In this document: in pieces, positions 1 to 41,555 of the stretch
How the letters are laid out: the number at the start of each line of letters is the position of its first letter
Numbering within the stretch: the first letter of the stretch is position 1
Origin: a virus
Taxonomy: Duplodnaviria; Heunggongvirae; Uroviricota; Caudoviricetes
Virus record (IMG/VR): IMGVR_UViG_2698536372_000033
Length of the DNA stretch: 41,555 bases
Strand: one strand, 5' to 3'
Translations under genes and position numbers: made by a program
Notes under the pieces: model-generated
What the model saw: the letters and a program-made list of their open reading frames with translations, nothing else
What the model was told of the DNA's origin: nothing
The model's database searches: none

Positions 1-1002
1 TTACCCTCTATTGTCAAAAGGGTTCAATTCAACAGCAGCCTCTAAATGACCTGGAGCAAAATGCGCATAACGCATAGTCATTTTTATATCGCTATGCCCC
101 AGTATTTTTTGCAACACAAGAATATTTCCGCCCCGCATCATAAAATGACTGGCAAACGTGTGACGTAGCACATGAGTTAATTGCCCATCAGGAAGCTCGA
201 TCTTCGCTCTCTTAATTGCAGCGTCAAAAGCCTCATAACATGGTGAAAATAGCGCTCCTCGTTTTTGAGGAAGCATAGCCTGCAATTGAGGTGAAATCGG
301 TACAGTGCGGTTCTTCTTTCCTTTAGTTTTAACAAATGTGATTCGACCGGGCAGTACTTGAGATTGCTTTAATCCTTCAGCTTCACTCCACCGAGCACCA
401 GTCGCAAGCCCAATACGGACAACAACCCCCAAATCTTTATTCCGTGACTCATCACACGCAATCAGAAGGCGTTCAATCTCATCTACATACAGAAACGCCA
501 GTTCCTTTTCTTCCTCACGAAACTTGCGAATACCAGTCAGGGGGTTTTCACCAGACCACTCCCCAAGGCGCTTCAGTTCGGCAAAAACAGCATGTAGATA
601 TGACTGCTCGCGATTAACGGTTGCTTCACTAAGTTTTTTCTTCCCCTTGGGATTCCATTCTCCTGATAGCCTTCTTTCCCGATAAGTAGCAAACATATTT
701 TTGTCAAACTGAGAAGCAAATGGATCCCCCAGCCTGGAACAAATCGCCTCAAGTTTGACTTTGCGCTCTGCACCAGAGGACAAGGTTTTACCGTACATCT
801 CAAACCAACGAGCAATCAACTCAGAAAGACGAGGACCAGAACCATCTTGAAACTCGTCTCCAACTCTACTATTCATTAAACGGCGCTCATAAGAGAGCGC
901 CTCACTTTTTGTCGCAAACTGTTTACGAATGCGTTTTCCCGATGCCCCGTAGGGATAACATTCGCAAAGCCATTTACCTGATGGAATCTTACGAACCGAC
1001 AT
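1..1002 (-). CDS. int: Tyrosine site-specific integrase (P2 Int-like)
   Basis: 333-aa ORF; C-terminal region HVLRHTFASHFMMRGG...MTMRYAHF matches the catalytic R/H-x-x-R/Y region of phage tyrosine recombinases; sits at the prophage end in the same operon as the repressor, as in P2. Confidence 0.9.
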   Translation of the reverse strand: MSVRKIPSGKWLCECYPYGASGKRIRKQFATKSEALSYERRLMNSRVGDEFQDGSGPRLSELIARWFEMYGKTLSSGAERKVKLEAICSRLGDPFASQFDKNMFATYRERRLSGEWNPKGKKKLSEATVNREQSYLHAVFAELKRLGEWSGENPLTGIRKFREEEKELAFLYVDEIERLLIACDESRNKDLGVVVRIGLATGARWSEAEGLKQSQVLPGRITFVKTKGKKNRTVPISPQLQAMLPQKRGALFSPCYEAFDAAIKRAKIELPDGQLTHVLRHTFASHFMMRGGNILVLQKILGHSDIKMTMRYAHFAPGHLEAAVELNPFDNRG

Positions 1003-1007
1003 TTTAG

Positions 1008-1355
1008 TTACTTATCACATAAATCAAATGCAGCCTTAGTGACATCCCCCAGACTCTTTTTTAACCCTGGGGCGGCATCATTATCTAGCCAAAATGGATT
1101 ATTGTTATCTAACGGTAACGCACCAAATGTTTTACCTTTTATTCGAGCTAAACCTGTAAGCGCATATAACTTATTATCGTCAAAATTCATCACATAAGGA
1201 TTACCATCAAGACACTGTAATTGAACCTCATCAGTATTAAATGGCCATACCCCATTGAAACTCTCACGTTCAATAGTTTTAAAAGGCATTGCGACGGCGG
1301 AAAAAGAAAACATAGATAAAAAAGTAACTAATAGTTGAACCTTTTTTACTTTCAT
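1008..1355 (-). CDS. Small secreted/periplasmic protein of unknown function (cargo in repressor-int operon)
   Basis: 115 aa; N-terminal signal peptide MKVKKVQLLVTFLSMFSFSAVA with AXA-type cleavage site, no lipobox; two Cys; AT-rich; 5 bp from int start. Confidence 0.55.
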   Translation of the reverse strand: MKVKKVQLLVTFLSMFSFSAVAMPFKTIERESFNGVWPFNTDEVQLQCLDGNPYVMNFDDNKLYALTGLARIKGKTFGALPLDNNNPFWLDNDAAPGLKKSLGDVTKAAFDLCDK

Positions 1356-1384
1356 ATCATTACCTCAATTTAGCTCAAGTAAGA

Positions 1385-2035
1385 TTACAAATTAAAAAAC
1401 ACCCTAGAAATGGCACCGCCTACCAAAACCCCTACGCAGATAAAGAATATTATTTCTTTTGGATAAAGTCGGATTAATTCTGAAGCACGAAGTCGAACTT
1501 CTGGTAAGGCCGAACTCTCTGTGTGACTTGATGCCGATTGTTGCTCTAACCACGACAATGCAGACTGTAACTGAGAACGAGTAAGATCGTTTAAACGTCC
1601 TGTACCGAAATTGATATGGCAATACCGCAGAAGTTTTTGTCGAAGTCCACAGTCTTCACTGTTACGTAGTAATAAACTTACAAGAGTCTTACAGGCATCA
1701 TGATCTTTACATCGCTCAAGCATTGCATGCAGAAAACTCTCCGCTGTTTTATATTGATTTACTGTCATATCATCAATACCAGCTACACCAATCTCCGCAT
1801 GTACTTTTTGCCAAATAATAAACGCTTCAGTATTGCTAGCTTCTGCAATAGCAGCAACCAAGCTATTTAGCTCCTTACGCTGAGCCTTAAGCAAAGGGCG
1901 ATCGTCATCATCATTATTCGAAGGGATTGCGATATTGACGGTATGAGAACCATCATATCGCTCTATCTGAATATTCTTTTCGTGAAAATCACGCCCAGCA
2001 ACGCGATTGTTTGAACCGTTTGAGTTGACGGCCAT
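1385..2035 (-). CDS. C-terminally membrane-anchored protein of unknown function (cargo in repressor-int operon)
   Basis: 216 aa; hydrophobic C-terminal helix IIFFICVGVLVGGAISRVFF; N-terminus carries motif NNRVAGRDFHE that is also at the C-terminus of the upstream repressor; 15 bp downstream of repressor stop. Confidence 0.55.
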   Translation of the reverse strand: MAVNSNGSNNRVAGRDFHEKNIQIERYDGSHTVNIAIPSNNDDDDRPLLKAQRKELNSLVAAIAEASNTEAFIIWQKVHAEIGVAGIDDMTVNQYKTAESFLHAMLERCKDHDACKTLVSLLLRNSEDCGLRQKLLRYCHINFGTGRLNDLTRSQLQSALSWLEQQSASSHTESSALPEVRLRASELIRLYPKEIIFFICVGVLVGGAISRVFFNL

Positions 2036-2050
2036 GTCACCTCCCTACTA

Positions 2051-2455
2051 TCACCTACCCTTAGTTTCGTTATAGTCACGACCAGCGATACGGTTATTAC
2101 CACCAGAAATATTTAACTCACGTCCTGATGGCTGAGTTTCCTTTTCACTGATCGCACCTTTTAAAGCCCCGATCACCGCGTTTTTCACATCTAACGAAGC
2201 TGCTCGAAAGCGAGTAATCAACTCCTGCTCATCATCGTTATAAGTTTCAGGTGAGTGAATTCCCAACACAACATACTGAACATCAAGGCCAAAACGAGAC
2301 AGCGCTGCCAAATACGCAGCATCAGGAAAGCTATCTCCTTTCTCATATCTAAGCTGAGTTAGCTTTTTGACTCCACCAATGTCGCTCATGGCAACTTGAC
2401 TAAGTCCCAATCTTTCCCTTTCCTCACGCAACCGCTGACCAATATCATTTTTCAT
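2051..2455 (-). CDS. Immunity repressor, XRE-family HTH (P2 C / 186 CI position)
   Basis: 134 aa; N-terminal HTH QRLREERERLGLSQVAMSDIGGVKKLTQLRYEKG; divergent from early operon across a promoter region; first gene of the leftward int operon. Confidence 0.8.
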   Translation of the reverse strand: MKNDIGQRLREERERLGLSQVAMSDIGGVKKLTQLRYEKGDSFPDAAYLAALSRFGLDVQYVVLGIHSPETYNDDEQELITRFRAASLDVKNAVIGALKGAISEKETQPSGRELNISGGNNRIAGRDYNETKGR

Positions 2456-2530
2456 ACAAAAACCTTGACAGGTATCTTTTTTGATACCAAAATGATTTCA
2501 CGAGCTATTAGATGATCACAATATACCACT
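2456..2530. promoter_or_regulatory. Divergent early promoter/operator region (lysis-lysogeny switch, Pe/Pc equivalent)
   Basis: 75-bp gap between divergent repressor and early operon; TTGACA at 2465-2470 with A/T-rich -10 candidates 17 bp downstream; several TGAT-containing repeats. Confidence 0.45.
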
Positions 2531-2737
2531 ATGAAACAAGTTCTTCACGATACCAGATCACGCATTCCGCGTAACACCGCCACAGGTCCAAGACTGGCAC
2601 TTCGGCTGTCCCTCGAGGAGCGAGCCGTCATTGATGAAATGGCAGCTAAAGAACAACGCTCATCCTCTAACATGGCGCGCATGATCTTCCTTCGCGGCCT
2701 AGAGCTAACCCAGAAAGAACAAAACAAATCTTCCTGA
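2531..2737 (+). CDS. Small ribbon-helix-helix-like DNA-binding protein, first early gene (Cox/Apl position)
   Basis: 68 aa; pattern RLALRLSLEERAVIDEMAAKEQRSSSNMARMIF resembles RHH/MobC-type binders; position corresponds to P2 cox. Confidence 0.45.
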   Translation: MKQVLHDTRSRIPRNTATGPRLALRLSLEERAVIDEMAAKEQRSSSNMARMIFLRGLELTQKEQNKSS

Positions 2738-2753
2738 TCAGGAGGCTAGTGGG

Positions 2754-2957
2754 ATGTCAGGTATAACCATCAATATCAATGTGAATGCCCCCTATGTATC
2801 CCTGCAGAAATATGCAGAGATAACAGGTATCCCTCTTAATACATGCAAAAAGATGTTGGCTGACGGTCGAATTATTATCCGCCCCAAACGCGCCAAAATG
2901 GAAAAGCCTGAAGTAAACCTTGTGGCGATGTTAAAAGACGCTTTGGCTAACAGCTAA
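2754..2957 (+). CDS. Small HTH DNA-binding protein (excisionase/AlpA-like regulator candidate)
   Basis: 67 aa; LQKYAEITGIPLNTCKKMLADGRIII looks like a helix-turn-helix; GGAG-containing RBS region upstream. Confidence 0.45.
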   Translation: MSGITININVNAPYVSLQKYAEITGIPLNTCKKMLADGRIIIRPKRAKMEKPEVNLVAMLKDALANS

Positions 2958-2978
2958 AACAATGAACAGAGCATCATC

Positions 2979-3329
2979 ATGAAAAAAAACACTAATAATC
3001 CATACTCCAAATTTCGTAATGGCGTAGAACGCCATGTACACCACGTCGCTACCAGTGCATCACGTAGTAACAGCCGCTATAACCTGAACGAGACGCACGC
3101 AACACCAGATGGGCACGCTGTAAAACAAATCGGCGAACACACCTGGCTGATTGAGAAAGCTGGAATCGTGGTTCACAGATGCCCACACAATCCGTTTACC
3201 GGAAACCGCATTTTTGCATTAAGCAGCGGCGATAATCAGTTCGGGCAGGATTTCACATTGTACGAAGCACTACGCACAGTCGATCGTCTGCTTCGCGGGC
3301 AAAGTTTTATTAAACAGGCTGCTTTATAA
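2979..3329 (+). CDS. Hypothetical early-operon protein
   Basis: 116-aa ORF in co-directional early operon; no recognised motif. Confidence 0.5.
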   Translation: MKKNTNNPYSKFRNGVERHVHHVATSASRSNSRYNLNETHATPDGHAVKQIGEHTWLIEKAGIVVHRCPHNPFTGNRIFALSSGDNQFGQDFTLYEALRTVDRLLRGQSFIKQAAL

Positions 3330-3339
3330 CAGGTGCTTT

Positions 3340-3618
3340 ATGACTAAAGACCATGCACAAGGTGTATTTATCCGCTTTATTGATTTTCGCGGTGAACTGT
3401 TATTACGCGCATCAGCTATTGACGGAGTAGTTCCATCTGAAAAAAACGCAGCTACCTACGTTTATCTGAACGGTACACGCCTGACTGTAGAGCTTCCGTA
3501 CCAGATCATTCGCGAAATAATTAGCGAAGCCGAAAAATCTCGTCAGGTTAATGGCGATGAACCCTATATCGAGATTATCTGCATGGATTCAGAAGCTGAA
3601 ATTCAGAAAGCAGATTAA
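3340..3618 (+). CDS. Hypothetical early-operon protein
   Basis: 92-aa ORF, 10 bp after previous gene. Confidence 0.5.
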   Translation: MTKDHAQGVFIRFIDFRGELLLRASAIDGVVPSEKNAATYVYLNGTRLTVELPYQIIREIISEAEKSRQVNGDEPYIEIICMDSEAEIQKAD

Positions 3619-3629
3619 AGGGTGTTGCG

Positions 3630-3872
3630 ATGGATAAAGAATATAAAACTCTCATCAACAAAGCACTTGAGCGTTTTTATTTTCGTTTAAGCGCATCCGG
3701 CGCTCATTCAGAACGTGCAGCCCGTGACTCATTGACCAGGGCTATCCGGAGTCTGTATGACGTAGCTTTTTACGCTGACGATCTGGATGCACTTAATGAA
3801 CTTTCTGAGCTTATCTGCGCCGCAGAATGCGGGGAGCATATTGAGCCGTACAAACTGGGAAATATCGCATGA
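3630..3872 (+). CDS. Hypothetical early-operon protein
   Basis: 80-aa ORF; stop overlaps start of the next small ORF (ATGA). Confidence 0.5.
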   Translation: MDKEYKTLINKALERFYFRLSASGAHSERAARDSLTRAIRSLYDVAFYADDLDALNELSELICAAECGEHIEPYKLGNIA

Positions 3873-3982
3873 GTATATTTATATCCTGGATTGTTCTTAT
3901 TATTTCGGTGGTTTGTGCAATTGGTATTATGCGAATTATTAATTCAGTAAAAAAGATTGAACGCTTTTTCACTGGCGAATAA
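3869..3982 (+). CDS. 37-aa single-pass membrane peptide (MSIFISWIVLIISVVCAIGIMRIINSVKKIERFFTGE)
   Basis: Not in ORF track (too short); ATG at 3869 overlaps upstream stop by ATGA; hydrophobic helix then basic tail; AT-rich. Confidence 0.35.
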   Translation: MSIFISWIVLIISVVCAIGIMRIINSVKKIERFFTGE

Positions 3983-4068
3983 CCGCATAAATAAAACCCC
4001 AGCTTAAATAAAAAAATGTGAACACAATCTGCATTCGCAGAGGTATTCACACACACCAAGGAGGCGTA

Positions 4069-4272
4069 ATGGCAATTAAGCATTTTCCTGTCGTTCGTTT
4101 CACCTCCAGAGGACGTGAATACGAAGTCGACGAACGTCTGATTACCACAATCGACAAACACCGCTCAGAAAAGGATGCACACCACATCTATCTCACTGAC
4201 GGCACTTACTTTTGCGCCACTAATGTGGCGCGGGTGAATCTTATCCGACAGGTACAGGATCCACGCAAATGA
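4069..4272 (+). CDS. Hypothetical early-operon protein
   Basis: ATG at 4069 preceded by AAGGAGG (4057-4063); 67 aa MAIKHFPVVRFTSRGREYEV...; ORF-track start at 4018 is probably too far upstream. Confidence 0.55.
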   Translation: MAIKHFPVVRFTSRGREYEVDERLITTIDKHRSEKDAHHIYLTDGTYFCATNVARVNLIRQVQDPRK

Positions 4273-4487
4273 GTAGGAGAAGAATCACTCGCAGACATCA
4301 CCGAACACACCTGAGTTCCTCAGCAACGCTAAAGGCACTTATTCAAAGCGAGATCGGTGATTTCTTCGCGGGAGTTGGCTCACCAGGCGAACCAGAAACA
4401 CCAGAAGCGATGCAGCGTGAGCTCATGATACGCATAGATAACACTTTTGATTTCTTCTACAGCATGCACGGAATTAAACAGAAATGA
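4269..4487 (+). CDS. Hypothetical early-operon protein
   Basis: 72-aa ORF, start overlaps previous stop. Confidence 0.45.
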   Translation: MSRRRITRRHHRTHLSSSATLKALIQSEIGDFFAGVGSPGEPETPEAMQRELMIRIDNTFDFFYSMHGIKQK

Positions 4488-4595
4488 ACCTCAAGCCAGC
4501 AATAACTACTCGTAGAACGTCAATTCCTGTAACCGACCGCTTCTGAGTTTTTTGGCAGGAAGCCTTCGCACATCTGTAGTAAAGAGAATTGCAGC

Positions 4596-4985
4596 ATGAT
4601 TGACGCTCATGACTTCACAAGATGGGTGCGCACACAGGACACCCGTCTGGCTCCCGTTCTTCAGGGATTATTTGATCTCTACATCCGTGGTCGTGACAAC
4701 AGAGCACGCACCACAAAACCGGAGAATGCAGACACCCTTTATTTCACAGTAGACGACTGCTACCGCGTGGACTTCACACCACACGGGCTGGCGTTGCACT
4801 GCCTGACACCACACGGCGAATCACTGCTGGCGTATTACGACTCCCCGGCCTCCATATTTGCGGCAATGCTGGCGCATCGCACTGCTGGCGGGTGTGCCTC
4901 GCTGAGTGAATACTCCGCTGAATTTAACCGCCTTTCCGCCCTCTTCTCACAGGAGTGGCAGCGCGTGACGGGATACCAGCCATGA
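4596..4985 (+). CDS. Hypothetical early-operon protein upstream of replication gene
   Basis: 129-aa ORF; stop overlaps ATG 4982 of the replication gene. Confidence 0.5.
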   Translation: MIDAHDFTRWVRTQDTRLAPVLQGLFDLYIRGRDNRARTTKPENADTLYFTVDDCYRVDFTPHGLALHCLTPHGESLLAYYDSPASIFAAMLAHRTAGGCASLSEYSAEFNRLSALFSQEWQRVTGYQP

Positions 4986-7822
4986 GTGCGTTTGCATGGA
5001 GCTGGAATGAACCACGGCCAGCCATTGATCCGGCCAGATTTACGGAGCGCAGGCAGGAAACTGAAACCGACCTGCAACGCGCCATCCGTTACTACCTTGA
5101 GGCAAACAAAAGGGCACAGGAAGAACAGGAAGCGAAGGAAGAAGCCTTTTTCGCACAATCCACCGTGGGTAAAAAACTCATGGCATCCCTTGAGGAAGCC
5201 GGACAGCGTGAAAAGCTGGCACAAAGCATCATCAGCAAGCGTCAGGCAACAGAACAAGACCCGGTGGCCCGTGCTTTTGCCACACTGAAGGTGCTTCCCG
5301 TTTATCTGCGTGAACCTCTGAGCCGCCACCTCTCTTTTCTGCGCAAGAAGCAGGAAGCCGATCGTCAGAAAGGCAAAAAGAGCTGGCAGGCTGAACGCTA
5401 CGCGCGCGGAACCCTGCGCAAAATATTCGAACGTCTGGACCGCACCGACAGCCGCTGGCTGACACCGGGCTATCGCTCCCTTGCCGGACGCGAACGCCTG
5501 GACGATTTGCTTTACCTGCCGCAGCTCAACAAACACCAGATACAGACGCTGGCCACCATGACGGCGGCGATGTTCAGTGGCACTTTTGAAAAACTCTGCG
5601 ATGGCTTTGGCGCGACCGATGGCGAGCTGACCATGGATGTAACGCTGAAGGCGTATCAGATGCTGGCCCGCATGGCGTTACACCTGCACGCTATGCCTCC
5701 ACATTATGACGCTCTGACAACAGACAAAGACCGGAGGAATGAACCGGACACGGAGCTGCTGCCGGGCGCAATCCTTCGCCTGACCTGTGCGGAATGGTGG
5801 AAACGCAAACTGTGGCTGTTACGTTGCGAGTGGAGAGAAGAACAACTCCGCGCCGCCTGTCTGGTTTCCAGAAAAACATCACCCTATCTGAGCCAGGACG
5901 CGTTAAGCGAGTTTCGCGCACAGCGCGAGAAAACACGCGATTTCCTGAAAAGTTTCATGCTGGAAAACGAAGACGGGTTCACGATTGATCTCGAGACAGT
6001 GTATTACGCGGGAGTAAGTAACCCGATTCACCGTAAGGCAGAAATGATGGCCACCATGAAGGGGCTGGAACTTCTGGCCGAAGCCCGTGGCGACAGAGCG
6101 GTGTTTCTGACTGTCACCTGCCCGTCAAAATACCACGCCACAACAGAGAACGGTCATCCGAATCCCAAATGGAACGGGGCCACCATGCGCGACTCCAGCG
6201 ATTACCTGGTTAACACGTTTTTTGCGGCGGTCCGCAAGAAACTGAACCGCGACGGCCTGCGCTGGTATGGCATCCGCACGGTGGAGCCTCACCATGACGG
6301 CACCGTGCACTGGCATATGATGGTCTTTGCTCATCCGGAAGAAATCGACACCATTGTGTCCCACACCCGCGATATTGCCATTCAGGAAGACCGCCACGAG
6401 CTGGGCAATGATATTACTCCGCGCTTTAAGGTGGAGTATGTCGACGGCTCAAAAGGCACGCCAACCAGCTACATCGCCACCTACATCGGAAAGAACCTGG
6501 ACAGCCGCGCCGTGGATGGCATCGACCCGAAAACGGGCAAGCCACGCGTTGACCACGAAACCGGAAAATCAATGGCCGAGAGCGTGGAACGCGCCATCGG
6601 CTGGGCACGCCTTCACCGGGTCCGCCAGTTCCAGTTCTTTGGCATCCCCTCCCGTCAGGTATGGCGTGAACTCCGCCGCCTTGCCAGCCAGATGGCACGC
6701 AACCCGGAAGGCCCACAACGGCTGAAGGATGATGCAATGGATGCGGTACTCGCTGCCGCTGATGCCGGGTGTTTTGCCACCTACATTGAGAAACAGGGCG
6801 GCGTACTTGTTCCACGCAAAGACTACCTGATTCGCACCGCCTACGACCTCGCAGATGAGCTGAACGATTACGGCGAACAGAGCGTACAGATTTACGGGAT
6901 CTGGTCACCACTCATCGGGGAATCCTCCCGTGTGTGCACGCACCCGGATAACTGGAAGCTGGTAAGACGTAAACCGGAAGCGGAAGACAGCACCCGCGAA
7001 AATGGTTTTGACCTTCAGGGCGGCCCTGCCGCCCCTTGGACTCGTGGCAATAACTGTCCCCGTGTACAGGAAACGGACAACAACGGGACAGAACAGCCGG
7101 AAGAAAGGCCAGCACCGTGGCCGCAGCTTCCTGACGGCGTTGACGTGAATGAATGGATGCGCTCACTGAAACGGCACGAACGCCGGGCGCTGATGCGTTC
7201 GCTGCGTGACAAACAGGCAAAAAACAGCAGTGATGAAATGCAGAACTGGACACAGAGCCGCAAACAGCCACGGCCTTTGCCTGATAATCACGAGTTACTC
7301 GCTAAAGAATGGCGGGAGTCTGCTGAATCTCTCGGCCTGCATATCGGTGAACAGCAGATGCAGCACCTGTTACGGGGCGGCAGTCTGTACGTTGACGGCA
7401 GCATCATTGCACCGCAGGGATTTGAAATTGTACGCAAACCAGATACCCGCCCGGACAGCCGAATCACGCAACTCTGGCAGCGCCTGAGCCGTAATCACGG
7501 CGTAAGCAGCACGGAGATCCGCCATAACCCGGTCGCCAGCTATCTGGAACAGCTGGGGGCATCAGACCCCGAAGCCGCCGCACACCTGGCATCCACACTT
7601 CAGCAGGACCAGAACACCATGAAAACCCCCGTTACCGTGCTTTCTGACATGCTGCGCGCCATCCGTGACGCAGTGCACGCACAGAGAATCAGTGAAACCA
7701 CTGAACGCGCCCACCGCAAAGCAGACCTGCTGCGGGGTAGCCTGACCAGTGGAAACAAAAAACAGACAGAAACGGGACTCACAAATCCCGTAAATGAGCA
7801 AAAAACGTGCCGCGATATATGA
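4982..7822 (+). CDS. A: Replication initiation endonuclease (P2 gpA-like rolling-circle initiator)
   Basis: About 950-aa ORF in the P2 gene A position; contains histidine-hydrophobic motif HWHMMVFAH typical of rolling-circle initiators; start uncertain (ATG 4982 or in-frame GTG 4955). Confidence 0.85.
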   Translation: MSAFAWSWNEPRPAIDPARFTERRQETETDLQRAIRYYLEANKRAQEEQEAKEEAFFAQSTVGKKLMASLEEAGQREKLAQSIISKRQATEQDPVARAFATLKVLPVYLREPLSRHLSFLRKKQEADRQKGKKSWQAERYARGTLRKIFERLDRTDSRWLTPGYRSLAGRERLDDLLYLPQLNKHQIQTLATMTAAMFSGTFEKLCDGFGATDGELTMDVTLKAYQMLARMALHLHAMPPHYDALTTDKDRRNEPDTELLPGAILRLTCAEWWKRKLWLLRCEWREEQLRAACLVSRKTSPYLSQDALSEFRAQREKTRDFLKSFMLENEDGFTIDLETVYYAGVSNPIHRKAEMMATMKGLELLAEARGDRAVFLTVTCPSKYHATTENGHPNPKWNGATMRDSSDYLVNTFFAAVRKKLNRDGLRWYGIRTVEPHHDGTVHWHMMVFAHPEEIDTIVSHTRDIAIQEDRHELGNDITPRFKVEYVDGSKGTPTSYIATYIGKNLDSRAVDGIDPKTGKPRVDHETGKSMAESVERAIGWARLHRVRQFQFFGIPSRQVWRELRRLASQMARNPEGPQRLKDDAMDAVLAAADAGCFATYIEKQGGVLVPRKDYLIRTAYDLADELNDYGEQSVQIYGIWSPLIGESSRVCTHPDNWKLVRRKPEAEDSTRENGFDLQGGPAAPWTRGNNCPRVQETDNNGTEQPEERPAPWPQLPDGVDVNEWMRSLKRHERRALMRSLRDKQAKNSSDEMQNWTQSRKQPRPLPDNHELLAKEWRESAESLGLHIGEQQMQHLLRGGSLYVDGSIIAPQGFEIVRKPDTRPDSRITQLWQRLSRNHGVSSTEIRHNPVASYLEQLGASDPEAAAHLASTLQQDQNTMKTPVTVLSDMLRAIRDAVHAQRISETTERAHRKADLLRGSLTSGNKKQTETGLTNPVNEQKTCRDI

Positions 7823-7898
7823 AGCGCGCACAAAACAGGCAAAAGCGGGATTTAAAAATCCTGTAACCGATTAATTAATCAACACAAGGAAAAGCGAC

Positions 7899-8858
7899 AT
7901 GAAAATTTGTATCGACGACGGCTCCACCAACATCAAGCTGGCATGGACTGAGAACGGCGAACGCCGCAACGCCATCAGCCCGAACAGCTTCAAGTCGGAA
8001 TGGTCTGCGCCGTTCGGTGGCACGCAGCCCGCGAACTACATGCTTGATGGCGTGCGCTATGGTTTTGATCCGGTCAGCGATCGCTTTGTCCAGACGACCG
8101 ACACGCAATACCAGTACAGCGATGTGAATATAATTGCCATTCATCACGCGCTGGTCAAATCAGGCATCACACCACAGGAAGTGGATGTGGTTGTCACCCT
8201 GCCACTGAGCGAGTATTTCGATACAAACGCACAGCCGGACATGGCCAACATCAACCGCAAAAAAGCGAACGTCATGCGCCCGGTGGAGTACCAGAACGGC
8301 GAAGCATTCACTATCCGTAACGTACGGGTTATGCCTGAATCCATTCCGGCTGGCTTTAAGGCACTGGCTGACATGAGTCCGTTTGAATCCCTGCTGATTG
8401 TGGATTTGGGCGGAACCACTCTGGATGTGGCAAAGGTTCAGGGGCAACTGGCAGGTATCAGCCAGGTGTTTTGCGATCCACACGTGGGCGTTTCTCTGAT
8501 GGCCGATGCCGTACTGTCGGTGATGGCCACTAACGGTATGCGCACCAGTCACCACATCGCCAATACCATTATCGAACATCGCCATGATGAAGCCTGGCTG
8601 CGCCAGCACATCCACAATGACGCGCATTACGCCAGCCTGATGGCGGTTATTCGTGAAAAGGAAGAAACACTGAAACAACGCGTGATCCGCGCGCTGGCGG
8701 GTTTTTCGGGTTACGGGCGGGTGATGGTTGTCGGTGGAGGGGCGGAGATTGTGGCACCCGCTATCCGCGAAGCCTGCGGAGTTAATGCGACTTTCATCGC
8801 GGACGGGGTGCCACAGTTTGCTCTGGTTAATGGGCTGTACGCAATGGACAAGGAGTAA
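7899..8858 (+). CDS. parM: ParM/StbA-like actin-family segregation ATPase
   Basis: 319 aa; N-terminus MKICIDDGSTNIKLAW and internal VMPESIPAG, DLGGTTLD, VMVVGGGAE closely follow plasmid R1 ParM as I recall it (phosphate-1, phosphate-2 and adenosine motifs of actin fold). Confidence 0.8.
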   Translation: MKICIDDGSTNIKLAWTENGERRNAISPNSFKSEWSAPFGGTQPANYMLDGVRYGFDPVSDRFVQTTDTQYQYSDVNIIAIHHALVKSGITPQEVDVVVTLPLSEYFDTNAQPDMANINRKKANVMRPVEYQNGEAFTIRNVRVMPESIPAGFKALADMSPFESLLIVDLGGTTLDVAKVQGQLAGISQVFCDPHVGVSLMADAVLSVMATNGMRTSHHIANTIIEHRHDEAWLRQHIHNDAHYASLMAVIREKEETLKQRVIRALAGFSGYGRVMVVGGGAEIVAPAIREACGVNATFIADGVPQFALVNGLYAMDKE

Positions 8859-8862
8859 ACCA

Positions 8863-9174
8863 ATGACGACTCCAACCAGACGGATAAGTTTCTATCTGAA
8901 GCCCACCGCCGTCAAGAACGAAGGAGAAGCATGCGCCTGGCTGGACAGCCTTACACCAGAAGCCCGCAAAAGCGGCCAACGCGTGGCTTTTCTGGCCGGG
9001 CTGGCACTTCTGAAAATGAATCCGGCAGAGGCTTATCGACTGGCTGCATGGGCTGGTGATGAAGCGTTATCAGTGACACAAACCAGGACAGAACGCCCCG
9101 CATCACAGCCAGTATCAACCGCACAGATAACCAGTCAGATGGCCGGAAATATCCGGGCGTTATTTCCTGAATAA
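8863..9174 (+). CDS. parR: ParR-like adaptor/centromere-binding protein
   Basis: ATG at 8863, 7 nt after AGGAG and 4 nt after parM stop; 103 aa; RRISFYLKP...LDSLTPEARKS...AFLAGLALLK parallels R1 ParR N-terminus (RRTIAFKLNP...DSIPQGERS...AALTAGLALY); ORF-track start 8728 is too far upstream. Confidence 0.6.
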   Translation: MTTPTRRISFYLKPTAVKNEGEACAWLDSLTPEARKSGQRVAFLAGLALLKMNPAEAYRLAAWAGDEALSVTQTRTERPASQPVSTAQITSQMAGNIRALFPE

Positions 9175-9192
9175 CACAACATCAGGGCGAGT

Positions 9193-9210
9193 TCGCCCTG
9201 CTCTCCACCT
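9193..9210. repeat. Hairpin CAGGGCGA..TCGCCCTG, left copy of a pair flanking gene 9238-9828
   Basis: Inverted repeat read directly; same stem sequence recurs at 9841-9866. Confidence 0.5.
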
Positions 9211-9237
9211 CAGAACATAAACAAGGAGAACGACTTA

Positions 9238-9828
9238 ATGAGCGAAATCAACTATCAGGCATTACGTGAACGTTATTCACCTGTGCCAGTACCGAAATGC
9301 CCTATTTGCGGCGAGGAAATGTCAATTCAGCGAATATCTGGAGCACAGGTTGTTTATGCCTGCTCCGGTTATGGTGATGATGGAGATTTCAAAATTGGCC
9401 GAACTCTTGCCGACGAACATTATGAAAAATCACGCGTAACAGTGTTGGATGTCGGGGATCCTGAAGTATTGGCGCTACTTGATTGGCTGGAAACCAAAGA
9501 CAACCGAATCGCTGAACTGGAAAAAATCGCCACTGACTATGCACTTAAATTCCAGAAAGCACAGGACGCATTAAAGTATGCCGCTTTGCTGCATAGCAGG
9601 ACGGCGCAACAAACAAATAATTTTGCAGTATCGCTTCCGGACATAAGCGAATATTTCATTAATGACGTATTTCAGCCCTTGCGATACGAGCGGGATGTTG
9701 AAAGAGCCATCATAAAGGCTGGCGGAAAAGCATTGTGGCAGGAGAAACACGAGGACAGAACGCATCAGTCCTGCGATGTAAATCGTGGATGGTTTAGCCC
9801 ACTGACGACAGATAAAAATAACACCTGA
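9238..9828 (+). CDS. Hypothetical protein with N-terminal Cys-rich (zinc-ribbon-like) segment and coiled-coil
   Basis: 196 aa; CPICGEE...YACSG; RBS AAGGAGA upstream; flanked by similar hairpins. Confidence 0.55.
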   Translation: MSEINYQALRERYSPVPVPKCPICGEEMSIQRISGAQVVYACSGYGDDGDFKIGRTLADEHYEKSRVTVLDVGDPEVLALLDWLETKDNRIAELEKIATDYALKFQKAQDALKYAALLHSRTAQQTNNFAVSLPDISEYFINDVFQPLRYERDVERAIIKAGGKALWQEKHEDRTHQSCDVNRGWFSPLTTDKNNT

Positions 9829-9840
9829 TCCCCCTCAAAC

Positions 9841-9866
9841 CAGGGCGATAATCGCGCATCGCCCTG
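9841..9866. repeat. Hairpin CAGGGCGAT-N8-ATCGCCCTG, right copy flanking gene 9238-9828
   Basis: Inverted repeat read directly; stem matches 9193-9210. Confidence 0.5.
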
Positions 9867-10266
9867 CTGCACAATAGTGCACAAGTTTGCACAATTTTTT
9901 TGAACGACTTTTTACCCTTCCGGCCCGCATGGCGGCTGGATCCGTCAAGGATCCGTGCGTGCACAAAAAAACGCGCTTTTTCTGCGCGCAGGTGACGGGG
10001 GAACAGCCCGCGTTTCAGGGGGTAAATAGCATCCCCTGAACGATGTCGCAGCGACACAACAGAATGGCTGTATTTCTCACGCTGAGCGTGAAAAAGACGT
10101 GAGGGCTTTTGATTTGATGGGTGGCAGATAAGGCCGTCAAAATCGCACTGAGGCGGCGAGAACATGCAGTCAACGCGGTGGGATTGCGTAAGAGTCTGAC
10201 CGCCGATGATGACAATAAGCAGAAAAGCGTCGTGAAATTATCTGATTGATACAGGAGCTGGAGAGT

Positions 10267-10291
10267 CGGGGCATAAATTTTTTATGCCCCG
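10267..10291 (-). terminator. Stem-loop downstream of portal gene (possible terminator; putative cos region lies in 9867-10317 by synteny)
   Basis: CGGGGCATAAA-TTT-TTTATGCCCCG perfect inverted repeat 27 bp after Q stop on the minus strand. Confidence 0.4.
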
Positions 10292-10317
10292 GCGAAGCAG
10301 CAGACAAGCGAAGCGCG

Positions 10318-11364
10318 TCAGGATGTGGGCTGGGTATCTAGCAGTGCGTAAGGGTTAAAGCGGATCACCTCTTCGCCAAGCCAGTCATTGATGTGCTTCA
10401 TGGCCTCCATAACGGGCATCAGCTCGTTAATTGCGTAAACCCGCGCGGCCTTCTCCACATCACCAAACGCACTTTTTTCGCCCGGCATCGCCCCCATCAG
10501 TTGCGGCGGAACGCGGTGCGCAGCCAGCACATCATCACGGGATGCCGCCTTAACATTCATGAACTCATCCTTTGCAGTGATCTGCTGGAACGGCAAAATT
10601 TGCACACCTTCTTTGCCCCCGTTGGGCGCATGGATGAGTACGTTTTTAAACGCACCACCACCACGCGCGCCCTGTAACGTTTCTTTCAGGGAGTCCATGC
10701 TTTCGCGGTTTACCTGCGCTGCACCGATGTAGATGATGCACCCGGCGTGGGATCCGTTGTCGTAGTACAGTTTTCTGAACATGTCCGCCGAATGAGAAAG
10801 GCTGGCCGAGAGTAATGCGCCAAGATATTCCGGCATGCCGTAGATTTCCTGGTTAATATCCGGATTCATCAGGTGGCACACTTTGCCAGGGCGAAACTGG
10901 AACGCGTCCTTGCCATCCTGCACATACCACCATGATTCAAGATCGCTTCCGCGTCGCATGTATTTCGCCAGGGCGTGCCGTAATTTAAGCGGTTCGCCGA
11001 GCATATTACTTCTAAGCTCAAGGAATGCGTTACCGAACACAAACCAGTCCAGCGCCAGCGCCGAGAAATCCTGCCGGGAAAGCAGCGGGTGCGGGATGTA
11101 GCAACCGAGTAATACATTGCGCTTAAAGTAAAGCGCAGACTGATGCCAGGACGTTTGCCGGGCTGCTCTTGCCAGACCGTACCAGTCCACCGGGGTTTCA
11201 TACCACCGTCCGTTATCAGCACAGTACATATTGTCCAGCAGGTCATGCCCGGTCAGGCGATAAGGACCATCAAATGTGAATGCACTGAGCGATGATTCTT
11301 TCCTGAGCGCATCAGCGAGATCAATGCGTGAACTCATGCGCACTTTTTTATTTTTTCTGCTCAT
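10318..11364 (-). CDS. Q: Portal protein (P2 gpQ-like)
   Basis: 348 aa (P2 Q about 344 aa); immediately downstream of and overlapping the large terminase on the same strand, divergent from the scaffold/capsid operon, exactly as in P2. Confidence 0.85.
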   Translation of the reverse strand: MSRKNKKVRMSSRIDLADALRKESSLSAFTFDGPYRLTGHDLLDNMYCADNGRWYETPVDWYGLARAARQTSWHQSALYFKRNVLLGCYIPHPLLSRQDFSALALDWFVFGNAFLELRSNMLGEPLKLRHALAKYMRRGSDLESWWYVQDGKDAFQFRPGKVCHLMNPDINQEIYGMPEYLGALLSASLSHSADMFRKLYYDNGSHAGCIIYIGAAQVNRESMDSLKETLQGARGGGAFKNVLIHAPNGGKEGVQILPFQQITAKDEFMNVKAASRDDVLAAHRVPPQLMGAMPGEKSAFGDVEKAARVYAINELMPVMEAMKHINDWLGEEVIRFNPYALLDTQPTS

Positions 11365-13115
11365 CAGAACTCCATAACCGTGAAACGCTCGTTTTCTCCT
11401 TCGCCGCCAATCGGTTCGTTAATGACAGCAAGCATGGTTGCCCACGCAAGGTCGCCGTGGCTGATCCCCCTCGCGCGGTCCGTTTCGTAAGTGATAAAGC
11501 CGCCCGGTGTTTTCACCTTACGCACGGCGTTAAAGGCCGCGACCAGCTCGCGTTCGGCGCGATCGTATTCCCACCGCCCGGCACGCATTATTTGCAGCAT
11601 TTTCAGTACCAGCGACCGTTTTGATGACAGCGTGAAGGTGTACGGAATAGCAGCAGGGAAAAACCGTTTCACTATCTGATAAACAGCCTCCCCGTTCCCG
11701 CCCGTCACATCAATGCCGATGTGTTCCACGTTGTAGCGATACGTGAACTCTTCAATGACTCTGGCCTGTTCTTCAAACTCCAGCCCCTGAACGCGTCGCG
11801 TCTCCACCGTTCGAAAACGGCCACCAGGAACAGCCGGAGGAACCACCACGGACACAGCGCCGCTGTCGCCGTTGCCACTACTGCCGTTTGCGTCATACCC
11901 AATCCATACCGGACGATTCCCCATCGGGCGGGGAGCAAAAGGTTTCCAGTCTTTCCAGTCGTCGTATCCGTCAACACCGCAGCCAATCAGGATATTCAGG
12001 TTAAATGCCGATTCCCCTTCGCGGACAAACTCACACATATAGAGATTGAGGAACTCGTCTTCGGTGTTTTCATCACGAATTTCGTCGATATCGGTGTGTT
12101 TCCAGCCGTGATTGACCACATCTTCCAGCGTGACAATTTGCCGCCACGTCCGGTCAGGGCAGATAAGCCCGTTATGCAGCGTTTTCCAGTCCACAGAAAA
12201 ACGCTGGCGTTTATGCGTGGCCTTTTTCTCGTTCCAGCGGTCGCCGTTCCAGTAGGCGTATGCCTCGTGCGTTTCGGTGGATGGCGTGGAGAAGTAGGTG
12301 CGCCGCAGTCCGCTGAGGGTTGCCATAGCGCCAGCCACCTTGCGCAGTTCAGCAAAGCGACTGACCCAGAAAAATTCATCAAAATAAAAATTGCCCGTAT
12401 AGGACTGTGCCGACGCAGCAGAAGTGCCGAGAAAATGCAGCTCTGCGCCGTTGGAGAGGATGATTTTATCGCCCCCTTTCAGCTCCACATCAACTTCAGC
12501 CGCGGCCTTCTGAATAATGCTTTTAAACTGGAACGCCTGACGACGCGACGCAGACAAAAAAATCTGGTTACGCTGGTAAGGTTGCGCCACATCGTCACGC
12601 AGCGCCATCAGCAGAGCTTCCTGTGCAAAATACCAGGTCGCCCCAATCTGTCGGGATTTCAGGATCATCCTGTTACGTATCCCGGCTTCCCTGCAAAGGG
12701 TCAGGGAGTCAAACCAGCCCCGCTGATGCCACTCCAGCCTGCTGATGATTTTTTCCCGCAGTGCGGCAATCTGTTCCGGCGTGAAATGATTTTTGAGTTT
12801 TTTCGCCCGGCCTTTCTTTCCTGTGACCGTCGCATCCGGCTGGCCATCATGCAGTTTTTTAAGCTGCCGGGTCAGCAGGTCTATTTCCTTAAAGTCACCG
12901 CCTGTTTTATTCTGTTTTTCAGTAAGCTGGATGAGGCGCGCATCGATGGACTGCGTGACACGCTGCACGGGTGGCGTTTCATCCCACTGGTCGCGTTTTT
13001 TCCACGCATAAATCGTGTTCGGGTTTATTCCCATCAGACGTGATATTTCTGCGGGCGGATAACCCTGCCAGTAAAGTTGCCGCGCACGCTGGCGCACAAA
13101 AGCGTCCTGAATCAT
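11364..13115 (-). CDS. P: Terminase large (ATPase) subunit (P2 gpP-like)
   Basis: 583 aa (P2 P about 590 aa); N-terminal HTH-like segment LYWQGYPPAEISRLMGINPNTIYAWKKR; synteny. Confidence 0.85.
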   Translation of the reverse strand: MIQDAFVRQRARQLYWQGYPPAEISRLMGINPNTIYAWKKRDQWDETPPVQRVTQSIDARLIQLTEKQNKTGGDFKEIDLLTRQLKKLHDGQPDATVTGKKGRAKKLKNHFTPEQIAALREKIISRLEWHQRGWFDSLTLCREAGIRNRMILKSRQIGATWYFAQEALLMALRDDVAQPYQRNQIFLSASRRQAFQFKSIIQKAAAEVDVELKGGDKIILSNGAELHFLGTSAASAQSYTGNFYFDEFFWVSRFAELRKVAGAMATLSGLRRTYFSTPSTETHEAYAYWNGDRWNEKKATHKRQRFSVDWKTLHNGLICPDRTWRQIVTLEDVVNHGWKHTDIDEIRDENTEDEFLNLYMCEFVREGESAFNLNILIGCGVDGYDDWKDWKPFAPRPMGNRPVWIGYDANGSSGNGDSGAVSVVVPPAVPGGRFRTVETRRVQGLEFEEQARVIEEFTYRYNVEHIGIDVTGGNGEAVYQIVKRFFPAAIPYTFTLSSKRSLVLKMLQIMRAGRWEYDRAERELVAAFNAVRKVKTPGGFITYETDRARGISHGDLAWATMLAVINEPIGGEGENERFTVMEF

Positions 13116-13269
13116 TGCTCCCCCTGAGTAATTACAGGAAGATTACCCGCGCGCGAAACTGTTCTCCTTAACCCCCTGTTCTGGCCGTTTTCTTACAACA
13201 AAATCCCTTTGTATCAGCCTGTTACGCTTTGCCATCATGACTGAAGAACCAGTCAGAGGGGCAAAAACT
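13116..13269. promoter_or_regulatory. Divergent late promoter region (P2 P_P / P_O equivalent)
   Basis: Intergenic between divergently transcribed terminase and scaffold genes; assignment by synteny only, Ogr-box dyad not confidently identified. Confidence 0.4.
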
Positions 13270-14106
13270 ATGGCTAATGAAAAAAAGACATCCCGCAAAA
13301 AGTTTCGCGTGGCTGTCTCCGGATCAACTGTTGATGGCCGCGAAATCAGCCCGGTACATCTGCGTGAAGCCGCCGAGAACTTCAACCCGGATGTTTACGC
13401 TGCCCGCGTGAACGTTGAGCACTATCTCTCGCCATGCCCGTCAAGCGAATTTTCCGCAATGGGCGATGTCACCGCGCTGAGTACGGAAGATATTACGGAA
13501 GGCCCGCTGGCCGGACGTACTGCGCTGTATGCAGAAATCGAACCGACCGAGCGCATGAAGCAGCTTATCGCTGACGGCAAGAAAATCTATTCCAGTATCG
13601 AACTGCACCCGCAGTTCTCCGTTAACGGGCGTGCCTATCTGGTCGGGCTGGCGATGACCGACACCCCGGCAAGCCTGGGCACTGAGCGCCTGAAATTCAC
13701 GGCACAGCAGCGTCAGGCGGTGATGACGTTCAACAGTATCCAGGGTGAAGCACCGCTTATCTCCGAAGCCATCGAGTCTGAAATCATCGAAATGGCAGAA
13801 CAACGCCAGGAAGAAGGCACCCAGTGGTTTAACCGCGTAATGGGGATTATTGGTCGTGGCCGCAAAGCGGATGACGCCAGTTTCTCCCGTATTCAGGAAG
13901 CGGTGGAAGGCGTTGCAACATCACAGGTCGACATTATCGACCGTTTTAATGTGCTGGAAACCCGCCATCAGCAGGACCGCCAGAAAATCACGTCACTGAC
14001 CACAGAGCTGACAGCACTGAAGGAAAAACTGCGCACGCAGGACGGCGATCCGCAGAACCGCTTCACCGCAACGGGCGCAGCCTCCGACCAGCTGGCTGAC
14101 TTCTGA
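13270..14106 (+). CDS. O: Capsid scaffolding protein (P2 gpO-like)
   Basis: From ATG 13270 (MANEKK..., GAGGGG RBS); FRVAVSG..DGREISPVHLREAAENFNP..VNVEHY...YLVGLAMTDTPASLGTERLKF aligns with recalled P2 gpO (FRIGVEG..DGRVISAQDIQEMAETFDP..INLEHL...YLVGLAVTDDPASLGTEYLEF). Confidence 0.9.
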   Translation: MANEKKTSRKKFRVAVSGSTVDGREISPVHLREAAENFNPDVYAARVNVEHYLSPCPSSEFSAMGDVTALSTEDITEGPLAGRTALYAEIEPTERMKQLIADGKKIYSSIELHPQFSVNGRAYLVGLAMTDTPASLGTERLKFTAQQRQAVMTFNSIQGEAPLISEAIESEIIEMAEQRQEEGTQWFNRVMGIIGRGRKADDASFSRIQEAVEGVATSQVDIIDRFNVLETRHQQDRQKITSLTTELTALKEKLRTQDGDPQNRFTATGAASDQLADF

Positions 14107-14129
14107 TAAGACAAAGGAGCAAATTTTTT

Positions 14130-15182
14130 ATGAATCTGGTGATGTCAGATATTACCCGCAACAAGCTGGGTTGCTATATGGCGCAGCAGGCGTCGCTTAA
14201 CAATATCCCGGTATCTGCACTGGTATCGCGATTTACCGTGGAACCCGCGGTGCAGCAGCGTTTTGAAAACGCCTCAAAGGAAAGTACCGAATTTACGAAA
14301 AGAATTAACGTGATCGGCGTGACCGACCAGAAAGGCGAAAAAATCCTCCCGGACACCACCGGGCCAATTGCGCGCACGAATAGCAGTTATGACGGCATCA
14401 AACGCCGTAACCCGAATAACGTGATCGATATGAAGTCTCGTCAGTACCAGTGCGAACAGGTGAACTACGATACCTTTATTTCGTACCCACAGCTTGATAC
14501 CTGGGCGGCCCACAGCGATTTTCAGTCCCGTATCAGTACACAGATCGCCCGGCAGGTAGCGCTTGATCGCATCATGATTGGCTTTAACGGCACATCCCAC
14601 GCCTACGAGTCTGATTTTCACACCAACAAGCTGCTTCAGGACGTTAACGTGGGCTGGCTGGAGCACATCAGAACCGATGCCAGCGAGCGCGTAATGAATG
14701 ACGTGACGCTGACCTCCCGCAACATGGACAACACTGTGGCGCACGCGGGTAAGTATGCGAATGCCGATGCTCTGGTACAGGATGCGCGCTCATCCCTGCT
14801 GGATGAATGGCACAAGGAAGCTGACGACCTCGTGGTGATTATGGGGCGCAACCTGTTTAACTCGCTGCGTCTGCCCGTGCTGAACAGCATCAGCGGCCAG
14901 AATCCCAATGCGGAATTACTTGCCGGGCAGCTCATCCTGTCATCGCGCACCATTGGCGGGCTGGGCGTGTTCCTTGCGCCGTTCTTCCCGGATGCAACGA
15001 TGCTTATCACCTCGTTCAACAACCTGTCGATTTACTGGCAGAAAGGTTCAATGCGTCGTCTGATGAAAGACGAGCCGGAATACAACCGCATCGCCACCTA
15101 CCAGTCCATCAATGACGCTTATGTCGTTGAAGACTATGGCAAGTGCGCGATGGTCACTGGCCTGAAGTTCGCCGACAGCTAA
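14130..15182 (+). CDS. N: Major capsid protein (P2 gpN-like)
   Basis: 350 aa (P2 N 357 aa); follows scaffold gene; synteny. Confidence 0.85.
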   Translation: MNLVMSDITRNKLGCYMAQQASLNNIPVSALVSRFTVEPAVQQRFENASKESTEFTKRINVIGVTDQKGEKILPDTTGPIARTNSSYDGIKRRNPNNVIDMKSRQYQCEQVNYDTFISYPQLDTWAAHSDFQSRISTQIARQVALDRIMIGFNGTSHAYESDFHTNKLLQDVNVGWLEHIRTDASERVMNDVTLTSRNMDNTVAHAGKYANADALVQDARSSLLDEWHKEADDLVVIMGRNLFNSLRLPVLNSISGQNPNAELLAGQLILSSRTIGGLGVFLAPFFPDATMLITSFNNLSIYWQKGSMRRLMKDEPEYNRIATYQSINDAYVVEDYGKCAMVTGLKFADS

Positions 15183-15191
15183 TCAACTCAC

Positions 15192-15210
15192 GGCGGGCAT
15201 CATGCCCGCC
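15192..15210. other. Perfect palindrome GGCGGGCAT-C-ATGCCCGCC between capsid and small terminase genes
   Basis: Read directly; no following T-run, so a protein-binding site or weak attenuator rather than a clear terminator. Confidence 0.4.
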
Positions 15211-15227
15211 TGTAACGGAGAGAAAAA

Positions 15228-16028
15228 ATGATTACTCCTGCACAACAACACTGGCAGAACGTGATGGCACAGCGCGCAGGCCGGGCGAATGAAGGTGTGG
15301 ACCACGCCGCGTGTACCGCGCATGAAGAAGTGCTGTATCGTCTGCGTCTGGCACAGGCCAGGCTAAAGGCCATACAGGCCAGAAGCGCGAAAGCCGCCAT
15401 CAAAAAAGAGTTGTTGCCGGACTTTTCCGGCTGGATTGAGGGAACGCTGGAGGCTGACGGCGGGCAACAGGACGAAGTAATTGCCACGCTGATGGTGTGG
15501 GCGATTGACTGCGGCGATCTTCCGCTGGCGCTGCGTATTGGTGCATATGTGGTCCGTCACAACCTCATCATGCCGGATAACTTTGGCCGTACTGCTGCCA
15601 CGGTACTGACCGAAGAAATCTGCAACCCGGTACTGACGCAGGCTGGGACGGATGCCGACGCGGATTTATCCGCCTTTATCGAACCACTGGACACACTTTG
15701 GGAAATTGTCGCCAACCAGGACATTCCGGACGAAGTGCGCGCCAAATTATGCAAGGCGTGTGCCTTTGCCCGTCGTGGCCTGACCGATGCAGACAACATG
15801 GCCTCATCACTGAAGCTGCTGCGCGAAGCGATGCACCTGAACCCGAACGCAGGTGTGAAACGCGAGATTGCAACCCTTTCCCGCGCCCTGAAAAAAGCCG
15901 ATTCCGCAGCCGAACCAGAAGACGCCAGCGCACAGCAGGCGCAGGACGAAAGCAGCAAAAATAAAAAGACAACGCGGAAGCCTGCAACACGAAAAACCAC
16001 CGCGACGCAGAAGGCAAAGCGCGGTTAA
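15228..16028 (+). CDS. M: Terminase small/endonuclease subunit (P2 gpM-like)
   Basis: 266 aa (P2 M about 247 aa); position after capsid gene; basic C-terminal tail. Confidence 0.8.
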   Translation: MITPAQQHWQNVMAQRAGRANEGVDHAACTAHEEVLYRLRLAQARLKAIQARSAKAAIKKELLPDFSGWIEGTLEADGGQQDEVIATLMVWAIDCGDLPLALRIGAYVVRHNLIMPDNFGRTAATVLTEEICNPVLTQAGTDADADLSAFIEPLDTLWEIVANQDIPDEVRAKLCKACAFARRGLTDADNMASSLKLLREAMHLNPNAGVKREIATLSRALKKADSAAEPEDASAQQAQDESSKNKKTTRKPATRKTTATQKAKRG

Positions 16029-16044
16029 CGACTGACCCCGTCAG

Positions 16045-16115
16045 CGGGCGGCGTGCGCGGTGTTCCGGTTTGACTCCGTGACCGTTTACACCGCGCACCC
16101 ACCGCCCGATTTTTT
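16045..16115 (+). terminator. GC-rich long-range stem followed by T6 run between M and L (terminator/attenuator-like)
   Basis: GGGCGGCGTGCGCGGTG (16045-16061) pairs with CACCGCGCACCCACCGCCC (16088-16106), then GATTTTTTC. Confidence 0.35.
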
Positions 16116-16120
16116 CAGGA

Positions 16121-16624
16121 GTGAACCCCATGAGTATGGTTGCCAGAACTAACCCCGGCCCCGCAGAGGACGACATCACCGATACCGATGATGGCGACAC
16201 TCGCATTTCAGCGGGTGCATTCTGGCCGGATATTGTGCTGCGTGAGCTGCGTCTGGCGGTACGACTGCCGGGCCGCGTGACCACCTCCCGCCTGCTGCAT
16301 ACCGCCACCGGGGCCATAGCACACGTTACCCGCGAGCTGGAAGCATGGCAGCAGGAACAACAGGCGGCTGGCTATCAGACGCTGGCCGATGTTCCGGCCC
16401 CTGTAATTAACGGAGAAAGCGTCAATCTCTGGCACTGGCGCAATGCTGTTTATACCGCCACACGCGCCCTGATTCTGGAGCGTTACCGCGATGCGGACAC
16501 AACGGACAAGGGCGACCGCCGGGCGGACGCACTGGATATACAGACATCGGATTTGTGGCGCGATGTGAGCTGGGCCATCTCTGACATTCTGGGACGACCG
16601 CGAATGTTTGCGGAGCTGTGCTGA
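16121..16624 (+). CDS. L: Head completion/stabilisation protein (P2 gpL-like)
   Basis: 167 aa (P2 L 169 aa); synteny. Confidence 0.8.
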   Translation: MNPMSMVARTNPGPAEDDITDTDDGDTRISAGAFWPDIVLRELRLAVRLPGRVTTSRLLHTATGAIAHVTRELEAWQQEQQAAGYQTLADVPAPVINGESVNLWHWRNAVYTATRALILERYRDADTTDKGDRRADALDIQTSDLWRDVSWAISDILGRPRMFAELC

Positions 16625-16824
16625 TGAAAGTGAAGGCACTGGAAGGCGACACCGTGGATTCGCTCTGTTTCCGGTACTACGGCACGACACGGGGCGTCAC
16701 CGAAAAGGTGCTGGATGCCAACCCCGGACTCTGTCAGCAGGTATTTCTGGACGCCGGGCAGGAAGTGGAGATGCCGGAGCCGGAGAAGAAGAAACGAGAA
16801 ATGATTCAGTTGTGGGGGGAGTAG
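16618..16824 (+). CDS. X: Tail protein X (P2 gpX-like, LysM-like)
   Basis: 68 aa (P2 X 67 aa); overlaps L stop; precedes holin. Confidence 0.8.
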   Translation: MLMKVKALEGDTVDSLCFRYYGTTRGVTEKVLDANPGLCQQVFLDAGQEVEMPEPEKKKREMIQLWGE

Positions 16825-16826
16825 CA

Positions 16827-17150
16827 GTGAGCACCATTCAAACAGGGATCACAGAGCAGGTTATTGCGTGGCTCTTTGACCACCTGCCAACGGTGTATGC
16901 AGTAGGCGCGGCTGTCAGCATTTCCGCGCTGATGAGTCTTTATGACGGACGAACACTGGTTCAGACCGTAACGGGATCGCTGGCGTGCGGCGTTCTTGCC
17001 ATGGCCGTGGCCGGGTCGCTGCGCTTCTTCGGGATCCCTGAGGATGCAGTGACGTTTTTTGGTGCCTCAATCGGTTTTATGGGCGCAGAGAAAGCACGCG
17101 ACAAGGTTATTGCAATATTTGATCGCAGGGTGAAGGAGAGGAACGAATGA
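16827..17150 (+). CDS. Holin
   Basis: GTG start 6 nt after GGGGGGA RBS; 107 aa with hydrophobic segments (AVGAAVSISALM, LACGVLAMAVAG); directly precedes endolysin. Confidence 0.65.
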   Translation: MSTIQTGITEQVIAWLFDHLPTVYAVGAAVSISALMSLYDGRTLVQTVTGSLACGVLAMAVAGSLRFFGIPEDAVTFFGASIGFMGAEKARDKVIAIFDRRVKERNE

Positions 17151-17539
17151 GCAACACATTTAAATTCAGCAGCCGAAGCGAAAAGAATTTGCAGGGTGTA
17201 AATCCTGATCTGGTGAAAGTGACCCGACGGGCGCTGGAAATCTCGGAAGTGGATTTTGGTATCACCGAAGGATTGCGCAGTCGTTATCGTCAGAAGCAGC
17301 TCGTGACCACAGGCAAGAGCCAGACCATGAACAGTCGCCATCTCACAGGGCATGCCGTGGATGTTGTGGCTTATGTTGGCAGCCAGGTGTCATGGGAATG
17401 GCCGCTGTACGAAAAAATCGCAGCAGCATTCAGACAGGCCAGCCGGGAACTGAATATTCCGGTGGAATGGGGCGGCGACTGGAAGACCCTGAAAGACGGA
17501 CCGCATTTTCAGTTACCACACGGAGCCTATCCGGCATGA
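17147..17539 (+). CDS. Endolysin, L-alanyl-D-glutamate peptidase (M15-type) rather than P2 K-type lysozyme
   Basis: 130 aa; SRHLTGHAVDV and metal-ligand-like H/D spacing typical of M15 peptidases; between holin and spanins. Confidence 0.7.
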   Translation: MSNTFKFSSRSEKNLQGVNPDLVKVTRRALEISEVDFGITEGLRSRYRQKQLVTTGKSQTMNSRHLTGHAVDVVAYVGSQVSWEWPLYEKIAAAFRQASRELNIPVEWGGDWKTLKDGPHFQLPHGAYPA

Positions 17540-17943
17540 AGCTCTGGCCCACGCTTGGCGTCGCTTTCCTTCTGATTGCCGCATGGGGAACATCCATGCG
17601 TCTGTCGTGGTCGCTGGGCCGGGAGAACGCCAGAAACGAAGCGCAGGCCAGCACCCTGAAAAGTACCGTCGACACACTGAATATCATCAGCGCCGGGGTA
17701 CAGGATATGCAGCAGGTGCTGGCTCAACTCCGCGCGGACAATCAGCAACGCAATCAGGACGGAGAGGTAAGACGTGAACAGCTACGCAACGATATTGCAA
17801 AAGATGAATGCGCCCACGCTTTGCCTGACGCTCGTTTTACTGACAGGTTGCGCAGGCACGCAGAACGCGCCACGGCCAGCGCCGTCAGTCCGGCTTATAC
17901 CGCAGACGCTGACCATGCCGGTAACGCCTCCCCCCTTCCCTGA
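17536..17943 (+). CDS. i-spanin (Rz / LysB-like)
   Basis: ATG 17536 overlaps endolysin stop; N-terminal TM LWPTLGVAFLLIAAWG then coiled-coil/charged periplasmic domain. Confidence 0.6.
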   Translation: MKLWPTLGVAFLLIAAWGTSMRLSWSLGRENARNEAQASTLKSTVDTLNIISAGVQDMQQVLAQLRADNQQRNQDGEVRREQLRNDIAKDECAHALPDARFTDRLRRHAERATASAVSPAYTADADHAGNASPLP

Positions 17944-18085
17944 CCAACCCACATGGGGAAACCTCGGAATATGGGGCGACCGCCTTCTGGATGCACTGGA
18001 AACCTGTAACGCGGATAAACGGGCCATTGCTGAACTGGATAAGAGAATAGCCGAACTGACACACCAGACGGGAGTAACACAATGA
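17804..18085 (+). CDS. o-spanin lipoprotein (Rz1 / LysC-like), partly overlapping i-spanin in another frame
   Basis: MNAPTLCLTLVLLTGCAG signal with lipobox LLTGC; proline-rich mature part. Confidence 0.55.
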   Translation: MNAPTLCLTLVLLTGCAGTQNAPRPAPSVRLIPQTLTMPVTPPPFPDQPTWGNLGIWGDRLLDALETCNADKRAIAELDKRIAELTHQTGVTQ

Positions 18086-19959
18086 CCAGTAAGAACTTTG
18101 CACTGATTACAGCCATGACACAGGCTGAACTGACTCAAAAGGTGAATGAACATCTTGCGAAAGGGTGGCATCTTCAGGGGGAGACGCGGGTTGCCTACGA
18201 ACCCGGCACCCCGTGGTATCTAATGCAGGCAATGGTGGCCGATGGCACTACAGACATCTCACCTGATTCCCCCCAGCACGGCAGCGTGCCGGAGTGGTAT
18301 TACGTGGTGGTACTTGCTGGTCAATCCAATGCCATGTCATATGGTGAGGGAATGCCGCTGCCGGATTCTTACGATGCGCCCCACCCACGCATTAAGCAAC
18401 TGGCCCGTCGCAACACAGTGACTCCCGGTGGTAAAGCATGCGCATTTAACGACATCATTCCGGCAGATCACTGCCTGCATGATGTTCAGGATATGAGCGT
18501 ACTGAATCACCCGAATGCAGACCTGAGCAAAGGGCAGTATGGCTGTGTCGGACAGGGCTTGCATATTGCCAAACGCCTGTTGCCTTACATTCCACAGAAT
18601 GCCGGGATTTTACTGGTTCCATGCTGTCGTGGTGGTTCGGCATTCACCCAGGGCGCGGAGGGGACATTCAGCGAGTCCACAGGAGCCAGTCAGGATTCGG
18701 CTCGCTGGGGTGTGGGTAAACCTTTATATCAGGACCTGATTTTGCGCACGAAGGCCGCATTGCAGAAAAACCCAAAAAACATGCTGCTGGCCGTATGCTG
18801 GATGCAGGGCGAATTTGACATGAGCGCCGCTACGTACTCACAGCAACCTCCGCTGTTTGCGGCCATGCTGAAACAGTTTCGTGCGGACATTACCGAGTTT
18901 AACACGCAGTGTCATGGAGGCAGAGCGGCAAGTGTGCCATGGATTTGTGGTGACACGACGTATTACTGGAAAAACACCTACGGCACGCAGTACGACACCA
19001 TTTACGGGGCGTACAAAAACAGGGAGAGCGACAACGTTTTCTTTGTGCCATTCCTGACCGATGGTAGTGGCAACAATACCTCCACCAACGCACCAACGGA
19101 AGATCCGGATGCTGCAAGTGAGGGATATTACGGTTCGGCATCCCGAACGAACAAAAACTGGGTATCATCAAATCGCCAGACGCATTTCAGTTCATGGGCG
19201 CGCAGGAGCATTATTCCGGATCGTATGGCAACCGCTATTCTGAACGTAGCCGGTCGCACCTTAGCCTTCATCAGTGGTAAGGCACCGGAAATCAAACCCT
19301 CGCCCGGCGGCAACACGCCATCGGGTCCGTCTGCAGATACGTCCGTTCGCACAATCTCCCTGCTGCCGGCAGCCGGAGAGGCTGCTGCGCAGGGCTGGAG
19401 CATTAAGGATGGCGGAATTCAGTTGTCAGATGGTGTATTTAAGATCACCAAGCAGAGCAATAAAACCTGGTCCCTGACGCATCCGGTGGATGACGCAATT
19501 ACCCTGCTGACACAGGGCGGCAGACTGACCTGTAAGTTCCGCCTGTCAGGCGCACTGACCAACAATCAGTTCGGTCTGGGAATTTATCTGTATACCGATG
19601 TAGCGTTACCTGACGTCGTGGCGATGACCGGGACTGGTAACCCGTTCCTGATGTCGTTCTTCACCCAGACCACAGACGGCAAACTGAATCTGATGCATCA
19701 CAAGAAAGCAGGAAACACAAAGTTGGGCGAGTTCGGGAATTACAGTAACGACTGGCAGACGCTGGAGCTGGTGTTCACCGCCAGCAGTGCCACGGTTACT
19801 CCGAAACTGAATGGAGTGGCTGGCCCGGCATTCCAGGTCATAAAAGACAGTCTGACACTGGGGCTGAATGCACTGACGCTGACGGATATTACCAAAAATG
19901 CAACGTATGGCGTTGAGATAGAAAGTCTGGTGCTGGAAATAAATAGTCCTGCAGCGTAA
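18082..19959 (+). CDS. Prophage NanS-p-like carbohydrate esterase (SGNH/sialate O-acetylesterase family) with C-terminal beta-rich putative carbohydrate-binding domain
   Basis: 625 aa; small N-terminal domain ALITAMTQAELTQKVNEHLAKGWHLQGE, then VVVLAGQSNAMSYGEG (GQSN motif of SASA-type esterases); sits after the lysis cassette as NanS-p genes do in lambdoid prophages. Confidence 0.7.
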   Translation: MTSKNFALITAMTQAELTQKVNEHLAKGWHLQGETRVAYEPGTPWYLMQAMVADGTTDISPDSPQHGSVPEWYYVVVLAGQSNAMSYGEGMPLPDSYDAPHPRIKQLARRNTVTPGGKACAFNDIIPADHCLHDVQDMSVLNHPNADLSKGQYGCVGQGLHIAKRLLPYIPQNAGILLVPCCRGGSAFTQGAEGTFSESTGASQDSARWGVGKPLYQDLILRTKAALQKNPKNMLLAVCWMQGEFDMSAATYSQQPPLFAAMLKQFRADITEFNTQCHGGRAASVPWICGDTTYYWKNTYGTQYDTIYGAYKNRESDNVFFVPFLTDGSGNNTSTNAPTEDPDAASEGYYGSASRTNKNWVSSNRQTHFSSWARRSIIPDRMATAILNVAGRTLAFISGKAPEIKPSPGGNTPSGPSADTSVRTISLLPAAGEAAAQGWSIKDGGIQLSDGVFKITKQSNKTWSLTHPVDDAITLLTQGGRLTCKFRLSGALTNNQFGLGIYLYTDVALPDVVAMTGTGNPFLMSFFTQTTDGKLNLMHHKKAGNTKLGEFGNYSNDWQTLELVFTASSATVTPKLNGVAGPAFQVIKDSLTLGLNALTLTDITKNATYGVEIESLVLEINSPAA

Positions 19960-19982
19960 GGATGAACAGGAGAGCAAAACAG

Positions 19983-20450
19983 ATGCTTAAGACAAACAGC
20001 CTCCGGAAGGGCATGATTCATGGGTGTCGCTGGTGTCAGGCCAACCCGGAAAAATTCACCATTTTCGTGGAGAGCGGCAACATTGAAACGACCGGAGAAA
20101 CGCCCTCGTTTGTTTACCGCTATCAGATGGTGATGTTTGTCATGGATTACGCCGGGGAGCTGGACGACCTCACGCTGCCGCTACTGGCGTGGTTATCCGA
20201 AAATCAGCCGCAATTGTTGCTTAATCCGGAGCGTAATCAGGACATCAAATTCTCCGCCGTTATCAATGACGATGACAGCGCCGATCTCCTGTTTACGCTC
20301 CCTCTGCGGGAACGCGTTCGCATCACGCGCAGCAGTCAGGGGGCACCGCAGGCAGAACACCTGCAGGAGCCAAAACCCCGTCTGCCATCTTCCGAAGGCG
20401 ACTGGTCGCATGTATTCCAGGATGTGACGTGGGGTGAAAGCGATGGATAA
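19983..20450 (+). CDS. R: Tail completion protein (P2 gpR-like)
   Basis: From ATG 19983 (AGGAGA RBS) gives 155 aa, the same length as P2 R; synteny. Confidence 0.75.
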   Translation: MLKTNSLRKGMIHGCRWCQANPEKFTIFVESGNIETTGETPSFVYRYQMVMFVMDYAGELDDLTLPLLAWLSENQPQLLLNPERNQDIKFSAVINDDDSADLLFTLPLRERVRITRSSQGAPQAEHLQEPKPRLPSSEGDWSHVFQDVTWGESDG

Positions 20451-21078
20451 GGCATTCACCCGCGTGGATGAAACCTTTGAGGCTATCCGCGACAGCCTGA
20501 ATCAGCAGGCCATCAATAACATCGCCAGAAAGCTGGCACAGGATTTACGCCGCGCCCAGCAGGCGCGTATCCGGTCACAGAAAGCGCCGGACGGGACCGC
20601 GTGGACACCACGCAGACGCCGCGTAACCCGGATACAGGAGCGCATTCGCTTTATCTGGAATAACGAAGCACGCACGCTGAAAAACTGGCATCACGACACG
20701 GGGAAATACGGGCGAACCATTACCGGGTGGGATGAGGATAAAAACAATATCCGCACGTTTTACCGGGATGACATCGACCGCTTTCTGGAAATACGCACCC
20801 GGCGCATCAACCAGGACAGCACAAAGCGCGTCCCCATGTTCGTAAAACTGCGCACCGCCCGCTACCTGAAAGCCCGTGCAGATGCTTCCGGTGTGACGGT
20901 GGGTTACAGCGGCGTGGCCGCACGTATTGCCCGCGTTCATCAGTTCGGTGAGCGCGATCAGGTTGCGCCGGGCATTTTCACCGATTACCCGGTACGTGAG
21001 CTGTTGGGCATCAGTCAGGCAGATGAACGCCTGATTTATAACACGGTGCTGGGCCGGATTGCGGAGGCTGTACGGTGA
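20434..21078 (+). CDS. S: Tail completion protein (P2 gpS-like)
   Basis: Overlaps R; synteny; 214 aa. Confidence 0.7.
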   Translation: MKAMDKAFTRVDETFEAIRDSLNQQAINNIARKLAQDLRRAQQARIRSQKAPDGTAWTPRRRRVTRIQERIRFIWNNEARTLKNWHHDTGKYGRTITGWDEDKNNIRTFYRDDIDRFLEIRTRRINQDSTKRVPMFVKLRTARYLKARADASGVTVGYSGVAARIARVHQFGERDQVAPGIFTDYPVRELLGISQADERLIYNTVLGRIAEAVR

Positions 21079-21656
21079 GCGCAGAACTCATGCGACTGCT
21101 GAGCAACATCATCCGCACTGGGATCATCTCTGAAGTTGATGAGAAGTCCTGGTGCGTGCGCGTTCGCAGCGGCGAACTGGAAACAGGCTGGTTGCGCTGG
21201 AACACCACGCGCGCGGGAGCCTTCAATGTGTGGCTGCCGCCATCACCCGGCGAACAGGTGGTAATTGCCTGCATTGGCGGCAACCCGGAAACCGCCATGA
21301 TAATTGGCAGCCTGTGGAGTGATGCCAATCCGGCCCCCGGCAAAAGCCTGAAAGAAATCGTGGTCAGCGCGCCGGATGGCGCGGTGTTCCGCTACGACGC
21401 GGACGCAGGCGCACTGAGCGCCAGCGGCATGAAAACGGCCACCCTGCAGGCATCCGTCAGTGTGACACTGGACACGCCCGTCGTGGAATGCACAGACCTT
21501 CTGAGAACGGCGACGCTTGACGTCACAAAAGGGGGAAAGATGAGCGGCAATATCACGCACAGCGGCGGCAATTTCACCTCAAACGGCATCACAGTGCATA
21601 CGCATAAACACGGTGGCGTTAAAGGTGGCAGCGATTCGACAGGAGGCCCGCAGTGA
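21075..21656 (+). CDS. V: Baseplate spike/hub protein (P2 gpV-like)
   Basis: 193 aa (P2 V 211 aa); ATGA overlap with S; first gene of baseplate cluster. Confidence 0.8.
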   Translation: MSAELMRLLSNIIRTGIISEVDEKSWCVRVRSGELETGWLRWNTTRAGAFNVWLPPSPGEQVVIACIGGNPETAMIIGSLWSDANPAPGKSLKEIVVSAPDGAVFRYDADAGALSASGMKTATLQASVSVTLDTPVVECTDLLRTATLDVTKGGKMSGNITHSGGNFTSNGITVHTHKHGGVKGGSDSTGGPQ

Positions 21657-22003
21657 CAACCCGCTACACAGGAATGAACCCGGACGGAACGGGAAACCTG
21701 AACGATATGGAGCATCTGAAACAGTCAGTCAGGGACATCCTGACCACCCCGCTGGCAAGCCGGGTTATGCGACGGGAATATGGCAGCCTTGTGCCCGATT
21801 TAATTGACGAACCCATGAATAACACCACTCGTCTGCAATGCATGAGTGCTGCCGTGATTGCGCTGACACGATGGGAACCCCGCATTGCCCTGGACGCCAT
21901 CGACGTTGTCTGGAAGGCAGGAGGCCGCGCCGGGGTGACGCTGTCGGGCACTGTCATGCAGACCATGCAGAATGTTGAATTAACCATCACGCTGAGGGAG
22001 TAA
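21653..22003 (+). CDS. W: Baseplate wedge protein (P2 gpW-like, GPW/gp25 family)
   Basis: 116 aa (P2 W 115 aa); synteny. Confidence 0.85.
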   Translation: MTTRYTGMNPDGTGNLNDMEHLKQSVRDILTTPLASRVMRREYGSLVPDLIDEPMNNTTRLQCMSAAVIALTRWEPRIALDAIDVVWKAGGRAGVTLSGTVMQTMQNVELTITLRE

Positions 22004-22006
22004 ATC

Positions 22007-22903
22007 ATGCCTGCCGTTGACCTTTCCCAGTTACCGGAACCCGCCATCATCGCGGAGCCTGACTTTGAGGCAATTCTGGCTGACACAAAGGCCATGATGA
22101 TTGCGTCCTATCCTGCCGAACAGCGTGAAGCCGTCTCCGCCGCGCTGGAGCTGGAATCGGAACCCCTGAACGTTATCGCCCAGACAACAGCGTTTCGTGA
22201 AATGCTGTTACGCCAGCGGGTCAATGAGGGGGCACGCGCCTGCATGTTAAGCCACAGCGCCGGGACAGACCTGGACAACCTCGCGGGCAATATGAACACA
22301 AAGCGCCTGACCATCACTCCGGCAACGGATACCACCGACGCAGTGATGGAAAGTGACACCTCGCTGAGACTGCGGGCGCAGCGGGCGTACGATGGCCTGA
22401 GTGTTGCTGGCCCGTCAGGTGCATACGAGTATTTTGCCCGCAGCGCCAGCGGTCTGGTGCGTGATGCGCGGGCTATCAGTCCGTCTCCGGCAAATGTGAC
22501 GGTTTCCATCCTGTCCACTGAAGGCGACGGCACAGCAACGGAGGCGTTGCTTAATACCGTTCGCGCCGTTCTGAATGCAGAGGATACCCGCCCGGTGGCC
22601 GACCGCCTGACGGTACAGAGCGCCAGAATCGTGACATGGCGGCTGAATGCAAAACTGTACTTTTACCCCGGCCCGGAATCCGAACCTATTCTGGCGGCGG
22701 CTGAATCGTCGTTCAGGAAGTGGCTGGCTGAGCAGGGGCTTATCGGTCAGGACGTGGCGTTGTCCGCCATTGCTGCCGCACTGCATGTGCACGGTGTGCA
22801 ACGCGTGGAGATAATCGAACCCACACAGAATATGGCCATCAGCGACATACAGGCGGCGCGCTGTGAGTCGTTCACCATCAGCGAAGGTGGGCGCAATGAG
22901 TAA
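22007..22903 (+). CDS. J: Baseplate wedge protein (P2 gpJ-like)
   Basis: 298 aa (P2 J 302 aa); synteny. Confidence 0.85.
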   Translation: MPAVDLSQLPEPAIIAEPDFEAILADTKAMMIASYPAEQREAVSAALELESEPLNVIAQTTAFREMLLRQRVNEGARACMLSHSAGTDLDNLAGNMNTKRLTITPATDTTDAVMESDTSLRLRAQRAYDGLSVAGPSGAYEYFARSASGLVRDARAISPSPANVTVSILSTEGDGTATEALLNTVRAVLNAEDTRPVADRLTVQSARIVTWRLNAKLYFYPGPESEPILAAAESSFRKWLAEQGLIGQDVALSAIAAALHVHGVQRVEIIEPTQNMAISDIQAARCESFTISEGGRNE

Positions 22904-23426
22904 TTCACTGTTACCACCATCAGCCAGCAGTTTCATGCGTTGTGCCGAAGCTGTCGGAACGCGCATTACAGACATCCCGGTAGACCTCAACACGCTGTGG
23001 TCGCCGGACACCTGCCCGGTGCACCTGCTGCCTTATCTCGCCTGGGCATTTTCCGTTGACCGCTGGGATCGCAACTGGCCGGAAGAGACAAAACGACAGG
23101 TGATTCGTGATGCATGGCTGATACACCGACACAAAGGGACCATCAGCGCACTGCGCAGGGCCATTGAGCCGCTGGGATACCTCATTCGCGTGTCTGAGTG
23201 GTGGGAGTTCGGCGGAGAACCGGGAACATTTACCGTTGAAGTCGGCACACTGGACAGTGGCGTGACGGAGGAAATGTATCTGGAAATGGAGCGGTTGATT
23301 GCTGATGCCCGTCCGGTCAGCCGCCACATGACAGGGCTGAATATCATTCAGGAAATTCCGGGGGATATTTTTGCAGCGGCGGCAACTCATGACGGTGAAG
23401 TTATTACCATTTATCCGGACGATTAA
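22896..23426 (+). CDS. I: Baseplate protein (P2 gpI-like)
   Basis: ATG 22896 overlapping J stop gives 176 aa, the same length as P2 I. Confidence 0.8.
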
Positions 23427-23428
23427 GC

Positions 23429-25561
23429 ATGAGTACCACAACACGAAAATTTAAAACCGTTATCACCGATACAGGTGCCAAAAAATTAGCTCAGGCAGCC
23501 GCGCCAGATGGTAAGCCTGTCCGCCTGACTCATATGGCCGTGGGCGACGGTGGCGGCGCGTTGCCCACACCAGACAGTAAGCAGACCCGTCTGGTGCATG
23601 AGGTGTGGCGACACACTGTTAATCGCGTCATCCTGGACGCAACACATCAGAACCGCATTATTGCGGAGCTGGTTATTCCTCCAGAAACGGGCGGATTCTG
23701 GATCCGGGAAATTGGTGTGTTTGATGAGCACGGCGATTTAATCGCGGTGGGCAATACTGCCGAAAGTTACAAGCCAGCCGTTGCCGAAGGGTCCGGACGT
23801 GCACAAACATTTCGCACCATTCTGACCGTATCCAGCACTGCCACTGTGGCGCTTACCGTGGATAACACCATGGTGATGGCCACAGTGGATTACGTGGATA
23901 ACGAACTGAAAGAGCATGAACAGTCACGATGTCACCCGGATGCCTCGCTGACCGCAAAAGGCTTTGTTCAACTCAGTAGCGCCACTAACAGCGATTCTGA
24001 AACGCTGGCTGCAACGCCGAAAGCGGTTAAGGTCGCGTATGATCTTGCTAACGGAAAATATACAGCGCAGGATGCCACAACAGCGCGAAAAGGCCTTGTC
24101 CAGCTTAGTAGTGCAACCAACAGTACATCTGAAACGCTGGCGGCAACATCAAATGCAGTAAAAGCTGCCTATGACAATGCTGAAAAACGTCTGCAGAAAG
24201 CTAAGAATGGTGAGGATATCTCTGATAAAGACACCTTTACAAAAAATATCGGTGCCTGCCGTGCATATAGTGCAGAGCTGAATATTGGTGGAGATAGTGA
24301 AGCATGGACAACTGCGCAGTTGATTTTTTGGCTAGAGAGTCAGGGGGCATTTAACCATCCTTACTGGATGTGCAAAGGCTCATGGGCTTATGCAAATAAT
24401 AAGGTCATTACAGATACAGGTTGCGGAAGTATTTGTCTTGCAGGTGCTGTTGTGGAAGTTATTGGCACCCGCGGCGCAATGACCATACGCATTACCACAC
24501 CGAGTACATCCAGCGGTGAAGGCATCCCTAATGCTCAATTTACTTATATTAATCATGGTGATGCTTATGCTCCTGGCTGGCGAAGGGACTATAACTCCAG
24601 GAATAAGCCAACAGCATCAGAGATCGGGGCGTTACCGTCAGATGGGACAGCAGTATCGTCAGTTAATCTGGCTTCAAAAGGTCGGCTGACCGCCCTGACA
24701 GATAATATGCAGGGGGCCACAGGTCTGGAGTTATACGAGGCGTATAACAACGGATATCCAACAACGTATGGAAATATCATTCACCTGAAAGGGATGACAG
24801 CCGTTGGCGAAGGCGAATTACTCATCGGCTGGAGTGGTATAAGCGGTGCTCATGCTCCGGCATTTATTCGTTCACGACGGGATACGCCCGACGCAAACTG
24901 GTCGCCGTGGGCGCAGCTTTACACCTCGGCTCATCCTCCTGAAGAGTTTTATCCAGTCGGTGCACCGATTCCGTGGCCATCAGATACCGTTCCGTCTGGT
25001 TATGCCCTGATGCAGGGGCAGACTTTTGACAAATCTGCATACCCGAAACTTGCAGTCGCTTATCCGTCAGGCGTTATTCCTGATATGCGTGGCTGGACGA
25101 TTAAGGGCAAGCCCGGCAGTGGTCGTGCCGTATTGTCTCAGGAACAGGACGGCATTAAATCGCACACCCACAGCGCCAGCGCATCCAGTACGGATTTGGG
25201 GACGAAAACCACATCGTCGTTTGATTACGGTACTAAAACGACCAGTTCATTTGATTACGGCACAAAAACTACGAATAGCGCTGGAAATCATTCACACAAT
25301 ATACCTGTTGGTCACACTGGCGCGGGGAATGGTGTATCAGCCGGTTATAACGCTGCGTTAGGTACTGGTACCACGTCGAGCGCAGGCGAGCATGCTCACA
25401 ATGTATATATCGGTGCCCATAACCACACTATCGGCATTGGTGCTCATGCCCATTCTGTCATTATTGGTCCCCACGGACACACCATCACCGTTAACGCTAC
25501 GGGTAACGAAGAAAACACCGTAAAAAACATCGCATTTAACTATATTGTGAGGCTTGCATAA
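23429..25561 (+). CDS. H: Tail fibre protein (P2 gpH-like) with His-rich C-terminal tip domain
   Basis: 710 aa; N-terminus [20 protein letters not shown]...MAVGDGGG...HEVWRH...[13 protein letters not shown]...AESYKPA.AEGSGR matches P2 H anchor domain; duplicated [21 protein letters not shown] blocks; C-terminal HxH-rich tip. Confidence 0.9.
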
Positions 25562-25902
25562 TGACATTCAGAATGAGTGAACACTCACGGACCATAAAAA
25601 TTTATAATCTACTGACCGGAACCAATGAGTTTATTGGTGAAGGTGATGCATACATTCCACCTCATACAGGTCTGCCTGCAAACAGTACCGATATTGCCCC
25701 GCCAGATATTCCGGCTGGCTTCGTGGCCGTTTTCAACAGTGATGAGGCATCGTGGCATCTCGTTGAAGACCATCGGGGTAAAACGGTTTATGACGTGGCA
25801 TCAGGGGACTCGTTATTTATTTCTGAACTACGGTGCACCGATTCCGTGGCCATCAGATACCGTTCCGTCTGGTTATGCCCTGATGCAGGGGCAGACTTTT
25901 GA
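25561..25902 (+). pseudogene. Truncated tail fibre assembly chaperone (tfa, copy 1) interrupted by a duplication junction
   Basis: First about 90 codons identical to tfa copies 2-4, then reading frame runs into a second copy of the H 3' region at about 25831. Confidence 0.55.
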
Positions 25903-26434
25903 CAAATCTGCATACCCGAAACTTGCAGTCGCTTATCCGTCAGGCGTTATTCCTGATATGCGTGGCTGGACGATTAAGGGCAAGCCCGGCAGTGGTCGTG
26001 CCGTATTGTCTCAGGAACAGGACGGCATTAAATCGCACACCCACAGCGCCAGCGCATCCAGTACGGATTTGGGGACGAAAACCACATCGTCGTTTGATTA
26101 CGGTACTAAAACGACCAGTTCATTTGATTACGGCACAAAAACTACGAATAGCGCTGGAAATCATTCACACAATATACCTGTTGGTCACACTGGCGCGGGG
26201 AATGGTGTATCAGCCGGTTTTAACGCTGCGTTAGGTACTGGTACCACGTCGAGCGCAGGCGGGCATGCTCACAATGTATATATCGGTGCCCATAACCACA
26301 CTATCGGCATTGGTGCTCATGCCCATTCTGTCATTATTGGTCCCCACGGACACACCATCACCGTTAACGCTACGGGTAACGAAGAAAACACCGTAAAAAA
26401 CATCGCATTTAACTATATTGTGAGGCTTGCATAA
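25833..26434 (+). repeat. Duplicate of H C-terminal tip module (about 600 bp, about 99% identical to 24960-25561) with no start codon of its own
   Basis: Nucleotide repeat read directly; encodes [15 protein letters not shown]...NYIVRLA with only two substitutions (Y to F, E to G). Confidence 0.7.
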
Positions 26435-27006
26435 TGACATTCAGAATGAGTGAACAATCACGGACCATAAAAATTTATAATCTACTGGCTGGAACCAATG
26501 AGTTTATTGGTGAAGGTGATGCATACATTCCACCTCATACAGGTCTGCCTGCAAACAGTACCGATATTGCCCCGCCAGATATTCCGGCTGGCTTCGTGGC
26601 CGTTTTCAACAGTGATGAGGCATCGTGGCATCTCGTTGAAGACCATCGGGGAAAAACCGTCTATGACGTGGCTTCCGGCGACGCGTTATTTATTTCTGAA
26701 CTTGGCCCATTACCGGAAAATGTCACCTGGTTATCCCCGGAAGGGGAGTTTCAGAAGTGGAACGGCACAGCCTGGGTGAAAGATGCAGAAGCAGAAAAAC
26801 TGTTCCGGATCCGGAAGGCGGAAGAAACAAAAAACAGCCTGATGCAGATGGCCAGTGAGCATATTGCGCCACTTCAGGATGCCGTAGATTTGGATATTGC
26901 GACGGAGGAAGAGGCATCGTTACTGACTGCATGGAAGACATATCGGGTATTGTTGAATCGTGTTGATACAACAGTAGCATCGGATGTTGAGTGGCCAGAG
27001 TACTAA
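26434..27006 (+). CDS. Tail fibre assembly chaperone (tfa, copy 2, full length)
   Basis: 190 aa; start overlaps tip stop (ATAATG) as for H-G in P2. Confidence 0.75.
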
Positions 27007-27331
27007 AACGACCAGTTCATTTGATTACGGCACAAAAACTACGAATAGCGCTGGAAATCATTCACACAATATACCTGTTGGTCACACTGGCGCGGGGAAT
27101 GGTGTATCAGCCGGTTATAACGCTGCGTTAGGTACTGGTACCACGTCGAGCGCAGGCGAGCATGCTCACAATGTATATATCGGTGCCCATAACCACACTA
27201 TCGGCATTGGTGCTCATGCCCATTCTGTCATTATTGGTCCCCACGGACACACCATCACCGTTAACGCTACGGGTAACGAAGAAAACACCGTAAAAAACAT
27301 CGCATTTAACTATATTGTGAGGCTTGCATAA
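26996..27331 (+). repeat. Third, shorter copy of the H tip module (from AGTACTAAAACGACC onward)
   Basis: Identical to 25237-25561; begins at the same nucleotide as the tip segment fused into gene 30641-32149. Confidence 0.7.
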
Positions 27332-27909
27332 TGACATTCAGAATGAGTGAACACTCACGGACCATAAAAATTTATAATCTACTGACCGGAACCAATGAGT
27401 TTATTGGTGAAGGTGATGCATACATTCCACCTCATACAGGTCTGCCTGCAAACAGTACCGATATTGCCCCGCCAGATATTCCGGCTGGCTTCGTGGCCGT
27501 TTTCAACAGTGATGAGGCATCGTGGAATCTCGTTGAAGACCATCGGGGAAAAACCGTCTATGACGTGGCTTCCGGCGACGCGTTATTTATTTCTGAACTT
27601 GGCCCATTACCGGAAAATGTCACCTGGTTATCCCCGGAAGGGGAGTTTCAGAAGTGGAACGGCACAGCCTGGGTGAAAGATGCAGAAGCAGAAAAACTGT
27701 TCCGGATCCGGAAGGCGGAAGAAACAAAAAACAGCCTGATGCAGATGGCCAGTGAGCATATTGCGCCACTTCAGGATGCCGTAGATTTGGATATTGCGAC
27801 GGAGGAAGAGGCATCGTTACTGACTGCATGGAAGACATATCGGGTATTGTTGAATCGTGTTGATACAACAGTAGCATCGGATGTTGAGTGGCCAGTCGCC
27901 CCGCAATAA
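27331..27909 (+). CDS. Tail fibre assembly chaperone (tfa, copy 3, full length)
   Basis: 192 aa; near-identical to copy 2. Confidence 0.75.
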
Positions 27910-27916
27910 AAGGATA

Positions 27917-27944
27917 AAGCCATCGATAGAAATATTGATGGCTT
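27917..27944. terminator. Bidirectional hairpin between convergent tfa and acetyltransferase
   Basis: AAGCCATC-N12-GATGGCTT inverted repeat. Confidence 0.45.
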
Positions 27945-27952
27945 CATGTACT

Positions 27953-28525
27953 CTATTTATACAATACAACACCGCTCTTTTTTGTTATATATGTGCAGTT
28001 CGATGGTATATCTTTATTTATAAAAGACATTGCACCTATTTTTACATTATCCCCAATTTTACGTGATAATCCAATGATGCAACAATTAGCTCCGATATCA
28101 ACGTTACTACCAATTTTTACTCTTGAACCAGGCATGTCACCATCTACCTGTCCAATGGTAGTATTCTGTCGCAAAACCAGATTTTCACCAGCATCAACAG
28201 CAAAATGAACAACAATTCCAGTATGATGGGGAATTGTTAAACCTTTTCCAATATTTGCGCCCAATCCAATTTCGCAACCAAATCTGTTAATTATATTATT
28301 GTTTAACTTTCTGGCTGCTTTCTTATGTAATTTATTGCCATTAATATACATTTCATTAGCCAGTCTCCACCAGAAAAGGAAATTCCGATTGCGCTGCTTC
28401 TTCTCTCTTAATAGTCGCCAAACATCCATTTTTTCACGCCTGATGATTTCAGCCATCCAATAGCTCAATAGAGCTTTTGAATTCCCGAAGATGACAAAGT
28501 GAATAGCTATTAAGTAACATAACAT
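27953..28525 (-). CDS. Hexapeptide-repeat acyltransferase, serine O-acetyltransferase (CysE)-like, copy 1
   Basis: 190 aa; GANIGKGLTIPHHTGIVVHFAVDAGENLVL...IGSNVDIGANCCIIG...IGDNVKIGAMSFI matches left-handed beta-helix hexapeptide repeats and the CysE-type GxxIxH region; AT-rich. Confidence 0.75.
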   Translation of the reverse strand: MLCYLIAIHFVIFGNSKALLSYWMAEIIRREKMDVWRLLREKKQRNRNFLFWWRLANEMYINGNKLHKKAARKLNNNIINRFGCEIGLGANIGKGLTIPHHTGIVVHFAVDAGENLVLRQNTTIGQVDGDMPGSRVKIGSNVDIGANCCIIGLSRKIGDNVKIGAMSFINKDIPSNCTYITKKSGVVLYK

Positions 28526-28992
28526 ATTGCAACTGCCTATATTTTTGGGTTTCTATGGTTATATATTGACATTATAATTAAAACAATAATCATCAGTGTG
28601 TTACTGCGTTCCTGCTAAACTAAATCAACGCACAATGTAAACACAAATGTTAATTTTAAACTGAGCGCTAAAGGGATGTCAATATTGTATTGATAATGAG
28701 TTGCAAGATTGCCAACACTTTCTATATTTTTGGATGTAATAATTTATATTTTATCTATTTAGTGTTTCTTTAGACTTATTAAGGATGTCATTATTAATTT
28801 ATGGCTTGCCATTTCTATACATATCTGTTAAAAATTTTGACTTGTTTGTTGAAAATAGATTTAATTGATTGGTTTATTTTTTACATGACGCTCTTTAATA
28901 TAGCTTCAGGTATATATAAGCACAATGCATTATTTCCAGAGGAAATTAACAAAATTGTTAGCTCTTATTTGTTGAGCTTATAGATATTAATT

Positions 28993-29012
28993 AAGGCCCG
29001 ATTCCGGGCCTT
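28993..29012. terminator. Hairpin AAGGCCCG-ATTC-CGGGCCTT with flanking T/A runs (bidirectional terminator-like)
   Basis: Read directly; at the end of the 490-bp AT-rich spacer. Confidence 0.45.
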
Positions 29013-29280
29013 TCCTCATTCCGGCTTTTCGGGAAACGTTACTGGAAGGATGGAGGTATCCGTGGATTCGACTTTCTGCGCATAGAGAATCCACTCGGTT
29101 AATTTTTGTTTACCCTGAACGGAAATAATGCCTAGCCGTAACTGTGAGTCCCAGAGCTGAGTTTTATCCCTGACGAGCTGTAGCAGGCTTTGCTTTTCTT
29201 TTTCCGCTTGTTGTCTTTGCATGACCGGTTGAGAAGTTACTTTGCATACCATTACCTCCTGACAACGTAGGAGGGAACTT

Positions 29281-29610
29281 GTGCTTGACACACAGGAATT
29301 AGCTCCAGTTGCTATTGCGCTCCTGCTTTCAGTAATTGGTGGGATAGGCACGTTCCTGATGGATGTCCGAGACGGTCGCCAGTCTGGCAATTTGTTGGGA
29401 TTGGTTACGGAGATCTTTGTTGCAGTGACAGCTGGCGCGGTGGCGTACCTATTGGGGCAACACGAGGGCTGGGAGTTATCAATTACGTACTTAATGGTAA
29501 CGATAGCCAGCAATAACGGTCATGAGGTGATTTCAGGGATGAAACGAGTGAATATCGATAGCATTCTGAATGTTCTTACAAGTTTGGTGAAAAAGGGAGG
29601 TGGGAAATGA
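29281..29610 (+). CDS. Small two-helix membrane protein (holin-like topology), gene 1 of novel operon
   Basis: 109 aa; GTG start 5 nt after TAGGAGGG; hydrophobic helices LAPVAIALLLSVIGGIGTFLM and IFVAVTAGAVAYLLG; basic C-terminal tail. Confidence 0.5.
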   Translation: MLDTQELAPVAIALLLSVIGGIGTFLMDVRDGRQSGNLLGLVTEIFVAVTAGAVAYLLGQHEGWELSITYLMVTIASNNGHEVISGMKRVNIDSILNVLTSLVKKGGGK

Positions 29611-30050
29611 TTGGCTGGGGTGTATGCGCTCTTGCGTTAGCCTTAGCCGATCGCTATTTGCTAAAACGCAAGGACATCACGCATTTAGAACTTGGTGATG
29701 TGGAAATTAAACCGGGTTTCATCCGGGTGCCGTTCAAATACCGGTCTAAATTCCCGTTTTTGCGCGGCGCAACGGTCAGATATTGGATCCGCGATGTTCA
29801 GAAGCCAACGACAGTGATTGAAGGCGAACAACGTTGTCTGACGTCGGCTGAACAGGGCGAAAACAGTGAATGGTTGTACATACCCACTGAATATATGGGT
29901 AAAGGAGAACGGCTGTGGCATTTCAACGTCATGGTTACGCATGGCGACTCGTTCATTAACCCGTTGTATCGGATTTTCCCTGTTACTCAGCAAATCCGCA
30001 GAAGTTACGTAATAAATCTCGCACAGGATGTGTCAGATGACGAAAAATAA
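29607..30050 (+). CDS. N-terminally membrane-anchored protein of unknown function, gene 2 of novel operon
   Basis: 147 aa; start overlaps previous stop (ATGA); N-terminal hydrophobic MIGWGVCALALALA. Confidence 0.5.
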   Translation: MIGWGVCALALALADRYLLKRKDITHLELGDVEIKPGFIRVPFKYRSKFPFLRGATVRYWIRDVQKPTTVIEGEQRCLTSAEQGENSEWLYIPTEYMGKGERLWHFNVMVTHGDSFINPLYRIFPVTQQIRRSYVINLAQDVSDDEK

Positions 30051-30639
30051 GTATGCAACGGTCGATTTTGACCAGGTTAATGAAAAGGGGCTGAAATCCC
30101 TTATCGCGGCGATCAATAAAACCGGTGTTACGGTAATTGAGGTTGACTCCAGCAACCGCGCAACAACGAAAGATGGCGTTAAAGTTAAAACCGCAAAGCT
30201 GGTTCTTAACGACGGACAAATTCTTGCCATACAGGTAAACGATACTGGCGATATATCGTCTGTGAGGCTGAATGGAAAAGCTATTCCTAACGCTCAGTCG
30301 CCGGATATCAAGACGCTTGGTACCGTCATGGGGCAAGCGGCCCGCAAAAACTCCGCAAAATTCCAGAAATCACTGATCGCCAAAGCGAAACGTGTTGCCA
30401 ATCCGGTAGACAAGAAACCGGCAGTAAAATCCAACTTTCAGCGCCTGCAAGAGGCAAAACAGCGGAATGCTCAGGTGGTTGCCGCTTATAAATCAGCGCA
30501 GAACTCGGTGTCTTTCAATCAACAGCAGATCACTGATTTGCGGGCGAAGCTGGATAAGGAGACAGGCCGACTCAATAACGAAAAGGCCCGAAATGGCGAA
30601 CTCAAACGCCGTCTTAAGCAACTGAAAGCAGGAAATTAA
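30028..30639 (+). CDS. Coiled-coil protein of unknown function, gene 3 of novel operon
   Basis: 203 aa; overlaps gene 2 by 23 nt; contains motif KNSAKFQ then basic/coiled-coil tail; a 23-nt stretch is near-identical to one in gene 4. Confidence 0.5.
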
Positions 30640-30640
30640 C

Positions 30641-32149
30641 ATGGAACAGTTCAATATCAATAAAGGGGTGACGATCAAGCCTGGGCTTGACGTGCTTCCC
30701 CCGCCAGTGACTGATGATGAATATCGCGCATTAATGGCCGGTGAGGACCGCTATCTGATGACGGAATCCAACACCCTGGAGGAAATCGAGGCTACGTTCT
30801 TCTATGACACGCCGATCCACTGGTGTGCTACGGATTTACTGGAGGCGATTAGTTCTACTCGTTTGCAGCTACACCGGACCATGCAGGCATTTGTCCGGGC
30901 ATTGAACCAGAAGCTGAATGGTACCGGAATCTCTGCGGGGAGTGATAAAACGGGGGACGTGGCCCAGAACGGTGCACGCGCGATCGGCGGGGCTGAAATT
31001 GGCCGGGCACGTAACGTTAACGGGCTGCCGGTCCTGCCAGCCATTATTCCGCTCAGTGATGGTCAGACTATCAGCATTCTGTTTCATAGCCCGACAGCGG
31101 AAAACCGGATCACCAATAGCGATACGCTGATTGCTTTCCAGTTCTTACTGAATAAAAAAGACGTTACTCATACCGTTGCTCCGATGAGTGGACGTGATAT
31201 GACGCTGGCGCAGGTCACCATGAAACTTGCCAACCTTGCAGAGAAAAACTCGGCAAAATTCCAGCGTGCGCAGAAGAAGAAAAAAGCCCTGGTTGATGAA
31301 ATAACCCAACTACAGGCTGACAGTGACCAGAAAGAGGATGCCATGAGCGACCTCGCGGATCAGGTGGCAGCGGTAGAAGGGCAGAAGGTAGATCTGGAGC
31401 AGAAAATTAACGCTGTTGCATCGGAAGCGGATTCTCTTTATGAAGAGAATGAGCGTTTGCAGACGGAGATTGATCAGCTCAATCGAACTGGTGGGCGCGA
31501 AACCATTGCTCCTGCGGGGATGACTGGTAGACACTCTCGCGCGATGACGGATCGCCTTGCAAGTATCAAAAATCGTATGCATATGAACGGGGAAGTGACG
31601 CTCAGTAATGGTGCATCAATGAAGCAATTCATTGAGGACGGTGAAGGGTATATCCAGTTAACCGATTCGGATGGCAGCGTGTACATGATCAAGGCTAAAT
31701 CCATACAGGGTGTGGACATGGCAGATGCGATCGGCAAGCTGTTTAAAGCCTATAAAGCGGGTAATGTATCGGAATATCTGGTCCAACCAGAAGAACATAA
31801 ACCGGAAAACGTCGAAAGTACTAAAACGACCAGTTCATTTGATTACGGCACAAAAACTACGAATAGCGCTGGAAATCATTCACACAATATACCTGTTGGT
31901 CACACTGGCGCGGGGAATGGTGTATCAGCCGGTTATAACGCTGCGTTAGGTACTGGTACCACGTCGAGCGCAGGCGAGCATGCTCACAATGTATATATCG
32001 GTGCCCATAACCACACTATCGGCATTGGTGCTCATGCCCATTCTGTCATTATTGGTCCCCACGGACACACCATCACCGTTAACGCTACGGGTAACGAAGA
32101 AAACACCGTAAAAAACATCGCATTTAACTATATTGTGAGGCTTGCATAA
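30641..32149 (+). CDS. Chimeric protein: novel 390-aa N-terminal region (with coiled-coil) fused to the tail-fibre His-rich tip module, gene 4 of novel operon
   Basis: 502 aa; start 2 nt after gene 3 stop; last 115 aa ([10 protein letters not shown]...NYIVRLA) identical to the H tip from the AGTACTAAAACG breakpoint; followed by a tfa copy. Confidence 0.6.
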
Positions 32150-32728
32150 TGACATTCAGAATGAGTGAACACTCACGGACCATAAAAATTTATAATCTAC
32201 TGACCGGAACCAATGAGTTTATTGGTGAAGGTGATGCATACATTCCACCTCATACAGGTCTGCCTGCAAACAGTACCGATATTGCCCCGCCAGATATTCC
32301 GGCTGGCTTCGTGGCCGTTTTCAACAGTGATGAGGCATCGTGGCATCTCGTTGAAGACCATCGGGGTAAAACGGTTTATGACGTGGCATCAGGGGACTCG
32401 TTATTTATTTCTGAACTCGGTCCATTACCGGAAAATGTTACCTGGTTGTCGCCGTATGGAGAGTATCAGAAGTGGAACGGCACATCCTGGGTGAAAGATG
32501 CAGAAGCAGAAAAACTGTTTCGGATAAGGGAGGCGGAAGAAACAAAAAAACAGCCTGATGCAGGTAGCCAGCGAGCATATTGCGCCACTTCAGGATGCCG
32601 TAGATTTGGATATTGCAACGGAGGAAGAGGCATCGTTACTGGCTGCATGGAAGACATACCGGGTATTGTTGAATCGTGTTAATACAGCGGTAGCAGCGGA
32701 TGTTGAGTGGCCAGTCGCCCCACAATAA
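32149..32728 (+). pseudogene. Tail fibre assembly chaperone (tfa, copy 4) with +1 frameshift in an A7 run
   Basis: A7 at about 32550-32556 versus A6 in copies 2 and 3; ORF terminates early at 32682 while the shifted frame continues to the normal stop at 32726-32728. Confidence 0.55.
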
Positions 32729-32734
32729 AGAGAA

Positions 32735-32764
32735 AAAGCCATCGATTGAAATATAGATGGCTTT
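32735..32764. terminator. Bidirectional hairpin between convergent tfa copy 4 and acetyltransferase copy 2
   Basis: AAAGCCATC-N12-GATGGCTTT inverted repeat, paralogous to 27917-27944. Confidence 0.45.
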
Positions 32765-32771
32765 ATGTACT

Positions 32772-33377
32772 CTATTTATACAATACAACACCGCTCTTTT
32801 TAGTTATATATGTGCAGTTCGATGGTATATCTTTATTTATAAAAGACATTGCACCTATTTTTACATTATCCCCAATTTTACGTGATAATCCAATGATGCA
32901 ACAATTAGCTCCGATATCAACGTTACTACCAATTTTTACTCTTGAACCAGGCATGTCACCATCTATCTGTCCAATGGTAGTATTCTGTCGTAACACCAGA
33001 TTTTCACCAGCATCAACAGCAAAATGAACAACAATTCCAGCATGATGGGGAATTGTTAACCCTTTTCCAATATTTGCGCCCAATCCAATTTCACAACCAA
33101 ATTTGTTAATTATTTTACTGTTTAACTTTTTGGCTGCTTTCTTATGTAATTTATTACCATTAATATACATTTCGTTAGCCAACCGCCACCAGAAAAGGAA
33201 ATTCCGGTTACGCTGTTTTTTCTCTCTTAAAAGCCTCCAGATATCCATACGTTTCCGCCGAATTACTTCATATTTCCAGAAGTTTTTTAAATTAGTAGAG
33301 TCCCCAAATAAAACAAAGTGAATTGCCATTAAGTAAGACAGCACGATAATCTCCTTAATTATTATTTCAGACCACAC
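32772..33377 (-). CDS. Hexapeptide-repeat acyltransferase, serine O-acetyltransferase (CysE)-like, copy 2
   Basis: 201 aa; same architecture as copy 1 but clearly diverged in sequence (many substitutions), unlike the near-identical fibre-tip copies. Confidence 0.75.
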   Translation of the reverse strand: MWSEIIIKEIIVLSYLMAIHFVLFGDSTNLKNFWKYEVIRRKRMDIWRLLREKKQRNRNFLFWWRLANEMYINGNKLHKKAAKKLNSKIINKFGCEIGLGANIGKGLTIPHHAGIVVHFAVDAGENLVLRQNTTIGQIDGDMPGSRVKIGSNVDIGANCCIIGLSRKIGDNVKIGAMSFINKDIPSNCTYITKKSGVVLYK

Positions 33378-33500
33378 ATATTATAAGGTTAAGAGATTAT
33401 AAAATCCTGTTGTTTGTTATTCAAAAACAATTTTCTGAGAAGGACATACAACAGCAAGTCGCCAGTCACCTTCATCAGGAAATTGGCGACATACGTTAAA

Positions 33501-33995
33501 TCAGAGCAGCCCCTTAACTGAGCTGGTCGCGCTATTAAGGGATGATGTCACCTTATCTTTGAAGCCGGACAACATATCGCTGAACGATGAGGATTGCAGG
33601 CGCTCCCGCAAATCCTCATCACAGCGTTCAAGAGTCAGTGAAAATTCTATCTTTTTCGACTTACCGTAGCGATCAAACTCGGAGCGGGTCGTATTCGTTT
33701 CGGTCAGGACATACATGCCGTAAATCTGCCCGACGCCATCAATCAGAGGCCAGGGCCGTCCTGTATACGCCTGCGTGGTCAGCAGAGACAGCGACACTTC
33801 GCCACCTGTAATTTCAGGATAAAGCACACCAGAAAGAACGATGCGATCATCACCTGCACCGATATACTGCCAGCTTGCTGAACGGTTAACGCGTTCATTT
33901 TTCACATGCCGCCAGCTTTTGTTTTGCTGTAACTGCTGATGCGGCAGCGTGCGCAGCTCAAAAACAAACATGCCATAGATCATCATCATGGCCAT
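33501..33995 (-). CDS. U: Tail protein (P2 gpU-like)
   Basis: 164 aa (P2 U 159 aa); immediately downstream of tape measure gene on the minus strand. Confidence 0.8.
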   Translation of the reverse strand: MAMMMIYGMFVFELRTLPHQQLQQNKSWRHVKNERVNRSASWQYIGAGDDRIVLSGVLYPEITGGEVSLSLLTTQAYTGRPWPLIDGVGQIYGMYVLTETNTTRSEFDRYGKSKKIEFSLTLERCDEDLRERLQSSSFSDMLSGFKDKVTSSLNSATSSVKGLL

Positions 33996-34001
33996 GACTC
34001 C

Positions 34002-36845
34002 TCAATCTTTATCGTAAAAACTGCCACGCCCGGCACGGGCGCGCCGTTCCATTTCTGCCCTGACCATTTCACCGACCAGTTTCGCCAGTTCGCGGGGATT
34101 CTGCGTAACAACGTTATGCAGATGAACATGAATTTCACCGCCAAATCTGGAGACAGCAGGCTCCCGATTACGGGAAGCTGCAGGAACTGATGCCACTGGC
34201 GATCGTATGGCCTCCGCCACCGGGCGGGAGCTGGCCGCAACAACAGGGACCAGCGCCGGAGGCAGCGGAGCCGGGACTACGGGTGTGATATTAATTGCGG
34301 GGGCAGGCTTACTGACCTGCGCAATCTTCCGCTCCTGCCACTCCCCACGAACAGCAAGTGCGCGGGGCAGGTTCTTAAAGACAATATCGCCAGGGCCAAT
34401 GCGTTTTTTCGTCTCATCAACCAGCTTACCTGTGTTATCAGCAATTTTGCTGAGTCTGCGTAGCGTCCCGGTATTGCTGTCTGTGAGCGGTTTGTTGTCT
34501 TTGGGTTTATCACCTCCGGTGCCATTGCCATTTTCCACAGGCTTCGGCGGATTGATTTTCGCCAGGTCCCCCTGAAGTAAGGCAACCTTATCCTGAAGAA
34601 TGGCCGCACGCTGTGCGTCTTCGATTTTCTTGCGCGCCCTTTCCGCTTCATCCGGAAGGACGCCAAGTTTTTCAAGTATCCACGCCAGCGTATCCAGTAG
34701 CATTTTTGCAGGTGTCAGAACAAGTTGTAACGCACCGCCAAGAACGTTACCGAATATCTCGCCAGCACTGGTACATTTATCCAACGTTTCCTTGCTGGAC
34801 TCCATCGGTGACAGCAGCGATTTAAACCAGTTAAACACCTGGCTGATCCCGCTTCCGATTGCGTCAAAAACAGGGCCAAACCGTTCAAAGGTTTCACGCA
34901 ACGGGTTCAGCCTTTCCATAATCCCGCTGAACACCCCGGCAAAAAATGCCCTGATGGGATCCCAGTATTTCCAGATAAGGACGGCAGCTCCGGCAAGCGC
35001 AGCCACGATAAGACCAACCGGACTGAACAGCGCCCCGATAGCGCCTCCCAGTAAAGAAACGGAACCCGTCACCATTCCCCATAGTGCTGGCAGGACCCTG
35101 ACAGCATTCATTGATCCGGTCAGGAGAGAAAAACCAAGACGCAGTTTTGCCAGCGGACCAGCAAGCACACCAATAGCCAGCGACAACGAGCCAACCGTTG
35201 CAGTCATTGCCAGCAACGCACCGCCTGCTATCAGTAGCTGGCGCGTCAGTGCCGGATGGGCCTGCGCCAGCGCCGTCACCCTTGATACCACCCGCGTGAG
35301 CCACTGCGTGACAGAACGCAGCGGACCGTCAATCAGATCTGCAATGCGGATGCGCAACCCTTCCCATGCACTGCCGAGTGATTTCAGATCGCCGTCAAGG
35401 TTGTTGGCCATAACCTTTGCTGTGCGTTCAGCCTCACCGCGCGCGCCTTCAAGTTCTTTTCTCAGTTTGGGTAAGGAACCGTCACCCACTGCATCAACGA
35501 GCGCCATAAACGATGTGAAAGCCTCTTCTCCGGCAATGTCCTTAAAGAACGATACCCGGTCAACTTCCCCGTATTTGCGGGTGGCTTTATAAAGGTCGGC
35601 CAGCACATCCTCCATCGGGCGCATTTTACCCCCGGCATCCGAGACGGACACGCCCAGCTCTTTCAGAGCTTCTGCCGCCGCCTTTGGCGGTGATGCCAGA
35701 CGAGCCAGGCTGGCACGCATTGCCGTCCCGGCATCACTCCCTCTGATGCCCATATTCGCCAGCACACCAGCCATCGCTGCGGCCTGCTCCAGCGATATTC
35801 CCAGCTTACCCGCCACCGGACCTGCATATTTCATGGTTTCGCCCAGTGCGCGAAGGTCAGTGTTGGTACGGGTAAACGCTGCGGTGAGTGTGTCACCGAC
35901 CCGGTCCATCTGGTCAGCAGAAAGGCCGAACTGCGTCAGGATATTTGAGCCAATATCTGCCGTCTCGCCGAGATCCATACCGCCAGCCGTTGCCATGCTC
36001 AGCACTCCGGGAAGCGCAGCCTGAATGGCCTGCGGTGTGAAGCCTGCCATTGCAAGAAATGCCTGCCCACTGGCGGCATCGCCTGCGGTGAACTGCGTTT
36101 CAGAGCCAAGTTTTAACGCCTGCTCACGCAGCGCCTTAAACTGCGGGCTGTTCTGGTCGATTCGCGTCAGCGCCTGAACGCGGGACATCTCTTTGCCGAA
36201 CCCGATCGCGGGCTGCAAAAAACGCCCGGCAGCATAGCCGCCCGCCGCTGCCGCACCAATTGCCAGCGCACCACCTGTTTTCAGTTTTCCCGCGGTTTCC
36301 TGCGCGCGCGAATACCACTTACGCGCCCGCGTTACACGCGCAAGCGCCTGCCGTTCGCGTTCAAGCTGGTTGTTGTACTGTTCGGTGCGTCTGATGGCCT
36401 GCTGGATGGTGTTATCGCTGCCTGTCAGGGAAATGCCGTGGCGTTTCAGCTCTCCGCCAAGCTCCCGCATTTTCTGAATTTCCCGTGTGCGCGATTCATT
36501 CAGGCGTTCAAGCCGGGTGCTTAACTGCTGCATCAGCTTTTGTTGTTTTTCGCTGAGCACTGTACCCGTGCGTTGTAACTGATTAAGGGCGTTAAGCTGG
36601 CGTCGTGCTTTCACGATACCCGCATCCGCTTTACTGACAGCGTCGCGGGCGCGCTCAAATGAACGAGCCTGACGCTCGAGATTTTTAATCGCCCCCTGCG
36701 TTCGCTGGATGGAGTCACCAAACTGCCCCATCAGGCGGCGGGCGTTTTCGGCAGGCCGGGTCAGCCTGTCAACGGCGCTGAAAGCGACCCGGATATCAAG
36801 AGTCTTCATTGTCTGCATTCCCGCTGCGAAGTGCCGCCCGCTCAC
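34002..36845 (-). CDS. T: Tail tape measure protein (P2 gpT-like)
   Basis: 947 aa; long helical N-terminal half, Gly/Ala-rich hydrophobic central segments; follows E/E'. Confidence 0.85.
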   Translation of the reverse strand: MSGRHFAAGMQTMKTLDIRVAFSAVDRLTRPAENARRLMGQFGDSIQRTQGAIKNLERQARSFERARDAVSKADAGIVKARRQLNALNQLQRTGTVLSEKQQKLMQQLSTRLERLNESRTREIQKMRELGGELKRHGISLTGSDNTIQQAIRRTEQYNNQLERERQALARVTRARKWYSRAQETAGKLKTGGALAIGAAAAGGYAAGRFLQPAIGFGKEMSRVQALTRIDQNSPQFKALREQALKLGSETQFTAGDAASGQAFLAMAGFTPQAIQAALPGVLSMATAGGMDLGETADIGSNILTQFGLSADQMDRVGDTLTAAFTRTNTDLRALGETMKYAGPVAGKLGISLEQAAAMAGVLANMGIRGSDAGTAMRASLARLASPPKAAAEALKELGVSVSDAGGKMRPMEDVLADLYKATRKYGEVDRVSFFKDIAGEEAFTSFMALVDAVGDGSLPKLRKELEGARGEAERTAKVMANNLDGDLKSLGSAWEGLRIRIADLIDGPLRSVTQWLTRVVSRVTALAQAHPALTRQLLIAGGALLAMTATVGSLSLAIGVLAGPLAKLRLGFSLLTGSMNAVRVLPALWGMVTGSVSLLGGAIGALFSPVGLIVAALAGAAVLIWKYWDPIRAFFAGVFSGIMERLNPLRETFERFGPVFDAIGSGISQVFNWFKSLLSPMESSKETLDKCTSAGEIFGNVLGGALQLVLTPAKMLLDTLAWILEKLGVLPDEAERARKKIEDAQRAAILQDKVALLQGDLAKINPPKPVENGNGTGGDKPKDNKPLTDSNTGTLRRLSKIADNTGKLVDETKKRIGPGDIVFKNLPRALAVRGEWQERKIAQVSKPAPAINITPVVPAPLPPALVPVVAASSRPVAEAIRSPVASVPAASRNREPAVSRFGGEIHVHLHNVVTQNPRELAKLVGEMVRAEMERRARAGRGSFYDKD

Positions 36846-37325
36846 GCCAGCTAACCACTTCGCCGGGCGTCATCATGAAGATTTCGGCGGGCGACCAGTT
36901 AAAAATAACGGCAATATCTGCCACAAAGTCTTCTATGTGCTCAAAGCACACAACCGTGATCAGGCTTCCGTCGCCTGTTCGTTCTTCCCGCCAGAGTCCG
37001 CACCGCTCAAAAAATTTACGGCAACCACACATAACTGAATAAAGTCACGGGATGCCATTTTTTTGATCGTCACTTCATCCAGTCGCGGTGATGTCACGCG
37101 TGACAGCAGCGTAAACATGGATTCCGCTTTCAGATTCAGCACATCAGACAGCGACAAATCTCGCAGAGATCCAGCCTGCTCAATAGCCCCGGTGATCTCC
37201 ACATACGTGATTTTTTCGCCGCCTCGCTCAATTGGTTGGGTAAGTTTTACACCACGCTCACTGGTTTCTTTCACAGTGTCAGCAACTACCGTGTTTTCGG
37301 TATCGATGTTTTTCGTCTCTTTCAT
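36796..37325 (-). CDS. E: Tail assembly chaperones E and E' (E' made by programmed -1 frameshift)
   Basis: E ORF 36960-37325; slippery heptamer T-TTT-TTG on minus strand (plus coords 37008-37014) links to the -1 frame ORF ending at 36796. Confidence 0.8.
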
Positions 37326-37379
37326 CAGGAAACTCCTTTCAGTCAGAGGCGACGCACTGCGCCGCCTGCATATTACTTA

Positions 37380-37892
37380 TCAGCCAAGCCCGAGCGCGGA
37401 ACGGATGCGATCGGGCACAATGTCCTTGCCGTCCTTCCGGTAAATGAAGTTCAGCAGGTCAATCTCCCACAACGGGCGATCGTTAACACTCAGCTTGTAG
37501 TAGGTGTTTTTAATGGCGTAAGTGTGTGATGTGGCTTCGCCCTGTTTGGCTTCCCCCATATCAATTTCCGTCACACGTCCGCGCATTTCGACTTCATACA
37601 GGTCGCTTTCTGCATCGGTGTAATATTCACCCGCAAAACGCAGCAGCGTGCCGTCAATCGTGCCGCCATACTTAAGGAACAGCTCACGAACTGCGCCCCC
37701 CATGACAAAGCTCGCATCAAGCGCGGAGTCGTCCAGACCGAGATCAATACTTACCGCACCCATCATGCCACCACCCCGGTAGCTGTCGGTTTTGCGCGTC
37801 AGCTTAGGCAGAGTGACGGACGTCACCTTACCCACTTCGTTTTCACCATCCACAAACAGCGTAAAAAAGCGAAGATGTTTTGGTACAGCCAT
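37380..37892 (-). CDS. FII: Tail tube protein (P2 gpFII-like)
   Basis: 170 aa (P2 FII 172 aa); synteny downstream of sheath. Confidence 0.85.
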   Translation of the reverse strand: MAVPKHLRFFTLFVDGENEVGKVTSVTLPKLTRKTDSYRGGGMMGAVSIDLGLDDSALDASFVMGGAVRELFLKYGGTIDGTLLRFAGEYYTDAESDLYEVEMRGRVTEIDMGEAKQGEATSHTYAIKNTYYKLSVNDRPLWEIDLLNFIYRKDGKDIVPDRIRSALGLG

Positions 37893-39076
37893 CAGGCACC
37901 TCCCAGCACCGCAAATGCGGGTTCAAAGTATTCATCAGTAAACGTCTGGTAAAGCTCCATGTCTTCCAGTGGCGGAACGGGCGTATATTTGTAGCGAATA
38001 CGCACACGCCCCTGACGTAAATCCGTGGTGCTGTTATCCACCACGTCATACCAGCACTCCGCGCCAATCAGTTTCCCGGCAGTAACCAGCGAATCCAGTT
38101 TTGCCCTGATGGCACTGATAACATCCTTCACGTTCGCAGGCGTCAGTGGACTGTCGATGGTTTCAAACTGCGCTTCCGCAATTGAATCAGCCAGCACCTG
38201 TGCGGTTCGGGTATACACCTCAAAGATGTAGGCGTTCGTTTCCGGTGTGCGGTTGCCCCAGAAGCGGAACCCGTTGCGACGAATAATGGTCGTGATTTCT
38301 TTGTTGTTGAGGCTGTTGGCATCACTGTCTTCGGCCTGCAACGACCAGAAAACATGCCTGGACATCCCCAGCACATTTTTAACAGGAACGTTGGACAGCG
38401 ATTTGTGCCAGCCCTGCTCATGGTCAATGTACGCACGAAGGCCGCACGCATAGGCAGGCGCGGGGAACGTTTCGTTTTTGCCACTTTTCGGGTTGTAGGC
38501 GATGAAGTCCGGCCATAAGAGCATCACCTCACGTTCGTTGAATTTCTGGCGGTAGGTAATTGCCTCAGCCATCGTGTTACAGTCATGACATGAGGCATAC
38601 ACAAACGCGCGCAGTTTACCCGCAATCACGCACAGGGATTTTGTCACCGCCTCCGTGTCCAGCTCCGGCGCGGCCAGAATACGCGGACGGTATCCGATGC
38701 TTTCATCCTGCTCTGCAACAAGCAGCGCATACATCCCCGTATAGCTGCCGTCAGATTCAGAACCACCGATAACCAGTTGATCCTGCGTCTTACCGCCTTC
38801 TTCTTTGTGTTCAGCCACGCGAACGACGATCACTTTTGTGCTCACCTGGTCTGCAATAGCCTTAAGCGCACGATAAAGCGTCCCCGTAGTCCCGCATTTT
38901 CCCAGCACGTCATTGACGCGGGTCAGCAGTGTGGGCTTGTTCAGCGGGAACAGCTCCGCGTCCGCATCATCCGCCGTTGCCACGATACCGATAACACTGG
39001 AATCAACATCATTAATCGCTGTTACCAGGTCGGTACTTTCCGTAACACGGGCACCATGAAAACGAGTTTCACTCAT
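37892..39076 (-). CDS. FI: Contractile tail sheath protein (P2 gpFI-like)
   Basis: 394 aa; FPLNKP, LRAF.Y, QGWHKTLSNV, RRNGFRFWGNRT, YTRTAQV, YTPVPPLE blocks match recalled P2 FI. Confidence 0.9.
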   Translation of the reverse strand: MSETRFHGARVTESTDLVTAINDVDSSVIGIVATADDADAELFPLNKPTLLTRVNDVLGKCGTTGTLYRALKAIADQVSTKVIVVRVAEHKEEGGKTQDQLVIGGSESDGSYTGMYALLVAEQDESIGYRPRILAAPELDTEAVTKSLCVIAGKLRAFVYASCHDCNTMAEAITYRQKFNEREVMLLWPDFIAYNPKSGKNETFPAPAYACGLRAYIDHEQGWHKSLSNVPVKNVLGMSRHVFWSLQAEDSDANSLNNKEITTIIRRNGFRFWGNRTPETNAYIFEVYTRTAQVLADSIAEAQFETIDSPLTPANVKDVISAIRAKLDSLVTAGKLIGAECWYDVVDNSTTDLRQGRVRIRYKYTPVPPLEDMELYQTFTDEYFEPAFAVLGGA

Positions 39077-39233
39077 AGCTTCAGCCCCTTGTATCCGTTA
39101 AATGATTCGGCAACAATCATCACCCACCACGCGCGTAATCTCACCCCTGCGCCGTTCTCCCGCCACGGCGACAACAAAAAGCAGTAACCCCCTATGCACG
39201 CACATGCGACCATGCCGCACAGGGAGGGAACAG
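39077..39233. promoter_or_regulatory. Divergent intergenic region between inverted sheath operon and gene D (must contain promoters for both)
   Basis: Inferred from gene orientation only. Confidence 0.35.
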
Positions 39234-40334
39234 ATGACCGATACCACCATGCAATTGCTCAGTCAGAGCACAGACCCCGTGAAAATGCCGGATTTTGATA
39301 TTCTCGCGGAGGGGGAAACACTGTCCGGCGTGGCAGAGCGCCTGATGAGCCTGTCACTGACCGACAACCGGGGATTTGAAGCGGACCTGCTCACCATCAC
39401 GCTGGATGATGCGGATGGTCAGTTGCAGCTACCGCCACGGGGCGCGCGCCTGACGGTTCTCATTGGCTGGAAAGGAGAACCGCTGACAGAAAAAGGCACT
39501 TACATTGTTGATGAAATCGCTCACGAAGGACCGCCGGACAGGCTGACTGTTTCAGCCAGAAGCGCAGATTTTCGGGATGAATTTAACGTTAAACGTGAGG
39601 TGTCCTGGCATGATGTGACCGTTGAGCGCGTGGTATCCGCCATCGCTCATCGGTACGGTCTGAAACCACAAATCAGCGAAATGCTGATGGATATTGAAAT
39701 CGACCACGCCGACCAGACCGAAGAAAGCGACATGTCCTTCCTTACGCGCATGGCGGAAATGCTGGGCGCAATCACTACGGTAAAAAGCAGTAATCTGTTA
39801 TTCATCATGCCAGGCGGTGGCGTGAACGCACAGGGCCAGCCGTTGCCATCGTTCGCCATCACGCGCAGCAGTGGCGATCGCCATCAGTTCCGCATTGCTG
39901 ACCGCGAAGCGTATACGGGGGTACGTGCTTACTGGCTTGATCTTAATTACGGGAAAAAGAAAAAAGTCAGCGTGAAACGCCGCAAACCGAAAAAGGAGAA
40001 AAGCAGCAGCCGTGAAGGTGACTATATGGAAGGTGCGGAAGGCAACGTGTTTGTGTTACGCAAGACTTATCAGAACGAGCAGGCAGCAAGACGTGCAGCG
40101 GCGGCAAAGTGGCAGCAGCTACAACGCGGAGCCGCATCATTCTCCATCACGCTGGCGCGTGGACGCGCAGAACTCTATCCCGAAATGCATGGCACGGTGA
40201 CAGGCTTCAAAAGTGACATCGATAATCAGGACTGGATTATTGCAAAAGCCGAGCACACCATTGATAACAGCGGCTTTACCACACAGCTTGAGCTTGAAGC
40301 AAAAATCCCGGAATGGATAGCAGAAACAGAATGA
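39234..40334 (+). CDS. D: Tail protein D (P2 gpD-like)
   Basis: ATG 39234 after AGGGAGGG; 366 aa (P2 D 387 aa); position at the right end of the tail cluster. Confidence 0.8.
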   Translation: MTDTTMQLLSQSTDPVKMPDFDILAEGETLSGVAERLMSLSLTDNRGFEADLLTITLDDADGQLQLPPRGARLTVLIGWKGEPLTEKGTYIVDEIAHEGPPDRLTVSARSADFRDEFNVKREVSWHDVTVERVVSAIAHRYGLKPQISEMLMDIEIDHADQTEESDMSFLTRMAEMLGAITTVKSSNLLFIMPGGGVNAQGQPLPSFAITRSSGDRHQFRIADREAYTGVRAYWLDLNYGKKKKVSVKRRKPKKEKSSSREGDYMEGAEGNVFVLRKTYQNEQAARRAAAAKWQQLQRGAASFSITLARGRAELYPEMHGTVTGFKSDIDNQDWIIAKAEHTIDNSGFTTQLELEAKIPEWIAETE

Positions 40335-40733
40335 GCAAATTAGATGTATTGACTCAAACCAGAACTGACACACTCACAGCACAGTGCCAGACCCAATCTG
40401 GCAGCCCGCTTTGTGCCTAGAGCAGGTGTTGCTTATGTAACAGTTAATCCACGGATAGTGGTCATGAATGCTGGTTGAAGTTGTATTGCCATGAGTGGTC
40501 AATTAGGGACTCACTTATTATCGCGTGCTCACCATTGATGGGTAAGATCATGCATTTCGGCTACTGTACTTCGCGAATCCTCCGCACACAGGCAACACCT
40601 GATTTAAGAACAGAGGGAGATGATGACGCAAGGAAGATTTATTATCGTGCATGTGGCAGATGATCTTTTAGCTGCCGGAGTGATAAATTACACCTATTTT
40701 CGATAAGTGTTTTTGTTATAGAACATTAATTTC

Positions 40734-41555
40734 GTGGGAAACAATAAAGTGAAATTAGGAAGAAATGATAAGTGCTGGTGTAATTCAGGACTTAAGTATA
40801 AAAAGTGCCATCTTGGTCGAGATCGTGAAACTCCGGTATCCAAAGCCGAGGCACTGAAATTTTCAAAGTCTCTCTCGCAGAGAAAGGCATGTTATGCGCC
40901 AGCATCCATGCACGAAGATTGTGATAAACGCATCGTTCAGGCGCATACGATATCTAAGAGCAGTAGCCTTAAGGCGATCGCCGACTCCAGCAATCACGTC
41001 ATGGGGGTGATAATGAACTTAGCAAGCCTGATGAGAAACAACGGAAAATGGCTTCCCGAGAAGATCGGTATCAATCAGGCATCCACTTTTACAGGATTTT
41101 GTGCAGTTCATGACAGAATCTTATTTTCATGCCTAGAGAACGAAAAATTTACAGGCACGGACGAGCAGTGCTTTGCCTTAATGTTTCGTTCATTGTCTAA
41201 AGAAATTTATGCCAAAGAAGGGGGAGTGCTATCTTCTGATTTTGCTAAAAATGCCGATAAAGGAAAGCTACAAGTTGAACAGTATTATATTCAGAAATTA
41301 ATCGACCAGCACCAAAGTGGCTTAAATGCAGCAATAATTGAATTAAATAATCTTAAAACTAGCCTCGACCGCATCCTACTTAGCAGGCAATTTTCAGAAA
41401 TTGAAAGTGTTATCTTCACTTTTGCAGAGCCTTTACCAATTGTAGTTTCGTCAATTCTTTCACCGGAGAGGGATTTCGATGGGACCAAAATTCAGGATTT
41501 GAGCGATCTGAGGTGTACTGGCAATAGCGGACACTACCATTTGTTCTTTTTTTAA
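40734..41555 (+). CDS. SEC-C metal-binding motif protein of unknown function (AT-rich, at or beyond prophage right end)
   Basis: 273 aa; N-terminal CWCNSGLKYKKCH matches the SecA C-terminal zinc-binding (SEC-C) motif; GTG start with weak RBS; stop is the last codon of the window. Confidence 0.5.
   Translation: MGNNKVKLGRNDKCWCNSGLKYKKCHLGRDRETPVSKAEALKFSKSLSQRKACYAPASMHEDCDKRIVQAHTISKSSSLKAIADSSNHVMGVIMNLASLMRNNGKWLPEKIGINQASTFTGFCAVHDRILFSCLENEKFTGTDEQCFALMFRSLSKEIYAKEGGVLSSDFAKNADKGKLQVEQYYIQKLIDQHQSGLNAAIIELNNLKTSLDRILLSRQFSEIESVIFTFAEPLPIVVSSILSPERDFDGTKIQDLSDLRCTGNSGHYHLFFF

Follow-up and report, generated by a model that had tools for sequence, protein, structure and literature searches.

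An IS600-interrupted, predicted Rugutis-family cargo gene at the D–ogr junction of a P88-like prophage

The window analyzed here, a stretch of 41,555 nucleotides of viral DNA, looks near its right end like a P2-type prophage without a late activator. Gene D is followed by 399 bp (40335–40733) that contain no long ORF and, as the first-pass annotation had correctly noted, no Cys4 zinc-finger ORF, and then by a gene for a protein with an N-terminal SEC-C motif. GC content is 53.4% in D, drops to 43.4% over the 399 bp, and reaches 41.0% in the ORF that begins at 40734. Two explanations had been offered for this arrangement: either the right end of the prophage falls within the 399 bp, with the activator lost or located elsewhere, or the hotspot behind D has taken up the SEC-C gene as cargo. 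The locus therefore raises the question of where the activator gene ogr of such an element lies and what kind of gene has taken its place next to D. Within the window as a whole, no Ogr/Delta homologue was found (the best tblastn match to the cognate Ogr had an E value of 0.69 over 12 aa), and a six-frame scan for CxxC...CxxC motifs returned nothing in 40335–41555.

The gene order of the window agrees with that of the phages P88, Chuche, and P88_4B11, including the placement of the tail genes FI-FII-E-T-U on the strand opposite to D; the window does not extend to the att sites. Among phage records, matches to the ogr side of the locus were found only in Xuanwuvirus and P88-like phages. These sequence comparisons assign the window to a P88-like (Xuanwuvirus, Peduoviridae) prophage of the P2 family. 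Positions 39100–41509 are 100% identical to 80 complete Escherichia coli genomes, one of which is that of the O26:H11 strain 11368, where D is annotated as a 'phage late control D family protein'; the identity ends at 41509. D together with the SEC-C cassette is present in 80 of 5,426 complete E. coli genomes (~1.5%) and is patchily spread, the carriers among the genomes listed being mostly O26/O111/O103 STEC strains.

The intact arrangement in strain 11368 reads D, a gene for a protein of 379 aa, a 286-bp spacer, ogr, hok, an ORF for a 93-aa hypothetical protein, the tRNA-Leu/Cys/Gly genes, and pgsA. In the intact relatives, ogr starts 286 bp past the stop codon of the SEC-C gene, and the order D, SEC-C gene, ogr, hok recurs in three more sampled genomes (H127, H131, and H132). 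The hok gene of 11368 matches PF01848, and a sok-like RNA match that falls below the Rfam threshold lies alongside it. In P88, Chuche, and P88_4B11, ogr directly follows D; the P88 copy is unannotated and was read from the sequence. Strain 11368 also contains a perfect 121-bp direct repeat, one copy of which lies 107 bp outside the integrase stop codon, while the other overlaps the 3' part of a tRNA-Leu gene (leuZ), 1.8 kb past the stop codon of the SEC-C gene. These repeats are identified as the att sites of the 11368 prophage, which places the SEC-C gene well inside it.

The statement that no Ogr-type activator follows gene D is thus not true of the element, since ogr comes after the cassette in the intact relatives, and an ogr homologue was found elsewhere in the element in every intact relative that is annotated. 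The idea that the prophage ends within 40335–40733 fails in the same way for this kind of element, in which ogr, hok, and the att site lie farther on. The apparent absence of ogr is best described as an effect of the window edge combined with an insertion sequence, as read from the intact relatives, and not as a property of this type of element; in the present prophage, ogr would lie downstream of the cassette, beyond an IS600 copy and outside the window. What looked like a P2-type prophage deprived of its late activator is explained in this way. The features of the locus are collected in Table 1.

Table 1. Features of the D–ogr region in the window and of the cognate ogr gene in strain 11368
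Feature	Position	Strand	Basis or remark
Gene D, tail/baseplate hub, 366 aa	39234..40334	+	PF05954 Phage_GPD, E 8e-18; last backbone gene before the insertion
Left junction of the insertion	40333..40344	+	D–ogr junctions of P88, Chuche, and P88_4B11 compared with both insertion ends in O26 11368
Junction sequence particular to this insertion, ~60 bp	40345..40405	+	Not in empty-site phages or in cassette copies elsewhere
Conserved non-coding leader, ~330 bp, travels with the gene	40406..40733	+	Conserved in unrelated flanks
28-aa ORF, MMTQGRFIIVHVADDLLAAGVINYTYFR	40620..40706	+	GAGGGAG ribosome-binding site, ATG start
Predicted Rugutis-family gene, codons 1–259 of 379	40734..41509	+	259-aa prefix identical to the intact protein; pseudogene in the window
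SEC-C (SecA-type metal-binding) motif, residues 10–27	40761..40814	+	PF02810, E 2e-08; ligands C14, C16, C25, H26
IS600 (IS3 family) outer end, 46 bases	41510..41555	- (transposase gene)	Matches to annotated copies
ogr, cognate of the cassette	L001 15061-15321		PF04606, E 5e-14 (O26:H11 11368)

Empty sites define the insertion. D and ogr are separated by 43 bp in P88, Chuche, and P88_4B11, and when the junctions are aligned, an insertion of 1.78 kb follows window base 40344, exactly at the D–ogr spacer. Imperfect copies of AA(A/C)TTAGA flank it: the left junction, GAGCAAATTAGA, imperfectly repeats the backbone stretch GAGCAACTTAGA, which precedes ogr in the empty-site phages, and AACTTAGA is repeated at the right junction, outside the window. 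Blastn comparison with the cassette copies of Salmonella, Citrobacter, and Pantoea showed homology starting at insertion positions 72–94 (window 40406–40428). The cassette consists of a conserved leader, a gene for a protein of 374–379 aa, and a short 3' tail. A unit of ~1.55 kb, made up of the leader from 40406, the gene, and ~80–145 bp downstream, recurs with ~83% nucleotide identity in four unrelated contexts, and the leader itself shares 75–80% nucleotide identity with the DNA upstream of the homologues in Salmonella (L005), Citrobacter (L016), Pantoea (L097), and metagenome contigs. The second of the initial explanations, in which the SEC-C gene was cargo taken up by a hotspot behind D, proved correct: the gene sits in the 1.78-kb insertion, and other single genes occupy the same point in related prophages.

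The SEC-C gene is not intact in the window. Its ORF runs from a GTG at 40734 to a TAA formed by the final three bases, although translation may really begin at the GTG of 40749, because the family consensus begins MKxGRN. The first-pass annotation described a low-GC gene for a 273-aa SEC-C protein; the low GC content and the N-terminal motif stand, but the 273-aa product is a chimera of 259 native residues, encoded up to base 41509, and 14 residues plus a stop codon contributed by the end of IS600. In strain 11368 the intact protein has 379 aa and carries the RefSeq name 'YecA family protein' (WP_001317900); the allele, together with its 330-bp leader, falls within 2702153–2703980 of that genome. 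The last 48 bases of the window are matched at 48/48 identity at ~5,000 places in 2,667 E. coli genomes. Two of the matches have IS600-specific annotation and lie at the end of an 'IS3-like element IS600 family transposase', the remainder carrying only an IS3 family annotation or none, and in one reference copy (L112) the IS600 end abuts the 3' end of the transposase coding sequence, on the opposite strand. Only one end of IS600 falls within the window, and the element is inserted at 41508/41509 or 41509/41510.

The exact IS600 junction was absent from the complete E. coli genomes and from nine metagenome contigs, and the gene is uninterrupted at this position in five metagenome copies and in all E. 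coli copies among the matches listed. Since copies elsewhere are intact at 41509, the insertion is specific to the source strain. By interrupting the gene after codon 259, IS600 removes the C-terminal 120 residues, and with them the invariant N319 and the near-invariant E318 and W327. As judged from this truncation, the copy in the window is dead, a pseudogene of the Rugutis family.

Assignment to that family is based on similarity along the whole protein. Rugutis (pUCCL633_059) is a 359-aa protein of the lactococcal plasmid pUCCL633A that acts as a single-gene anti-phage system, with an N-terminal SEC-C motif and a predicted fold without a PDB match (Grafakou et al. 2024, PMC11381338). According to published work, it acts after DNA injection and gives an abortive-infection-like lysis phenotype. 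Phage escape mutants point to the large terminase as its trigger; terminase expression was toxic only in Rugutis-carrying cells, although the terminase of escape mutants was still toxic when co-expressed, so that the evidence for this trigger is incomplete (PMC12184496). A tblastn search of a 7.3-Gb plasmid database with the E. coli protein retrieved SEC-C proteins on lactococcal plasmids, including pUCCL633A, with an E value of 4e-27. The pUCCL633A match encodes 359 aa, the length published for Rugutis, and the locus (L008:2995-4074) was equated with pUCCL633_059 by plasmid name, length, and motif.

In a pairwise BLASTP comparison, the intact E. coli allele and Rugutis are 26% identical over 358 aa (pairwise E 2e-37), and hhalign aligns them with 99.96% probability over 344 columns, residues 7–372 of the query pairing with 1–355 of Rugutis. 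PF02810 matches residues 10–27 of the 379-aa protein (E 2e-08) and residues 8–26 of the 359-aa Rugutis (E 3e-06). The two have in common a single gene for ~360–380 aa, the N-terminal SEC-C motif, alignment over the whole length, invariant C...C...H and GFCxxHD...EN motifs, a confident predicted fold without a PDB match, and carriage on mobile elements. They differ in that the E. coli protein belongs to a gammaproteobacterial branch with 26% identity and is encoded by a P2-family prophage instead of a plasmid, the copy in the window being inactivated by IS600. On the strength of these alignments, the gene is classified as a new gammaproteobacterial member of the Rugutis family that has been misnamed 'YecA family'. 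Defense activity in E. coli is inferred by analogy with Rugutis, and at 26% identity the trigger and the effect could differ from those of Rugutis. The classification places a validated but mechanistically unexplained lactococcal defense family in E. coli prophages, where genetics is easy and large phage panels are at hand.

The RefSeq name derives from the ~20-residue CxC...CH knuckle (PF02810) that the protein shares with the C-terminal metal-binding domain of YecA and SecA. In contrast to YecA and SecA, the motif is N-terminal instead of C-terminal, there is neither a UPF0149 domain nor a SecA motor, and the other ~350 residues are unrelated. A Pfam scan at E <= 1 recovered only the N-terminal SEC-C motif, with no domain in the other ~350 residues and no UPF0149 match. 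Scans of the intact protein against PADLOC 2023, PHROGs, and NCBIfam likewise recognized only the SEC-C motif, the NCBIfam matches being confined to residues 4–40 and far under the family cut-offs. The real host yecA is a separate gene beside the attL of this prophage in O26:H11 11368. The annotation 'YecA family protein' is therefore misleading, and the gene belongs with Rugutis.

A word-indexed search returned 296 homologues, and an exhaustive search gave 1,481 clusters (50% identity) at E <= 1e-30, nearly all of ~370 aa. A profile search of genome contigs with the family alignment, which was mostly swamped by matches to the SEC-C motif only, added full-length relatives with 24–38% identity in Pseudomonas, Fusobacteriaceae, Paracoccus, Desulfitobacterium, and others.

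SEC-C motifs of SecA, YecA, and YchJ bind zinc or iron and contact SecB or the ribosome. The profile of the present motif matches the SecA C-terminal peptides 1ozb, 1sx0, and 1tm6 and YchJ (9l6b), and its four ligands are invariant in 52 homologues. Beyond the motif lies a core domain of ~330 aa. The fold prediction proposed in the first-pass annotation yielded a confident AlphaFold model of the E. coli protein (pLDDT 89.4, pTM 0.88), and a structure search with this model against the PDB and BFVD produced no meaningful match. Relatives that differ by the missing SEC-C knuckle, namely the K. pneumoniae pKPN5 protein WP_011977806 and a Priestia plasmid protein, are encoded on plasmids beside P-loop NTPase or restriction genes. 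Their core domain is the same (hhalign 99.6% over 307 columns), and they retain all invariant Cys, His, and Asp residues. Since the core domain occurs without the knuckle, SEC-C is an accessory module and not a part of the core.

Residues C53, C63, H71, L79, C123, H126, D127, F131, E135, E157, G250, and N319 are invariant across Proteobacteria, Firmicutes, and the SEC-C-less branch, a pattern suggestive of either a metal site or an active site. The C...H...CxxHD motif was also considered as His-Me/HNH-like, but no tool result backs this reading and it is not claimed. The superfamily-invariant Cys, His, Asp, and Glu residues, together with the SEC-C-less relatives, offer ready targets for mutagenesis.

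Homologues of the gene are found in varied surroundings. The Salmonella homologue lies in an island with an integrase, AlpA, and DUF927, next to an AAA_15 and DUF4435 pair, the domain pair of PARIS; the Citrobacter homologue lies in an island with HEPN/RES, HEPN_Swt1, and DUF4238. The Klebsiella homologue, a partial match to the cassette, is on a contig that resembles a phage-plasmid, and Pantoea supplies another unrelated context of the cassette. Homologues also occur in Listeria phage genomes and on plasmids, and at least one homologue, from Psychrobacter (L006), is situated among housekeeping genes with no visible mobile context.

The insertion site is also used by other genes. With the FI-D-ogr-hok region of phage Chuche as the query against complete E. 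coli genomes, the full locus was found in ~1,040 of them, and of the 37 full-length loci in an evenly spaced sample, roughly 15 had an extra 0.9–1.9 kb. Six inserts were annotated, and each contains one gene between D and ogr, in either orientation: a DUF2971 gene matching the PADLOC candidate PDC-S31, and genes for a 500-aa PIN protein, a DUF3800 protein, an alpha/beta hydrolase, a 340-aa HEPN-like protein with a weak HEPN match, and a 221-aa protein. Known cargo hotspots of P2-like phages are old/tin near cos and Z/fun in the tail region (Rousset et al. 2022, PMC9122126), and a third has been placed 'between a tail protein and CI' (Egorov et al. 2024 preprint, 10.1101/2024.10.15.618418). The D–ogr site resembles P2-like hotspots in being a small locus between conserved phage genes with a high turnover of cargo and defense-type content. 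It differs from the known ones in that the site is the 43-bp D–ogr spacer of P88-like phages and that the cargo is a single gene in the cases examined. Neither 'ogr' nor the gene name 'gpD' was found in the P2-like hotspot papers searched, in which a lone 'gpd' refers to the GPD database; the D–ogr site may belong to the third hotspot, which is broadly defined. In P88-like phages the junction offers, in compact form, single-gene defense candidates, among them PIN, HEPN-like, DUF2971, and DUF3800 proteins.

Taken together, the comparisons make it probable that 40335–41555 is the left part of a 1.78-kb single-gene, Rugutis-like cargo cassette, inserted between the D stop codon and the ogr ribosome-binding site of a P88-like prophage at leuZ and killed by IS600, with ogr lying beyond. 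So understood, the finding is largely ordinary and leaves current concepts unchanged. In a lysogen with an intact gene, the protein would be made from its own promoter and would sense superinfection through a late protein of the incoming phage, most likely the large terminase; arrest or death of the cell would then follow from a metal-dependent activity residing in the core domain. C53, C63, H71, C123, H126, D127, E135, E157, and N319, invariant throughout the superfamily, would be the residues tied to the core activity.

A different function for the same cassette, that of a prophage moron unrelated to defense, is considered unlikely. The protein could, for instance, be a ribosome-, SecB-, or metal-associated factor acting through SEC-C and altering the physiology of the host (lysogenic conversion), in which case homology to Rugutis would not predict what it does in E. 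coli. SEC-C knuckles do occur in the non-defense proteins SecA, YecA, and YchJ, the Psychrobacter homologue keeps company with housekeeping genes, and no defense database recognizes the core domain. However, the only experimentally characterized member of the family is an anti-phage protein, close homologues adjoin PARIS-type and HEPN/RES genes or ride on phages and plasmids, PIN, HEPN-like, and DUF2971/PDC-S31 genes occupy the same insertion site, and the distribution among E. coli genomes is patchy. The proposal that the prophage ends inside 40335–40733, that the SEC-C gene is a host yecA paralogue, and that the activator has been lost or moved is so improbable that it can practically be set aside. 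The drop in GC after D fits it, as do the RefSeq name and the position of the true host yecA next to attL. Against this, ogr and hok of the P88 backbone come after the SEC-C gene, the att repeat lies 1.8 kb beyond it, the empty-site phages locate the insertion with a precision of a few bases, the SEC-C motif is N-terminal in a protein that lacks a UPF0149 domain, and only ~1.5% of complete E. coli genomes carry the gene. A reading that goes further than the cargo cassette, and is improbable as a whole, would join several of the observations: the D–ogr spacer would be an undescribed single-gene defense hotspot whose cassettes move with their own ~330-bp leader, and the Rugutis family, which comprises >1,400 clusters at 50% identity, would represent a new abortive-infection effector that depends on metal. 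Its SEC-C motif would dock on the ribosome or SecB and sense newly made terminase, and C53/C63/H71/C123/H126/D127 would form a catalytic center in a fold that is not in any solved structure.

The leader presumably holds the promoter and 5' UTR of the gene, and TGATAAATT at 40681–40689 is a possible extended -10 element; a consensus promoter scan of the leader gave no site on the + strand, and a promoter and terminator consensus scan found nothing convincing there. An RNA element was considered and rejected: there was no Rfam match, the RNAalifold covariation term was unfavorable (+1.74), and the z-score of single-sequence folding was -1.6. The first-pass annotation had drawn attention to a 28-aa ORF with a strong ribosome-binding site, and both the ORF and the site exist; as a gene it is unsupported, since it is not conserved as a coding sequence. 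That the ORF and the SEC-C gene make up a two-gene unit, with the ORF encoding a real small protein (a leader peptide, a toxin, or an antitoxin), is very unlikely. The strong Shine-Dalgarno sequence and ATG in the window speak for such a protein. So do the conservation of the DNA around the ORF in every copy of the cassette and the similar peptide readable in those of Citrobacter and Pantoea. However, the Salmonella copies have a stop at codon 9, the Citrobacter reading ends six codons early, Pantoea and L109 have only a GTG start without a ribosome-binding site, and L107 has a 1-nt deletion and no in-frame start. The variant E. coli cassette L015 keeps the gene while the ORF region is wholly missing, and Rugutis acts as a single gene. 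Neither this ORF nor any other small ORF on either strand of 40335–40733 is conserved across six leader variants. Substitutions within the 28-aa ORF show no third-position bias, and where it is best conserved the nucleotides themselves are invariant; the ORF is most likely a chance reading within the conserved non-coding leader.

The ends of this prophage type are defined by Escherichia coli O26:H11 strain 11368, in which an intact relative of the window prophage is carried. In this strain, a perfect 121-bp direct repeat (8183–8303 of locus L113 and 16595–16715 of locus L001) spans the 3' part of the tRNA-Leu gene leuZ together with the leuZ terminator, and the two copies are attL and attR for this prophage type, both of which lie outside the window. 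Base 1 of the window falls exactly at the integrase stop codon, and its last base, 41555, exactly at that of the SEC-C/IS600 chimeric ORF. Because both ends fall at gene stop codons, the window looks more like a prophage prediction trimmed to gene boundaries than like a sequence with natural contig or element ends. The prophage in 11368 is flanked by the true host yecA gene on one side and by leuZ on the other, which places the real YecA and the SEC-C protein, a cargo wrongly named "YecA family", no more than about 35 kb apart.

Within the window, a segment of approximately 4.8–5.3 kb (27900–33250) is 98.5% identical to P1-like phage-plasmids from O26-type STEC strains and is absent from the 11368 prophage. 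Either the P88-like prophage recombined with a P1-like plasmid at the tail-fibre assembly and acetyltransferase genes that the two have in common, or the segment represents an assembly chimera.

Features of the P1-like segment, the integrase-proximal region, and the region 3' of ogr (window coordinates unless stated)
Feature	Position	Strand	Remark
Integrase	1–1002	-	Left end of window
DUF2511 protein gene	1008–1355		Between integrase and repressor-like gene
HTH repressor-like gene	2051–2455
Tail-fibre assembly gene	29016–29513	-	Inside P1-like segment
LydB	29607–30050		Inside P1-like segment
DarA_N "defence against restriction" protein, first	30028–30639		Inside P1-like segment
DarA_N "defence against restriction" protein, second	30641–32149		Inside P1-like segment
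Tail-fibre assembly gene, second	32149–32682		Inside P1-like segment
Hexapeptide acetyltransferase, second copy	32772–33377	-	Inside P1-like segment; duplicate of 27953–28525
hok/gef toxin gene	L001 15366–15652		PF01848, E 1e-08; 3' of ogr in P88-like phages

In the interval 1008–2455, the genes located between the integrase and the repressor-like gene are low in GC (35–42%); they code for the DUF2511 protein and for a 216-aa protein that is annotated as a membrane protein in 11368. These genes may be further cargo, in the integrase-proximal variable region known from P2-like phages. In intact relatives, the hok/gef gene lies just past the window edge, accompanied by a sub-threshold match to a sok-like antisense RNA (46.7 bits versus an Rfam gathering score of 59; E 1e-08); together they form a type I toxin–antitoxin module within the prophage.

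One alternative cargo at the junction between tail gene D and ogr in other E. coli prophages (L009–L014) is a DUF2971 protein that matches the PADLOC candidate PDC-S31 (E 6e-27). Aristaios, another lactococcal system of the study that described Rugutis among seven new lactococcal systems (PMC11381338), has this domain too. With the SEC-C cargo related to Rugutis and the DUF2971 cargo to Aristaios, two of the seven have relatives at a single E. coli prophage site.
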